A stretch of 64,000 nt of DNA, from IMG/VR virus record IMGVR_UViG_3300042549_004104, positions 1 through 64,000 of that record. The stretch is one strand, 5' to 3'. This DNA comes from a virus. Taxonomy: Duplodnaviria > Heunggongvirae > Uroviricota > Caudoviricetes. Below, one piece after another: positions 1 through 64,000 of the stretch (positions are counted from its first letter, which is position 1; every line of letters starts with the position of its first letter). The translations under genes were made by a program, and so were the position numbers. The notes beneath the pieces were generated by a model. It ran no database searches and was not told where the DNA came from. It worked only from the letters and a program-made list of their open reading frames with translations.

Positions 1-3
1 CTT

Positions 4-113
4 GTAACTTAGAAGTGCCAGTCCGTCAACTGGTTAGTCACTATCTAAGTTACCTACTGGGTTAGTAACCTAATGCGTTTACATATAGTACCCTGAACTT
101 AACAGGGACTATA
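4..113 (-). ncRNA. structured RNA, truncated by window edge
   Basis: Two stem-loops: GTAACTTAGA/TCTAAGTTAC with inner AGTG/CACT and CCAGT/ACTGG (4-53), and TATAGT-CCCTG/CAGGG-ACTATA (84-112). Lies just downstream of a boxA-like site and two promoters. Confidence 0.5.
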
Positions 114-125
114 CGACAATTAATT

Positions 126-137
126 TTTTAAAGAACA
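126..137 (-). promoter_or_regulatory. boxA-like antitermination element
   Basis: Minus strand TGTTCTTTAAAA resembles rrn boxA (TGCTCTTTAACA); about 25 nt downstream of a consensus -10. Confidence 0.6.
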
Positions 138-164
138 TTGTTGATTTCTCAACTCATTAAATGT

Positions 165-193
165 ATTATACATCTAATCGGATTTGTTGTCAA
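165..193 (-). promoter_or_regulatory. sigma70-type promoter
   Basis: TTGACA-17 nt-TATAAT, perfect consensus. Confidence 0.85.
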
Positions 194-270
194 ACTATTT
201 GTGTTGTATTTTTACATCACTAACATTTCTTCAACTCACCTATGAATCAATCTCTCAACTCATTAAAGAT

Positions 271-299
271 AGTATAACACCAAACGTATTTGATGTAAA
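271..299 (-). promoter_or_regulatory. sigma70-type promoter (tandem copy)
   Basis: TTTACA-17 nt-TATACT; shares downstream TTTAATGAGTTGAGA and upstream GTAAAAATACAACA with the 165-193 promoter. Confidence 0.75.
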
Positions 300-346
300 C
301 CTTTGTTGTTGTATTTTTACTACAGAAATGTAGTACTTTTGTTTCT

Positions 347-421
347 TGGTCCGGCGTGCAGGAATCGAACCCACATTCACGGTGTAGAAGACCGCTGTAT
401 TATCCATTATACTAACGCCAG
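347..421 (-). tRNA. tRNA-Arg(TCT)
   Basis: Cloverleaf; anticodon arm GCGGT-CTTCTAC-ACCGT, T loop TTCGATT, encoded CCA. Confidence 0.9.
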
Positions 422-433
422 ATAAATATCACT

Positions 434-1015
434 ATGGAAAACAACACCCTTTATGATGAGTTAGAATTATCGGTAAATTGCACCGGTGAAGAGATTAAAC
501 AGAAATTTAGAACACTAGCACAAATACATCATCCCGATAAAGGAGGTGATGAAGAAAAATTTAAACGTATCAAAACCGCATACGAAATATTAAGTGATCC
601 AAAAAAACGTGCCCAATATGATTCTACTGGAGAATACCAAGATGATATCACTATCAGTAATGAGGTATTAACTAGATTATCTAATATGATATCGCATTAC
701 ACTTCCCAAATTAATCCAGAAATTGATGATTTAATTTTAAAAATGAAGGTTGATATACATCAAGCACAAGCACATACTAATAATTTAATGAGTGAATGTA
801 ACAATATAATTAGAAAACTAAATGTAATTGCCAAAAAAATCAAATTAAAAAAAGAAGGAGAAAACGTTCTTAAATCAATTGTTGAGCAAAAAATTATATT
901 TGTTAAAAACGACTTAGTTTATCATAAAAGAACACTAACCATATTAGAAAATATGTTAGAAATTTTAGAAAATTACCATTTTAGTTTAGAAGAATGGCAA
1001 TTACTTATCAAGTAG
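434..1015 (+). CDS. DnaJ (J-domain) protein
   Basis: N-terminal LYDELEL...HHPDKGGD...AYEILSD..KRAQYD J-domain with HPD motif, followed by a helical C-terminus. Confidence 0.9.
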   Translation: MENNTLYDELELSVNCTGEEIKQKFRTLAQIHHPDKGGDEEKFKRIKTAYEILSDPKKRAQYDSTGEYQDDITISNEVLTRLSNMISHYTSQINPEIDDLILKMKVDIHQAQAHTNNLMSECNNIIRKLNVIAKKIKLKKEGENVLKSIVEQKIIFVKNDLVYHKRTLTILENMLEILENYHFSLEEWQLLIK

Positions 1016-1202
1016 TTAATGCAGTTTTTAATATTGATAGTTCATCATCAGTTAAAAACATTTCAATTTTTGTTTGTTTATACTCTGGATCACGTGATCC
1101 TTCAAAAGTAGTATACACCCGAACATAATTATTATTTTCACCTATGTGAATTTTATTCACTTCGCAAAAAATTTTATATCCAGCATTATTTGTGATTAAC
1201 AT
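1008..1202 (-). CDS. hypothetical protein (64 aa)
   Basis: ATG at 1202 preceded by AAGGA RBS; the longer track ORF overlaps tRNA-Asn. Confidence 0.65.
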   Translation of the reverse strand: MLITNNAGYKIFCEVNKIHIGENNNYVRVYTTFEGSRDPEYKQTKIEMFLTDDELSILKTALTT

Positions 1203-1222
1203 ATAGTTCCTTTTGATAAATT

Positions 1223-1297
1223 TGGCTCCCCAGCGTGGGCTCGAACCACGGACCAATTGATTAACAGTCAACTACTCTACCACTGAGCTACAAGGGA
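1223..1297 (-). tRNA. tRNA-Asn(GTT)
   Basis: Anticodon arm GTTGA-CTGTTAA-TCAAT; G73 CCA. Confidence 0.92.
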
Positions 1298-1304
1298 ATG
1301 TGTT

Positions 1305-1380
1305 TGGTGCTGGTTGTCGGACTCGAACTGACCACCTACTGCTTACAAAACAGTTGCTCTACCGGATGAGCTAAACCAGC
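1305..1380 (-). tRNA. tRNA-Thr(TGT)
   Basis: Anticodon arm ACTGT-TTTGTAA-GCAGT; CCA. Confidence 0.92.
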
Positions 1381-1398
1381 GTTTGTTTATTTACATGA

Positions 1399-1442
1399 AT
1401 TATAACACCGAGATAATTTATTGTCAACTATCTCGGTGTTAT
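1399..1442 (-). promoter_or_regulatory. sigma70 promoter overlapped by a 14-bp inverted repeat
   Basis: TTGACA(1427-1422)-17 nt-TATAAT(1404-1399); inverted repeat ATAACACCGAGATA 1402-1415 / TATCTCGGTGTTAT 1429-1442. Confidence 0.8.
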
Positions 1443-2003
1443 TTAGGACAACAAAATTCTACTGTGCTTTGGAACACCTGCAAGCAAGTAATCCATTTGA
1501 TCCGCAAGTATAGTGCGGTTCTGTAGAATCATGTTTTCATAATGATTTGGTGCGTATGGAACATACAACAATTCTAGACCACATTCCTTTAACAGTTTGT
1601 GACCTTTCTTTGCGTTACATTCTTTACATGCAGTAACCACGTTCATCCAAGTGTTTTCACCACCTCTACTCTTAGGCAAAATGTGGTCACGACTTAGATT
1701 GTTGTAGTTGGGAAAATGTCCACCACAGTATGCACATACATAACGGTCACGACCGAATAGTGTACGATTGCTTAATGCAACTTGTGCATGTTTGTGTGGG
1801 TTGAAACCATGACCCTTAATAGCAATAATGCTAGTAGTTTCTAGGTAACTCATTTCACCGTCGTTTTGAATTCCACCACGATACTTAGCTACAACTTCCC
1901 CTAATGCCCATGCGATTGCATTCTTTGCATGATAGGTAATTGCGTCATCGTGTGAGATCCACTGCCGGGGAACTCCTGAGATATCTAGTGCTAGAACAGC
2001 CAT
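1443..2003 (-). CDS. HNH endonuclease (McrA-like)
   Basis: RDRYVCAYCG...SRDHILPKSRGG..TWMNVVTACKECNAKKG: zinc-binding HNH motif. Confidence 0.92.
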   Translation of the reverse strand: MAVLALDISGVPRQWISHDDAITYHAKNAIAWALGEVVAKYRGGIQNDGEMSYLETTSIIAIKGHGFNPHKHAQVALSNRTLFGRDRYVCAYCGGHFPNYNNLSRDHILPKSRGGENTWMNVVTACKECNAKKGHKLLKECGLELLYVPYAPNHYENMILQNRTILADQMDYLLAGVPKHSRILLS

Positions 2004-2051
2004 TTTCTACTCCTTTGTTTGCTATTGTCACTATAACTATTTAACTAGTTT

Positions 2052-2127
2052 TGGAGGGTCGTAGAGGATTTGAACCCCTGACTCCTTGGTTCGAAGCCAA
2101 GTACTCTGTCCACTGAGTTAACGACCC
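2052..2127 (-). tRNA. tRNA-Arg(TCG)
   Basis: Anticodon arm CTTGG-CTTCGAA-CCAAG; CCA. Confidence 0.9.
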
Positions 2128-2130
2128 ATT

Positions 2131-2159
2131 ACTATAACACAAAATTTAATTTATGTCAA
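2131..2159 (-). promoter_or_regulatory. sigma70-type promoter
   Basis: TTGACA-17 nt-TATAGT directly upstream of tRNA-Arg(TCG). Confidence 0.7.
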
Positions 2160-2163
2160 ATAT

Positions 2164-2241
2164 TGGTACCCTACCCCTGATTCGAACAGGGAATACTTCT
2201 CCTTTTGAGAGAGATGACTTTACCAATTTGTCCAGTAGGGC
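2164..2241 (-). tRNA. tRNA-Leu(CAA), short variable region
   Basis: Anticodon arm TCTCT-CTCAAAA-GGAGA, Leu-type D arm GAC-AAATTGGTAAA-GTC, A73 CCA; variable region only 6 nt. Confidence 0.85.
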
Positions 2242-2246
2242 AAAAT

Positions 2247-3020
2247 TTATTTTAAAGAGATATGATGTGAACTTTTTAATAATCGTTCTATAGCATCATT
2301 TGTAGGATCAGAGTGTAACAATTTCCATTCAACATCACCGTGATTAACAAGTGAATGTATATTGGACACGTTTATCAAAAGTATTTCTCCTGACTTAGGA
2401 TGATAACTACGTTCTGGGTCTACATAAGGCCAAGTTTTTAACGGTGTTTCTCCTAATTCACTAAAGAAATGCCAGGTGGGTTTATCTTCTGCTAATACAT
2501 TTACATGTAAGCGTATCATATAACCTGAATCATCATCATCTAAATGGGGTCCGATACCTTCTTCTTTTCCAGCACTCATTGCTCTGCCCCATGTCCATGC
2601 ATCTTGTCCTATTTGTTCTACAAAACTTTTGTAAGCTCCATAGTAATAATGGTCAAGATGATTGTCCATTTTATTTTGCCAGTTGTCCTCTAAAAGTTCT
2701 GGAAATATTTTTCTATTGGCAAACGTAGGAACTGGTATAGGATCTGTTCGTTGTACAGGCCATTGCAATGTCCAATATCCACCTTTATTAAAATCTATTC
2801 CTTCTATGCGAGGGTCACTTAATATTCTTTGGTCGTAGTATTCTTCCATGTCAGGTCGTTGTAAACTCCAATGACTTTCTGAATGTTTTGTTTTAAGATC
2901 CTCAAAAAAACCTAATAAAGGTTCAGTATCAAAGGTAATATTTAATTTTAATACATCCCAATCATAATTTCTTAAATCTTTTAATGTATAATCCTGTGGG
3001 TTTGTGATAACTCTTGCCAT
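2247..3020 (-). CDS. Fe(II)/2OG oxygenase-like protein (Asp/Asn beta-hydroxylase type)
   Basis: GPHLD...RLH...IHSLVN: HxD...H triad; paralogous to genes at 21.9-25.7 kb. Confidence 0.65.
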   Translation of the reverse strand: MARVITNPQDYTLKDLRNYDWDVLKLNITFDTEPLLGFFEDLKTKHSESHWSLQRPDMEEYYDQRILSDPRIEGIDFNKGGYWTLQWPVQRTDPIPVPTFANRKIFPELLEDNWQNKMDNHLDHYYYGAYKSFVEQIGQDAWTWGRAMSAGKEEGIGPHLDDDDSGYMIRLHVNVLAEDKPTWHFFSELGETPLKTWPYVDPERSYHPKSGEILLINVSNIHSLVNHGDVEWKLLHSDPTNDAIERLLKSSHHISLK

Positions 3021-3040
3021 TATGTTTCCTTATTGTGTAA

Positions 3041-3048
3041 TATTTATA
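3041..3048 (-). promoter_or_regulatory. T4-type late promoter motif
   Basis: TATAAATA 20 nt upstream of the 3020 ATG. Confidence 0.55.
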
Positions 3049-3073
3049 CTCCACAACAGTTGACAGTTATTAT

Positions 3074-3149
3074 TGGTACCAAGAGTTGGACTCGAACCAA
3101 CCACACCTAGTGCTTCAAACTAGTGCTCTACCTGATGAGCTATCTTGGC
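3074..3149 (-). tRNA. tRNA-Phe(GAA)
   Basis: Anticodon arm CTAGT-TTGAAGC-ACTAG; CCA. Confidence 0.9.
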
Positions 3150-3156
3150 ATTGCAT

Positions 3157-3232
3157 TGGGGAGTTACACGGGGAACGATCCCGTACTACCAGTTTCACAG
3201 ACTAGGGTGCGAACCTCTACACTAGTAACTCC
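3157..3232 (-). tRNA. tRNA-His(GTG)
   Basis: G-1:C73 pair; anticodon arm CTAGT-CTGTGAA-ACTGG; variant T loop ATCGTTC. Confidence 0.88.
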
Positions 3233-3243
3233 ATATGATAATT

Positions 3244-3321
3244 TGGTCTGGGTAGCAGGATTTGAACCTGCAGCCTCGGAGTTCCAAGCCCCGCCGTCTA
3301 CCAAGTTGACAATATACCCAG
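3244..3321 (-). tRNA. tRNA-Pro(TGG)
   Basis: C1:G72, A73; anticodon arm CGGGG-CTTGGAA-CTCCG. Confidence 0.9.
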
Positions 3322-3328
3322 ATGTGTT

Positions 3329-3420
3329 TGGCGGAAGACGGAGGAGTCGAACCCCATCCCTGTTAAGAGAACCTGGTTTTCAAGGCCAGTCGGCGGACCA
3401 TCCCACCTGCATCATCTTCC
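3329..3420 (-). tRNA. tRNA-Ser(TGA), non-canonical 8/4 fold
   Basis: Acceptor GGAAGATG/CGTCTTCC (8 bp), T stem GGGG/CCTC (4 bp), anticodon loop CTTGAAA, long variable arm, G73 CCA. Confidence 0.8.
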
Positions 3421-3427
3421 ATTATAG

Positions 3428-3577
3428 GTTTTTGAGCGCCTAACTATCCGCCTGGGAGGACTCGCTAGATTGTCTCGTACAAAGGAGTTTAACCAACCTC
3501 TATTAGCATACTGGTGTGTCGCACAATCCGGATTGTGCTATGCCACGGGGACTCAACTCTGCCGTCTATCTCAAAAC
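3428..3577 (-). ncRNA. unknown structured RNA in tRNA array
   Basis: Termini TTTTGAG/CTCAAAA pair; internal TGGCATA/TATGCTA stem encloses the palindrome GCACAATCCGGATTGTGC; GC-richer than flanks. Confidence 0.5.
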
Positions 3578-3598
3578 TTGGAAACTGATAAATATAAT

Positions 3599-3838
3599 AT
3601 GACCCGCTTACTTGCATATCACTATATCAAACAGTTTATTACTTATTTCCCAGCGCCACTATTTTTTATACTATTTCTATATAGTATGTTTTCAAGTAGT
3701 GTAATGTCTATTTGTGGTATAATTCCATATGAGATGCCACTGATGTGGTTTCTTATGTCACTTGCACACGCAAGACCTTGGGTAACATATTTAGAAATCA
3801 AACACTGTCCTAATGGATGTGGATGTAAATCTGATTAA
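3599..3838 (+). CDS. small membrane protein (79 aa)
   Basis: ATG just after TAAATA; two hydrophobic segments; C-terminal HCPNGCGC. Confidence 0.6.
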   Translation: MTRLLAYHYIKQFITYFPAPLFFILFLYSMFSSSVMSICGIIPYEMPLMWFLMSLAHARPWVTYLEIKHCPNGCGCKSD

Positions 3839-3841
3839 ACT

Positions 3842-3916
3842 TGGTAGCCAATGATGGGAACGATCCATCGACCCCCGCCTTATCAAGACGGTGCTCTACC
3901 ACTGAGCTAATTGGCC
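3842..3916 (-). tRNA. tRNA-Ile(GAT)
   Basis: Anticodon arm CCGTC-TTGATAA-GGCGG; variant T loop ATCGTTC; CCA. Confidence 0.9.
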
Positions 3917-3924
3917 AAATTGTT

Positions 3925-4000
3925 TGGTAGTTGAGGTCGGACTCGAACCGACGATAAACACCGTATGAAGGTGGTGCATTAGCCACTATGCTACTCAACC
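3925..4000 (-). tRNA. tRNA-Met or Ile2 (CAT)
   Basis: Anticodon loop TTCATAC; lacks the fMet GGG/CCC stem; Met versus lysidine-Ile cannot be resolved by eye. Confidence 0.85.
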
Positions 4001-4005
4001 ATAAT

Positions 4006-4080
4006 TGGTGCTGACGGCGAGATTTGAACTCACGACCTCTTTCTTACCAAGAAAGTACACTACCACTGTGTTACATCAGC
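4006..4080 (-). tRNA. tRNA-Thr(GGT)
   Basis: Anticodon arm CTTTC-TTGGTAA-GAAAG; CCA. Confidence 0.92.
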
Positions 4081-4084
4081 ATAT

Positions 4085-4161
4085 TGGTGCGACCTAAGAG
4101 ATTCGAACTCCTGACCCCTAAGTTCGTAGCCTAGTGCTCTATCCAACTGAGCTAAGGTCGC
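4085..4161 (-). tRNA. tRNA-Arg(ACG)
   Basis: Anticodon arm CTAGG-CTACGAA-CTTAG; A20; CCA. Confidence 0.93.
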
Positions 4162-4169
4162 ATATAAAA

Positions 4170-4230
4170 CAGGATAGCATCTTTTTTTCATTAAAAGTGA
4201 AAATTTGAATTGTTTGCTGTTGCTATCCTA
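4170..4230 (-). ncRNA. ACAGCAA-motif RNA carrying a tRNA-Lys(UUU)-like anticodon stem-loop
   Basis: Stem AGGATAGCA/TGCTATCCT, then ACAGCAA; inner hairpin TTTTCA-CTTTTAA-TGAAAA. Confidence 0.65.
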
Positions 4231-4234
4231 AAAC

Positions 4235-4310
4235 TGGCATCCTGCACGGGAATCGAACCCGTCTCTGCGACTTGAAAGGCCACTGTTCTTAACCGATAAA
4301 CTAGCAGGAT
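4235..4310 (-). tRNA. tRNA-Glu(TTC)
   Basis: Anticodon arm GTGGC-CTTTCAA-GTCGC; CCA. Confidence 0.9.
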
Positions 4311-4320
4311 ATGAATAAAA

Positions 4321-4431
4321 CAGGATACATTCTTGACGAATGCTCTACCATTGAGCTAATCTGGCATAAAGCCAAATGTTGGACTTGAACCAACGACACA
4401 TCGTTTGATGTAGTTTGCTGTATGTATCCTA
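4321..4431 (-). ncRNA. ACAGCAA-motif RNA with circularly permuted tRNA body (YrlA/Y-RNA-like)
   Basis: Stem AGGATACAT/ATGTATCCT and ACAGCAA, then T arm GTTGG-TTCAAGT-CCAAC, closed acceptor ATTTGGC-TTTAT-GCCAGAT, D arm GCTC-AATGGTA-GAGC. Confidence 0.8.
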
Positions 4432-4435
4432 AACT

Positions 4436-4510
4436 TGGTGGAGAATAGCGGAATCGAACCGCTAACTGTAACTTGCAAGGCTACTGTGTTCCCAATTATA
4501 CCAATTCCCC
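4436..4510 (-). tRNA. tRNA-Ala(TGC)
   Basis: G3:U70; anticodon arm GTAGC-CTTGCAA-GTTAC; CCA. Confidence 0.92.
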
Positions 4511-4516
4511 AATGTC

Positions 4517-4590
4517 TGGCAGGCGTGCTAGGGCTCGAACCTAGAATAACAGAGTCAAAGTCTGTGGTGTTACCATTACACTACACGCCA
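4517..4590 (-). tRNA. tRNA-Gln(TTG)
   Basis: Anticodon arm ACAGA-CTTTGAC-TCTGT; unpaired 1:72; G73 CCA. Confidence 0.9.
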
Positions 4591-4653
4591 ACATGTTTTT
4601 AATAGTCAAGTGCGTCCTTCAACCTTCACAGGGTCTGATTTTTTCCTCGCACT

Positions 4654-4727
4654 ATGCTATTCTAAAACATACTAACGACTTAATTTCTCAAGCCGGGTCT
4701 GTGTGTCAGTATGTTTTAGAATAGCAT
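4654..4727 (-). ncRNA. long hairpin RNA element
   Basis: Perfect 20-bp inverted repeat 4654-4673/4708-4727 capped by GGCTTGA-GAAA-TTAAGTC (GNRA loop on the minus strand). Confidence 0.55.
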
Positions 4728-4753
4728 GATGTATCTTTCAACATCCATGCTAT

Positions 4754-4873
4754 GATAGGGTTGATACCCTACCCAGTGATTTTAATCTCTACGTTGTCGC
4801 CATAGATTTCATCCTACTGTCCGCCCGTTCGTAACATTTTTATAGTGATGTATTCCGGCCCTCGTTGCCTATC
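4754..4873 (-). ncRNA. unknown structured RNA
   Basis: Termini GATAGG/CCTATC pair; nested CAGT/ACTG, AATCT/AGATT and CTATG/CGTAG stems; no ORF. Confidence 0.45.
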
Positions 4874-4885
4874 AACACTTGCATC

Positions 4886-5041
4886 TTATTTTGTAGCTTT
4901 AGCTTTCGCCTTAGCATTAAGATACTGTTTTGCGTCATTGATTTTTTGTTCAATCAACTTTCGCTTTTGTTCTTCTGTTAACGTATGATTCTTATACCAT
5001 TCACGTTTGTCAGAAGATCCGTATTCTAATTCCTTTACCAT
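4886..5041 (-). CDS. small basic helical protein (51 aa), not in ORF track
   Basis: MVKELEYGSSDKREWYKNHTLTEEQKRKLIEQKINDAKQYLNAKAKAKATK; first ORF after the attenuator terminator. Confidence 0.55.
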   Translation of the reverse strand: MVKELEYGSSDKREWYKNHTLTEEQKRKLIEQKINDAKQYLNAKAKAKATK

Positions 5042-5081
5042 TTACCGTCAAATCCTGTTGTTGTTTTTTCGCTACATAAGC

Positions 5082-5117
5082 AAAAACCCCTGAGACTGTT
5101 TAGTTTCCCAGGGGTTT
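5082..5117 (-). terminator. intrinsic terminator of putative attenuator
   Basis: AAACCCCTGGGA-loop-TCTCAGGGGTTT followed by a U run, about 20 nt after the leader stop codon. Confidence 0.8.
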
Positions 5118-5137
5118 CATAAATTTGTTAGTTTCAG

Positions 5138-5299
5138 TTACTTTGAACCTACTCCCTCTATGAAACTTCCGGGTAACCCCTCATCATTATATGAGCGAAT
5201 ACTAGGGTTAATCGTACCTGCAAAGGCGAACACGGATTGCTGAGGTGCTATTGACCACATGCTTCTATGTTTCAGCGATTGACAAGTAATATTTTTCAT
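5138..5299 (-). CDS. attenuator leader peptide (53 aa, all 20 amino acids)
   Basis: MKNITCQSLKHRSMWSIAPQQSVFAFAGTINPSIRSYNDEGLPGSFIEGVGSK*; codons 43-48 are complementary to the 5' arm of the terminator. Confidence 0.7.
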   Translation of the reverse strand: MKNITCQSLKHRSMWSIAPQQSVFAFAGTINPSIRSYNDEGLPGSFIEGVGSK

Positions 5300-5375
5300 A
5301 GTCTTTTATTTAGTCCTGGTTTACAAAATTATCTTTTTAAGTCGCTTTCCAGCGCCTTTCTCAATTCATGCATGA

Positions 5376-5404
5376 AGTATAACAGAGTTTTTGTTTCTCG
5401 TCAA
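5376..5404 (-). promoter_or_regulatory. sigma70-type promoter of the tRNA operon
   Basis: TTGACG-17 nt-TATACT, about 75 nt upstream of the leader ATG. Confidence 0.75.
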
Positions 5405-5459
5405 CATCTATTTTACCCACAAAGTCTATCTAGTAGACAATTAATACATAAATATTGTT

Positions 5460-7058
5460 ATGATATTTAATCCTAACAACTATTCAGTAATTTTTCTTAG
5501 TTACGATGAACCAAATGCTGACGAAAATTACCAACATTTATTGTCTTTGAAACCTGATGCCATGAGAGTTCACGGTGTCAAGGGTTCTGACAATGCACAC
5601 AAAGAATGTGCGAGGCTTAGCAAAACTAAGAACGTGATTATAGTAGATGGAGACAATTATGTCAATCCTGACTTTTTCCATAATACTATAGATTTAGCCC
5701 ATGGGATAGACCTTGATACTAGTGTTTTAAGTTTTAGTGCATATAACACAATTAATGGAAATCAATATGGAAATGGCAGTATCAAAGTTTGGCCAGTAAA
5801 CATGATAATGAACATGCAAACACATGAAAATAGCAGTGACCCAAAGTCAATTGATTTCATGTGCCATGATTATTTGCAATTGAACAGAGCAGGATCTGAA
5901 GTTAGATTCAGTAGTCAACTACAAGCATTTCGTGCAGGATTGCGTGACGGAGTGAAATTATCACTAGAAAATAACATGCCTGTTACTAGTATGGATCAAA
6001 TTGATTGGAGAAACTATGACAGACTATGGAGATGGATGCATGTAGGGAGTGACGTACAATATGGATTGTGGGCTATATATGGTGCAAGATTAGGCTGTTA
6101 TATGACGTTAGTTGAAAAATGGGATTATAGCCAAATTCGTAATTTTGATTTTATCAATAATTTCTTTGTCAATTGCTCCAATCACATCAATGAGGGTAAC
6201 ATACTAAAAGAATCAAACAAGACGGGCAAGTTGATAAGAGATTTTATAAAAGATGAACGAATTAAAGACGTTTATTCTAACGTTGATAGCAAGACATTTA
6301 GAGATACAATCAAACCCATATTACGTAGTGACGAGAATTTTATTCGTTATAAATATCACCCACCATATGATGTTGTTTTCATCAGTTATGATGAACCCAA
6401 TGCTGATAAGAATTTTGAACTTTTAAAAGAAAAAGCACCTCACGCTAAAAGGATACATGGGATAAAAGGTATACATCAAGCACATTATGAAGCAGCCAAA
6501 ATATGTGAGTCAGATTATTTTTGGGTAGTTGATGCTGATGCCATTATACTTGACAATTTTGTATTTGAGTATAAAATAGAGTTTTACAGCCCCGAAAAGG
6601 TTCGTGTTTGGCGTAGTAAAAATAATGTTAATGATTTGATATATGGTAATGGTGGAGTTAAATTACTTCCTAGGATGGCAACATTACGCATGAATATGAA
6701 CTCACCTGACATGACTACTAGCATTTGTAAATTTTATGACCCTATTATGATAGTGAGTAATGTTACAGAATTTAACAGTGATAGTTTTCATAGTTGGAGA
6801 AGTGCATTTCGTGAATGCGTAAAATTGTCTAGCCAAATAATCAATAATCAAAACTCAAGTGAATCTATAGATAGATTAAACATTTGGTGCAATGTAGGTA
6901 AAGATAAACCATATGGAAAGTATATATTGGATGGTGCAAAAAAAGGCCGTGAATATGGAACCGTACACAAAGGTGATACCGTTGCACTTAAAAAGATAAA
7001 TGACTTTAATTGGTTAAAAGAACAATATGACGGATTTTACAAAAATACCCTGGAATGA
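5460..7058 (+). CDS. tandem glycosyltransferase-like (GT-A) protein
   Basis: Two internal repeats FxSYDEPNAD...VDGD/VDAD (DxD)...YGNG...AFR. Confidence 0.6.
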   Translation: MIFNPNNYSVIFLSYDEPNADENYQHLLSLKPDAMRVHGVKGSDNAHKECARLSKTKNVIIVDGDNYVNPDFFHNTIDLAHGIDLDTSVLSFSAYNTINGNQYGNGSIKVWPVNMIMNMQTHENSSDPKSIDFMCHDYLQLNRAGSEVRFSSQLQAFRAGLRDGVKLSLENNMPVTSMDQIDWRNYDRLWRWMHVGSDVQYGLWAIYGARLGCYMTLVEKWDYSQIRNFDFINNFFVNCSNHINEGNILKESNKTGKLIRDFIKDERIKDVYSNVDSKTFRDTIKPILRSDENFIRYKYHPPYDVVFISYDEPNADKNFELLKEKAPHAKRIHGIKGIHQAHYEAAKICESDYFWVVDADAIILDNFVFEYKIEFYSPEKVRVWRSKNNVNDLIYGNGGVKLLPRMATLRMNMNSPDMTTSICKFYDPIMIVSNVTEFNSDSFHSWRSAFRECVKLSSQIINNQNSSESIDRLNIWCNVGKDKPYGKYILDGAKKGREYGTVHKGDTVALKKINDFNWLKEQYDGFYKNTLE

Positions 7059-7992
7059 TATTACTAAGTTTGGCCAACAAACAATGTTGGACGAGGGTAT
7101 TTTTAATGTAAGTTGGATACTAGGAAGATTTTGTAATTACAAATGTAGCTACTGTTGGCCTTATGCCAACACACAAATTCCTGATCACCAAGAATTAGAA
7201 GTATACAATAGAACATTTGATGAAATTAGATTTCAAGCAAGTAAAAATGGCTTTATTCGTTTTCATTGGTCATTCAGCGGCGGTGAACCAACAGCATATA
7301 AACATTCATTAGAGTTAATGGGCAGAGTATTATATGATAGTATACACATGACCACTAATTTAAGTCCCGGTATACAATACTGGGATAGATGGTTAAAAGC
7401 AACTGAACTTAGTAGACGCCGTAGTATTACTGCAAGTTTTCACCATGAGTTTGCTAACGAACAAGAGTTTGGTGATAAAATATTATATCTAATGGAACAT
7501 AATGTATTGGTAACTGTCAACCAAGTTATGATTCCCGAACACTTTGAACAATTACATGAACGTTGTATTAGATTAAATGACAGAGGTATTAATGTCACAC
7601 TAAAACCACAAACTGATCCTACTGCTAGTTATGTTGTCAGTGGATACGATGAAAAAATGATAGAAACTATGCGTATAGGATTCCCTCAATATACAAGTGA
7701 TGAGGAAGTATTGCAAGTTAAATTGATTGACAATGAGAATAAAGTTTGGTATATTGACCAAGCAGAGAGATTAAACAGTTTTGGGTTTAATAAATTTACC
7801 AATTGGTCTTGCAATAGTGGCTATCAAAGTGTTATAATAAGGGGCAACGAGGTAAAGCGTAGTTATAGCTGCCATGATAAAATTTTAGGAACTTTAACAG
7901 AAGGATTCAAACTATTTGATAGTCCTAAAATTTGTATAACCCCATCATGTATGAGTTCGGCAGACAGCAAAATACCCAAAGAAAAGATATGA
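7027..7992 (+). CDS. radical SAM protein
   Basis: CNYKCSYC, SGGEP, C-terminal Cys cluster. Confidence 0.9.
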   Translation: MTDFTKIPWNDITKFGQQTMLDEGIFNVSWILGRFCNYKCSYCWPYANTQIPDHQELEVYNRTFDEIRFQASKNGFIRFHWSFSGGEPTAYKHSLELMGRVLYDSIHMTTNLSPGIQYWDRWLKATELSRRRSITASFHHEFANEQEFGDKILYLMEHNVLVTVNQVMIPEHFEQLHERCIRLNDRGINVTLKPQTDPTASYVVSGYDEKMIETMRIGFPQYTSDEEVLQVKLIDNENKVWYIDQAERLNSFGFNKFTNWSCNSGYQSVIIRGNEVKRSYSCHDKILGTLTEGFKLFDSPKICITPSCMSSADSKIPKEKI

Positions 7993-8726
7993 AATTATTT
8001 GGATCAATTTTAAAAGATGTCAAAAATGGAAAATTTCTTCCTATGGATATTAATTGTGAGAAAAATTTTGCTGAAAAAGATACTAAAGCATTTTACAAAA
8101 AAAACTTAGAAATAATGCCCGCTGATTGGGAGTATAGAAACAAAAATGTAACTTATACTATCAATAAAGATTATTATCGTACAAGCAATTTTAAAACGAT
8201 TGATTGGGCTAACTCAATTGTAATCTTTGGATGCAGTTATGTATTTGGTGTAGGGATTGATGATAATGATACTATAACTGAACAACTAAGTAAATTAACT
8301 AATAGACCTGTGATTAATATGGGATCACCTGGTTCAAGTATAACATATAATTTTCATAATAATTTGATTTTAAAAAATCATTACCCAACACCATATGCAG
8401 TAGTAAATGTATGGACCAATTATTATAGAGATATCATATATTATAAAAAATCTGTAAACAATATAGGATCTTGGAGTAAAAATATAGAATATGCCAAGAT
8501 TTTATTTTCCGAAGAGGATCATATTAAAACAGAAGGGTATTTTAATATTTTAGCAACAAAAACTATTTGGAGTAATACCAAATACGTAGATTTCACATAT
8601 TTTCCTGAATCGGCTAAGGTGTACGGCCTCAATTTAATACACATAACAGACAAAGCCAGAGATTTACAGCACCCGGGGTCACAATCTCTTAAAGCAGGTG
8701 CTGAATATATAATGAATAAATTATGA
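7989..8726 (+). CDS. SGNH-hydrolase-like hypothetical protein
   Basis: FGCSYVFG, NMGSPGSS, RDLQHPG motifs; start placed at the ATGA overlap. Confidence 0.55.
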   Translation: MKLFGSILKDVKNGKFLPMDINCEKNFAEKDTKAFYKKNLEIMPADWEYRNKNVTYTINKDYYRTSNFKTIDWANSIVIFGCSYVFGVGIDDNDTITEQLSKLTNRPVINMGSPGSSITYNFHNNLILKNHYPTPYAVVNVWTNYYRDIIYYKKSVNNIGSWSKNIEYAKILFSEEDHIKTEGYFNILATKTIWSNTKYVDFTYFPESAKVYGLNLIHITDKARDLQHPGSQSLKAGAEYIMNKL

Positions 8727-9313
8727 AAATAGATACAGAACATTTGCATTTTTGGATGCAAGCGATTAGACAAAGCAATAACCCCATGCGTACAATGGAT
8801 GCGTTTTATAGTGGACAGATAAAAAGCAAAGAATGGCTTATAGAAAATATACGAGAACTAGTAACAGATAGCGTAAGAATAGATATACACGGTGGTTGGG
8901 TAGGTGTTCTTGCTAGTCTGTTATTTCAAAGTGGCATTCCAATCAAATATATTTGCAGTGTAGATATTGACCCCTTATGTGAACAAATTGCAACTATGAT
9001 GAACAAAATTGAAGAACAAGAAAACAAATTTAAAGCAATCACAAAAGACATGTGTAACGTTCCCATTAACGGTGATATAATTATTAACACAAGTTGTGAA
9101 CATATTACACAAGAACAATATGAAAAATGGTTAAGTAATATACCAAAAGATAAGTTAATTGTTTTACAAAGTAATAACTATCAAATACCAGAACATATTA
9201 GAATAGCTACTAACTTAGAAGAATTTATAAATCAATCTAATATTAAAGTGATTAAACAAACAGAATTAAAATTACCTTTATATACTAGATATATGATTAT
9301 AGGAAAAAAATGA
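8723..9313 (+). CDS. class I SAM-dependent methyltransferase-like protein
   Basis: IHGGWVGVL motif I, SVDID, IINTSCEH. Confidence 0.7.
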   Translation: MKIDTEHLHFWMQAIRQSNNPMRTMDAFYSGQIKSKEWLIENIRELVTDSVRIDIHGGWVGVLASLLFQSGIPIKYICSVDIDPLCEQIATMMNKIEEQENKFKAITKDMCNVPINGDIIINTSCEHITQEQYEKWLSNIPKDKLIVLQSNNYQIPEHIRIATNLEEFINQSNIKVIKQTELKLPLYTRYMIIGKK

Positions 9314-10329
9314 ATCCAATAGAGATTATAAACAACAATTTTAAAAATTCAATGACTATTGAATATCTTGTAGGTACTACATGTAACTACAAGTGCCATT
9401 ATTGTTTTACTGGGTGTAATGATGGTAAGTATAAATTTACAACAGATTTAGCATTATTAAAAAAGAACCTAGGATACATGATAGATGTATACCGAAATGA
9501 TTTCAATAAAACAGATATCAGATTAAATATCAATGGTGGAGAACCAACACTATGGCCTGATCTTGGAGAATTTGCAAAACATTTTAGTGAAGAATACAAC
9601 TGTCGAGTGACTATAGTTACGAATGGTTCACGTACATTGAGATTTTGGAAAGAGTATGGAAACTATTTTGAAGATATTGCAATAAGTGTTCATAATCAAG
9701 AATGCGATGTAGAACATATCAAAAAAGTCATGGATTATTTGTATGAGAATACTGATTGTTTAGTTAACGCAACTGTGTTTATGGATCCATTGAATTTTAA
9801 TAGGGCAGTAGAAATTGCTGAAGATTTAAAAAATCACAGTACGCCGTGGTTGCTTAAAGTGAGACCTATCGTATTAAACGGAGTCATGCCTTTATATACA
9901 AAAGAACAAAAAGAATATATCAATGATAAAGTCAAAAAAATGCCGCCGCCAGAATGGATTGAAAAAATTAAAAAATTAGGAAGAATGCCTCAATCAGAAT
10001 CTGAAGGCATGATGTTGAAATTAGATAACGGTGAGATAATAAAAATTGACACACAATATTTAATGGAGAGAGATTGGTATCATTTTGAAGGCTGGCAATG
10101 TAATATGGGCGTAGATAGATTTGTTATTAATAGGGGAGGCGTTATTCAAGGATCATGCGGGGCACAGAATCTTTTTAACTTAGATAAACCCCTAACTATA
10201 TATGATACTGACTTAACGGAAAAATTCAATAAAGATATTGTTAATCCGCTAATATGCAAACAACCTTATTGCGGGTCTCCCACTGAAGTTAAATTACCAA
10301 AACAAAAAATTTATGATAGAACAGTATAA
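9310..10329 (+). CDS. radical SAM protein
   Basis: CNYKCHYC, GGEPT, TNGS, C-terminal Cys residues. Confidence 0.9.
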   Translation: MNPIEIINNNFKNSMTIEYLVGTTCNYKCHYCFTGCNDGKYKFTTDLALLKKNLGYMIDVYRNDFNKTDIRLNINGGEPTLWPDLGEFAKHFSEEYNCRVTIVTNGSRTLRFWKEYGNYFEDIAISVHNQECDVEHIKKVMDYLYENTDCLVNATVFMDPLNFNRAVEIAEDLKNHSTPWLLKVRPIVLNGVMPLYTKEQKEYINDKVKKMPPPEWIEKIKKLGRMPQSESEGMMLKLDNGEIIKIDTQYLMERDWYHFEGWQCNMGVDRFVINRGGVIQGSCGAQNLFNLDKPLTIYDTDLTEKFNKDIVNPLICKQPYCGSPTEVKLPKQKIYDRTV

Positions 10330-11212
10330 TAACAATCCGTGCATTCAAGTGGTATTCAGTGATGGAAATGATACCATTACGTTAAGTTATTTGATATATG
10401 AATGGGATGCCGCACATAAATTTTATAATCTCATCAAAGCACAAATTGATAAAAATACTGAGTTCCATAGTGACACTAGTTTTTATATTACTAAGGAAGA
10501 TGAGAATGAAATAATAATTAGAATTAATAACACAATTGACAAAATCAATGTTAACTATTCTATGAAGTTAGAACATATTGATAAGAATTCAGACTTAAAC
10601 AAACTTCATTGCTCTCCAATAAAAGATAATTTATGGATTGAATTAAATGATGCAATACATGCTTATGAGCAATATAAAGTACAAATAAATCAAGATCCTC
10701 GCATCAATGCTTACTTTGAATTTACTGATGGTGAAGAAATTCTATTAGAACCAGAAGATTATTTGTTTTTTACACCGGACAGAAATTTTGGTGACTTGTG
10801 TATTAATTATTCACATAAGGGAAAGCATTGGTTAGAATTACAATCGGATAATGATATTGAAGCTATAACAAACGGTGAATTACAACCCGAGACTATAATT
10901 AATTCAGGTGGATATATGGTGTTTAGACCTCCAAGCCCAAGCCCGTTTTATAGAATGAACAAATTTGTAAAGTGGTATAAGAAAAATGTACCGAATAGTA
11001 AATTTGATTTGAATATGGCTATAGGATATCTTTTAGTAGGCAAATTGATTATGCCAACCGGTTGGGATGAATTGTCGGTGAGTGAACGTAGTAACTGGAC
11101 TAGATTATTAGCTACATATAAAAACATTATTGAAATTAAAACAACATATTTTACAACAGATATGATTCCAAATTTATTAGAAAAGGCAAAAATGAATGTA
11201 TTCATTAAGTGA
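10313..11212 (+). CDS. hypothetical protein
   Basis: 299-aa ORF overlapping both neighbours in the operon. Confidence 0.75.
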   Translation: MIEQYNNNPCIQVVFSDGNDTITLSYLIYEWDAAHKFYNLIKAQIDKNTEFHSDTSFYITKEDENEIIIRINNTIDKINVNYSMKLEHIDKNSDLNKLHCSPIKDNLWIELNDAIHAYEQYKVQINQDPRINAYFEFTDGEEILLEPEDYLFFTPDRNFGDLCINYSHKGKHWLELQSDNDIEAITNGELQPETIINSGGYMVFRPPSPSPFYRMNKFVKWYKKNVPNSKFDLNMAIGYLLVGKLIMPTGWDELSVSERSNWTRLLATYKNIIEIKTTYFTTDMIPNLLEKAKMNVFIK

Positions 11213-12188
11213 TATCAAATCCGTACATTTAGAAATAACTAACAAGTGTCAAGCAAAATGTCCCATGTGTGCTCGTAACATGCAAGGTGGGATACTTAAT
11301 CCATTTATTGAACTTACTGAAATCACACTTGAACAATTTAAAGAATGGTTTCCTGTAGATTTTATAAAACAATTAAACAATTTATATATGTGCGGAAATT
11401 TAGGTGATCCTATTATTGCTAAGGATACTACAGAAATTTTTAGATATCTTAGAGAAAATAATCAAACTATAACACTAAACATGCATACAAATGGTAGTGG
11501 ACGGAACGATAAATGGTGGAAAGATTTAGCAGAATTAAATGTAAGTGTTATATTTGGAATAGATGGATTAGTTGACACACATAGTTTATATCGGATTAAT
11601 ACAGACTTTAACAAAATAATAAAAAATGCAAAAACATTTATTAACCACGGTGGTAATGCTAGGTGGGATATGATTGTATTTCAACACAATGAACACCAAG
11701 TTGAAGATTGTAGGAAACTTAGTAAAGAACTTGGGTTCGGTGAATTTACAGTTAAACACACAAGTAGATTTAGAAATGGTAAATTAAATGTTCTTAATGA
11801 TGAGGGAAAGACAATAAACATATTGTATCCAACCTTGAATAGTAAAAACATGATTCCAAAAATCAAGCAATCTGAACTAGAAGTGCTACCAAAAATAAAT
11901 TGTAAGGTGCTTGAATATAATCAAATATATGTAAGCGCAGATGGAACAGTAACTCCGTGTTGTTGGATAAACATTAAACATGATCAACCATCATCACCAA
12001 TACGATATGAATATTTAGATACTATTGGTTATTGGCCTAGCCTTACAAAACAAACATTAGAAGAAATATTTGACAGTGGATATTTTGCTAGTATTGAAAA
12101 ATCTTGGACTACATGTGGATTAAAGATTTGTAGTAAACACTGCGGATCGTTTGATAAACTTAACGCACAGTGGGTTGAACGAACATGA
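11196..12188 (+). CDS. radical SAM/SPASM-type protein
   Basis: CQAKCPMC, GNLGDP, HTNG, C...PCC...CSKHC. Confidence 0.9.
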   Translation: MYSLSDIKSVHLEITNKCQAKCPMCARNMQGGILNPFIELTEITLEQFKEWFPVDFIKQLNNLYMCGNLGDPIIAKDTTEIFRYLRENNQTITLNMHTNGSGRNDKWWKDLAELNVSVIFGIDGLVDTHSLYRINTDFNKIIKNAKTFINHGGNARWDMIVFQHNEHQVEDCRKLSKELGFGEFTVKHTSRFRNGKLNVLNDEGKTINILYPTLNSKNMIPKIKQSELEVLPKINCKVLEYNQIYVSADGTVTPCCWINIKHDQPSSPIRYEYLDTIGYWPSLTKQTLEEIFDSGYFASIEKSWTTCGLKICSKHCGSFDKLNAQWVERT

Positions 12189-13474
12189 CATGGTGCCCAT
12201 TACCTTGGATGCATATCGCTACCCGACCTAACGGAGATGTTAGATTATGTGCCACCGCAAACGCTAGTGGATCAGGAGAAGATGAGAACAAAGAAGCAGG
12301 ATTAGTAACACACGATGGTATTAAAATGAACTTACGTCATCATACTATGGAAGAAGTATGGAACAGTAGTTACATGAAAGATGTTCGTGTTAAAATGATG
12401 AATGGTGAAAAACCACAATCGTGCATGAAGTGCTACAATGAAGAAGCACAAGGTATCCCAAGCAAACGTGAATGGGAAACGATTGAGTGGAATAAACGCA
12501 TTGACTTGAGTACACTGATTCCCAACACACAACCCGACGGTACTGCTCCACTGAATATTAATTACTTTGATTTGCGATTAGGTAATTTGTGTCAATTAAA
12601 ATGCGTAATGTGTAGTCCACATGACAGTAGTAGTTGGATTAAAGACTGGAAGATACAATATCCACAATATAAAATCTTTGAGTTAAAAAATGACCAACAC
12701 TGGGATAGAAAAATGGATTATACATGGTATCAAAAAGGATCATTTTTAGATACAATGCGTAATCAAGCACACAACATTAAAGAGATGTATTTTGCAGGTG
12801 GTGAACCATTATTAATTCCAGAACACTATAAAATATTAGAGTTTATGATAGAAAGTGGTAATAGCAGTAATTGTATTTTACGCTATAATAGCAATGGACT
12901 AGAACTATCTGAAAAAATATTTGAGTTATGGAATCACTTTAAAGAAGTTAGATTCAATATCAGTATTGATAGTGTAGCTGAACGCAATGAATACATACGT
13001 TACCCTAGTAAATGGAATGATATGCTTAACAGTCTACAACGATTAGACGATACTCCGGACAATATCATAGTTAATATTGCGTGTGCGGTGCAATTATTAA
13101 ATATCACGACAATGCATGAGTTAGCACATTGGAAATTAAGTCAGAACTATAAAAAGATTCACATGAGTGAGGGTTCCGGTGGAGTGACTGGCATGCACCT
13201 AGTATGCTATCCAAGCTATTTAAACATGCGTGTATTACCCAAAGAGTTTAAAGATGTGGCAGTTAAAAACTTAACGCAATTTTTAGATAGTTATAATAAC
13301 ACACAATTTGATAATGACATATACGGACGTAAACGTTGGTTGGGTATGATTAACTATATTCAATCAGAAGACTGGAGTCATAAACTCCCACAAGCAATAG
13401 AATATTTAGAAGTCACAGATAAAACTCGTGGCACAAATTTTAGAGAAACATTTACAGAATTGAGAAACTTATGA
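12185..13474 (+). CDS. radical SAM protein with N-terminal twitch/SPASM-like domain
   Basis: CPLPW...LC...CMKC then CQLKCVMC, AGGEP, SNG. Confidence 0.9.
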   Translation: MTWCPLPWMHIATRPNGDVRLCATANASGSGEDENKEAGLVTHDGIKMNLRHHTMEEVWNSSYMKDVRVKMMNGEKPQSCMKCYNEEAQGIPSKREWETIEWNKRIDLSTLIPNTQPDGTAPLNINYFDLRLGNLCQLKCVMCSPHDSSSWIKDWKIQYPQYKIFELKNDQHWDRKMDYTWYQKGSFLDTMRNQAHNIKEMYFAGGEPLLIPEHYKILEFMIESGNSSNCILRYNSNGLELSEKIFELWNHFKEVRFNISIDSVAERNEYIRYPSKWNDMLNSLQRLDDTPDNIIVNIACAVQLLNITTMHELAHWKLSQNYKKIHMSEGSGGVTGMHLVCYPSYLNMRVLPKEFKDVAVKNLTQFLDSYNNTQFDNDIYGRKRWLGMINYIQSEDWSHKLPQAIEYLEVTDKTRGTNFRETFTELRNL

Positions 13475-14127
13475 CACAAGAAGAAATTGAAAGACAAATG
13501 TTATGGACTAGCTTATGTAATCTAGGTAGCTATGCCAAGATGAATTTGTATATTAATGAACATGAAGTCAAAGAACAATTAAAAGAATTCAATGACAATT
13601 GGTGTCCATACAACGCTAAGAAAGACACAGTGAACAATCGTTGGGGACTACCATTAACTAGTCACACAGGTGATGTAATGGATAACTATCATTTAAATAG
13701 TTTTGGTTATATGCAACGTTACCATGATGTTGAAATGAAGGAAGAAAACTTCACAACACCAACTGAAGTTTATCACACGATTCCAGAGTTAGCTAGATTA
13801 GTAGATATATTTGCGCCTGATATTGGACGTGTACACTTATTGCGAGTAGACAAGGGAGGATTCTTTCCACCACACAGAGATTTTGCGGGTGTTGCACCCG
13901 AATATGTTAGATTGTTATTAGTGTTTGGAAACTGTAGTGACTTTAATTATGTACAAATGTTACACGACCAACCATTTAGACCAGAACGAAATCATTTATA
14001 CTTTGTAAATTTTCAATTGAATCATAGTGTGTTTAGCTTCAGTGATAATCTATACAGTTTGATACTAACAGTTAAATTAAATCAACGCACACATGATTTA
14101 TTGATTAAACATTCAATGGCACAATGA
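13471..14127 (+). CDS. Fe(II)/2OG oxygenase-like protein
   Basis: GGFFPPHRD...NHSVF: HxD...H. Confidence 0.7.
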   Translation: MTQEEIERQMLWTSLCNLGSYAKMNLYINEHEVKEQLKEFNDNWCPYNAKKDTVNNRWGLPLTSHTGDVMDNYHLNSFGYMQRYHDVEMKEENFTTPTEVYHTIPELARLVDIFAPDIGRVHLLRVDKGGFFPPHRDFAGVAPEYVRLLLVFGNCSDFNYVQMLHDQPFRPERNHLYFVNFQLNHSVFSFSDNLYSLILTVKLNQRTHDLLIKHSMAQ

Positions 14128-15038
14128 AGATAGAATATGTTGACAAACTAAAAGAAAATTGGTTCTTAATTACATGGGATCTAAGCAACAAATGTAACTA
14201 TCGTTGTAGCTATTGCCCAAGTATGTTTCATGACGGGTCAAGTGGTTGGCCTGATATTGACAATGTTAAAAACTTTGTAAAAGAAATTAATAAGCAAATA
14301 CCTTTTAAAGATATATGTTTTCGTATATCGGGCGGTGAGCCTACTTATTGGAAACATTTTTTAGAGTTTGCACAAACAGCAAAGAGTTATAATAACAGTT
14401 TTAGTTTTTTATCTAATGGGTCACGTGATATAGAATATTTCAAAGAAATTAATCAGTATACAGATGGCTTAATGTTAAGCTATCACAAAGAGTATGCAAA
14501 TATTGAACATTTTATAAACATTAGTAAAGTAATGACTGGCCCAGTTATTGTCAATTTAATGATAAGTGCTGAAAACTTTGATGAGATGGTTAGTATAGCT
14601 AAACATCTTTATGAGAATAGTTCGTTAACTATCTGGCCCAAAGTAATACTAGACAAAACTTCAGACATTAATAACATGACAAATAAACCATCTGAATATA
14701 CGGTTGAACAGAAAAAGTTTTTAGAAAATTGGCCATATTTTAGAAAAGTAGATGACAGTAAAGTGCATCGTGGAGATATATTATTTGATAGTGAATATAC
14801 TACTGCAAATAAACTAATACTGAATAAATTAAATAGGCATAAAGGTTGGGAATGCCATGCAGGATTAGATATGATTAACGTAGATTTTTATGGAAATATT
14901 GTACGAGCAAACTGTGAGCAAGGTGGAAGTATAGGGACTATAACTAACTTTACGTTACCCACAAATACTATTGTATGTCAAAAAGAATCTTGTAATTGTC
15001 TCAGTGACATTTATTTGCGTAAATCTTTACCAGCATAA
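14124..15038 (+). CDS. radical SAM protein
   Basis: CNYRCSYC, SGGEPT, SNGS, C-terminal CQKESCNC. Confidence 0.9.
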   Translation: MKIEYVDKLKENWFLITWDLSNKCNYRCSYCPSMFHDGSSGWPDIDNVKNFVKEINKQIPFKDICFRISGGEPTYWKHFLEFAQTAKSYNNSFSFLSNGSRDIEYFKEINQYTDGLMLSYHKEYANIEHFINISKVMTGPVIVNLMISAENFDEMVSIAKHLYENSSLTIWPKVILDKTSDINNMTNKPSEYTVEQKKFLENWPYFRKVDDSKVHRGDILFDSEYTTANKLILNKLNRHKGWECHAGLDMINVDFYGNIVRANCEQGGSIGTITNFTLPTNTIVCQKESCNCLSDIYLRKSLPA

Positions 15039-15919
15039 TATTCTGCGATTGGGATACGCAACCCAATTCTATTACATACACCGTCTCTAGTAAAATACTC
15101 CCAGCCCTCACCACCTAGTGCTAGATGTACAGTCTTGCTTGGAGTGAGACCATAATGTGAACATATTTGTTCTTGCACAGACCTATAGATATTAGGAACA
15201 GTATCAGGATCATATTTTTGCATAATGTTCATAGCCATAGCTGTATGAAAATGTATGCCATGATGCCATTTAGTTAGTGTTTCAAACGTAGTCTTACGAT
15301 ACCCTCGTTTAGTGTAAGCTAATCCTGTGCGAAAATATCCAGTGTTCAATCCCTTCGTAGGACTGAATGCTACTGTATCAATGCAAGGTTCATCTAATGA
15401 TATAGTTAAATCATAACATGTACCAAAGAACGCACAATCAACAAACATTGGAATGCTAAGTTCATTACATATTTTAATTGTTTCGCACCATTTAGGATGT
15501 AGTTCACCTGTAGCACTGAATGGTGCGCTTATCAGTACAGCATCTCCTGTACATAGTTTTTCATCTTCAATAAAGATTAAATCTTCATTGACAATTTGAT
15601 TGATATAAGGATATTCACCTTTATAAATTCGTAGTCTTAGTTTTTCTTTTAAACAATACAAAAGAAAATCATCAATTGCTTGTGTTACACCTAAACTAAC
15701 ATGACGATATGGAAATGATTCTAAACCCAATAAATTATTCAATTTAGAACTTTTAATCCATTGTGTATAAACTTCAGGAAACTCATCCTGAACATCTACT
15801 TTTTTCTTCATACTAATAACATCAGTGACGATATTAGATTCTAATAGATGTAATCTAAATGGATCATGGATAATGCTATTAGCGGGCTTAATAAAATAAT
15901 TATCATATAAATGTTTCAT
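15011..15919 (-). CDS. PLP-dependent transferase-like protein
   Basis: GVTQAID, VDCAF (PLP Asp), AFSPTKG (Schiff-base Lys), RTG and terminal R. Confidence 0.7.
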   Translation of the reverse strand: MKHLYDNYFIKPANSIIHDPFRLHLLESNIVTDVISMKKKVDVQDEFPEVYTQWIKSSKLNNLLGLESFPYRHVSLGVTQAIDDFLLYCLKEKLRLRIYKGEYPYINQIVNEDLIFIEDEKLCTGDAVLISAPFSATGELHPKWCETIKICNELSIPMFVDCAFFGTCYDLTISLDEPCIDTVAFSPTKGLNTGYFRTGLAYTKRGYRKTTFETLTKWHHGIHFHTAMAMNIMQKYDPDTVPNIYRSVQEQICSHYGLTPSKTVHLALGGEGWEYFTRDGVCNRIGLRIPIAEYYAGKDLRK

Positions 15920-17055
15920 AATTCAATCACCGTCTCTGTCCATGCTTCGTCAAACATATATAGATACTGCTGTTCTGTATGAATATCATATGCAATAACA
16001 TGAATCTTTTGGTTATGTATGATAGGTCGACCAAACATTAAGTTAGGATAATGTTGTCGGTGTACTATATCTCCCGCAGTACTAACTGCAATTATAGGGC
16101 ATTGTGGTGTGCCACCGGGAAAGAAAACTGCTGTATTGTAATATGTAATACCGCTTCGATATCTATATTTGCCACCGTGGGTAATACCAATATCAAAACA
16201 TTTGCTTTCTTTAGTAACTACGTTGAACACAATACCCCAATTACTATCCTCACAATATTCATCACCGTAAGGCAACCCTATGATATGATTACCATTCAAT
16301 ACCATACAGTTATATTTCTTAGCAAAATCAGGAACATCTAATTTATGCAAATGAATCTGCTTTGTTTCAGTATCAAACTCTACCACTTCATTTAGTCCTG
16401 CTGTCTCACCAAAAGGCAATGAATAGAGAGTGTTGCCAACACTTACCAAATCAGTATATTTTCTAGTGATTATAGAGTTTACCGGGATTGAATAGTATTC
16501 AAAGTTTTCACCGTCAAAACTCATCAAGTCAGTGTAGCCAGGTTCATCTCCCCTAGGCATTGACCAAAATTTACTGTTACAGTAAACTGTACCCATGTGT
16601 GCTTTAGGAACAGTATGTTCAAACGGTATCAATCTAGGTATATTATCGTTGATATGCAATGCATATTGTGTTCCACTATATCCTAAAGGAAAACTAAATG
16701 CTTGTTTCCCGTCACTTGCACCGCTGTAAAATTGACCTTTGCCCATTGACTCAATTATATGGTTAATAGGAGTGTCATCGATTAATTGTAGTACACAATT
16801 AAACTCATCGTATATGCCATAGGGTATAAACCAACTTGATCCATCAACTTCAACAACAGAGTTAGTTTTGCTAACACACGGTGGAATATCTGTATCAATA
16901 TAACTCACTGTGCCGTCGTATTTCATAATCTTATTATACTCAGGGCATCTTTCCGTAGCAAACGGAGGGCTGATTAAATATCCATTGTGTTTGTACAACA
17001 ATAGATGCTTAATGTTCCCTTCACGGTACCAATCTTGAAACGCTTTATACTTCAT
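15916..17055 (-). CDS. beta-propeller (Kelch-like) repeat protein
   Basis: About 50-aa periodicity of xxP(Y/L/R/F/G)G motifs preceded by KY/QF. Confidence 0.6.
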   Translation of the reverse strand: MKYKAFQDWYREGNIKHLLLYKHNGYLISPPFATERCPEYNKIMKYDGTVSYIDTDIPPCVSKTNSVVEVDGSSWFIPYGIYDEFNCVLQLIDDTPINHIIESMGKGQFYSGASDGKQAFSFPLGYSGTQYALHINDNIPRLIPFEHTVPKAHMGTVYCNSKFWSMPRGDEPGYTDLMSFDGENFEYYSIPVNSIITRKYTDLVSVGNTLYSLPFGETAGLNEVVEFDTETKQIHLHKLDVPDFAKKYNCMVLNGNHIIGLPYGDEYCEDSNWGIVFNVVTKESKCFDIGITHGGKYRYRSGITYYNTAVFFPGGTPQCPIIAVSTAGDIVHRQHYPNLMFGRPIIHNQKIHVIAYDIHTEQQYLYMFDEAWTETVIEL

Positions 17056-18268
17056 TCAAATTCATAGTTTTAACTATTTGTTCTGTTACTGTATCAAATA
17101 CTAACATAGTATGGAAGTTATCTGACTCTCCATACGGGAATGCAAATATTTTATCATTAACTAATAAACATTGATTATACTTCTCAATTGTAGTATTGTC
17201 AATGAAATAGTGTGAAATATCTATAGTATAATGGTTATCCGTTTCAGTATCTATAACTAATACTTCAGCTAAGTCCCCAAATTTTTTCCATGATTCTTCG
17301 GGTTCGCATACACAACCACCTCTTGGTATATAATATATTTTACTATTATATTCTACGCCACTAAAATACTTTTTACTCTCTTTACCAATCTTTAAGTCAA
17401 TTGTATACCATATGTCAGTATTACTATCAATAACTAACATTTCACTCCAATTTTCTTCGTGCCCTGCAGGAGGAAAATATATCTTACCATTATTTGCTAC
17501 AGTGTGCCCATAATACTTACGACTGGTTTTTGTTAAATGTGTATGCTCAAAGGTCCAAGTCTTATCAAATTTAGCTAACAAATCAAAATTATTATTTTCG
17601 CTATAAGGAGGGGCATAGAGTTTATTATTATTTTTAGCCAGTGTTGTAAATTTCTTATTAGATATGTGCGGTTGATTATCTATGTCAGACCACAACTCAC
17701 TCCAATCTGTTAATGCGTAATCATAACTGTCACAATCAAACTCAATCATATATGAAAAATAAGGCTTTTTAAAATTCTCACCTCTAGGAACTCCGTATAT
17801 TTTATTTTCTAATAACTGCGTAGTATGCCATTTTTTTCTGTCGTTTATCGGGCATACTATATTTTTTAAGATGAATGTTTGGGTGATCGTATCTAATATT
17901 AAACAATAATCATATTCATCATCAGTTCCGTAGGGTAATGCAATAATTTTATCATTATAGACATGTGCAGTATTATATTTTCCTCGATGAGTTAGACCTA
18001 AATTAATGTATAACACTTCATCAGTATTGCAATCTACAATAAGTATTTTGCTTTCGTTGTAGGGTAGAAAATATAATTTATTTTTATGTAATATTCCCGT
18101 AGTGTATTTTTCAAAAGAAGTATCTACATCCAAATATATACGTGTTGTTTGATATGTATTGGGGTCAATCTTTAGCATATAGTTTATCGATTCGTTTAAG
18201 CCATATGGTGCTAAATAAACCATGTTATTTGAACCCAATGTACCGTAACTAAATGCCTGTGGCGTCAT
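17045..18268 (-). CDS. beta-propeller (Kelch-like) repeat protein
   Basis: Repeated KY...KIYxxP(Y/R/A)G...LVID units; paralog of the neighbour. Confidence 0.65.
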   Translation of the reverse strand: MTPQAFSYGTLGSNNMVYLAPYGLNESINYMLKIDPNTYQTTRIYLDVDTSFEKYTTGILHKNKLYFLPYNESKILIVDCNTDEVLYINLGLTHRGKYNTAHVYNDKIIALPYGTDDEYDYCLILDTITQTFILKNIVCPINDRKKWHTTQLLENKIYGVPRGENFKKPYFSYMIEFDCDSYDYALTDWSELWSDIDNQPHISNKKFTTLAKNNNKLYAPPYSENNNFDLLAKFDKTWTFEHTHLTKTSRKYYGHTVANNGKIYFPPAGHEENWSEMLVIDSNTDIWYTIDLKIGKESKKYFSGVEYNSKIYYIPRGGCVCEPEESWKKFGDLAEVLVIDTETDNHYTIDISHYFIDNTTIEKYNQCLLVNDKIFAFPYGESDNFHTMLVFDTVTEQIVKTMNLNEV

Positions 18269-18698
18269 AAAATTTATCTCCAAAACTTGAATGCAAGTCA
18301 TTGTGTAACTTAGTTATAACTTCTATTTCAGAATATACACCGATGTTATCCCAATCAATCAAATAAAAACTATTATCAGGTTTCATAATTATGTTAGATA
18401 CAACCCAGTCTCCGTGAACATAGGGTTTAGTTTTTAGTAATGAACCTAAGCAGAATTCATATACTTTATCGATCAATTCGTTACTGTGTTCTAATTTACT
18501 TACGGGAGTACCTTCAATCTCATTGTAACTAATCCAATTATCACTATAATCATTAATTAATTCAGGACAATATTCACGTAATAATTTAACATGATTAGAT
18601 ATCCAACTTGGTTGTATATCGTCCCAAATTTTTATATACTTGTTATTCTCTTTGTATACTTTTCTTCGTTTTTCTAAATTTTCTTTAATTAAAATCAT
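18249..18698 (-). CDS. small phosphotransferase/kinase-like protein
   Basis: VHGDWVVSNII...LIDWD catalytic and metal-binding motifs. Confidence 0.75.
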   Translation of the reverse strand: MILIKENLEKRRKVYKENNKYIKIWDDIQPSWISNHVKLLREYCPELINDYSDNWISYNEIEGTPVSKLEHSNELIDKVYEFCLGSLLKTKPYVHGDWVVSNIIMKPDNSFYLIDWDNIGVYSEIEVITKLHNDLHSSFGDKFYDATGI

Positions 18699-19725
18699 AA
18701 AATTCAACTAGCTCCGGAAGATAGTCACGTATGTCAACATTTCTGCTGTTGTCTAATGTTTTAGTAACATCAATGAAACGCTTAATTAGTTCGTTATCAC
18801 TGTGATTATCTTCTAAATATGTTTTGTGTTGCGGTAATGTGTATTTCTCTCGCATCTTGTCTGGCATGTTACGTATATCTAAATATTCAGGTGTCATTAA
18901 TATAGAATCATAATGAACGATATCATGCTTGTCACAATAATTCCACAAGTCTGATAAGTATGGATAATTGTAAATTTGAGTTGTTGGTGTTATTGTTACA
19001 TTAAAATTATAAGTCTTAGCTAACAATAAATTATCCTCTACTTGGTTCCATGAGCTTCCGTGACGTATATAATCATTGACCTTACCTAAACCATCTATTG
19101 AAAATGCTAACTGAACTCTATCAAATTCACTTAATAGTTTATAAAGTTTTGGATTATTAATTGTGCCGTTAGTATTGAACCTTAATTCTACGTTTCTGTT
19201 TAACTTGTTAATAAATTTATCTAGACCACGCACCATAAGTGGTTCACCACCAGTAAGATACACTTCCTTTAATGTAGGTGTACTAGCTAACTCAAGCGCA
19301 ATATCTTCGTTGTACCAATTGAATTCGTCTACTTCAATAATACCCCATGGACTTTTACTACCTAATTTTTGATGCTCAATCATAAGTGAGCTAGAACTCA
19401 TAGGTGAACACATTACGCATTGTAAATTACATTTGTTACTAAAACGTATATCTAAATGACTTAATCCAGGACCATATACTCTAGGTCTCTGTCTCATACT
19501 TTGTATTCCTGCTAATTCATTTGTCCTACAACGGATGCAACTATCTGGCAAAACACCATTTTCTATGGACTCTTTAGTTTTTTTATGTATGTCACTGTTT
19601 AACCATTCTTCTATAGTGTGTGTTTTAATATTGTATTCATGGCTTGGTTCAAGACTAGAACAACATAGCCTAAATTCTCCTGAAGTTCTAATACAAACTT
19701 GGTGGTCTAAGTACTTACAACGCAT
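18685..19725 (-). CDS. radical SAM protein with N-terminal twitch/SPASM-like domain
   Basis: C...LCC...CIRC then CNLQCVMC, TGGEP, NTNG. Confidence 0.9.
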   Translation of the reverse strand: MRCKYLDHQVCIRTSGEFRLCCSSLEPSHEYNIKTHTIEEWLNSDIHKKTKESIENGVLPDSCIRCRTNELAGIQSMRQRPRVYGPGLSHLDIRFSNKCNLQCVMCSPMSSSSLMIEHQKLGSKSPWGIIEVDEFNWYNEDIALELASTPTLKEVYLTGGEPLMVRGLDKFINKLNRNVELRFNTNGTINNPKLYKLLSEFDRVQLAFSIDGLGKVNDYIRHGSSWNQVEDNLLLAKTYNFNVTITPTTQIYNYPYLSDLWNYCDKHDIVHYDSILMTPEYLDIRNMPDKMREKYTLPQHKTYLEDNHSDNELIKRFIDVTKTLDNSRNVDIRDYLPELVEFYDFN

Positions 19726-19729
19726 GATA

Positions 19730-19762
19730 TATTTATAGGGACTAATTCATTGCCAATAAATA
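19730..19762. promoter_or_regulatory. divergent late-promoter-like pair
   Basis: TATAAATA on minus (19730-19737) and TAAATA on plus (19757-19762), each 4-5 nt before an ATG. Confidence 0.6.
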
Positions 19763-19767
19763 TATAG

Positions 19768-20490
19768 ATGAATCAATACCCTCATGAATTAACAAATTTC
19801 ATAACTGAAAATAAAAAGAACCAATTCACACATAAATATCCAGACTTCTTTGACCCAAAATGGTTAATAACAGAAAGTCAATGGCCCTATTTTAAACTAA
19901 GTGCTTTAGATAACCAACCATGGAAACAAATGCACAGTGAATCAGAAAAACTCATTGACAAATTTCATGTGCATCGTGATGACTATGGTATGGGCTGGAA
20001 AAGTTTAACTATACACGGACTTAATGAGGATACACAAAGTTTAAACACTTACGGTGAAGATAGAAATGAAACATTAGAAAAATTAGATTGGACATGGGTA
20101 GCTGATGAAGTACCCACTATTAAAAAATTCTTAACTGATGTATGGCCTGCTGAGTATTTAAATCGTGTTAGACTAATGTTATTAGAACCAGGTGGTTACA
20201 TACTACCGCACCAAGATAGACCTAGTGACCAAAAAAGATTAAGTGTTTGTAATATCAGTTTAAACAATCCTGAAGGTTGTGAATTTATATTTGAAAATCA
20301 CGGTGTAGTTCCATTTGAAGATGAGGGCGGAGCTTTTCTAATGGATATATCAAACAAACACAGTGTATATAATAATAGTGACAAACCAAGAATTCATATG
20401 ATAATTCATTATGAAATGGGTCATAGGATACGTGATTTCTTTTATGTATTACGTAGTAGCTATTATACAAATAGGAAAAATGATGCGTGA
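19768..20490 (+). CDS. Asp/Asn beta-hydroxylase-type oxygenase
   Basis: RVRLMLLEPGGYILPHQD...HSVYNNSDKPRIHMIIH. Confidence 0.85.
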   Translation: MNQYPHELTNFITENKKNQFTHKYPDFFDPKWLITESQWPYFKLSALDNQPWKQMHSESEKLIDKFHVHRDDYGMGWKSLTIHGLNEDTQSLNTYGEDRNETLEKLDWTWVADEVPTIKKFLTDVWPAEYLNRVRLMLLEPGGYILPHQDRPSDQKRLSVCNISLNNPEGCEFIFENHGVVPFEDEGGAFLMDISNKHSVYNNSDKPRIHMIIHYEMGHRIRDFFYVLRSSYYTNRKNDA

Positions 20491-21964
20491 TTGGAATAGC
20501 ATAACTTATGACAGATACTTAGATGACCAAACAATACACAAAAATGTTGGTCACGGAATGCTAGATATTTCACGTGATATACCTAGTGATTTTATACGAA
20601 AGCATAGCCATGACATGACATTCTGGATGATTAACCAATGTTTAAAAATGGGTTATGGAAAGTATCGCGGATATAGTGAGAGTGTTAAAGAAATCTTAAC
20701 TAACAGTTTAGATAACGGTGACCATATATGTATTATTCAAGCACAAGGTATGATGAGTTTGCGCCTTGCACATATTGTAGGGTTATCTATTAAATATTTT
20801 GAAAACAATCCTGATAAATTTGTTATAGGTCATGTCATAGCACGTAAGGACCGTTATCCTGGATTACATCGTCAATTACTTATAGTTAATTTAAAAACTT
20901 GGGACGAGTTAGGAAGACCTGAATATTTAGAAAACGGATTCTTTTGGGATCGTAAACCATGCTATCAAAATTACAAAGTATCTGAAAATAAAATAACAGC
21001 AGAATATACACCAGAACATATTGTTTCTAAAGAAGGTGTCGTTTATCCATCTTACACAGAAGATGGTGCTAATTGGATTGATTTAGCACTAAGAAACAAT
21101 ATACAAATTGATAATCTTGATATAGAAATGCGTGAGTGTAAATGTTTCTTATATCCATATGAAGATACAGAACAATTAGAAAAAGTATGGAACAATTTAC
21201 AAGATGAATCAGAAGTAGATAAACTAATCAATTATTCAACTAGAGCTTGGATGAGAAAACTTGCGTATCAAGAAATGATTGAAAAAGACCGTGTGTATGC
21301 ATTCAATACAGAAAGACTAAGTGCTGAAGGAATACGTTCTACTGGGCCAATAGATAATTTGTTTTGTGCGGCTGCAGGTTTTAAACCATTAGCATTATTA
21401 CGTAATAATCAATTCCATGAGAATACAACTGTTCATTATTTTGATTGGTGCGAATCAAGTGTTAATTTTAAAAAACACTTATTAGAATCATGGGATGGTC
21501 TTGATTTTGATAAATGGTTGATTGAACACGACTTGAAGTATAATTTCAGTAGTGCATACCGAGGTAACTATTCTGAATTTTGGGAACTAGAAATTACAAA
21601 AGAGTTTGAAGGTAAAGAAGCATTTAAACAATTATGGGACCGTTATAAACTATTGAAACATGAATTTCATGTTATAGACATTGTTAACGAACCAGAAAAA
21701 TTATTTGATATAATTAACAAATCATCAGGGATAAATGTATTGTGGACTACAAATATTTGGGCAAGTTTGCAATTACATTGGAATATTGAACCTGAAGTAT
21801 TAGAAGAAAAATATTTAAAGTTTGAAAGTTTGATTAAAGATGATTTAGTATTGTATGGGCAAGACTATATGGCTAGAGATTTGCAAAATCGTGTAAGATA
21901 TAAAATTGCCACCACACACCCTAGATATTCTAGCAGAAATAAATATATCAATATGGGAATCTAA
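20483..21964 (+). CDS. hypothetical protein
   Basis: Long ORF with AGGA RBS before 20483; no motif recognised with confidence. Confidence 0.75.
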   Translation: MRDWNSITYDRYLDDQTIHKNVGHGMLDISRDIPSDFIRKHSHDMTFWMINQCLKMGYGKYRGYSESVKEILTNSLDNGDHICIIQAQGMMSLRLAHIVGLSIKYFENNPDKFVIGHVIARKDRYPGLHRQLLIVNLKTWDELGRPEYLENGFFWDRKPCYQNYKVSENKITAEYTPEHIVSKEGVVYPSYTEDGANWIDLALRNNIQIDNLDIEMRECKCFLYPYEDTEQLEKVWNNLQDESEVDKLINYSTRAWMRKLAYQEMIEKDRVYAFNTERLSAEGIRSTGPIDNLFCAAAGFKPLALLRNNQFHENTTVHYFDWCESSVNFKKHLLESWDGLDFDKWLIEHDLKYNFSSAYRGNYSEFWELEITKEFEGKEAFKQLWDRYKLLKHEFHVIDIVNEPEKLFDIINKSSGINVLWTTNIWASLQLHWNIEPEVLEEKYLKFESLIKDDLVLYGQDYMARDLQNRVRYKIATTHPRYSSRNKYINMGI

Positions 21965-22675
21965 ATGAATAAAATTATTAAAAACTACGACCCTGATTTA
22001 ATTACTAATCACTTATTATACGATACAAATGATTGGGATTTAATTGAGTTAAATTATACACTAGATGAAGAAAAACTTACTAATTGGTATAAACAATTAT
22101 GTGAAGATTTTCAACACATGCGATTTGCGTTTAACAAATTTCCTGAAAAACTTGAACTGTCAATAAGCAAAAGAATGGTTGAAGAAGGCTACTGTGGTTA
22201 TTATTGTGGCCCAATAGACGGGATAACATTAGCGTGGCCTAAAGAAAGATATGAGCCTTTACCTCCACCAGTACAAGCGAATTTAGATATATTTCCGGAA
22301 GTAAACTATGAAACTTTTATTGATGATGCTAAGATAATGACTAAGTTTCGTGCAGGATATTTAAATGATATGATAGATGTATTAGGGGAAGATAGCTTTC
22401 GCCAAACTATTATTACTACTCATCATCCCAATATGTATATTCGTCAACATATAGATAGCAAAGTATTAAAGTTACATATACCAGTAGAAACCCATGAAAA
22501 TGCTTTGTTTCATTTTGGTGAGAACAAAGAAAGAAACTATCATATGAAACTGGGACATATTTATATATTAAATACAGGACATTGGCACGGTACTACCAAT
22601 GAAGGCGATCAAAAACGTAGTCACATAATTACTAGAATATTACCAGAACAAATTCAAAAAATAATTAGATTATGA
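21965..22675 (+). CDS. Asp/Asn beta-hydroxylase-type oxygenase
   Basis: QHID...LHIP...HGTTN...RSHI. Confidence 0.8.
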   Translation: MNKIIKNYDPDLITNHLLYDTNDWDLIELNYTLDEEKLTNWYKQLCEDFQHMRFAFNKFPEKLELSISKRMVEEGYCGYYCGPIDGITLAWPKERYEPLPPPVQANLDIFPEVNYETFIDDAKIMTKFRAGYLNDMIDVLGEDSFRQTIITTHHPNMYIRQHIDSKVLKLHIPVETHENALFHFGENKERNYHMKLGHIYILNTGHWHGTTNEGDQKRSHIITRILPEQIQKIIRL

Positions 22676-23418
22676 GATTAATAGAAAATTATAATACAGA
22701 TGCCATTACCAAAGATTTTATATTAACCAATGAATGGGACGTAATCAAACTGAACAAAAAGATAGATGTTAAGAAATTGAGAGAATGGTATTTCTCTGTA
22801 TCAAAAAATTTAGAACATCTAAAATTTAATTTTAGAACTTGTACCAAATATATCAAAGAATCAGTAAACAATAAATTTACTACAGATACAAACAACTACC
22901 AATGGATTCTAAAAAATGAATATATGTTACTTCAAAATTCATATAGTCTAACCTGGTTTAACAAACAAGATGTTCCTTTACCTCCGGCATGGGCAGCAAA
23001 CTTAGATTATTTTCCAGAACTTAGAATATATTATAATGATGCGGGAGACTTAATCAAAGATTTTAATTATTTAAATAATATTTACTTAAACCAATATATG
23101 TTCGGGGAGTGGGAAAATATAACTAAGTGGCTAACGCCGTATATATTCAATCCTAGAATAACAGAACATTTAACCGGACATGTTATTCCCTTACACACAG
23201 ATGGATATATGGCTAGACTTCACATACCCATGACAATTGATAATAGTAAATTTTACTGGGGTGAAAATTATGATAGAGAATATAAATTTGAGCCAGGTTC
23301 AATATATTTAATTAATACTAAAATCATACACGGTACAACAAACTTTGGGCCAACTACTAGAGCTAATATTATTGCAGATATACATGAAGATAAGATATTT
23401 GACATTTTAAAATTATGA
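22672..23418 (+). CDS. Asp/Asn beta-hydroxylase-type oxygenase
   Basis: LHTD...RLHIP...HGTTN...R. Confidence 0.8.
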   Translation: MRLIENYNTDAITKDFILTNEWDVIKLNKKIDVKKLREWYFSVSKNLEHLKFNFRTCTKYIKESVNNKFTTDTNNYQWILKNEYMLLQNSYSLTWFNKQDVPLPPAWAANLDYFPELRIYYNDAGDLIKDFNYLNNIYLNQYMFGEWENITKWLTPYIFNPRITEHLTGHVIPLHTDGYMARLHIPMTIDNSKFYWGENYDREYKFEPGSIYLINTKIIHGTTNFGPTTRANIIADIHEDKIFDILKL

Positions 23419-24095
23419 AAATGAAACGTTATATAGAAGCCCACAATCCATTAGATTTAGGTTTTAAGGTTGTAAAACTTTTCTCAGTAGATATTGATAA
23501 ATTACTTACTTGGTATTATGATTTAGAAAAAAATTATAAAGATTGGAAATTTATTATAGGAGAAAATCATCATATATGGCAATTTCCTATTAGCGACCCA
23601 ACCGGTGTAACAGGACATATACTACCAGATTCAACTGCATATTATACATTGTGTTGGAACAACAGTGATGTTGGTCCCAAGCCATTTGAACATGGTTGTG
23701 CAAAACCGGAATATCAGGATAATGACAATGACAAGTTGAACCCTAGAAAATGTTTTGATGGGTATGCGTTAGAGTTAATAAAAAATCTACCGGTGCGTAG
23801 TAAAAAATGGTTAGTGACAGAACATGCCCCTGGTACAAAATTAATTACTCATCAAGACTCACCTGACAAAATTAGAATACATATTCCTATTATTACAAAT
23901 GATAACAGCACGTGGATCATCGATGGTGAAGAAATACATATGGAGCCTGGATATGCTTATTTGGTAAATACAACTTTGCCTCATAGTGTTGAGAATAAAG
24001 GAAATAGTTACCGAATTCATCTATACGGTAAAATATGGACAGAAGATGTGGAAAAATTAAATGAACATTATAAGATTATCACAAGAAAAGTTTAA
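23415..24095 (+). CDS. Asp/Asn beta-hydroxylase-type oxygenase
   Basis: THQD...RIHIP...HSVEN...RIH. Confidence 0.85.
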   Translation: MKMKRYIEAHNPLDLGFKVVKLFSVDIDKLLTWYYDLEKNYKDWKFIIGENHHIWQFPISDPTGVTGHILPDSTAYYTLCWNNSDVGPKPFEHGCAKPEYQDNDNDKLNPRKCFDGYALELIKNLPVRSKKWLVTEHAPGTKLITHQDSPDKIRIHIPIITNDNSTWIIDGEEIHMEPGYAYLVNTTLPHSVENKGNSYRIHLYGKIWTEDVEKLNEHYKIITRKV

Positions 24096-24504
24096 AACTT
24101 TAATGACTGAAATGAATATCAATGACGATAACGTTGATAGTTATCCGTATTCGTTTATTTGTATAAATTCCTCAGGGTCAATACATTCTATTCCTTATTT
24201 CAAAGAGAATCACAAAAATGTAATTAATCTTTATTTTGATGATGTAGAACATACAGGTCCTAAAACAATACCATATTATAATAATACTACCATTACTATA
24301 AATGCTATTGCAATGAATAACCAACAAGCAGAAACGTTAGTTGAATTTATTGATAACATTGATGTTAATTCTACGGTTTATTTGTATTGTGTGAAGGGTA
24401 GTTCAAGGTCGGGTGCGATAGAAGATTATATGAATAAATTACCTGTACCATCAGACCACTCAAACAAACATGTTTTTAGTATGTTAAGGGAGGTTAAATG
24501 TTAA
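24061..24504 (+). CDS. protein tyrosine/dual-specificity phosphatase-like protein
   Basis: LYFDD acid loop and CVKGSSRS (CX5R). Confidence 0.75.
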   Translation: MNIIRLSQEKFKTLMTEMNINDDNVDSYPYSFICINSSGSIHSIPYFKENHKNVINLYFDDVEHTGPKTIPYYNNTTITINAIAMNNQQAETLVEFIDNIDVNSTVYLYCVKGSSRSGAIEDYMNKLPVPSDHSNKHVFSMLREVKC

Positions 24505-25712
24505 ATTTTGACATTAAAGAATTGCCAAACGTACACGTGTCACAAAAACATTTACTAGAATACTATAATCAAATCGTAAATAATTTTCAACAGTTAAAAT
24601 GGACACCTAATAACATTGACACAAAAGATCATTTAGTTGATAGGATCTATAGTTGGGCCATACAAAGTAACTTAAAAAACCCAAACTTACCTTGTCCGCC
24701 TTACGATATTAAACATGACGAGGAAGTAACCGGGTTTTTTGACACAATAACCGATTTATATTTTGGAATGGGTAAGTTAATCATTGACTCATTTCCTAGT
24801 GTAAGACAAACTGTTATTAGCGCACATCCTCCTGGAACTGTAATTCAACAGCATATAGACAATGATGAATTTGTAAAAATACATATACCTATAATAACAA
24901 ATGATAATAGTTATTTTGTATTTGGTAATAAAAAATATTGTTTAGAAGTAGGTAAAGCATATTTAATTAACACAACGATTGAACATGGCACTGAGAATTT
25001 TGGAGACAATGATCGTGTACATCTTATTTTTAAAATTAAAAAAGAAGACGTTGACCAAATTTTAAATAATGACTATATTTTAGATCCAACAAAAATTGAT
25101 TTTGATATTTTTGAATTACCAAAGTTCAAGTTTAATTTAACCGAATTGACAGATTATTATAAAATAGTCAAAAACAATTATGAATATTTAAAATGGGGAG
25201 CGCCAAAAAAAGATTTGTCAAAAGATCCAAAATCATATCCTCCGGGATATGATGATAGTGTGGGTATTTATGGATACGCAGTACAAACTAATTTAAAAAA
25301 TATTGATATACCATCTCCGGTGTTCAATGACAAAACTATCCCCCCGGATGCTAAATTACCATATGCCACGAACAAAACTAAACTATATTTCGGGTTTGCA
25401 GAAAAATTAATAGAAAAACTACCTTTTATAGAAGAACTTGTAATAACTGCTCATCCTCCAAACAGCAAAATACATTTGCACACAGACAATTATATAAATA
25501 TTAGAATACATATTCCTATTGAAGTTAACCAAGAAAGTTATTTCGTATTTGAACAAAATAAATATGTATTAGAGATAGGCAAAGCATATCTAGTTAATAC
25601 TAATAGATTGCACGGTACGGATAATCAAGGTGATTCTGATAGAATTCATCTGTTATTCAAAATTCCAATTGGAAGAATTAAAGAACTAATTAACAACGAG
25701 ATACAATTATGA
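24498..25712 (+). CDS. two-domain Asp/Asn beta-hydroxylase-type oxygenase
   Basis: Two repeats, each HxD...IHIP...HGT.N...DR.HL. Confidence 0.85.
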   Translation: MLNFDIKELPNVHVSQKHLLEYYNQIVNNFQQLKWTPNNIDTKDHLVDRIYSWAIQSNLKNPNLPCPPYDIKHDEEVTGFFDTITDLYFGMGKLIIDSFPSVRQTVISAHPPGTVIQQHIDNDEFVKIHIPIITNDNSYFVFGNKKYCLEVGKAYLINTTIEHGTENFGDNDRVHLIFKIKKEDVDQILNNDYILDPTKIDFDIFELPKFKFNLTELTDYYKIVKNNYEYLKWGAPKKDLSKDPKSYPPGYDDSVGIYGYAVQTNLKNIDIPSPVFNDKTIPPDAKLPYATNKTKLYFGFAEKLIEKLPFIEELVITAHPPNSKIHLHTDNYINIRIHIPIEVNQESYFVFEQNKYVLEIGKAYLVNTNRLHGTDNQGDSDRIHLLFKIPIGRIKELINNEIQL

Positions 25713-26884
25713 AAATATTAATAGTAGGTGGGGGTAGCGCAGGGTGGATGGTAGCCGCGCATTTTGCACAAAATAAAAAATTTGATATAACCTTAATTGA
25801 AAGTGATAAAATACCAATTATAGGTGTGGGTGAAAGTACTTGGCCAACAATTAACGATTTTATAGAACATGTCGGTATTACCGAGCAAAATTTATTTGAC
25901 TATTGTGGTGCTGTACGCAAGTATTGCATCAAACATACTGGATGGAACAAAGAAGGTAACACTTGGATACATAGATTTTGTGAGGATGAGAGTGAGGAAA
26001 AACTACAAGATTTTCATATGAATGAATATACTATCAATCCCAAAAAACATAGCCACGCATATCATTTAGATGCTAATAAATTGGGAATTTTATGCAGAGA
26101 CATATCAGCCATTCCAAATGGCGTAAAACATATCATTGATGAAGTTGCAAATGTAATAGTAGATGATGATGGTGTAAAAGAAGTAGTAGGATTAAAAGGT
26201 AAATATACCGCAGATTTATACATTGATTGTACTGGCTTTAAATCAATTATAAGAAACTCATTAGGAGCAAACTACGTAAAGCATGATTTATTAGTTAATA
26301 ATTGTGCAGTTGCAGGACCTGGAAAATATTTAGAAAATGAAAAGCCATTACCTTATACTGAAACTTTTGGTATGACGAAAGGTTGGCGATGGAGAATTTC
26401 TTTACAACATAGAACAGGAAATGGATATGTATTTAACAAAGACCATTTAACGATTGAAGAGGCAAAACAAGAATTAATTGAACGTGCTCCGGGAATAGAA
26501 CAAGATAAAATATTTGTAGTACCATTTAATAATGGATTCAATAATGCACCATGGAAAAAGAATGTAGTTAGTTTGGGATTAAGTTCTGGATTTTTAGATC
26601 CGTTAGAATCAACAGGATTATTTTTGATACTAGCGCCAATGAAGTTAGTAGAAAAATTAGCAGGTGATATTAATGCTGAGAGAAAATTTAATAAACTTTG
26701 GAACAAAATTTACAAAGAAACTGCATATTATGTAGGGATGTATTATCCAAACGGTCCATATAATAATGACTATTGGAATATGTTTGGGAATAAAACAACA
26801 TTAAAAGTTCCAAATGAAAAATGGACTTTTCCAGAGTATTCATACCGAATACTAGCAAAAGCTAAATCATATAATTTGATTTAA
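25709..26884 (+). CDS. flavin-dependent tryptophan halogenase-like protein
   Basis: GGGSAG, IGVGEST, IDCTGF, WRWRISL (WxWxI), GFLDPLESTG. Confidence 0.88.
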   Translation: MKILIVGGGSAGWMVAAHFAQNKKFDITLIESDKIPIIGVGESTWPTINDFIEHVGITEQNLFDYCGAVRKYCIKHTGWNKEGNTWIHRFCEDESEEKLQDFHMNEYTINPKKHSHAYHLDANKLGILCRDISAIPNGVKHIIDEVANVIVDDDGVKEVVGLKGKYTADLYIDCTGFKSIIRNSLGANYVKHDLLVNNCAVAGPGKYLENEKPLPYTETFGMTKGWRWRISLQHRTGNGYVFNKDHLTIEEAKQELIERAPGIEQDKIFVVPFNNGFNNAPWKKNVVSLGLSSGFLDPLESTGLFLILAPMKLVEKLAGDINAERKFNKLWNKIYKETAYYVGMYYPNGPYNNDYWNMFGNKTTLKVPNEKWTFPEYSYRILAKAKSYNLI

Positions 26885-27442
26885 TTTATCTAAATAGATT
26901 TCTCTGTCTTTTATATAGTTATTAACATTTATTTTCCATACACTTTGTTGTGTACTGTATAATAACATATTAGCATTTACTAGATTCCAATAACCTTTTT
27001 CCGCCATCCTAGGCATCATTGTTTTATGTAATCTAGTACTTGCTCCTGCTTTTAAATTATCAATATTAGTTGTAATATAAAATTCAGCAGATTCGTCAAA
27101 CGTTAGTATATGTTTTATTTGCATATACATAAATTGACTAAAATGTATACCACTTTCAAATAGATTCATGCTCCATTTAGGTGTGTGCCCCGGTAACTGG
27201 GCTCCTCTAAATAAACATCTATAAGCATGGTCATTAATTTCAGGGAACTTGTGAACTCCTGCTAATGAGAACAATTGGTTATTTTTAAATGCTCCAAAGA
27301 AAATAGCACTGTCAAACTTCATCGCTTCTAATGATATGTTATTTTCATACCCCAATTTAGAACATTCTATGCAAAATTCTTCTATCAGAGGAATGTCATC
27401 ATTTGTTAGTTGTTTAAAAATTGTTTTTCCAAGTTGATCCAT
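26867..27442 (-). CDS. hypothetical protein, possible GNAT fold
   Basis: Pattern 'DDIPLI...FFGAF....LFSLAG...R..FRG...FYITTN' resembles GNAT topology. Confidence 0.45.
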   Translation of the reverse strand: MDQLGKTIFKQLTNDDIPLIEEFCIECSKLGYENNISLEAMKFDSAIFFGAFKNNQLFSLAGVHKFPEINDHAYRCLFRGAQLPGHTPKWSMNLFESGIHFSQFMYMQIKHILTFDESAEFYITTNIDNLKAGASTRLHKTMMPRMAEKGYWNLVNANMLLYSTQQSVWKINVNNYIKDREIYLDKLNQII

Positions 27443-28058
27443 TTGGTAAATTCTTTCTTCTTAAAAAAACTTTGTTAGTCACATCAAAGATATCTCCTGT
27501 GCTAAACCCATTAATAATACATTCACCTTCGTCAGTGAATTCAATATGATGTTTGCTAGTAAAGTCAAACTGTGGGCTATTATATCCAATAAAAATTGGC
27601 GGTGGCATTTCTGTCATTCCATACCAATTAGCTACTAAATTAACACCTTTATTTCTAAAATCATCAATCATCTCTTGCGTAATTGTACTACTTCCAGTAA
27701 CCATGTATCTAACACAACTCATATTTAAATTATTAAATTCTCTAGTATGTTTTAATAATTCGTAATGTCTGGGAATTAAAGATATAACTGTGGGTCTATA
27801 TTTATTAAACAATTTGATATAAGTGTAGGGGTCAAAATTTGCTGATATAAGTTTTGCACCTGCTAATTGCGCAGGTAAAGCTGTTATTGTATAATTTGCA
27901 ATTACATTAGCAGGAAACACATTCAATACTATATCTTTATTAGATAATTGCATCTCATCTATACTATTATGAGCATAACGGTATATATTCTCCCAAGAGT
28001 GTATCACTTCTTTTGGTTCTTTAGTGCTTCCGGATGTATATAAGATTAAGCTACTCAT
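27414..28058 (-). CDS. truncated AMP-binding (ANL family) enzyme
   Basis: YTSGSTKEPK P-loop, WYGMTE, STGD; only 214 aa. Confidence 0.8.
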   Translation of the reverse strand: MSSLILYTSGSTKEPKEVIHSWENIYRYAHNSIDEMQLSNKDIVLNVFPANVIANYTITALPAQLAGAKLISANFDPYTYIKLFNKYRPTVISLIPRHYELLKHTREFNNLNMSCVRYMVTGSSTITQEMIDDFRNKGVNLVANWYGMTEMPPPIFIGYNSPQFDFTSKHHIEFTDEGECIINGFSTGDIFDVTNKVFLRRKNLPNGSTWKNNF

Positions 28059-28882
28059 AATGATTCTAGTATTATATCGTGAATATTGTTATGTATTCCT
28101 ATGCCCGGATGACCTATATATCTATCACCAACTAATCTATAATCTCTAGCATAGCAAAAGTTTATATCATCACTATTAATATTAATATTAACTAAATTAG
28201 GTACATGTTGTTTTGTGAAAATATCTTCACGCTCTAAGCTAATTTCTATTAATTTTATATTTAACCTTTTACATACTGAACGAATCATATTTTGATAAGT
28301 AATTGCTTCTTGATATAAAAAATCTAAATTTTTCATTTTATCATACAAATTCATATGCTCAGAATAAGTTTCATCCGGCATATGTTTGCGATAAAATAAC
28401 ACAAAATTATCATTAGTATAAAAAGAATATGCTTCACAAGGCGGATATTCTAACACAAATATTTTTGGTAATTTATGACCACTATTAATTAAATTAAAAA
28501 AATTAATAGTTTGTGTTTTGATACTATATGTTGGTCCGGAACAATTTACAAAATCTAAATTAAGTTCTTTTGCTACAGTATTACTGAACCTATCCTCTTC
28601 AGGTAAACCTACAGCAAATGTATAACTAGTACCACTAAACAGAATATAGTTATCATCTATTTCCGTAAGATTCTTTTTCATACGTAGCCCATCACTATTA
28701 AAATGATAAGTTACTTCTTTATCAGAGTAAATCCAATTAGTTCTATATTTTAAATTACGTTCAAGTAGTTGTTGAGAATCTGTTCCGTAAAACTGCGTAA
28801 CAGTATTTGGAACCATAGAATCATGTCTATAGGGATAATGATCCAGAGGTAAATTTATTACTGTGTTTAATATGACTTTCAT
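28055..28882 (-). CDS. SGNH-hydrolase-like hypothetical protein
   Basis: YHFNSDGLR, FSGTSYT, ARD...HPG; related to 7989-8726. Confidence 0.55.
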   Translation of the reverse strand: MKVILNTVINLPLDHYPYRHDSMVPNTVTQFYGTDSQQLLERNLKYRTNWIYSDKEVTYHFNSDGLRMKKNLTEIDDNYILFSGTSYTFAVGLPEEDRFSNTVAKELNLDFVNCSGPTYSIKTQTINFFNLINSGHKLPKIFVLEYPPCEAYSFYTNDNFVLFYRKHMPDETYSEHMNLYDKMKNLDFLYQEAITYQNMIRSVCKRLNIKLIEISLEREDIFTKQHVPNLVNININSDDINFCYARDYRLVGDRYIGHPGIGIHNNIHDIILESL

Positions 28883-29724
28883 TAGAATACAAGTTTATAT
28901 CCCATCATTCTTTTTAAACAATCAGCAAATTGTTCACCGGGTGTTACTTCAACTAAATCAGCAGGTTGTTCTTTTTCTTCCGGCACACATAAAATATTGG
29001 TTACTCCAGTATTATTAAATGGATCAATATCAGTTTCTTTAAATGTGGGTGCTACTGGTTTATTTTTAACTGCGATCCAATATTGTTTATATTTTTTAGC
29101 AGTCATAAATTTGTGACATTCTTCCCAATCTTTAATGTCAATCGCTTCATACATTATAACAGGTCTATGTTGTTTGATAACTTTGCTAGCACCTTTTAGT
29201 ACCTCAAGTTCATAACCTTCAACATCAATTTTAATAACAGTACAAGCTGGTAATTTAACATCATCTAATTTTACAAGGTTGACTTCAACACCCCCACCGT
29301 CGATAGCACATAGATCGCCAAAGTTACCTTCTTGTGCAGGATCAAAGTTTTTGAGTACAATTATACCTTTTTTATTTCCCACTGCCGAATGAACTAATTG
29401 GATATTCTTTTCGTTACAATTTAATGCGGCAACTACAAAGTGATTTGGATGTGGTTCAAAGCCAATTACAGGGCAACCCGCTTTTTTGTTTATTGCTATT
29501 GCATGGTATCCGACGTTAGTTCCTACATCAACATATGTTGATGTTTCATCTAAATATCTGGATAAAATTTCTATTTCAGCCTCAGCATATTCCCCATACA
29601 GGGTAAGCGAGTTGCTTACTATAGTGTCGTTTTTATAAACGACCATATTCCCAACTTTTGTTTCAGTTACAAATAATTGGTCTTCGAATGTTTTTAGGTG
29701 ATCTTGAATAGTTAAATCTGACAT
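28882..29724 (-). CDS. FkbM-family methyltransferase
   Basis: VDVGTNVG, FEP, IKIDVEGYELEVLKGA. Confidence 0.9.
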   Translation of the reverse strand: MSDLTIQDHLKTFEDQLFVTETKVGNMVVYKNDTIVSNSLTLYGEYAEAEIEILSRYLDETSTYVDVGTNVGYHAIAINKKAGCPVIGFEPHPNHFVVAALNCNEKNIQLVHSAVGNKKGIIVLKNFDPAQEGNFGDLCAIDGGGVEVNLVKLDDVKLPACTVIKIDVEGYELEVLKGASKVIKQHRPVIMYEAIDIKDWEECHKFMTAKKYKQYWIAVKNKPVAPTFKETDIDPFNNTGVTNILCVPEEKEQPADLVEVTPGEQFADCLKRMMGYKLVF

Positions 29725-29783
29725 AATAATATATATCTAAAATTCAGCTATGACTATTTTTTTCTCAAGATCACCCAATCACA

Positions 29784-29897
29784 TTATTTACGTACAATCA
29801 TCATTATTTTTTCTTGAAAATTTTTAGCAAATTGTGGTTGTGGGAAGTTCCATCCAATAAAAGCTCCCAATGCTAACCAAAATACTGTTTCTAACAT
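29784..29897 (-). CDS. small membrane protein (37 aa), not in ORF track
   Basis: MLETVFWLALGAFIGWNFPQPQFAKNFQEKIMMIVRK; AGGAGG RBS. Confidence 0.7.
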   Translation of the reverse strand: MLETVFWLALGAFIGWNFPQPQFAKNFQEKIMMIVRK

Positions 29898-29948
29898 AAT
29901 ATGTCCTCCTTAAAGACATATTTACTTATACGCAGTATTTTGTCATTA

Positions 29949-30479
29949 TCAACGCACTTTGGCTTTTGTGTAAAAAATATGATTTCCTATTTGTTTTGCT
30001 TTATGATACGGCCAATTTGGCGAAACACTTAGGTTATGAAAGAATAGTGTTGATTTTGGTACTACATCTTTATAAGCATCAAATACTAATACTTGATATG
30101 ATATCTGTAACGCTTTCAGATAACTAGGATCATGTTTATTGGGTTTACTCTTACCCTCACATACCCAACTAAACTGACATATTTTAGATCCATTATCTCT
30201 TTCTGTTACTTGATATATAACTTTACATGGTGTATTAGCAAATCCATATTTTACTCTGTTAACTACTACACGTGCAACGGCAGCTTGACCTGCATGAGGT
30301 TCGTTACGTGCTTCATAGAAAATATTTTCTGCCATGCAATGTATTTCTTTTAACTGAACATCTTTTTTTCTATTCTTATCTAATTCCGCCGGATCAGTAT
30401 GACCTGCTACGAATACAGATAATAAGACTAATGGTATAAAAAAATATACCTTGATAAATTTAAGTACGATGTGCTTCAT
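29949..30479 (-). CDS. SleB-like cell wall hydrolase (Hydrolase_2)
   Basis: CMAENIFYEARNE...AVARVVVNRV...CQFSW...IGNHIFY; N-terminal hydrophobic anchor. Confidence 0.9.
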   Translation of the reverse strand: MKHIVLKFIKVYFFIPLVLLSVFVAGHTDPAELDKNRKKDVQLKEIHCMAENIFYEARNEPHAGQAAVARVVVNRVKYGFANTPCKVIYQVTERDNGSKICQFSWVCEGKSKPNKHDPSYLKALQISYQVLVFDAYKDVVPKSTLFFHNLSVSPNWPYHKAKQIGNHIFYTKAKVR

Positions 30480-30568
30480 AATTACTCCTTTCAGAAAGAG
30501 TTATACAATTTACATTGTACAACCATCTTGGTTTAAGCACTAATGATTTGGGTAAGATTACTTACTAA

Positions 30569-32605
30569 TCATAGGTTTTCCCAGCAATCACAGTTACAAA
30601 GAATAACATCTTCAACTGCTTGTTTGGGCACTAATACTGATTGGCAATTTGGTTCTACTAAAATTGCTAAATTAGACGGTATTAATGTCGTTTCAGGAGA
30701 GCCTGCAAGACTTCCCGGAACAGTAGCGGCGCCTGTAATAATAGGTATTTTACCTAGGGTGCTACAATTATTATAACCAGGAATAGGTGACACATTTGTC
30801 GTAGACCCGGTTGCTCTAGGTAATACTAACGGAACAGTGTCAATTTCATTATCTAATGTTCCACCCATATAACCTAACCTTTTTGCGTTTCTTGCTTCAC
30901 GCATTGACGCTATTAAACTATTTCCTCCTAATAAAGTTGTATCTGCGATACTTGTTAAAACTGCACATGTCTCACATGGTTCAGTATCAACCCCGTAATT
31001 ATCTAAACTAGTTACAAACAAATAAGTGTCGGTTGTATCAGAGGTTAGAAAATTTAAAGTAGGTAATGCTAGTGACCTAGCATTTTTTTCTTTAGTTAAT
31101 TTTGTACCAAAGCTATCATATGTAGCATTCAATAAACTTGCTTTGGATGCATTAGCTGTCATTATATTGTCAATTTCATTATTTGCAATATTAATTAAAT
31201 CTTGCAATGTTGTGTATGGGCCAGGACCAATTAATAAGGAATAAATGTTATTGTAAGCCGCAACTAATGCTGAAGATTGTAATGCTTGAATTTGTTGTTC
31301 TAAAGAAGTCCAACTATAATGTAAATCGGTCATACTTCCAAAGAAATCACACATAGTATATGTATTATCTGGTCCAGATCCTTTAGCAAATTGATCATAA
31401 GCGTATGTTGCAGATGCAACATCAACTGGAACATTGGTACCATTTACTCCTAGACCATTTACGTTTTCTATATTTGTTACTACTTGACTAAACTTTTCAA
31501 TATTCATATTTTGAATATTTTTTATCTGTAGCATCGCTATACTAAATGCATCACAACTATAAGCAATGTCTAAAGGTAACATACTATTCAATCTATCACC
31601 CACACCAATTCCTGTAATTCTGTTAACAGAATCTTCAGAGTATATCAGATAATATGTTTTACTATTAGTAGGTAAAGTTTTACTGTTATATTTGGGAAAC
31701 GTAAGTGATCTAAAACTATTAGGAAATAGTTTTTTAATGTTTAATAAATCTGCTAATGTATCTAAGTTAGGGGTTTGACAATTTAATATTGTACAAATAT
31801 CAGATAAATCACTACCAGTTATTAAAGTGAACATATCATAAAGCGTTTTTTCTTGCTCTAATGTAATAGGTTCATTATCATTTAATAAATTATCTAGGGA
31901 TGCGCTAGTAAATCCAGCATCATATAAAAATGTATTCAATGCCTGTGTCATTGCATTATTTTTACTAAGAGTTTTTAATAATACTGATGGATTACCAAAA
32001 GTAGCAATGTTCTTTAAATCTATTGCACGTCCGGATGCAATTAAATCCTGTCCCCAATAAAATGTGCTCAAATTGACACCGGTGATATCTGATGTAATTA
32101 AGTCATTCATGTTACTATAGATACCATTTAAAAATGTTCTACTCTTTGCTAAAGGTTTTATTATACCATTGACAAGTGATTTTTTTCCATTACAAGTATT
32201 AAACGTACTTACAAAATCACTATAACTACCATTGTTAACGTAAAATTCTGTATATGCTTGTAATGGAATTAAGCGTAAAAATCCATGTCTAGTAATATCT
32301 CCGGTATAACTAAGTGTGTATGTACTGGGTTTACTATTACCTAATGCAGGAATTGTAGTGCTACCTATACTAATTAAATTATTGTATACTGTACTTGTTA
32401 TAGATGATGCAGATAATAAATTATATGCAAGATTTAAGCATGTAGTGATAGTTGACAATACTGTTGTTGATACAACTACTCCGGGTGTGTAACTTGCATT
32501 AGAGGTGCTAGTACCCATATAGTTTACTGCTGTCGGGTTTATTCTTAAACCTTGATTTTGTAGGAATGACCCTAGTGTGTTAATCTTTAATGGAGTTAAA
32601 CTCAT
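30569..32605 (-). CDS. hypothetical protein, probably virion/baseplate associated
   Basis: 678-aa S/T/N-rich ORF translationally coupled to the PAAR gene; C-terminal CNCDC. Confidence 0.7.
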   Translation of the reverse strand: MSLTPLKINTLGSFLQNQGLRINPTAVNYMGTSTSNASYTPGVVVSTTVLSTITTCLNLAYNLLSASSITSTVYNNLISIGSTTIPALGNSKPSTYTLSYTGDITRHGFLRLIPLQAYTEFYVNNGSYSDFVSTFNTCNGKKSLVNGIIKPLAKSRTFLNGIYSNMNDLITSDITGVNLSTFYWGQDLIASGRAIDLKNIATFGNPSVLLKTLSKNNAMTQALNTFLYDAGFTSASLDNLLNDNEPITLEQEKTLYDMFTLITGSDLSDICTILNCQTPNLDTLADLLNIKKLFPNSFRSLTFPKYNSKTLPTNSKTYYLIYSEDSVNRITGIGVGDRLNSMLPLDIAYSCDAFSIAMLQIKNIQNMNIEKFSQVVTNIENVNGLGVNGTNVPVDVASATYAYDQFAKGSGPDNTYTMCDFFGSMTDLHYSWTSLEQQIQALQSSALVAAYNNIYSLLIGPGPYTTLQDLINIANNEIDNIMTANASKASLLNATYDSFGTKLTKEKNARSLALPTLNFLTSDTTDTYLFVTSLDNYGVDTEPCETCAVLTSIADTTLLGGNSLIASMREARNAKRLGYMGGTLDNEIDTVPLVLPRATGSTTNVSPIPGYNNCSTLGKIPIITGAATVPGSLAGSPETTLIPSNLAILVEPNCQSVLVPKQAVEDVILCNCDCWENL

Positions 32606-32883
32606 GGGACTTGAATATCAGGGCTGCCTTGTATAATACTGTGGCCACAACTATTACCTGAGCCAACACGCAAAACAGGGACTCCCTCCGCAAAAACAGT
32701 TGGACTACCTGAAGTAGTTTTGGCTGCGGCATGCGGTGGGTGCGGATTTCCCCACGGAGCGTGAGGAGTGATTTGACTAACATGTAGTCCTACATTTATG
32801 CCATTTGCTAAGACGGTAGAGGCTCCGCGCATAATTGCGCCACCTACTTGATTTTTATCCCCTACACGACTCAAATTAGACAT
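32602..32883 (-). CDS. PAAR-domain spike tip protein
   Basis: SRVGD...GASTVLANG...GSPTVFAEGVPVLRVG...CGH...GSPDI. Confidence 0.88.
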   Translation of the reverse strand: MSNLSRVGDKNQVGGAIMRGASTVLANGINVGLHVSQITPHAPWGNPHPPHAAAKTTSGSPTVFAEGVPVLRVGSGNSCGHSIIQGSPDIQVP

Positions 32884-32888
32884 TTATT

Positions 32889-33182
32889 TTATCCTAAAAT
32901 AATCTTCTTATCAGGCACTTTAATACCTGTTGTTGCTTCTAAGTACTTATCTGCGACACTTTGTTCTGTGTATGCATAAAGTGAAATGCTACTTCTATTT
33001 ATTCTAATTTCTTGGTTAATATCTGCTGTGAACATGCTCGGAACCATTTGCATTCCTTGCTGTGTAGGTGCGATACTGACCGGGTTTGTTACTTCAATAT
33101 AGTCTGAATTTGTGTTAATTACTTTGGCAATTAATTCTTCACCCGAGTTCAATTTAATTGTATATGTTTTTCCTGTATCCAT
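32889..33182 (-). CDS. conserved phage hypothetical protein (Sm-like fold possible)
   Basis: TIKLNSGEELIAKV...Y..ATTGI pattern seen in T4-like phage small proteins. Confidence 0.65.
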   Translation of the reverse strand: MDTGKTYTIKLNSGEELIAKVINTNSDYIEVTNPVSIAPTQQGMQMVPSMFTADINQEIRINRSSISLYAYTEQSVADKYLEATTGIKVPDKKIILG

Positions 33183-33412
33183 TAAACGCTTTCTGTTAAT
33201 TTTGTTTTGAGTTCATTGAACCCACCGATTAATTCTCCATCTAAGAAGATTTGCGGTACTGTGCGGGCGGTTGGAACTGCCTCTAATAATTCTTCACGGG
33301 TGTATCCATCACCAATTTTGCGTTCTTCAAAAGAGATACCCTTTTGTGTTAGTAATGCCTTTGCTTGGTCGCAATACGGGCAGTGGTACTTACTCCATAC
33401 GATAGCTTTCAT
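33182..33412 (-). CDS. glutaredoxin
   Basis: CPYC, TVPQIF, IGGF; adjacent to nrdAB. Confidence 0.95.
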   Translation of the reverse strand: MKAIVWSKYHCPYCDQAKALLTQKGISFEERKIGDGYTREELLEAVPTARTVPQIFLDGELIGGFNELKTKLTESV

Positions 33413-33423
33413 ATTTTTTCTCC

Positions 33424-33711
33424 TTATTTCTTTTCTGGTAATTTAATGACGCACGGGCTGTCAATCTTAACTGACATTTCATGTACTTTTTTGCTCCATG
33501 CTAATAATTTATCTGATAGCCAATCTAAGAATTTTACTCTTAGACAACGTTCTTTCATTTCAATTTGCTCAAACTTAGCCATAACGTTTTTGGCTACATC
33601 TCTTGCTTGCTCGTGTCCACGTTTTGCGGATTCTTTGATAATATAATCGGTTGTTAGTTTTGCTTCTTCTAATCGTTGTTTTTGTTCTTCTGTAAGTGTT
33701 TGAGTTGTCAT
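33424..33711 (-). CDS. hypothetical protein
   Basis: 95-aa helical ORF with AAGGA RBS within the nrd operon. Confidence 0.7.
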   Translation of the reverse strand: MTTQTLTEEQKQRLEEAKLTTDYIIKESAKRGHEQARDVAKNVMAKFEQIEMKERCLRVKFLDWLSDKLLAWSKKVHEMSVKIDSPCVIKLPEKK

Positions 33712-33720
33712 GTTATTCCT

Positions 33721-34833
33721 TTATAATACCGGTAGTTCTTCGTAGTCAACTACATCTGACATAACGCCAATAACGTAGTTAGTTGATTCTGTTTCTTGCA
33801 ATGCTGATTGCTTTTTGTTGATATTCACATGTTTGTTGAACCAAGGAATAGGTGAATTCTTTGGATGATTTTCGTTATACTTGATACCGATATCTTTAAG
33901 TCTATTAAAAGCAGTATAGTCTACGAAATCTTTAAGAATATCGGCGTTCAATCCAATAACAACACCCTTACTGAATAGATAGTCTGCCCATTCTTTTTCT
34001 TCACGAATAACATCTAAGTACATAGCATAGACTTCACGTTCACATTCTTGTTTTGCTTTTACGAATCTAGGATCATCTTTAACTACGTTATTAATTAACC
34101 AAGCTGTCCATTCTGTATGCAACAATTCGTCTTGTAATATCAAACTGATAATGTTTCCGTTACCAATGTAAATCTTGTTTTCTACCATAGCAAGACTAGT
34201 TGCAAAACTAACCATGAAACGTAATGCTTCTAATGCATAGCTAGCGTTTAGTGCCATCCAAATTGCTTTGATATGTACCTCTTCACGAACCATACCTGTC
34301 ATTTCACTACTTAATTCTTTATGACAATTTATTCTGTGTAGTTCATCATAATATTTACCTACACTACTAGACATTTCTACTATTTCTTTAGTATCGTGAA
34401 TTTTATTAAATTCTTCTTTGGGCACACCATAGACATTGCGAATGATATGACTATAGCTCTTGCTATGAATGTTAGTCTCAAAGAAACTCCAATTACTAAC
34501 TAATGCTTCTAATTCAGGAATAGAGATAACTGGACTGAATACTTGACTTGGCGCACGTCCTTGAATACTATCAAGTGCAGTTTGTCTTAACAAGTTGCTA
34601 GTAAAGATATGTTTAATTGCATCACTGCTATCCTTGTGGTCAATCTTATCTTTAGTTAAACTAATTTCTTCTGGCACCCAAAAGAAGCCACGTGCTGTTT
34701 CTTCATACTTAGCTAGTCTTGGGTACTTGACTTCTTCAAATCGTTGTACAGTTACAGGACCTTCTGGATCTAAAAACATTGTACGTTTTAGATAGTTAGT
34801 CTGTTTACTCAGGTTATATTGGTCTTTACTCAT
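33721..34833 (-). CDS. nrdB: ribonucleotide reductase class Ia beta subunit
   Basis: FFWVPEE, QTALDSIQ, ETNIHSKSY (radical Tyr), EALRF, DELLH, QETE...Y. Confidence 0.97.
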   Translation of the reverse strand: MSKDQYNLSKQTNYLKRTMFLDPEGPVTVQRFEEVKYPRLAKYEETARGFFWVPEEISLTKDKIDHKDSSDAIKHIFTSNLLRQTALDSIQGRAPSQVFSPVISIPELEALVSNWSFFETNIHSKSYSHIIRNVYGVPKEEFNKIHDTKEIVEMSSSVGKYYDELHRINCHKELSSEMTGMVREEVHIKAIWMALNASYALEALRFMVSFATSLAMVENKIYIGNGNIISLILQDELLHTEWTAWLINNVVKDDPRFVKAKQECEREVYAMYLDVIREEKEWADYLFSKGVVIGLNADILKDFVDYTAFNRLKDIGIKYNENHPKNSPIPWFNKHVNINKKQSALQETESTNYVIGVMSDVVDYEELPVL

Positions 34834-37151
34834 AATACACAACTCTCACAATATTCTTCATCTTCAATGATATCTTGCTTTACAAAAGGAATAATGTTAT
34901 CTTCTTGTAATGCTGCCTTACTACCTACTTTGTTAATTAAACTATAATAGATAGTTTTGATGCCCCATTTATATGCAAGCATTAAATTCTTAGCAATCAA
35001 TGTTCCGGGTACTTTACCTTCAGCAAAGTATGCGGGATTGTAGAATGTATTAGTACTTAAACTTTGGTCAATATATACTGCTAACACTGCTGATGTTTTC
35101 AAATACTCTACACAATCCTTTTGATCCCACATCAATTGATAGCGATTCTTTAAACGTTTGTACTCTGGCACGACTTGTACAAACGAACCAGCCTTTGATT
35201 CCTTCACAGAAATCAATTCCATCGGCATTTCAATTCCGTTGGTGGAGTTTAACACAACTGAGCTGGATTCGACCGGTGCCACGGCCATTAAAGTTGCATT
35301 GCGAATGCCATACTTCAATAATTTTTCACGTAGACTTTCCCAATCCATACTAGGACTAAAGTCTGTCAATTCATTAACACCTTCACTTCTACGTTCCCAG
35401 GGAAATACACCCTGACCATAAAATGTGTGTTGACTACGTTGACACGCACCACGTTCTTGTGCTAGTTCTACGCTTGTTTCTGTTAGATAGTATGCTTGAT
35501 GTTCCATCCAACGCTTTACTTCTGCTAATGCTTCTGGCTCGCCGTATTTAAAACTACGCTTTGCATGCCAGTAAGCTAAATTGGTAATCCCTACACCAAG
35601 AGGTTCGAAATCTAAGTTAGCTAACTTACTCTGTATACTGAGGAAGTCTTGATAGCTAAGGAGATTACTTAAACTTCTGACTAATACCCTACATGCCTTA
35701 CGCATTTCTTGGGGCGTCTTAAACGCACCCCAGTTCACACTGCCTAATGTACATAGTGCAATGCGCCCTGCCTCGTCTTCAATACGTTGAAAAGGTTTAG
35801 TAGGTAATAGTATTTCTTGGCAAAGGTTACTCTGATAAATCGGATCTAGTTTAGTATCAAACGGACCCTGATTAATTACGTTATCAATGAATACTAGATA
35901 GATACGACCTGTATCAGTACGTTCTTTTAGTATTCCATTTTTAAATATTTCAACTGCTGGCAAAGTTTTCTTTTTAATGCCACGCTTACTTTCATACATT
36001 GTATAAAGTTTTTCAAATTCTTCACTATCTCTATAGTATGCTTCATACAAATCCGGTACATCATGTGGATCAAACAATGTGATATTTTCATTTTTAGCGA
36101 AACGATTAAAAAACATCTTGTTAACTACAACACTGTAATCCATTTGACGCACACGTGTTTCTTCTGTACCTTGGTTGTTCTTTAACACAATCAAATCTTC
36201 AAACTGATAGTGCCATACTGGGAATGTAACTGTGCAACTTGCATTACGTACACCACCTTGACTACAACTACGTAGATCACCAAACCATTTCTTTAAGAAA
36301 GGAATCATACCAGTATGTTTAATTTCACCGTTACGAATAGGTGCACCCAGTGGACGAATGCGACCAATCTCTAATCCAATGCCAGCACGTTTGCTAGCAT
36401 ACTTTGCCATCATTTCGCCGGCGGCAAAAATACTGTCCAATGTATCATCACTAGAAATAAGTACACAGCTAGAAAACTGCTTAGTAGTAGTGCCAAGACC
36501 AGCGAGAACAGGGGTAGCAAGAGTAAAATGACCATCACTTGCACATTCGTAATATTCTTTGACATATTTTAATCTCTTATCTTTATGTTCATTATGAAAT
36601 GCAGTGGCGGCTGCAATAGCATATCTTACTTGAGGACTTTCAAAGATTTGACCAGTAGCACGGTTCTGTACTAAGTACTTTTCTGCAAGTTGAGCGATAG
36701 CCGCATAGGTATAATTTTCGTCCTTGCTATGGTCTAAAAACAAATCAATAATATCCCATTCTTCTTTTGTATACCAATCTAACAACTCAGATGTATACAT
36801 TCCTAACTCTACATTCTTTTTAACAATATCATATAACGGTGGAGGATTATAAGTTCCATAAACTTCTTTACGTAACATAGATACCTTTTGTCTTCCTGCT
36901 ACATATTGATAGTTTACATTATTAATGTCTGGGTTTTCTGTTTCGTCAATCAAATTGACCATAGCCTTAAGCAACAATTCATCAATTGTTTCTGTGCTTA
37001 TTCCATCGTGTAATTCAATTTGTGCTTTAATTTCAATCATACTCGGGCTTACATTATCTATACCCTTACAATCATACGCTACTTGTCTTTGTATCTTTGA
37101 AATATCTAGCGGGACTGTTTCCCCGTTTCTTTTAATTACATTTATATTCAT
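34830..37151 (-). CDS. nrdA: ribonucleotide reductase class Ia alpha subunit
   Basis: ATP cone (VIKRNG), FSSC, CSQGGVR, SNLCQE, LCTL, IYY, C-terminal CESC. Confidence 0.98.
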   Translation of the reverse strand: MNINVIKRNGETVPLDISKIQRQVAYDCKGIDNVSPSMIEIKAQIELHDGISTETIDELLLKAMVNLIDETENPDINNVNYQYVAGRQKVSMLRKEVYGTYNPPPLYDIVKKNVELGMYTSELLDWYTKEEWDIIDLFLDHSKDENYTYAAIAQLAEKYLVQNRATGQIFESPQVRYAIAAATAFHNEHKDKRLKYVKEYYECASDGHFTLATPVLAGLGTTTKQFSSCVLISSDDTLDSIFAAGEMMAKYASKRAGIGLEIGRIRPLGAPIRNGEIKHTGMIPFLKKWFGDLRSCSQGGVRNASCTVTFPVWHYQFEDLIVLKNNQGTEETRVRQMDYSVVVNKMFFNRFAKNENITLFDPHDVPDLYEAYYRDSEEFEKLYTMYESKRGIKKKTLPAVEIFKNGILKERTDTGRIYLVFIDNVINQGPFDTKLDPIYQSNLCQEILLPTKPFQRIEDEAGRIALCTLGSVNWGAFKTPQEMRKACRVLVRSLSNLLSYQDFLSIQSKLANLDFEPLGVGITNLAYWHAKRSFKYGEPEALAEVKRWMEHQAYYLTETSVELAQERGACQRSQHTFYGQGVFPWERRSEGVNELTDFSPSMDWESLREKLLKYGIRNATLMAVAPVESSSVVLNSTNGIEMPMELISVKESKAGSFVQVVPEYKRLKNRYQLMWDQKDCVEYLKTSAVLAVYIDQSLSTNTFYNPAYFAEGKVPGTLIAKNLMLAYKWGIKTIYYSLINKVGSKAALQEDNIIPFVKQDIIEDEEYCESCVL

Positions 37152-37161
37152 TCTGCACCTG

Positions 37162-37599
37162 TTATAGTTTTTGTTGGATGTGTGAAATGTCCACCTGACG
37201 TTTGATTGTAAAATCTTTTGAACAGTTATTTACTACCGTATTGGGCCAGTAATTAAGTACATATTTTGCGCTATCGACCAGGACTAGTAAAACATCCTCC
37301 CCGTGCATATCTGTCGCTTCTACCATTTTTATATCATTTACTCCTACTAGTAGCAAAGTATAACACATTCCTAATGCCTTTGCAATAGTACAATAGGTAT
37401 TTTCGGCTAAAAGTTCCCAGGGGTCAGGCCAGATTTTTGTGTCCAAAATATGCAAATGATGATTGACTAATGGCGCTTGTTGCCAAAACTCATCAATAAA
37501 GACACATTTTTCTTTTGTATCTAGCTCAGTTATTTTTGTTCTTAATTCGTACCAGCTTCTTAATCTAGCATCATAGTTTAATTGAAATACGTTAATCAC
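37162..37599 (-). CDS. conserved hypothetical phage protein
   Basis: 145-aa ORF, GTG start just after ATAAGTA; WPDPWELL...C..AKALG. Confidence 0.7.
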   Translation of the reverse strand: MINVFQLNYDARLRSWYELRTKITELDTKEKCVFIDEFWQQAPLVNHHLHILDTKIWPDPWELLAENTYCTIAKALGMCYTLLLVGVNDIKMVEATDMHGEDVLLVLVDSAKYVLNYWPNTVVNNCSKDFTIKRQVDISHIQQKL

Positions 37600-37643
37600 G
37601 TACTACTTATCACAAATAAAATTGTTTAGTGATTTTCGTAAAA

Positions 37644-40600
37644 TTATTTAGTTATAAGCGCACTGGTTGGTGGTGTAAAGTTTGCTGTATATCGTGCGTA
37701 TCCTTTAGTAAAGCGTAAATCGTCTATATAAGCATTAATATATCTACCACCTTCACCTGAGTAAAAATTAGCACCAATATATAATCCGTCCATGCTTGCC
37801 GCAGTACCGCCGTCTAATGCCGCACTTGACGTAGCAGTTGCTTCTATAGTACCATTTACAAACATTCTCCATGTACTACCGGAACGTGTTATAGTTAAAT
37901 ACACCCATGCGCCATTTGTTACATTGGATGTACTAGCCAATAATGGCTGGGTTACAATATTGTTTACCCAAAAACTATACTTACCTGCGGCTGAAGAATG
38001 GGGTGCGTGAAATGCCCACTTATTAGTTGTCCATGTTGTACCATAATTACCCATAATATTAGGATTCCATGCTGCATTTTGTGAAACTGGATAGTACCAG
38101 AATTCTATAGTAAAATCACCAGAACCCATAGCATAATTTAAGTTTGGTGGTGCATATAGATAATCACCAGTACCATCAAAATACATACTAGCATTATTAT
38201 ACTTCTTAACACTTGTACTCAATTGTGCATTACCCAAAGTCTCTAACACATTACTAGAATGTTGGTCAATAATGCCACCGTTATTAAAGTTTAATAATAA
38301 ACTTGCCGGAGCAGTAGTTAAACTTGTTAGTGCTTGTGTGGGTGGTACAAAGTTACTGGTGTATACTGCTGTACCTTTGACTACACGAAGGTCGCTCATA
38401 TAACCCTGCCAATCATAAGACCCACTTAAACTCCATTCACTACCGATCCTAAATAGTGCAGTGGTAGAATAATTATTTGTGTCAGCAAAACTACCAGCAG
38501 AAATGCCGTTTATATACAAAGTTGTGGTTGAATTATTTTTAACAAGCGCCCAATGAACCCATGCATTTGAAATGACTACTCCTGCTGTCAATGCAACGCC
38601 ACTATTAATATAAACAATATATGACCCGCTACTTACATATATTGCAGGGAAAAGTCCATTACCTGATACTCGTTGGTCAAATAAATACTTGGTTACACTG
38701 GCAGCGGCAGTTAAATAATGCCATCCTTCTACTGTAAAATTTGATGTACCATAAGTAAAGACAGCATTTGAGGCTGTAGTTAAATAGTCACCAGTACCAT
38801 CCAAATACACACTACCACCATGTAAACTTGGGGTATAACTTGTTGTACTCTGTGCGGTGTATCCAAATGGGTTGAATATTCTTGGTATTGTATTACCGGT
38901 TGCAGTAATAGTGAATGCATTTGTTGAGTTATCAATCATTCTTGTTGATTGACATGTTAGTAAACTTGTGTTTGCTATTGCTGTTAGTGGTGTAGTGCTT
39001 GGTGTGAACGTAGTAGTATAAAGTCCTGTGCCTTTAAGAATCCTTAAATTGCTACAGTACCCAGCTTGGGAAGTAGAACCACCGGAATCATCTGTAAACA
39101 CTCTGACTTTGGTGCTAGTATAATTATTTCCATCAGTATATGATGATCCAACCTGTGAACCATTAACAAATAAACGAGTAGTACCTGAATTTCTAGAAAG
39201 TGCAATATGATACCAAACATTAGTTGATAGGGTTGAGCCAACTATTGTCGCTCCGCCGTTTGTGTAATATGTTAGTACACCACTGTTCATGAATAGCGTA
39301 GGTCTAACTGACGGGTGAGTACCTCCTCGTTGGTCAATCAAGTTGGGAGTACCACCTATCGCAGTTAAGTACGCCCAAAATTCTATTGTAAAATCGCCGG
39401 TGCCGTATGTGAATGCTGAACTAGTAGCACTGTCAAGATAATCACCAGTACCATCAAAGTAAACACTATAACTAATAGGCGTTGCTTCAGGTACACTACC
39501 GAATGGATCTAAGGCTTGAACTGAAACATCACCGTTTCTAGTTAATGTAAAATTGTTTATTGAGTTATCAATTAATCTATTACTCTGGCATGTCAATAAA
39601 CTTGTGTTTGCTATTGCTGTTAGTGGAGTTGTACTTGGTGTGAATGTAGAAGTATATAATGCAGTACCTTTTAATATACGTAAGTTACTAATATATCCAC
39701 TCACATCATATGTAGATAAATTAGACCAACCACCAATTATTGGACTCGAAGATACTGTCCAGTTTTCGGCATCCGTAGCAGTTGTTACTACTGATCCGTT
39801 AACAAAGAGATAAGCACTATTAGCAGAAGTACTAGTTCTAGATGCTGCTATATGATACCAGGTATTTAAATTAATTAAACCTGCATTGCTTTGAAATATG
39901 TTTCCTGTACCATATTTATTTACTTGTAATCTACCGGTCGGCAGCACAGCAAAACCAAAACCGCCGGCACTACTAGCAGATCCAAATATATTTGATTCAA
40001 ATGAATCATATGCTGTTAGATAGATCCAGGCTTCAACTGTATACTCACCTGTACCGAAAGCAAACGCACTGTTACTTGGTACTGTCAAATAGTCCCCAGT
40101 ACCATCAAAGTAATTACTCCAACCAGTAACACTATAAGGACTAAATGTACCCTGACTTGTATTACCATTTCTTGTGATAATGTTATTGAAATTAGATTGG
40201 TCTAAAAATACATTATTATTTATTGGTTGGTTGTATTGTAATGTTAATAAACTTGTGTTTGTTATTGCTGTTAGTGGACTTGTTGGTGGGGTGAATGCGG
40301 TTGTATAGACTGCGGTGCCTTTAACAACACGAAGATTAGATATATAACCATTTAGTTGTTGTCCACTTATAGCGCCAGAAATATAGATTGGCCAGGAACT
40401 TCCATTATCCAGTGCAACACTACTAGTTACTGTTGCTTCAGAATTACCGTTTACAAATAATCTCCAGGTGTTACCTGATCTAGTTACAGCAACATGATGC
40501 CACATATTAATAGTTGCTGTTGTAGTACTAGTCAACATTGGGCTTGGTGATGAATAATTATTAACCCAAAAAGTAAATTTTTCATTAGCAGAAACATGGT

Positions 40601-42791
40601 CAGTATGCAATGACCAGTTATTGGTAGACCAAGATCCTGTCCAATTTAAGCAAAGACATCCGTCTGCGTTTGTATGAGCTATAATGTATACCCAAGATTC
40701 AATTGTAAAATCTCCGGATCCTAAACCCAAACTAGAAGATGAGGGAGTTAATAAATAATCCCCAGTACCATCAAAGTATGTACTACCATAAGTACTGTAA
40801 CTACTGTTTTGAGTGAATGGTATTGCTGGTGATACTGCTACATCACCAACTTTAGTAATTGTAAAATTGTTAGTTGAGTTATCAATTAATCTATTTGATT
40901 GACATATTAGTAGACTTGTATTTGCTATTGCTGTTAGTGGAGTTGTGCTTGGGGTAAATGTCGTTCCTGTATATAAAGCAGTACCTTTTAATATTCTTGC
41001 ATTACTAATGTATCCTGGAAAAAAGTAGTCGTACCCCACAGCGTATACCAAACCACCAAGTTTTAATATTTGTCCATTAGTGTTAATTGCATTGGTAAAG
41101 CTAGTGTTTTGTGCTACTCTAATACCGTCTAAATATAAATTAGCAGTCGTGCCGGTTCTAGTAAAAGCATAATGATGCCATACATTTTTAGTAACAGTTC
41201 CTGTATATGATACAACTTGATTGGTGCCATTTACCCTTGCTGCAAATGACAAGCCTGTTCCACCGGAACTTGAATTACCATCAATACCGCCGCCATACGT
41301 GGTTGCTGAGGCCAGTGATCCCGAAGCTATAAATGAGTTGAATAACGCTGCATTTCTATTGGTTTCGGGGTCTTGTGCAGGATCGGCCGTCATCAAGAAC
41401 CAGCATTCTATAGTTACGTCACCTGTACCAAAATCAAAGGCACTATTATTTGGTATAGTTAAATAATCACCGGTACCATCAAAGAAATTGCTGTAATATC
41501 CCGGTGTATATGGATTAAAATTATTAGGTTTAGTATCACCATTAATAGTTAAAGCAAAACTATTTGTACTACTATCACTAATGAATGGTAATGCAGTTGT
41601 TTCACCGTTCAATAATAATGTTACATTTTTAAAGTAAGTATCATTTGCAACACTAATTACCCAATTGATTGTTCTTGTTGCTGTTCTATTTGATAGTGCA
41701 GATGTTGCTGTTAATAAAGTTGTTGTATTGGCTGCATCTGTAGCAGTGCCAGAAATAACAGAACCACTAACAGATACTCCGGTTGGTAATGTATTAGCAG
41801 TATATGTAATACTTTGTCCTCCGGCACTAGAGGCACTTAAACTAACATTAGAAATTGCGCTATTAGTAAACGATTCGTATGTTGTATTATTAGCTGGACT
41901 ACTCCAAGTAACAACATCTTGCTGTACATCAAAATATACTGTTCGTGTCGCTGTTCTTCCAGCAACATTTCCAGTTGCAGTTAAAGTAACAGATGTATTT
42001 GCTACAGTATTACTTGAACCACTGATTGTGTTACCGGTAAGTGAGAGTCCGGCTGGTAATCCACTTTGACTGAAAGATACGCTAGTATTTGATTCAGTAT
42101 TAGCTGATAATGAAACGTTACTTATGTTTGCATATTCATAACTTGTGGTAACAGATGCATTTGCTGGATTAATCCAAGTAACAGTATCGGGATTAATTGT
42201 TAAACTAAATGAACGGTTAGTATCTTGTTGTTCGTTATCAGTTGCTTTAATTACAAAACTATATGTAGTTGGTGATCCTGCTGCCGGAGCTGTTCCACTA
42301 ATTAATCCGGTACTACCGTTTATATTACTTCCTGTAGGTAAATTACCAGAGTATAAACTATATGTAATTGGTACATCACCAGTTGCTACTACAGTTGTAT
42401 TAACGTTACTTACTTCATATATATTACCTAAACTACCTGCACCTGTACTCCAATTTGGCAATCCACTATAACTTATACCTGGAATAACAATTGCTGTTCC
42501 ACCGTCACTATTAATAACATAAATTACATATGTGCCTGCACTACTTGCCGGAGCAGTAAAAGTTAATGTTGTACCACTGACTACTGTGACTACCCCAGCA
42601 GATGTACCGTTAATAATTACTGTTGCACCTGCTACAAATCCAGTGCCTGTTAATGTAATAGTATCACCACCTGCTGGATTGGCTGCTGTGTCATCACCTG
42701 GATAAGCAATTGTTGAAACTTTTGGAACAGCACTTCCCAATACTTCTAATGTTGTTGGTGATATATTATCTGTTGTAATTTGTGTTGTCAT
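37644..42791 (-). CDS. virion protein with IPT/Ig-like and six LamG (concanavalin A-like) domains
   Basis: Six (F/Y)(F/L)DGTGDYL...FTIE.W...WxH.A..R...GYISNLR units; N-terminal GGDTITLTGTGF and LPxGL repeats. Confidence 0.85.
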   Translation of the reverse strand: MTTQITTDNISPTTLEVLGSAVPKVSTIAYPGDDTAANPAGGDTITLTGTGFVAGATVIINGTSAGVVTVVSGTTLTFTAPASSAGTYVIYVINSDGGTAIVIPGISYSGLPNWSTGAGSLGNIYEVSNVNTTVVATGDVPITYSLYSGNLPTGSNINGSTGLISGTAPAAGSPTTYSFVIKATDNEQQDTNRSFSLTINPDTVTWINPANASVTTSYEYANISNVSLSANTESNTSVSFSQSGLPAGLSLTGNTISGSSNTVANTSVTLTATGNVAGRTATRTVYFDVQQDVVTWSSPANNTTYESFTNSAISNVSLSASSAGGQSITYTANTLPTGVSVSGSVISGTATDAANTTTLLTATSALSNRTATRTINWVISVANDTYFKNVTLLLNGETTALPFISDSSTNSFALTINGDTKPNNFNPYTPGYYSNFFDGTGDYLTIPNNSAFDFGTGDVTIECWFLMTADPAQDPETNRNAALFNSFIASGSLASATTYGGGIDGNSSSGGTGLSFAARVNGTNQVVSYTGTVTKNVWHHYAFTRTGTTANLYLDGIRVAQNTSFTNAINTNGQILKLGGLVYAVGYDYFFPGYISNARILKGTALYTGTTFTPSTTPLTAIANTSLLICQSNRLIDNSTNNFTITKVGDVAVSPAIPFTQNSSYSTYGSTYFDGTGDYLLTPSSSSLGLGSGDFTIESWVYIIAHTNADGCLCLNWTGSWSTNNWSLHTDHVSANEKFTFWVNNYSSPSPMLTSTTTATINMWHHVAVTRSGNTWRLFVNGNSEATVTSSVALDNGSSWPIYISGAISGQQLNGYISNLRVVKGTAVYTTAFTPPTSPLTAITNTSLLTLQYNQPINNNVFLDQSNFNNIITRNGNTSQGTFSPYSVTGWSNYFDGTGDYLTVPSNSAFAFGTGEYTVEAWIYLTAYDSFESNIFGSASSAGGFGFAVLPTGRLQVNKYGTGNIFQSNAGLINLNTWYHIAASRTSTSANSAYLFVNGSVVTTATDAENWTVSSSPIIGGWSNLSTYDVSGYISNLRILKGTALYTSTFTPSTTPLTAIANTSLLTCQSNRLIDNSINNFTLTRNGDVSVQALDPFGSVPEATPISYSVYFDGTGDYLDSATSSAFTYGTGDFTIEFWAYLTAIGGTPNLIDQRGGTHPSVRPTLFMNSGVLTYYTNGGATIVGSTLSTNVWYHIALSRNSGTTRLFVNGSQVGSSYTDGNNYTSTKVRVFTDDSGGSTSQAGYCSNLRILKGTGLYTTTFTPSTTPLTAIANTSLLTCQSTRMIDNSTNAFTITATGNTIPRIFNPFGYTAQSTTSYTPSLHGGSVYLDGTGDYLTTASNAVFTYGTSNFTVEGWHYLTAAASVTKYLFDQRVSGNGLFPAIYVSSGSYIVYINSGVALTAGVVISNAWVHWALVKNNSTTTLYINGISAGSFADTNNYSTTALFRIGSEWSLSGSYDWQGYMSDLRVVKGTAVYTSNFVPPTQALTSLTTAPASLLLNFNNGGIIDQHSSNVLETLGNAQLSTSVKKYNNASMYFDGTGDYLYAPPNLNYAMGSGDFTIEFWYYPVSQNAAWNPNIMGNYGTTWTTNKWAFHAPHSSAAGKYSFWVNNIVTQPLLASTSNVTNGAWVYLTITRSGSTWRMFVNGTIEATATSSAALDGGTAASMDGLYIGANFYSGEGGRYINAYIDDLRFTKGYARYTANFTPPTSALITK

Positions 42792-42819
42792 TTTATTTCT
42801 CTTAGAATGTTATACTATG

Positions 42820-43194
42820 TTATATGTTTTCTATTTTCTTTTTATTTTCCCAATAATCATCGGGAGCATACCAAGCACATAATGGATCATGTTGTGGGCC
42901 ATAAATATCATCAACAACTTCTCCATCAACATTTCTTAGTGCAAACACACAATAATAAACTGTATCATCTTCTAGTGCAGTCATCTTATGTATCAATTCT
43001 TTTTTGATTACAACGAATGTAGGTGCAACAAAATTCTTAGGTTCTTTACCTTCTACTTCTACACGAACACTACCTTTTGCTAGTAATGTAACGTGGTCAA
43101 AATAATGAACATGCCCTGGTGCACATTCATCTTTCTTTAACATGTTTTGTCTAACCCAAATATTACCAAAGTAACCAAGCTCAATATTTTCCAT
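42820..43194 (-). CDS. cupin-like protein
   Basis: GHVHYFDHVTLLAKG...H...ALED; paralog of 61216-61584. Confidence 0.7.
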   Translation of the reverse strand: MENIELGYFGNIWVRQNMLKKDECAPGHVHYFDHVTLLAKGSVRVEVEGKEPKNFVAPTFVVIKKELIHKMTALEDDTVYYCVFALRNVDGEVVDDIYGPQHDPLCAWYAPDDYWENKKKIENI

Positions 43195-43205
43195 TAAAAT
43201 CTTTC

Positions 43206-43598
43206 TTAAATTGTCTCAACAGGTGTGGCTAATTTTTCACCCAAATCTCTCCAACTGTTAGTATACCCGTCCCAAGCATGTCGTCTACCATCTTCTGGGT
43301 AGGGTATGGGTGCTTCCCATTTGTAGGTTGCGTTGTTTAGTACCCAATTTGAATAGGGTTTTGGTTCTAGAAACACATCTCTCAATGGTTCATATAAAAA
43401 CCCTACTCCAGCAAAATTACCACGAAAACTACTGTTGTATGATGTTTGCTTCCATACAGTATCTATGCCAAATATTGATTGACAAAATGAAATTCCCTTA
43501 GATTCAGATTCCGTTCCGTTATCTAGTAGTTCATTATTGTGTACCACAATCACTTGTATCACTGTATTGTTTTCGTCAAGTTGTGCAAAATGTGCCAT
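43206..43598 (-). CDS. tail-associated small protein (MAHFAQ family)
   Basis: MAHFAQ...QTSYN...R.N.AG.G..Y....D.F..PKPY..WVL; paralog of 54402-54758. Confidence 0.75.
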   Translation of the reverse strand: MAHFAQLDENNTVIQVIVVHNNELLDNGTESESKGISFCQSIFGIDTVWKQTSYNSSFRGNFAGVGFLYEPLRDVFLEPKPYSNWVLNNATYKWEAPIPYPEDGRRHAWDGYTNSWRDLGEKLATPVETI

Positions 43599-43612
43599 GT
43601 GTTTCCTATCTA

Positions 43613-45013
43613 TTAACTCGGTATAGTAAATGTACCAGTACCGGTAAATGTATAAATTCTAAATCCGGTGATTGATGTAACAGTGGGACTGCCTGTTGTG
43701 GTAGCGGCAGCGAATGTGTCGGGGTATTTGATAATGACCACACCAGATCCACCGTTGCCGCCTTGCGTGTTATTGCCGCCCCCACCTCCACCTCCACCTC
43801 CTGTATTAGCAGTGCCGGCTGTATTAATAGCACCACCACCGCCTGCACCCGGATAAGAAGTTCCATATGCGTTGCCGCCGCCGCCGCCGCGTGTTACTGA
43901 TGTACCTGTTATACTACTAGCAATTCCTGTACCGCCGGCCCTTGGTGGGCTACCAGTTGCGCCTTGTCCTGCAGCACCTGCACCACCGCCACCTGCTGAA
44001 AAAGTACTATCGTTGTTGGTTGCACCACCATCATACCCCTGTCTAGGTGCATCTATGTAGGTTGAACCTGGATAAACACCTTTACCACCAACGTTTTGTA
44101 CGTAACTGGCGCCACCGCCTGATCCTCCCGGGCCACCTTGAGCACCAGCAGTATTTTGGTCGTTATTACGACTGCCACCGCCACCGCCACCTATCCCAGT
44201 AATTGTGGTAAATCCTGATCCAGAGATTGAACTATTTGCACCAGTGCCGCCTCTATTGGTTTGAACGGTAGTTCCAACACCGCCGGTGCCTACAGTAATA
44301 GTATATGTTATACCAACTGATAAATCAGGAGTTGATTCAAGATACCCGCCGGCACCACCACCACCACCATAATATCCTGTTCCGCCTGACCCTCCTCCTC
44401 CAATTACCAAAGTAGTAGTAGGAACAATATTGGCCACCAGAATACTAAATGCTCTTGCTGTGGTTTGATTGTAAGTGTTGGTTGCTGTAATAGTAAAATT
44501 AAATGTGTTTGCTACTGTTGGGGTTCCTGAAATTAAACCTGAACTTGAATTTAAACTCAACCCAGTGGGTAATGCACCGGCCGTGACACTGTATGTTATT
44601 CCTGTACCGGTAGCACTTACAGAAGTTGAGTAAGCAGCATTGTTAACACCCGCAGTTAATGCACCAGCCGCTGTTACCCAAACTGGTGATTGATTAAAAA
44701 TTATTCCAGCTGGCTTTGTACCATTTGTTCCGTCTGTATTGTATAATATAATATTGTATGTACCTGCACTTGTTGCAGGGGTAGTGAATGTTAAACTTGT
44801 TGCACTTACATATGTGGTAGAACATGATGTAGTATTGATATATGCTGTAATGCCACTATTAAATCCACTACCAGTAACAGTAATTGTTTGTCCACCTGCT
44901 GGATCTGCCGCAGTAGTAATGCCAGGATATGCGACCGTTGTAATTTTTACTCCACCACCTAAACTGTCTAGTGTTGATGTTGCTATATTATCTGATGTGA
45001 TTTTTAGTGTCAT
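43613..45013 (-). CDS. IPT/Ig + glycine-rich domain virion protein
   Basis: N-terminus homologous to 37644-42791; LVIGGGG...NTGGGGGG...GGSGVVII Gly-rich domain. Confidence 0.8.
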   Translation of the reverse strand: MTLKITSDNIATSTLDSLGGGVKITTVAYPGITTAADPAGGQTITVTGSGFNSGITAYINTTSCSTTYVSATSLTFTTPATSAGTYNIILYNTDGTNGTKPAGIIFNQSPVWVTAAGALTAGVNNAAYSTSVSATGTGITYSVTAGALPTGLSLNSSSGLISGTPTVANTFNFTITATNTYNQTTARAFSILVANIVPTTTLVIGGGGSGGTGYYGGGGGAGGYLESTPDLSVGITYTITVGTGGVGTTVQTNRGGTGANSSISGSGFTTITGIGGGGGGSRNNDQNTAGAQGGPGGSGGGASYVQNVGGKGVYPGSTYIDAPRQGYDGGATNNDSTFSAGGGGAGAAGQGATGSPPRAGGTGIASSITGTSVTRGGGGGNAYGTSYPGAGGGGAINTAGTANTGGGGGGGGGNNTQGGNGGSGVVIIKYPDTFAAATTTGSPTVTSITGFRIYTFTGTGTFTIPS

Positions 45014-45022
45014 ATCTTTCTC

Positions 45023-46249
45023 TTAAAATGTTATACTGCCTGAAGCTGTATATTTATAAATTCTTTTTCCACCAAAAGCGATTACAAGTGGACTGCCTGT
45101 TGTACTAATTGCGGCTGGAAATGAATCTGCGTAGCTAATAATTACTACTCCAGAGCCTCCATTTCCTCCACCTTGTTGGCTTGTACCTGAGCCGCCGCCG
45201 GCTCCGGCACCACCTCCACCCCCACCAGTGTTGACCGTTCCGGCAACACCGGCTGTTGTTGTACCTCCAGCACCACCACCTCCTGTACCGCCTATACCGC
45301 TTGTAGCAGCACCATAACCAGTATTAATGCCTCCACCACCGCCACCAGCATAGTATGTTGCTGTTCCTGATATGGATGTTTCTAATCCATTTCCACCAGA
45401 ACCGGCAACAGAACCAGCAGCATTACCACCAACTTGACCAGCACCACCTCCCCCACCAGCGGGATAAGGTGTAGATGTTGTGCCAGTGCCGCCATTGTTA
45501 CCTTGACTAGGTGATGTAGATGGTGTGTTGCCTGAACCTGGACCATAGCCAGTACTATACGAACCGCCGCCACCTGAACCACCATTTTGACCTGCCAATC
45601 CGCTTGCAGTAAAGTTTCCGCCGCGGCCGCCGCCTGTAGAAGTTATTGAACCAAATACAGAATTTGATCCATTTGTATAAGCAGCATCTGCGCCTGCCGG
45701 TGCACCAGTTCCTCCACCTCCAACTGTTACTGTAATAGGAGAACCAGAGGATACTTCTAAACCAATTGCAGTTCTGTATCCGCCTGCGCCGCCACCCCCA
45801 CCCTGCCAGCTGCCACCACCACCGCCACCTGCTACTACTAGGTATTCTACAGTAAGTATAGCCGGTGTTACTGAGTTACTTGGACTGCTTGCAACACTGG
45901 TGCCTAATTCATTTGTTGCAGTAACAGTAAAGGTATACGGGGTACCGGTAGTTAGTCCAGTAACAGTAATTGGACTTGAACTACCTGTTGCAGTGATACT
46001 AGCCGGGCTTGAAGTTACTGTGTAGCTAGTAATAGTTAAACCGCCATTATTTGCAGGTGCAGTAAAAGTAAGTGATACGGCTGTTGCTGAAGATATTGTG
46101 GCAGTACCTATTGTTGGGGCACTTGGTGGACCGATCCAATTTCCAGAACTTTTAAGCAATTGTTGGTCAGCCGCAGTATATACACCACCGACAGATAAAT
46201 TAGCGGTTATTTGATTGCCTACTATGCCATAATTGCTTCTGTTTCTCAT
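45023..46249 (-). CDS. fibronectin III + glycine-rich domain virion protein
   Basis: PSAPTIG...ITSYTVT...VTGLTTGTPYTFTVTATN FN3; EYLVVAGGGGGG domain. Confidence 0.85.
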   Translation of the reverse strand: MRNRSNYGIVGNQITANLSVGGVYTAADQQLLKSSGNWIGPPSAPTIGTATISSATAVSLTFTAPANNGGLTITSYTVTSSPASITATGSSSPITVTGLTTGTPYTFTVTATNELGTSVASSPSNSVTPAILTVEYLVVAGGGGGGSWQGGGGGAGGYRTAIGLEVSSGSPITVTVGGGGTGAPAGADAAYTNGSNSVFGSITSTGGGRGGNFTASGLAGQNGGSGGGGSYSTGYGPGSGNTPSTSPSQGNNGGTGTTSTPYPAGGGGGAGQVGGNAAGSVAGSGGNGLETSISGTATYYAGGGGGGINTGYGAATSGIGGTGGGGAGGTTTAGVAGTVNTGGGGGGAGAGGGSGTSQQGGGNGGSGVVIISYADSFPAAISTTGSPLVIAFGGKRIYKYTASGSITF

Positions 46250-46251
46250 TT

Positions 46252-46611
46252 TTAACTTGCTATCAATTCATAACTTGCACTCATGCTTACGCTTGTGTTT
46301 GCACTTACGTTTGCTTGTAGTACATCACCCTCTTCTAAGTATAATGTTGTGTCTTTACCCAACAATACTAATGTTGAATTTGCTGGAATAGCAACTACTC
46401 CGCCTATATAATATGCAGTAGCACTACGATTTATCATTACATTAGCTGTTGTTGCACTTGCTGTATAATTTGACAAAACAATATCATTTAATTTAACAAC
46501 TGTATTACTACTTGAACTATTTGTAATTATATTTCCCGTAGCTGTAGTTAATTGCGATAATGCTGTTTTTCCTGTTACTGTTGCACTTGTTAATAAATTT
46601 GGTGCTGTCAT
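46252..46611 (-). CDS. small beta-rich virion protein (MxAPNL family)
   Basis: MTAPNL...TGKT...VIPANSTL...YLEEG; paralog of 56946-57317. Confidence 0.75.
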   Translation of the reverse strand: MTAPNLLTSATVTGKTALSQLTTATGNIITNSSSSNTVVKLNDIVLSNYTASATTANVMINRSATAYYIGGVVAIPANSTLVLLGKDTTLYLEEGDVLQANVSANTSVSMSASYELIAS

Positions 46612-46612
46612 T

Positions 46613-49600
46613 TTATCCTCCGAATATGATGCCCATAGTCATTGCTTGGGCTCTTGTTGTTCCTGTAGGGACAGTGACTGTTACTGCATTGCCTACATTT
46701 GTAGCTGTAATACCGCCACCTACAAAATCTATACTTGTTGCAGTAGTTGTTAAATTACTACCTTCTTCTTTAATTGTTAATGAACCACCAACGCTAACGT
46801 TTGCCCAACTTGCAGTTGCGCCGTCAGTTGTTAAATACTTACCACTATTACCACCTTGATATGGTAATGAAGAACCACCTGTACTCATACCACCATTCAA
46901 TGATAATTCACGTATCTGAATATCAACATTGCTTGCTGGAGGAGAAACAAATACTACATTACTACCAGATACACTATAATCTGTTGTTGGTCTTTGTATT
47001 ATTCCATTTTCTGCTACGATTAAACTGTTAGCTGTCAATCCACTTGTTATAGTAAATGTATTTTGTGCCCCGTTACCGGTGTATGCACGGTATACGGGAG
47101 AAGTTGTAGTAGCTATCGCTATTGCTAATTCTCGTACCTGTATCGCTACATTACTTGCCGGTGCTGTTGTAAAGGTTAATGTTGTATTACTAATTGTGTA
47201 ATCTGCGGTTGGTGCTTGTACGATTCCATTTTCTGTTACAATTACACTACTTACGGTAGATCCACTAGTTACTGTAAAGTTTGCTTGAGAACCTGTACCT
47301 GTATATGCTCTAGTTATAAAGGCTCCTGCACCACTAGTAGCACCCATTGTAGTAGTAACTTCAATTGAATATCCATTTGCCGGGGCTTCAGTGAACGTAA
47401 TATTTGCACCGGACAATGTATATGCATTTCGTAACTGGAATGAACCGTTATAGTTAATTACTGTTTGATTTATATTAGCAGGTGTTGTGCTTAATGCGAA
47501 TACAGTTTGTACTCCGTTACCTGTAAAGTTATCTACTGTGATAACCGCTGTAGGTTGTGCTATCCAAGTTAAATTACCTGAACCGTCAGTTGCTAATATT
47601 TGTGAAACGCCACCGCCACCAATATAAAGATTGCTTACATTGCTACCTAAATTAGCACCATTTAAATGTATTGCTTTGTCAACCGTTAATGTATTACTTG
47701 TTTTGTTAAATGCAAAGTTAGCACTTGCTCCAAAACTATTGCTATCATTAAACTGTACTTGTGTATTACTACCTGCAACAGATGCTCCACCACCTGATTG
47801 TGCTGACCAACTTAAATTACCCGAACCATCAGTAATAATTACATAATTTGCTGAGCCGCCCGTAATATGTAAATTACTTATATTTCCAAGAGTTACATTA
47901 GCTGATGTTGTAAAATCTACAACACCAGTAGAATTACTTACTACAAGTCCTGTTAAATTTCCTATGCTTGTTATGTTTGGTTGTGCGTTAGTTGTAACTG
48001 TTCCGGCAGTTGTGGCTGCTACACCAGTTAATTGACTACCATCACCAATGAAATAATTAGCAGTGACTGTATTACCAAGAGTAGCATTACCACTTGTAAT
48101 ATTACCGGTAACTATTAAACTTGATAGTGTACCTACTGAGGTGATATTTGGTTGACTTGCTGTTGTTAATGTACCAGTAAAGTAATCAGCGGTAACTAAA
48201 TTACTGAAAACAGCATTACCGGCACGAACATTACCAAATGTATTAAATGTAACTACTTCACTAGAGACTGCTACATTACTACCAAATGCGAATTCAGCAT
48301 TTGAATTATCCCAACCCATGAATGCATCTACCGGGGCTGAACCTGTATAGTAATGTAGAATTTCACCACGGTCTTTACCATCGTTAGTTGTTAATGGATC
48401 ACCATTTGCACCTCCACCTAATTCAATGATTGGATCTTTAATTTTTAAAGAATCTACGTTGACATAAGTTAAGTTACCATTTACAATTAAGTTACCTGAT
48501 ACTATAGCATTTCCACCAACATTTAAATCAGTTAATGTACCTAAACTTGTAATATTTGGTTGTGCATTTGTGTATACAGTGCTAGCAATTAATGCATTTG
48601 ATACTTGTCCACTTACATTAGCGCCGGCTACTGAATTAGCAATGTTTGCATAATGACTTTGTACTGCACTTGTAACATTTCCAGTGACGTTAGCACCAGT
48701 TACCGAGTTTGCTACGTTTGCCCAATTACTTGTTATAGCCCACGATACATTACCACTTACGTTAGCACCAACCAATGATGATAATGCACTACCATTGCCG
48801 CTGACGTTTGTAAAAACTCCACTAGTGGCACCGATATTACCCAGGGTAGCGTTACCGGAAACATTTAATGTACCTGTAACTGATAATGTATGTGTTGGTG
48901 CCCCGTTAGCAATGCCCACATTTCCGTTTGTATCTATATTTACCCTATTACTTCCACCGGTTTGTAGAATTAAAGGAACATAACTACCTGAGCCAGTAAT
49001 ACTTGATTGTATATAACCTGCTTCGGCCAATGCAAGTATTCTTATGCGTGATGTATTTGTTGGATCACTACCATAATATGCAGTCCATGCTGAACTGTTA
49101 GTTGCGCCCGGTCCTATTGCTCCAATATCTGTAAATGTTCCGCCGCTAGATTGAAATAATGTGCGACTACTAACAGTTGTATTGCTAAAATCACCTAAAA
49201 TACGCTGACCGGTAGTATTAAAAGTTAAATTACCACTAGTACTTACTGAAGTCAATATACCAGTACTAGTTATATTAGGCTGTGCGTTAGTATATACTGT
49301 TCCAGCAATTAATGCATTTGATACTTGACCACTTACATTAGCGCCAGTAACTGAATTAGCAATGTTTGCATAATGACTTCGTACTGCACTTGTCACATTA
49401 CCACTAACATTACTACCAGTAATACTAGTTAATAATGATCCATTACCACTGAAATAATTTGCAATGATATAATTTGCGTCACTAATGTTGCCGCCACTAC
49501 CACTAGTTACAAGATTACCTGCTATTAAATTACCAGATATATTTGCATTACCTGCTGTAAAATTACCAGTATATGTTGGTAGATATGCGGCTACATTTGT

Positions 49601-52549
49601 ATTGCTATAACTTGCAGGTAGTCCAGTTAGTTGACTACCATTACCAATAAAATAGTTAGCAGAAACGTTACCTGATATATTAGCATTACCTGCTGTAAAA
49701 TTACCAGTATATGTTGGTAGATATGCGGCTACATTTGTATTACTATAACTTGTTGGTAAACCAGTTAATAAACTACCATTACCTATATAAAAGTTTGCAT
49801 TTATATAATCAGCACCAGTAATGTTTCCTGCAGAACCAGTTGTAGTAATACTAGCAACAGACATCGCTCCAGATATATTTGCATTACCCGCTGTTAAATT
49901 ACCAGTATATGTTGGTAAGTAATTTGCTACATTTGCGTTACTATATGTTCCACTAAAATTCCATGAGGTGCCATTAGCATAATATATTCCATCTGTTAAT
50001 AAATTACCTAATGATCCGTTTCCAGTTACAGTTAAACTACTTAAATTACCAACGCTTGTAATATTAGGTTGTGCATTAGTTGTTACGGTGCCAGCTGTGT
50101 TTGCACTTGTTGCATTTGGTACATATCCTGTTACGTTGGCACCAGTAATGCTTGTAAGTAAGCTACCATTACCACTGAAATAATTACTTGTTGTTAAATT
50201 GCCTAAACTAGCATTAACTGCTGTAATGTTACCAGTTGAGGTGAATGAACCTGTTCTGAATGGTGCATATACTCCATTAGCAAAATCAATAGTTGTGGTT
50301 GGTTCTGCAACTACTTGGTCAAATAGTTTATATGTTCCATCACTTGCATCTCTTGCTAATCCGGTGTGATAAGATGTACCATCATCATAACTAGCAACAA
50401 ATCCCAAATCATACAAATTAGCTACATTGTTTGCACCTAAGAAAATTAACGGGTCACCTACGACCAAATCAGTTACGTTTGCATAATTTAAATTACCAGT
50501 AGCATTGATATTACCGGTAATATTTACGTTACCGGTTATTGTTAATCCATTTAATGTACCAACACTAGTAATATTTGGTTGAGCATTAGTTGTTACAGTA
50601 CCTGTTGTATTTGCCGCAGTTGCTAATGGAACATATCCAGTTACATTAGCGCCAGTTAAACTTGTTAGTAAACTACCATTACCACTGAAGTAGTTTGCAA
50701 CGATATAGTTTGCACCACTAATATTACCACTACCTGAACCTGTAGAAATATTTCCAGTAAGTACTACATTATTACCTGTATAGTTACCTGTATATGTAGG
50801 TAAGTATGCGGCTACATTTGTGTTACTATAACTCGCTGGCAATCCAGTTAGTTGGCTACCATTACCTATAAAATAATTAGCAGATACGTTACCTGTGTAT
50901 GTTGGGAGATATGCGGCTACATTTGTGTTTGAATAAGTGCCACCTAAACTCCATGCTGTACCATTTGCATATAACAAATTATCAGTTAATACGTTGCCGG
51001 CGCTTACATTGCTAGTTACTGATAAACTACTTAGTGTACCAACACTAGTGATATTTGGTTGAGCATTTGTTGTTACTGTACCTGCAGTTGTTGCACTATT
51101 TGCAACGTTTGCATTTGGAACATATCCAGTTACATTACTACCGGTGATACTTGTTAGTGTTGCACCATTGCCACTAAAATAATTAGCAATTACATAGTTT
51201 GCACCACTAATATTACCGGTTCCTGAACCTGTAGTAATTGTATTTGCTATTAATGAGCCTGTTATATTAGCATTACCTGTTGTTAAATTACCTGTTACAG
51301 ATAATGAACTTAGTGTACCGACACTAGTAATATTAGGTTGTGCGTTTGTAGTTACAGTACCTGCTGTATTTGCGGCTGTAGCTAAAGGCACGTAACCAGT
51401 TACGTTAGCACCAGTTAAACTTGTTAAATATGAACCATTACCACTAAAATAATTAGCAATAACAAAATTGGCACCGGATAAATTTCCACCAGAACCAGTG
51501 GTAGACACATTACCTGCTATTAAATTTCCAGATATATTTGCATTACCTGCAGTAAAATTACCAGTATATGTTGGTAGATACGCGGCTACGTTTGTATTAC
51601 TATAGCCTCCACCCAAATTCCATGCTGTTCCATTTGCATACAACAAATTGTTTGTTAGAATATTTCCAGCACTTACATTACTTGTTACAGTTAAGCTACT
51701 TAATGTACCTACACTAGTGATATTGGGTTGTGCATTTGTTGTTACTGTACCAGCTGTATTTGCGTTTGTTGCGTTTGGTACATAACCGGTTACGTTAGCG
51801 CCGGCTACACTATTAGCGATATTAGCATAATGACTTTGTATTGCATTATTGACGTTACCTGATACATTAGCACCAGTTAAACTTGTTAAATATGAACCGT
51901 TACCACTAAAATAATTAGCAATAACAAAATTAGCACCGGATAAATTTCCACCAGAACCACCAGTAGACACATTACCTGCAATTAAATTACCTATTATGTT
52001 TGCATTACCAGCTGTTAAATTGCCTGTAATTGTTACACTACTTAAATTACCCACACTAGTAATATTAGGTTGTGCATTTGTTGTTACTGCACCGGCTGTA
52101 TTTGCATTTGTTGCGTTTGGTACATAACCGGTTACATTAGCGCCGGCTACTGAATTAGCAATGTTTGCATAGTGACTTTGTACTGCAAAAGACACATTAC
52201 CACTTACATTGTCACCGGTTACTGAGTTTGCTATATTTGCATAATGACTTTGTATTGCGATAGTGACATTGCCACTTACGTTACTACCTGTTATGTTTGT
52301 TAGAGTTGAGCCATTACCAATAAAATAGTTTGCAGAGACATTACCGGTATAAGTCGGGAGATATGCCGCTACATTTGTGTTTGAATAACTACTTCCACCA
52401 AAACTCCATGCTGTACCATTTGCATATAACAAATTATCTGTTTTAATATTTCCAGCTACAACATTAGAGGTAACAGATGTACTAGCAAAAGTAAAAGTTG
52501 CTGAGTTATTTAAGTTAAACGGTTCTAATGTAGTGATTGTTAATGGCAT
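46613..52549 (-). CDS. long repeat-rich tail fibre-like protein
   Basis: 1978 aa, N/G/T/S-rich; about 10 QPNITS.G repeats, 7 YSNxNVAxYLPTYTGN repeats, 3 C-terminal (Y/F)TGxGxQ..F repeats. Confidence 0.85.
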   Translation of the reverse strand: MPLTITTLEPFNLNNSATFTFASTSVTSNVVAGNIKTDNLLYANGTAWSFGGSSYSNTNVAAYLPTYTGNVSANYFIGNGSTLTNITGSNVSGNVTIAIQSHYANIANSVTGDNVSGNVSFAVQSHYANIANSVAGANVTGYVPNATNANTAGAVTTNAQPNITSVGNLSSVTITGNLTAGNANIIGNLIAGNVSTGGSGGNLSGANFVIANYFSGNGSYLTSLTGANVSGNVNNAIQSHYANIANSVAGANVTGYVPNATNANTAGTVTTNAQPNITSVGTLSSLTVTSNVSAGNILTNNLLYANGTAWNLGGGYSNTNVAAYLPTYTGNFTAGNANISGNLIAGNVSTTGSGGNLSGANFVIANYFSGNGSYLTSLTGANVTGYVPLATAANTAGTVTTNAQPNITSVGTLSSLSVTGNLTTGNANITGSLIANTITTGSGTGNISGANYVIANYFSGNGATLTSITGSNVTGYVPNANVANSATTAGTVTTNAQPNITSVGTLSSLSVTSNVSAGNVLTDNLLYANGTAWSLGGTYSNTNVAAYLPTYTGNVSANYFIGNGSQLTGLPASYSNTNVAAYLPTYTGNYTGNNVVLTGNISTGSGSGNISGANYIVANYFSGNGSLLTSLTGANVTGYVPLATAANTTGTVTTNAQPNITSVGTLNGLTITGNVNITGNINATGNLNYANVTDLVVGDPLIFLGANNVANLYDLGFVASYDDGTSYHTGLARDASDGTYKLFDQVVAEPTTTIDFANGVYAPFRTGSFTSTGNITAVNASLGNLTTSNYFSGNGSLLTSITGANVTGYVPNATSANTAGTVTTNAQPNITSVGNLSSLTVTGNGSLGNLLTDGIYYANGTSWNFSGTYSNANVANYLPTYTGNLTAGNANISGAMSVASITTTGSAGNITGADYINANFYIGNGSLLTGLPTSYSNTNVAAYLPTYTGNFTAGNANISGNVSANYFIGNGSQLTGLPASYSNTNVAAYLPTYTGNFTAGNANISGNLIAGNLVTSGSGGNISDANYIIANYFSGNGSLLTSITGSNVSGNVTSAVRSHYANIANSVTGANVSGQVSNALIAGTVYTNAQPNITSTGILTSVSTSGNLTFNTTGQRILGDFSNTTVSSRTLFQSSGGTFTDIGAIGPGATNSSAWTAYYGSDPTNTSRIRILALAEAGYIQSSITGSGSYVPLILQTGGSNRVNIDTNGNVGIANGAPTHTLSVTGTLNVSGNATLGNIGATSGVFTNVSGNGSALSSLVGANVSGNVSWAITSNWANVANSVTGANVTGNVTSAVQSHYANIANSVAGANVSGQVSNALIASTVYTNAQPNITSLGTLTDLNVGGNAIVSGNLIVNGNLTYVNVDSLKIKDPIIELGGGANGDPLTTNDGKDRGEILHYYTGSAPVDAFMGWDNSNAEFAFGSNVAVSSEVVTFNTFGNVRAGNAVFSNLVTADYFTGTLTTASQPNITSVGTLSSLIVTGNITSGNATLGNTVTANYFIGDGSQLTGVAATTAGTVTTNAQPNITSIGNLTGLVVSNSTGVVDFTTSANVTLGNISNLHITGGSANYVIITDGSGNLSWSAQSGGGASVAGSNTQVQFNDSNSFGASANFAFNKTSNTLTVDKAIHLNGANLGSNVSNLYIGGGGVSQILATDGSGNLTWIAQPTAVITVDNFTGNGVQTVFALSTTPANINQTVINYNGSFQLRNAYTLSGANITFTEAPANGYSIEVTTTMGATSGAGAFITRAYTGTGSQANFTVTSGSTVSSVIVTENGIVQAPTADYTISNTTLTFTTAPASNVAIQVRELAIAIATTTSPVYRAYTGNGAQNTFTITSGLTANSLIVAENGIIQRPTTDYSVSGSNVVFVSPPASNVDIQIRELSLNGGMSTGGSSLPYQGGNSGKYLTTDGATASWANVSVGGSLTIKEEGSNLTTTATSIDFVGGGITATNVGNAVTVTVPTGTTRAQAMTMGIIFGG

Positions 52550-52584
52550 AATATTTTTTTTCTCAACATGTATTTAGCTAAAAT

Positions 52585-53499
52585 TTAGAATGTAATTGAA
52601 CCCGAACTAGTGAACTTATAAACTCTATATCCACCACTTACTGTATATGTTGGACTACCTGTTGTACTTGTTGCAGCCAAATATGAGTCTGGATAGCGAA
52701 TCGCTATAATACCTGAACCTCCGGCACCTCCGCCGCCGGAGTCTCCGCCACCACCGCCAGCACCACCGGTGTTTATAGTACCACTACCGCCACCAAAGGC
52801 ATGATAGCCGCCGCTTCCTGCATTTGTTCCACCGGTACCAACCGTTCCATTTTCTGAGCCACCACCGCCTCCAGATCCGTATACTATTGCTGACCCAGAT
52901 ATGCTATTAGATATGCCTTGCCCGCCATTACCAGCTGTGCCACTACCACCGCTTACACTAGTAGCATTACTGCCAACTGCTCCGGCACCACCACCGCCTC
53001 CGCCATTATAAGTACTGGTCCCCGAACCAGCGCCGCCGTCATATCCCTGTCTTGCTTGACTTAAATAGGTAGATCCTGGGTAAACACCTTGGCCAGGAAG
53101 ATGTCCAGCTAATGATTGAGTACTACCTCCACCACCTGAACCACCATTTTTACCCTGAGTTGTATAAGTTCCACCTCCACCACCGCCAATTGCAGTCACG
53201 GTAGTAAAACCAGATCCACTGATACTAGAGTTTCCTCCATTGGTGCCCGCGCCGGCACGAGGTACACCACCGGCACCGCTAGCGCCTATCGTAATTGTAT
53301 ACGATACACTAGCAGTGACACTAGCTGTATCAGTTAAATATCCTCCACCACCGCCGGCGCCGCCACCATGCCATCCAGCGCCGCCACCACCGCCACCTGC
53401 TACTACTAAGTATTCTACAGATGAAGGAGCTGTAGGAAGTTCAGGATTTAATGTAATCCCTAAGCCTATTGATATTCCTAATCCTATTTCTAATGCCAT
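52585..53499 (-). CDS. glycine-rich domain virion protein
   Basis: EYLVVAGGGGGG...YKFTSSGSITF. Confidence 0.8.
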   Translation of the reverse strand: MALEIGLGISIGLGITLNPELPTAPSSVEYLVVAGGGGGGAGWHGGGAGGGGGYLTDTASVTASVSYTITIGASGAGGVPRAGAGTNGGNSSISGSGFTTVTAIGGGGGGTYTTQGKNGGSGGGGSTQSLAGHLPGQGVYPGSTYLSQARQGYDGGAGSGTSTYNGGGGGGAGAVGSNATSVSGGSGTAGNGGQGISNSISGSAIVYGSGGGGGSENGTVGTGGTNAGSGGYHAFGGGSGTINTGGAGGGGGDSGGGGAGGSGIIAIRYPDSYLAATSTTGSPTYTVSGGYRVYKFTSSGSITF

Positions 53500-53509
53500 A
53501 TTGTTTCTC

Positions 53510-54376
53510 TTAGAATGTTATTGAACCTGAACTATTGAACGTATAAACTTTATATGATCCATCAGTGGTTATTGTCGGTGAACCTGTCGTTGCTGATACT
53601 GTAGTACTTGATAAAAATCTTAATATAACTACTCCTGAACCACCTGCTCGTCCACCTGCCCTATATCCTCCGCCGCCGCCACCTGTATTAGCTGTTCCAT
53701 TTTCTCCGCCACCGGATGTGCCACCTGCGCCCCCACCACCTAAACCACCTAAACCACCTGCACCACTGAAACTTCCACCGCCACCGCCGCCGGCGTAATA
53801 AGTAGATGTGCCTGAGATACTAGATGATAAACCATCACCGCCTTTACCTCCGGGTACACCCGCATTACCGCCTACTTGACCAGCACCTCCGCCTCCGCCT
53901 CCATTATAAGGTGATGAAAGTGTGGCTGCGCCACCATTATTTCCTTGACTAGGTGATGTGCTGGGAGTATTACCACTACCGGGACTAACAAGTGCAGTTT
54001 CACTAGTATCAACACATCCACCTCCACCAGATCCTCCATTTGCACCGGCAACATTTTTACCGCCACCACCGCCACCACCGGTTGAAGTAATAGTTGAGAA
54101 TGTAGAATCATTACCACTTATACCGCCGTTAGTAGGAGATCCACTAGTGTTGACCGAGCCGCCGCCCCCTACAGTTACTGTTATTGGGGAGCCGGTGGAT
54201 ACTATAAATCCACTTGCAGTTCTATAACCGCCTGCACCACCACCACCGCCACCATAGCCTACTGCATACCCACCGCCGCCGCCACCTGCTACTACTAAGT
54301 ATTCTACTGATGGGGGAGGAGGAGGTACACTAACTGATATTCCGCCGCCGATTGTGATTCCTGATCCTATTTGCAT
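53510..54376 (-). CDS. glycine-rich domain virion protein
   Basis: MQIGSGITIGGGI...EYLVVAGGGGGG...SGSITF. Confidence 0.8.
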   Translation of the reverse strand: MQIGSGITIGGGISVSVPPPPPSVEYLVVAGGGGGGYAVGYGGGGGGAGGYRTASGFIVSTGSPITVTVGGGGSVNTSGSPTNGGISGNDSTFSTITSTGGGGGGGKNVAGANGGSGGGGCVDTSETALVSPGSGNTPSTSPSQGNNGGAATLSSPYNGGGGGGAGQVGGNAGVPGGKGGDGLSSSISGTSTYYAGGGGGGSFSGAGGLGGLGGGGAGGTSGGGENGTANTGGGGGGYRAGGRAGGSGVVILRFLSSTTVSATTGSPTITTDGSYKVYTFNSSGSITF

Positions 54377-54401
54377 AATGTTATCTCAATGATATCCATA
54401 C

Positions 54402-54758
54402 TTATTCTGTAATAACTTCTACCCAACTTGTAGTATCTTCATCCCATGAATAACGCTTATCATCTGTGGGCATTGCAACTGGTGAATTCCATAGACATGT
54501 AGTTTCATTCAATACCCAACTATTATAGGGTTTTGGTGGTATGAAAGCATCACGAATTGAATCGTATGTGTATCCTATACCAGCATAATTCTTTCTTAAT
54601 GGTGTGTCACCTAAAGTGTGTACTCCACCATGTGTGTTGTAACTAGTTTGTACAAAAGAACTTGGTTCTCCAAATAAACCAGTGTCAACTACGTCTTGTT
54701 CTATTACTAGAACTTGTGTTACGATATTATTACTATCGATTTGTGCAAAATGTGCCAT
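54402..54758 (-). CDS. tail-associated small protein (MAHFAQ family)
   Basis: MAHFAQ...QTSYN...RKNYAGIGYTYD...DAFIPPKPY; AGGAG RBS. Confidence 0.8.
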   Translation of the reverse strand: MAHFAQIDSNNIVTQVLVIEQDVVDTGLFGEPSSFVQTSYNTHGGVHTLGDTPLRKNYAGIGYTYDSIRDAFIPPKPYNSWVLNETTCLWNSPVAMPTDDKRYSWDEDTTSWVEVITE

Positions 54759-54779
54759 TTTATATCTCCTTATTAAATG

Positions 54780-55697
54780 TTAAAATGTTATACTACCTGA
54801 ACTGGTGAATTTGTATACTCTGTATCCACCTGCTGTTGTTATTGTTGGGCTACCTGTTGTTGCTACTGCGGCAGCATAACTATCTGCGTACCGAAGAATT
54901 ACAATACCTGAACCACCGGCGCCTCCATTATTATAATTTCCGCCACCACCACCACCGCCTGTATTTACAGTACCTGCAGTTCCTGTAGCCGGGTAGGTTC
55001 CTGCTCCTGCACCACCTCCACCATTGCCCCCTGTTCCTGCACCGGTTTCACCTGCACCACCTCCACCACCTGCGTAATACGTAGATGTTCCTGACATAGA
55101 TGAAGATATACCAACACCTCCGCCACCACCAGTTTTTGCGGATGGTCCATTACTACCGATTGCACCTGCACCACCACCACCGCCGCCAGAATCTCCACCA
55201 CCATCACTAGTAGATGTACCACCATCATACCCTTGTCTTGGTGCATCTATATAAGACGATCCTGGATAGATACCTTTACCTCCCAAACCACTGCTTCGCT
55301 GGGCGCCACCACCACCAGATCCACCATTGCCGCCTGGGCTACTATAAGAAGTAGTACTATCAGCACTTGATCCGGCCCCACCGCCATATGCAGTAACTAA
55401 ACCAAAAACAGAATTAGAACCTTGAGTAGCTGCCGATGGATTACTTAATCCAATATAATTAGCAGTTGAACCATTGCCGCCGGCGCCAACAGTAACTGTT
55501 ATAGTGGTACTTAATAATGTTAAAAAATTTGTTGTGGTAAGCAGTCCACCAGCACCTCCGCCGGCACCTCCGGCGCCGGCTCTACCACCGCCGCCACCGC
55601 CTGCAACTACTAAGTAGTCTATAGGGATAGTCGCGGGTGCACCGGAACTTGAATAAGTTAATCCGGGGCCAAATGTGATGCCTGGACCTATTTCCAT
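54780..55697 (-). CDS. glycine-rich domain virion protein
   Basis: MEIGPGITFGPG...DYLVVAGGGGGG...SGSITF. Confidence 0.8.
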   Translation of the reverse strand: MEIGPGITFGPGLTYSSSGAPATIPIDYLVVAGGGGGGRAGAGGAGGGAGGLLTTTNFLTLLSTTITVTVGAGGNGSTANYIGLSNPSAATQGSNSVFGLVTAYGGGAGSSADSTTSYSSPGGNGGSGGGGAQRSSGLGGKGIYPGSSYIDAPRQGYDGGTSTSDGGGDSGGGGGGAGAIGSNGPSAKTGGGGGVGISSSMSGTSTYYAGGGGGAGETGAGTGGNGGGGAGAGTYPATGTAGTVNTGGGGGGGNYNNGGAGGSGIVILRYADSYAAAVATTGSPTITTAGGYRVYKFTSSGSITF

Positions 55698-55714
55698 TTA
55701 TTTTTCCTTAATTA

Positions 55715-56944
55715 TCAAAATGTTATACTACCTGAAGCAGTATATTTGTAAACTTTAAATGAGCCATCAGTAGTTATAGTTGGTGAGCCTGTTGTTCCTG
55801 TTACGGTTGTAGTTGAAGGGAATCTTAATATAACTACACCAGAACCACCTGCTCTTCCACCACTACCGCCACCGTCAGTAAATCCACCACCACCACCCCC
55901 GCCGGTGTTGGTAGTGCCTTCAAGCGCAGTAATAGAACTTGTATAACCGCCTCCATTACCTCCACCGCCTAAGCCCCCTATCCCCTTTCCACCACCGCTA
56001 TCATAACCCCAGCCACCGCCACCGCCGGCATAATAAGTAGATGTTCCGGTAATTGATGATGTAAGACCTATTCCACCGTTTCCACCTTTGGCTGCATCAC
56101 TACCGGATGGGGGTTGACCTACTGCGCCGGCGCCGCCGCCGCCGGCACTAGAGTAGCCACCCGCTGACACTGCGTTACCGCCATCATATCCCTGTATTGC
56201 TTGGCTTAGATAAGTTGATCCTGGATATACACCTTTACCTCCAGTTCCAGCACTGCCACCTGAACCACCTCCGCCGCCCGATCCTCCATTCCCACCATTT
56301 ACTGGACCCCCAATTTGACCGCCGCGACCACCGCCGATTGATGTTATTGTACTAAATCCACTACCTGATATTGAAGAATTTGAACCCATCACATTAGTTG
56401 ATCCGCCCCCTCCAACTGTTATTGTATAAGTTACGCTTAGGGCAATTTGTACTGTTGTTGCTTGTAATAATCCTCCGGCGCCACCTCCACCACTATAGTG
56501 AGTTCCACCACCACCGCCGCCAGCAACTACTAAATAATCCATAGTTAAAGCCGGTGTTGCTGAATTACTCGGATTGCTTGCACTACCAATACCTAAACTA
56601 TTTGTTGCAGTGACAGTAAAGGTATATGTAGTACCGGTAGTTAATCCAGTAACAGTAATTGGACTAGAACTTCCTGTTGCAGTGACATTTCCCGGGCTAG
56701 AAGTTACTGTGTAACTAGTTACAGCAGATCCGCCGTTACTTGCCGGTGCAGTAAAAGTTACTTCTACTGATGTTGCCCCAACTACCGTAGCAGTACCTAT
56801 TGTCGGAGCTCCGGGTGTACCGGCCCAATTTCCTGATTGCTTTAATTGTGCTTGACTAGATGTATTGAAAAATCCAGAGGCAGTAGTAGAATTTGCTGTT
56901 ACTTGCGTAGCAGACATTACTCCACCCTGGTATCTTTTAACCAT
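55715..56944 (-). CDS. fibronectin III + glycine-rich domain virion protein
   Basis: Close paralog of 45023-46249. Confidence 0.85.
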   Translation of the reverse strand: MVKRYQGGVMSATQVTANSTTASGFFNTSSQAQLKQSGNWAGTPGAPTIGTATVVGATSVEVTFTAPASNGGSAVTSYTVTSSPGNVTATGSSSPITVTGLTTGTTYTFTVTATNSLGIGSASNPSNSATPALTMDYLVVAGGGGGGTHYSGGGGAGGLLQATTVQIALSVTYTITVGGGGSTNVMGSNSSISGSGFSTITSIGGGRGGQIGGPVNGGNGGSGGGGGSGGSAGTGGKGVYPGSTYLSQAIQGYDGGNAVSAGGYSSAGGGGAGAVGQPPSGSDAAKGGNGGIGLTSSITGTSTYYAGGGGGWGYDSGGGKGIGGLGGGGNGGGYTSSITALEGTTNTGGGGGGGFTDGGGSGGRAGGSGVVILRFPSTTTVTGTTGSPTITTDGSFKVYKYTASGSITF

Positions 56945-56945
56945 T

Positions 56946-57317
56946 TTAGCTTATGTCCTCATAACTACATGTAACTATCAATGCATTTGCTGTTCCAGCA
57001 GTAGCACCCAAACTTGTATTTTCTTCTAAGTAATATTGACTTGATTTATCTATGATGTTTAATGTAGCATTGGCAGGAACAGCCATGTTACCTGCAATAG
57101 CAAATTGTGTTCCACCTACGTTTGCCGCATTGTACCAACCAATTGTTATTGTTGCGGCTGATCCTGTATAGTTACTCACATTTAATGTGTTAACTTTTAA
57201 ACACTTACCACTACCTGATGCATTGTTTAAAACAGTTGTTGCACTTGTACTTGTCAAATTAGCACCTGTTGTCTTGCCGTTTATTGTTGTTGCCCCGATT
57301 AAATTTGGTGCTGCCAT
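56946..57317 (-). CDS. small beta-rich virion protein (MxAPNL family)
   Basis: MAAPNL...NGKT...VPANATL...YYLEE. Confidence 0.75.
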   Translation of the reverse strand: MAAPNLIGATTINGKTTGANLTSTSATTVLNNASGSGKCLKVNTLNVSNYTGSAATITIGWYNAANVGGTQFAIAGNMAVPANATLNIIDKSSQYYLEENTSLGATAGTANALIVTCSYEDIS

Positions 57318-57318
57318 T

Positions 57319-57543
57319 TTATCCTCCGAATACTAAACTATAGCCTGTTATATAGGCATTACTACTGCCGCCAGCACTTGCTGTAGCAAAACTTAAATTG
57401 CCTGAGCCGTCAGTAGTTAAAACTTGGCCGGATGTACCGCCCGTAATATGTATATTTGCTATAGGACCCAAAGTGACGTTGGCAGCAGTATAATTTATAT
57501 TACCTGCTTGATTAATCATACTTGATGAAACTTTTGTTGTCAT
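57319..57543 (-). CDS. 74-aa mini fibre-like protein
   Basis: ANVTLG.I.N.HITGG...GQVLTTDGSGNLS and terminal VFGG match segments of the 1978-aa fibre; AAGGA RBS. Confidence 0.7.
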   Translation of the reverse strand: MTTKVSSSMINQAGNINYTAANVTLGPIANIHITGGTSGQVLTTDGSGNLSFATASAGGSSNAYITGYSLVFGG

Positions 57544-57624
57544 TAGTTATCCTTTAGTAAACAATTTAGTATTTATCAAATTAGTTAACACACTTTTAGC
57601 AACCAAAATAAATTTAAAAATCAA

Positions 57625-60600
57625 TTAGGATAGAGTCCAGATTTGTGAAACTGTTGCGGCGCCTTGTTCCTCAGTAACAATTTCCTCACCTGAACTATAT
57701 GCATATGTTGGTGCAGGGGTAATTCCTGTAATTTCTGTGCGCTCTATTTCACCTATAATACCAGTAGTAATAGTAGCGACCGTAGCAATAGTAGCTTCTA
57801 ATGTTTGTGCATGTATATCAGTTATTTCAGTGTCAATATATTCTATAGACTGCAAGGTGCTATCTATAATGTCACCTATAGTGATTGAAGTAACAGTGTC
57901 AACAGTATTAACTGTACTTTCTAGTACAGATGAATGTATATCAGTAACTTCAGTATCTATGTACTCTAGTGATTGTATACTAGGCGAGAGATTCCCGATT
58001 AATTTTGGATTACCAGTTCTGATTACAGAAGTGTTTGATCCGCCAGTTATTGCAGTTACCATAGTAGCTGAATTTAATATAGGTTCAGTGGGGTTAGTCA
58101 CTACAGTAAGTGTAGCTGTACCACCACTTAGTGCAGCCAATGTAGTGTTTCCAATAGGTGCATCCGAACTAACTGTTACATCAGTATTAGTAATAGTTCT
58201 AACAGCCGCACTGTTATCAATTACAGTAGCAGATTGACAGCATAATAGTGAAGTCTGTGTCCCGATAATGGCTGATATGTTTGTTCCGCTACTTTGTGTA
58301 GCTGTAAGAGGGCTAGTGGGTACAGTAAAAGTACCTGTATATACTGCTACACCTTTGACTATTCTAAGATTACTAATGTTTCCTGTAAAAAATCCATAAC
58401 CAGTACCTGGCCCAGATATTTGTATAGGACCTTGACCGGTGTAATTAGTAGTATCATTGCCGGAATGTGCGGTTTGCCCTACACCGTTAATCCAAAATCT
58501 AAGATTGCCGGTACCTGATCCATTTCTAGTAATAGCCACGTGTGTCCAAGAACCGGAAGTTGGATTACTAGTAAGGCTACTTAGTGCTATACTATAAAGA
58601 CTGGCGGCAGCGTAACCACTTTGCCAGTAAAGAGTACTACCGGTTATGACTATTCCCCAATTAGGAGAACTAGCTGTAGTTTGAGTTAATATGTCACATG
58701 CACCGTCGGTAGTTTTGATCCAGAATTCTATCGTAAAACTACCTGTGCCAAATGCAAAATCTGCACTAGCGGGGATACTAAGTTTTGATGTAGTTCCATT
58801 GAAAGATGCACTATAACCGGGTACGGCTAACACATTTGTTGCATTACCGGTAAGACTAGCATTAGATATCTGGGCACTAGTCACACCTGAAATTGTGTAA
58901 GGTACTAGTCCACCTGAGGTTAAACCCCTAATTGTGGCAGTAAATGTAGTTGTTCCGCCCCAATAAGTTCCAGGAGTACTACTAACGAAACTTATTATAT
59001 TAGATATAGTTGTTGTCGTAGAATATGCTCCGGCAGTAATTACCATAGTAGCTGTTGTAGCTGTACTTAGTGTGGCTAAATTGATAGCAAGCGAAGCGGT
59101 TGAAGTACTAATAGTAAAATTACCAGTGAGGCTAGCACCGCCTATTTGGGTGCTAGTTACACCTGTTATAGTATATGCTACTGTACTACCATCTGCAAGG
59201 TCATCACCATATGATATTGTTACTGTCTCACCCCAATATGCAGATGTATGAGTGCTAGTAAGTCCACCTGCTGGAGTAGCAAAAACACCACTAGTTAAAA
59301 ATGTATGTACTGTATCACTGCTTACTGTAGTAACAGTGCCGCCTGTTGCTCGTTGACTGCCTGCGTATCTAATTACTACAATACCACTACCACCGGCGCC
59401 ACCTTCATTGGTAACAGAATAGTGTGATCCGCCTCCTCCTCCACTACCGGTGTTAACTCCGCCAGCACCGCCTCGTTTGTTAGTTTGAGCTCCGATAGTT
59501 CCAATTTCAGCCACTGAGCCTGAATTCAGTGCAGAGCCGCCACCTGTACCATTAGTAGTGCCGGCACCTTGTCTTGGAGCGCCACCGCCACCGCCGCCTA
59601 TACCGCCATTGCCACCGTATACACTATAGCCAGCACCTGCGCCGCCACCTGCCCAGTATAGACTAGAACCTGTTATATTGTTTAATGTTCCAGCGCCGCC
59701 GTCAGCCTGTTGACTACCTGTTTGTGTAGCTGCCGCAGCACTGCCACCGCCGCCACCGGGATACCATGTTACTCCACTACCAGCACCATTATTACCTTGA
59801 CCCGCTGTTCCGGTTCCCGGTAGACCACCGTAACTGGCAGCACTTTGACGAGCACCAGATCCACCGCCACCACTACCTCCATTACCTGCAGGAGAACCTG
59901 ATGTATCATGGGAACTAGCGCCGCCGCCGCCGCCGATAGCAGTTAATCCTAATGCTGTAGTATCTTGTCCGTTTGATCCTGCAGGACTAGCTGTACCGGC
60001 AATAGCACCTGCACCACCTGCACCAACTGTAATAGTGTAACTACCGGCTACTGATAAATCAGTGCCGGCAAGATATCCACCTGCACCACCGCCGCCACCC
60101 ATATTTGAGCCTGCACCACCGCCACCAGCTACTACAAGATATCTTACAGTCATTCCTGGCGTAATAGTAATTGATGCTGTATAAGATTCTATTGTGATAG
60201 TTAACGTATTTGTTGTGTTTACTTTAGCTTTGGTAGGAATACTAATTGTAGTTGCATAATTAGTAACTGTAAGACTACCGGTTAATGATGTATTATTAAT
60301 ATCTGCACTACTGATACCAGTGATAGTATAGCTTACTGTAGCAGAACTAGTTGCATGATAATAAGTAAGATTAATAGTGCTACCTGATACGACTGTACTA
60401 GGGGTGAGAGGACCAAATCCCGGAGGAAATGTGGTGAGACCGTCCCAAGCATAAGTTCCTGAATATACACCGGCTGTTGTAACGCCTGTAGTTACATAAG
60501 TTGTGGCATTAACAGTTTGTGACTTTAATACATTAGTTTCAGTGCCGCCAGTAGTAACCGTAGTATTGAATACAGAATCAATAGTTAAACAAGTGCCAGC

Positions 60601-61209
60601 ATTGGTATAATTACCTGATGGGGCCGCTAAATGATAGAAAGTACAATTTCTTAAGGCTAAATTGTTAGTTCCATAATTATCATATTGATAACTCCACGCA
60701 TTGTTAGCATTTGTTTCAGAGAATACACAGTTATAAAAATTACCCTTAGCACTGGCACTTTTAAAGTAAGCAACCTCATAACTTGTTGTCCTACCGTTAT
60801 TATTTCTTTTAATAATAGCACCGTATATTTTACTACTAGTGTTAGCAAAATGAAATATTGCGCTATCTCTGCCTGCACTGTTGGCTGTATGCTGTATAAT
60901 TACTCTTCCCGGAGCACAAACGAATTCTCTATGATTGCCACCGTCAGTTAATCCAACACTACTTCCATTAACCGATGTGGGGGTAATAGTATAAGTACCC
61001 TCCAAAATCACAAACATTGTAGCAGTAGCTGAGGTGTTCTGTGCTAATGCATAATCTATAGTAAGATAGGCAGCACCTACACTATTTCCCGTGTTACTAT
61101 TACTACCGGTACTGGCACTAATGTACTTGATTGTACCAGTGAATGCATCTACTAGGCTGTCATAGGCGTCAGGGAAATTATAAATGTTAAGTGCGTTTGG
61201 TAATGCCAT
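57625..61209 (-). CDS. multidomain virion protein (beta-helix-like, Gly-rich, LamG)
   Basis: GSNSNTG...YLTI..AL N-terminus, RYLVVAGGGG domain, FTIEFW...WTHVAITR LamG, acidic tail. Confidence 0.8.
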   Translation of the reverse strand: MALPNALNIYNFPDAYDSLVDAFTGTIKYISASTGSNSNTGNSVGAAYLTIDYALAQNTSATATMFVILEGTYTITPTSVNGSSVGLTDGGNHREFVCAPGRVIIQHTANSAGRDSAIFHFANTSSKIYGAIIKRNNNGRTTSYEVAYFKSASAKGNFYNCVFSETNANNAWSYQYDNYGTNNLALRNCTFYHLAAPSGNYTNAGTCLTIDSVFNTTVTTGGTETNVLKSQTVNATTYVTTGVTTAGVYSGTYAWDGLTTFPPGFGPLTPSTVVSGSTINLTYYHATSSATVSYTITGISSADINNTSLTGSLTVTNYATTISIPTKAKVNTTNTLTITIESYTASITITPGMTVRYLVVAGGGGAGSNMGGGGGAGGYLAGTDLSVAGSYTITVGAGGAGAIAGTASPAGSNGQDTTALGLTAIGGGGGASSHDTSGSPAGNGGSGGGGSGARQSAASYGGLPGTGTAGQGNNGAGSGVTWYPGGGGGSAAAATQTGSQQADGGAGTLNNITGSSLYWAGGGAGAGYSVYGGNGGIGGGGGGAPRQGAGTTNGTGGGSALNSGSVAEIGTIGAQTNKRGGAGGVNTGSGGGGGSHYSVTNEGGAGGSGIVVIRYAGSQRATGGTVTTVSSDTVHTFLTSGVFATPAGGLTSTHTSAYWGETVTISYGDDLADGSTVAYTITGVTSTQIGGASLTGNFTISTSTASLAINLATLSTATTATMVITAGAYSTTTTISNIISFVSSTPGTYWGGTTTFTATIRGLTSGGLVPYTISGVTSAQISNASLTGNATNVLAVPGYSASFNGTTSKLSIPASADFAFGTGSFTIEFWIKTTDGACDILTQTTASSPNWGIVITGSTLYWQSGYAAASLYSIALSSLTSNPTSGSWTHVAITRNGSGTGNLRFWINGVGQTAHSGNDTTNYTGQGPIQISGPGTGYGFFTGNISNLRIVKGVAVYTGTFTVPTSPLTATQSSGTNISAIIGTQTSLLCCQSATVIDNSAAVRTITNTDVTVSSDAPIGNTTLAALSGGTATLTVVTNPTEPILNSATMVTAITGGSNTSVIRTGNPKLIGNLSPSIQSLEYIDTEVTDIHSSVLESTVNTVDTVTSITIGDIIDSTLQSIEYIDTEITDIHAQTLEATIATVATITTGIIGEIERTEITGITPAPTYAYSSGEEIVTEEQGAATVSQIWTLS

Positions 61210-61215
61210 TATAGA

Positions 61216-61584
61216 TTATCCTATATTAACGTGTTTAGCTATTTCAAAAATTTCAGGTGCATTCATACCTTTAGGAATCATATCTTCATCAATAATATCA
61301 TCTACTCCGTCGCCGTTTCTCAATGCATGAATGCAATACGCAACTGTATCATCTTCTAATGCGGTCAGTTCGTGTAGATAATCTTTATGAATATAAATCA
61401 TATGCGGTGCGGTGAATTCAGATATACCAAGTTCAGTTTCTACTTTTAACTTACCTGAAGATAAAAATGTAATGTGGTTGAAGGGGTGCTTATGACCAAG
61501 CTCGGTATCACCTGCCTTTTCAAATTTCATTTCTCTAGTGTAGAGATTTGCAACACATGCTACCTTTATAATAGGTTGTGACAT
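61216..61584 (-). CDS. cupin-like protein
   Basis: GHKHPFNHITFLSSG...HELTALED..AYCIHALR. Confidence 0.7.
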   Translation of the reverse strand: MSQPIIKVACVANLYTREMKFEKAGDTELGHKHPFNHITFLSSGKLKVETELGISEFTAPHMIYIHKDYLHELTALEDDTVAYCIHALRNGDGVDDIIDEDMIPKGMNAPEIFEIAKHVNIG

Positions 61585-61632
61585 TATAGATTACTGTTAT
61601 CGTGATAAATTTCAGAAAAATGATTCATTGTA

Positions 61633-62952
61633 TCAATACTTTCTTATCAAAAATAAATCTCTATAAGTAGAATCGTTTCCTATTGCGTAAGCATAGTATG
61701 CTTCACTATTGACCACAAAGGTTTGTCCCGGTGTATAATATCTCTGTAGGAACGTTTCAGTACCTCCTAGACTCTTGTATAATCCTATAGCCTGACCGCC
61801 AGGATTCATACTGGTCTGATGATGTCTAGCAAATGTTATAGGATATGCCGGTGGAACTAGTATGCCTGTTACAGGATCAGTAACTGGTCCAGTCATTGTA
61901 GTGTTCTGTCTATGTTTAGTTCTGAACAAGCCACTTCCGCCGCCGCACATGGGCACCTGCATTTGGTTACCCCAAAGATATTGTTGATTAAATAACGTGC
62001 TAGTGTTACTCGGAGTAGCACTATAATTAGCACCTGATAATGGATCAATACCGTACCCAGTAAAGTCTCCTAAACTATTGTTACTAATTGTGCCACTGGC
62101 ATTATACTGTCGGTACCATGCTGGATTGCTATTATAAGCACCAGTAGTACCTTGGAAAGTTCTAGCAAACATACTAGCATTACTGCCACCGCCATTTTGA
62201 TAGTGAATCGATCCGTCAAAGAATAAACTAGCTAAAGGGGGATTATCATCATATTGATCTTCCCATGAACTAGTAGTTCTTAATCCAATATACATCAATC
62301 CTCCTGGTGACCAGGTACTGTTAGTGCTAGTACCACCGGACATACAGATGAAATATCGGTCAGTACAAGCAACTAACCATTCACCAACTCTAGGCTGAAA
62401 GACATTTGCACCATCAGTAGTAGTATCCTGTGGATAATTCACATCAAATTTGTACCGCATTGTTCCTGTACCATTAGTCTCCGGCAGATCCACATTAGCG
62501 ACACTTGCCATGTAAAGACCACTGGCAGTGGTAGCTGTATTAAACCCATGAGATGCGTGAATGAATGGATATGAAGAATAAGCTCCACTAAAATAATGCC
62601 CAATGTTAGTTCTAAAAGTCATTTTACGATATGGATATGCGGCTTTGCCACTATCTCTATATAAATCTATACGATAGGGTTCGGCAAAACTAGCACTATA
62701 GTTTGAAACCACATTAGTACTGCTACTGCTGGTCCATCCACCTGCTTCTGTATTGCTAATTACTTCTCTAATCACATCCACACTGCCTGCAGTGCCAATC
62801 GCTGGGCTAGCTGTAGGTGTAGTTATAGACGGCACTGATGGTGTGCTACCGGCTGCGGCTGTACATATAGCCTGTAGTGCCCGAAGAAAATTAATTGCTC
62901 TGGCTTTTTCGTCTGTTGCTCCGCCCACTGTAGGGTCAATTTTACATAACAT
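61633..62952 (-). CDS. hypothetical protein, probably virion structural
   Basis: 439-aa ORF within the tail gene run. Confidence 0.7.
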   Translation of the reverse strand: MLCKIDPTVGGATDEKARAINFLRALQAICTAAAGSTPSVPSITTPTASPAIGTAGSVDVIREVISNTEAGGWTSSSSTNVVSNYSASFAEPYRIDLYRDSGKAAYPYRKMTFRTNIGHYFSGAYSSYPFIHASHGFNTATTASGLYMASVANVDLPETNGTGTMRYKFDVNYPQDTTTDGANVFQPRVGEWLVACTDRYFICMSGGTSTNSTWSPGGLMYIGLRTTSSWEDQYDDNPPLASLFFDGSIHYQNGGGSNASMFARTFQGTTGAYNSNPAWYRQYNASGTISNNSLGDFTGYGIDPLSGANYSATPSNTSTLFNQQYLWGNQMQVPMCGGGSGLFRTKHRQNTTMTGPVTDPVTGILVPPAYPITFARHHQTSMNPGGQAIGLYKSLGGTETFLQRYYTPGQTFVVNSEAYYAYAIGNDSTYRDLFLIRKY

Positions 62953-62955
62953 AAT

Positions 62956-64000
62956 TTACTCCGTTAATAATGAATAGTCGTTGAAGGACAGTCTTCTCAC
63001 ACTGCTTGAATCAACATAAGTCGTATGACTAGCATAGGTATTTTCTGCTATTTTCAGTAGACCGTATACTACTGATAATGCATTGCCGTTACTTTCGTGA
63101 TTTACAAATACTGGATTTTCTATAATAACCACAGATCCAGCACTACTAAATCTTTTCTCTGGAGTAATATATGCTAAATTTATTCCAGCTTGAGAACCAT
63201 AAGAGATGGTTGTAAATTTATATGTATATGGAAGAGTTACTCCAATTGATTCTGCATCTAGATCAAGTCCTGCCATTAACATATTATCAGTATAAATTCT
63301 ACTAACTCCATTTTTACCAATATCAAATATTCCTATCTGTGTTCCTCCGCTTACACTACTGATATAGCATAATTTACTACTAACAACAATGTCAATACCA
63401 TATGGTGCAGTAGTAGCACTATAAGTATGAAGGGGTACATTAGCACTTATTGGACGATATACCTGCCAATAAGTATTACCGGTTATGTTGTTGTAATTAG
63501 TAATATAATTACCAGTGCTACCAATAGTACCTGTTTGTTGTGATACAATGGTAGTGCCTGATTTAAGTTTTGCCATGTTAGTGACCTCAGTATCTGAAAG
63601 GTTCACCCCGGTACTCTGTGTCTGGCTATAACTAGTAACGAGTACATCACCTGCAGAGAGAATGTAGCCTGGAAGTAATCTACCCACATCACCCACGACC
63701 ATTAAAGTGCCAGTATGTTGTGCCGTTATAGTTCCTATGTTTTGATATTTTTGTATTTCTCGTCCATTGACTAAAGTATCTGTACCTGATGTGTAGCTTT
63801 TTGCAAGCGTCACTGAAGATAATCCACCGGTTTGTGCTAGCGTAGCAGTTGTAGCTGCCGTGATAGCAGTAGATGCAACAGTTTGACTTGCACTTACCAC
63901 ATATGTGCCTGAACCGCCTGTACCAGTAATCATTCCTGTAATAGTAGTACCACCGGTTACGCCACTACCAGTCAATATCATACCTATAGTAAAAATTCCA
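62956..64000 (-). CDS. tail fibre-like protein, 5' truncated
   Basis: Frame stays open to the window edge; GTTIT...[17 protein letters not shown] repeats. Confidence 0.7.

Follow-up and report, generated by a model that had tools for sequence, protein, structure and literature searches.

The minus strand at positions 4,170 to 4,230 of the window, the 64,000-nucleotide stretch analysed here, carries a small RNA gene. Its predicted product is a conserved RNA that resembles the Y RNAs of Ro60 in kind and carries an anticodon arm, a cargo previously undescribed for Y RNAs; a function can be proposed for it. It belongs to a modular family, as the preliminary description had suggested, in which a constant handle carries variable tRNA parts, and the gene co-occurring with this family encodes a Ro60-fold protein matching DUF2828 and DUF7788.

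The element and its genomic setting

RNAfold reproduced exactly the fold given in Table 1 (-13.2 kcal/mol, z -3.95), and 0/200 shuffled sequences were as stable. The closing stem of this element is 10 bp long, the inner stem presents the loop CUUUUAA (4197-4191), and AAGA separates the inner hairpin from the 3' strand. Model R1 matched the element at 4168-4231 with 52.1 bits, this copy belonging to its training set. The element fills the 73-nt spacer between tRNA-Glu and tRNA-Arg(ACG). Neither ARAGORN nor Rfam called it as a tRNA, and it has no cloverleaf, acceptor stem or CCA; at the gathering score, Rfam found tRNAs alone in the 64-kb window. The loop had been identified as the tRNA-Lys(UUU) anticodon loop, and it is identical, letter for letter, to that of the phage's own tRNA-Lys(UUU), the stem of which (CCGG/CCGG, G+C-rich) differs from the inner stem of the element.

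The framework shared with the sister RNA (given as 4321-4431) was recovered in both folds, each with 0/200 shuffles as stable (sister z -4.66). The closing stem of the sister differs yet pairs (GAUACAU/AUGUAUC), so that the earlier observation of distinct carrier stems with preserved pairing holds. The sister cargo follows the T-acceptor-D order of YrlA, and within this phage tRNA parts are split between the two RNAs, with the elbow in 4321-4430 and the anticodon arm in 4170-4230.

Table 1. Features of the element, its surroundings and the other frame copies in the genome
Feature	Position	Strand	Basis or remark
Small RNA gene: closing stem, CAGCAA handle and lone tRNA-Lys(UUU)-type anticodon hairpin	4170..4230	-	Fold; model R1
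Closing stem, 5' strand UAGGAUAGCA	4230-4221	-	Fold; family core A-G-N5, 7 bp
Closing stem, 3' strand UGCUAUCCUG, ending CUG(U)	4179-4170	-	Fold; UUUUA next
ACAGCAA; CAGCAA (4219-4214) is the predicted protein-binding handle	4220-4214	-	Unpaired in fold
Anticodon-arm mimic	4185..4203	-	6-bp stem UUUUCA (4203-4198)/UGAAAA (4190-4185)
tRNA-Glu(UUC)	4235..4310	-	Upstream neighbour; its CCA end 4 nt before element
tRNA-Arg(ACG)	4085..4161	-	Downstream neighbour
Sister RNA	4321..4430	-	Same handle; tRNA parts in permuted order (T arm, closed acceptor stem, D arm), anticodon loop absent
53-aa leader ORF	5138..5299	-	Upstream of tRNA array; conserved in relatives
Terminator-like hairpin with U run	5082..5118	-	Fold and sequence; after leader ORF
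Frame copy	357611-357556	-	Second copy with loop CUUUUAA
Frame copy	351159-350994	-	Direct scan
Frame copy	350981-350743	-	Seventh stem pair mismatched
Frame copy	350690-350636	-	Ends 31 nt ahead of DUF2828 gene start codon (350604)
Frame copies	4430-4321 and 4229-4170	-	Sister RNA and element

The virus record is 359,563 bases long and is rated 100% complete and 'linear'; the window covers its first 64 kb. ARAGORN found 35 genes genome-wide, corresponding to 34 tRNAs, all on the minus strand, and one tmRNA (146402-146878, tag ANDSQFALAA). One block of tRNAs lies at each end of the record (351-359 kb and 0.3-4.6 kb), and a search for an end repeat found none. Since relatives (L066, L085, L093 and L097) hold the same Lys mimic and tRNA-Lys(UUU) in one locus, we infer that both blocks belong to one joined array. 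The statement that the window has no tRNA-Lys gene was correct, none of its 15 tRNA genes being Lys, but misleading: the genome encodes tRNA-Lys(UUU) (358462-358535) and tRNA-Lys(CUU) (358539-358613) on one strand, and the idea that the phage lacks tRNA-Lys is therefore rejected. All six frame copies in the genome lie on the minus strand, and three of them directly precede the DUF2828/DUF7788 gene; the gene-proximal handle copy recurs in relatives. Two of the six are long handle RNAs (166 and 239 nt; 350743-351159) in which the cargo, conserved in relatives, shows no obvious likeness to tRNA.

The leader ORF upstream of the array had counterparts in 10/10 relatives where it was readable (11/96 loci matched the region), with conserved KHxxxWS and PSIRG stretches in the peptide. 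The consensus terminator scan did not list the 5082-5118 hairpin. Leader and hairpin together form a possible translation-sensing attenuator for the phage tRNA genes, and the earlier suggestion that it co-induces the RNA is plausible from the sequence. Consensus matching alone placed promoter-like sites at 5404, 5051 and 4522 (10 found, 6.4 expected), two promoter-like sites lying downstream of the leader peptide and terminator-like hairpin. Element-like sequence from relatives was present among lake RNA-library contigs in 4/4 runs, and one 63-nt contig spans 4166-4229; every run contained less than 0.2 of the words. These contigs were rejected as evidence of a discrete RNA, because others branch at 4166 and contigs can neither show ends nor exclude DNA.

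Other features of the region and genome were also recorded. A long near-perfect hairpin at 4649-4732 (23-nt arms, z -8.5), immediately upstream of tRNA-Gln, is a possible RNase III-type processing site. A tRNA-like gene missed by ARAGORN (3333-3420, minus strand; weak tRNA-Sec model match, 35.8 bits) is probably a long-arm tRNA-Ser(UGA). The phage also encodes an RNA polymerase omega-like protein (L003:6317-6547, minus strand).

The handle family and its displayed loops

A single 7-nt loop could arise by chance in AT-rich DNA, but the family statistics indicate that this loop did not. Viral contigs were scanned for the handle alone, with the loop unspecified, and 7 of the 64 parts yielded 140 loci, all of them distinct elements, with an estimate of about 1,200 stretches. 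Two stem positions (6-7) had been left free, and 118/140 elements paired at both (partner-shuffled mean 28.9, maximum 42). The remaining 22 were dropped from the loop counts and reused as chance controls for co-occurrence. In a hand-picked alignment of 41 rows, from which 8/49 misaligned rows were left out, six of the seven stem pairs change on both sides. The core of the handle is CAGCAA, the preceding base being variable in copies beyond ACAGCAA and ATAGCAA, and cargo sizes range from none to 240 nt. The structured RNA family is almost certainly real.

A hairpin of at least 5 bp closing a CU-NNN-AA loop was present in 42/118 elements, against a mean of 0.4 and a maximum of 2 in dinucleotide shuffles, an enrichment of inner loops for anticodon loops of the sort that the preliminary description had anticipated. 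With at least 4 bp, the count was 48/118 against 0.9 shuffled, and 70/118 short frames (~60%) had no such hairpin. The 48 loops displayed the anticodons UUU (19), UGU (8), UCU (5), UGA (5), GCA (3), GUA (2) and GCU (2), with CAU, GGA, CUU and GAU once each. The Lys loop CUUUUAA leads (19/118, in 7 different stems), followed by Thr-UGU, but a family displaying at least 11 anticodons weakens the original proposal of Lys specificity. Frames closed by other stems (55 of them distinct) were collected from genome contigs as well as cultured phages, and 13/66 carried an anticodon hairpin against 0.31 shuffled; four of these 13 were Lys loops, one of them in Aeromonas phage LAh_9.

Neither A34 nor a stop-reading anticodon occurred in the 48 loops (0/48 for each), despite 43% A. 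All 48 have U36 or A36, with U34 in 37; C36 or G36 was found in 0/48 mimic loops as against 93/336 real tRNA genes with CU-NNN-AA loops. The loop is conserved and the stem is not, the G+C content of mimic stems being 0.21 compared with ~0.6 in tRNA-Lys genes. These counts refer to related sequences rather than independent events, so their independence is overstated. We consider it very probable that the loop is under selection as an anticodon mimic.

Larger assemblies of the same parts were also observed. A full permuted tRNA cargo, with anticodon arm, T arm, closed acceptor stem and D arm, was seen in L065, L081 and L249:6840-6960. In LAh_9 (L248:928-4968), eight handle RNAs, including Lys and Met anticodon loops, stand ahead of the DUF2828 gene, with ten model R1 matches genome-wide. 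Mycobacteriophage DuncansLeg carries a copy with a Ser-GCU loop. A 76-nt tandem repeat of the handle frame occurs in a giant-virus bin (L145:121-333), and also in L119 and L205; the bin of L145 has a DUF7788 gene and that of L119 none.

The Ro60-like partner gene and known RNA systems

The partner gene (349177-350604, 475 aa) matches DUF2828 and DUF7788. No sequence match of its product to TROVE or to a solved Ro60 was found with the TROVE profile or a PDB sequence search: PF05731 had 0 matches in this genome (the control matched in 2/14), and an ESM Atlas feature search gave no link beyond DUF2828/DUF7788. A structure model built from 60 diverse homologs (pLDDT 88.4, pTM 0.88), which replaced a first model based on 42 close homologs (pLDDT 66), had 13 PDB matches at E <= 0.001. 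All 12 matches listed were Ro60/Rsr chains, at 12-15% identity (best Ro60 match TM 0.63, E 8e-9). The modelled protein shows the Ro60 fold, a helical ring with a vWA domain, by Foldseek as the single method of assignment. D277, S279 and S281 are invariant, a pattern that we take to be the vWA metal site. Among representatives at 50% identity, 5,983 are relatives of the protein, and DUF2828 matches were found in 702 cultured phage records, including Felix O1-like coliphages and cluster L mycobacteriophages.

Gene and frame occur together. In the co-occurrence set (75 records for the 140 loci, many of them fragments), DUF7788 was above the cut-off in 41/60 records with a stem-passing element and in 0/15 with a stem-failing match, thus answering which gene accompanies the family. 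In records of at least 100 kb, the gene was present in 14/17 with a true frame versus 0/3 with a chance match, three records over 100 kb having a true frame and no DUF7788 gene. Model R1 matched 13/21 genomes, each of which carries the gene. Neither gene nor match was seen in T5, T4, Bxz1, phage G and RaK2, and KVP40, chosen as a control, carries both. With the six training genomes left out, R1 matched 7/10 cultured phages with the gene and 0/5 without it (p 0.019). The model covers short RNAs only, detecting 3/6 copies in this genome, and it missed Campylobacter and Staphylococcus copies that were seen by direct scan. In phage ME3, the gene was present and no frame was found. Among 80 genome contigs examined beside the gene, many of which may be phage sequence in assembled genomes, 66 frames (38 loci) lay on the strand of the gene and 6 on the other. 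Near the Ro60-like gene, CAGCAA recurs with a wide variety of stems, and we predict with good confidence that the DUF2828/DUF7788 protein binds the handle RNA. In Listeria phage cka11 (L252:3470-4021), a ROOL-like RNA (86 bits, gathering score 99) was noted ~650 nt upstream of handle RNAs and a DUF2828 gene. The T5 tRNA region (L254:285-645) has annotated stable RNAs of unexplained function, one of them tRNA-like, in which no CAGCAA frame was found.

The closest parallels come from YrlA and phage Y RNAs (Rfam RF02553; Chen et al. 2014, PMC4201824; Wang et al., 10.1101/312249). YrlA with Ro60/Rsr is alike in its pairing 5' and 3' ends, a conserved motif on the 5' side, a tRNA-mimic cargo and a nearby gene for a HEAT-ring and vWA protein, and the Y RNA/Ro60 design of a protein-binding end stem plus effector module, as outlined in PMC4201824, would by analogy match this family. 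The sister RNA shares the T-acceptor-D order, with 29 bits against a gathering score of 69, whereas RF02553 had no match to 4170-4230, where the T, acceptor and D modules present in the sister are absent. YrlA is described without an anticodon loop in the text of 10.1101/312249, and 4170-4230 has only that part of a tRNA. The YrlA motif GNCGAA was present in 0/118 handles, a set selected for CAGCAA, and the partner of YrlA is TROVE, in place of which DUF2828/DUF7788 is found here. Thermus phage phiLo, with phiRo60 and Yrl1/Yrl2 (PMC12135203), also combines a phage Ro60-fold protein with adjacent small RNAs and a proposed counter-defence role, and the phiRo60 structure (9kop) was among the top structural matches of the partner model (TM 0.60, 15% identity). 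However, the phiLo system is reported to have a CGAA motif and to act on PNPase, and neither 'anticodon' nor 'CAGCAA' occurs in the main text of that paper.

Dictyostelium Class I RNAs (RF01414; Kjellin et al. 2021, PMC7919456) are described as 42-65 nt RNAs with a short end-joining stem and a variable interior. By that description, the frame of the element shares their invariant 5' G, start AAG, end CUGU and unpaired motif ending C..CAA. RF01414 gave 22.8 bits for the element and 28-30 bits for three LAh_9 copies (best 29.8), all below the gathering score of 41.5. The present family differs in its stem of at least 7 bp and in having U at motif position 3 in only 43/118 elements. The known partner of Class I RNAs, the RRM protein Rnp1A, and their DUSE promoter are both eukaryote-specific, and the main text of the same paper makes no mention of anticodons. 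The element is therefore neither a YrlA RNA, by motif, score and TROVE gene, nor a Class I RNA, by score, although its frame closely resembles that of the Class I RNAs. No description of this RNA family, nor of an RNA ligand for DUF2828, was found in Rfam or in the literature searched, which comprised few subscription papers and no supplements.

A possible bait for anticodon nucleases and competing explanations

The reading that we tentatively prefer is that the handle-bound RNA displaying the Lys loop is a putative protected, unchargeable bait for loop-reading host anticodon nucleases of the PrrC/RloC type. The RNA would be transcribed with the tRNA array and cut out as the flanking tRNA-Glu and tRNA-Arg mature; the ring protein would clamp its joined 5' and 3' ends, as Ro60 does on Y RNA, and stabilise it. 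The exposed loop could then compete with host and phage tRNA-Lys for the nucleases, alongside the phage's working tRNA-Lys(UUU) with its different stem, and sister RNAs with other anticodons or the tRNA elbow may cover enzymes reading other tRNA surfaces. Conservation of the loop, and not of the stem, suggests that the reader is probably a loop-reading enzyme. The target of PrrC is tRNA-Lys(UUU), and both PrrC and RloC are reported to cleave isolated anticodon stem-loops in vitro (PMC1950546, PMC3458546). Hughes et al. (PMC7790460) considered that YrlA might competitively inhibit an anticodon nuclease, which gives the idea a precedent and no proof. Phage tRNAs described as defeating PrrC, PARIS and retron-Eco7 (PMC11555353, PMC12409363) share the tRNA-array setting and the anticodons (Lys UUU, Thr UGU, Tyr GUA), but they are presented there as chargeable replacements for cut tRNAs, whereas the element, having no acceptor end, could only compete or signal.

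PARIS AriB had been put forward, with PrrC, as a nuclease for which such RNAs could be decoys. Its main targets are given as Lys(UUU) and Thr(UGU) (PMC12409363), coinciding with the two commonest mimic loops, which counts in favour of a bait. The same source indicates that cutting is abolished by U39->A and needs contacts outside the anticodon arm (D-loop). U39 is kept in 32/32 Lys mimics versus 6/18 tRNA-Lys genes of related phages and 49/95 metagenome tRNA-Lys sequences, a contrast that fits a bait beside an evasive working tRNA and is confounded by A31-U39 in 71/77 mimics whatever their anticodon. However, the AriB site U36AAUCA41 occurs in only 8/32 Lys mimics and in neither copy of this genome; the element reads U36AAUGA41 and lacks a D loop. 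The case for AriB as the target of this copy is thus weakened, and an AriB-specific decoy role for it is rejected.

Several observations bear on a bait from the other side. The ~60% of short frames without a strict anticodon hairpin mean that baiting cannot be the role of the whole family, and the stems of the mimics do not resemble those of tRNAs. RloC is reported to have preferred a stem-loop that was modified. A nuclease with turnover would be little hindered by a substrate that it can cut, unless the bait were abundant or slow to release.

Known Y RNAs are described as tethers (PMC4201824, PMC12135203), and the arm might likewise serve, without being sacrificed, as the docking surface that links the Ro60-like ring to an anticodon-binding enzyme of host or phage origin, for tRNA quality control, salvage or decay. 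This precedent, the shared two-module design and cargos ranging from nothing to 240 nt speak for it, as does an RNA ligase two genes from the partner gene in Serratia phage BF and ~3.7 kb away in LAh_9. We nonetheless consider it unlikely: 11 different anticodons are needless for one effector, and the Rnl2, RtcB and CCA-enzyme profiles had no match in this genome (the Rnl1 profile, matching neither this genome nor its control, was uninformative).

That one handle copy ends so close to the DUF2828 start codon (350636 versus 350604), an arrangement recurring in relatives, would suit a sensing role. Cleavage of the loop by a host nuclease could release or switch the Ro60-like protein, which might act, for example, on its own leader or on damaged tRNA, and the Salmonella Rsr/Yrl operon is reported to respond to cleaved tRNA (PMC7790460). 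Closing stem and CAGCAA would remain intact after such a cut, making release not obvious, and no signalling domain was found in the partner protein; this explanation appears distinctly unlikely.

The restriction of the 48 loops to U36 or A36, which counts against a bait, also fits tRNA-modifying enzymes. U36-A37-A38 and A36-A37-A38 are the substrate motifs of t6A and i6A formation, and the mimic loops match them; together with the absence of C36 and G36 and the excess of U34, this would agree with sequestration of modifying enzymes or synthetases (t6A37, i6A37 and wobble-U enzymes, LysRS), by which host translation would be shifted toward phage tRNAs. AT-rich descent from one CUUUUAA ancestor may explain the bias (p = 0.027, 11 distinct anticodons), and starved modification would also hit the ~35 tRNAs of the phage itself. 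SerRS ignores the anticodon, so that the Ser loops (UGA, GCU) argue against synthetases and fit a nuclease better. We regard such sequestration as very unlikely.

A functionless loop, left by decay of a permuted tRNA or belonging to a spacer hairpin that aids transcript processing, would be in keeping with the full permuted tRNA cargos (L065, L081, KP2025), of which lone arms could be truncations, and with the variable position and presence of the element between relatives, but is highly improbable given a loop fixed while its stem changes compensatorily (7 stems), its recurrence in unrelated handles and lineages, and no drift toward A34 or stop anticodons.

Phages are known to answer tRNA-cutting defences with resistant tRNAs, with repair enzymes and with inhibitor proteins. 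If the bait for anticodon nucleases is correct, an unchargeable RNA showing the anticodon loop alone would be a different strategy, and the displayed anticodons could report the tRNA-targeting defences that phages meet in nature. A wider proposal, which we hold to be doubtful, is that DUF2828/DUF7788 proteins and CAGCAA-handle RNAs constitute a second Ro60/Y RNA system, a programmable decoy platform of phages with interchangeable cassettes, of which Dictyostelium Class I RNAs are a eukaryotic branch. If true, each cassette would show one tRNA surface in order to neutralise one class of defences aimed at tRNAs. Should the bait idea prove wrong, the handle-plus-cargo family remains, as does its linkage to the gene; the family supplies a testable ligand for the unexplained protein DUF2828 and offers a lead on the Class I RNAs of Dictyostelium.
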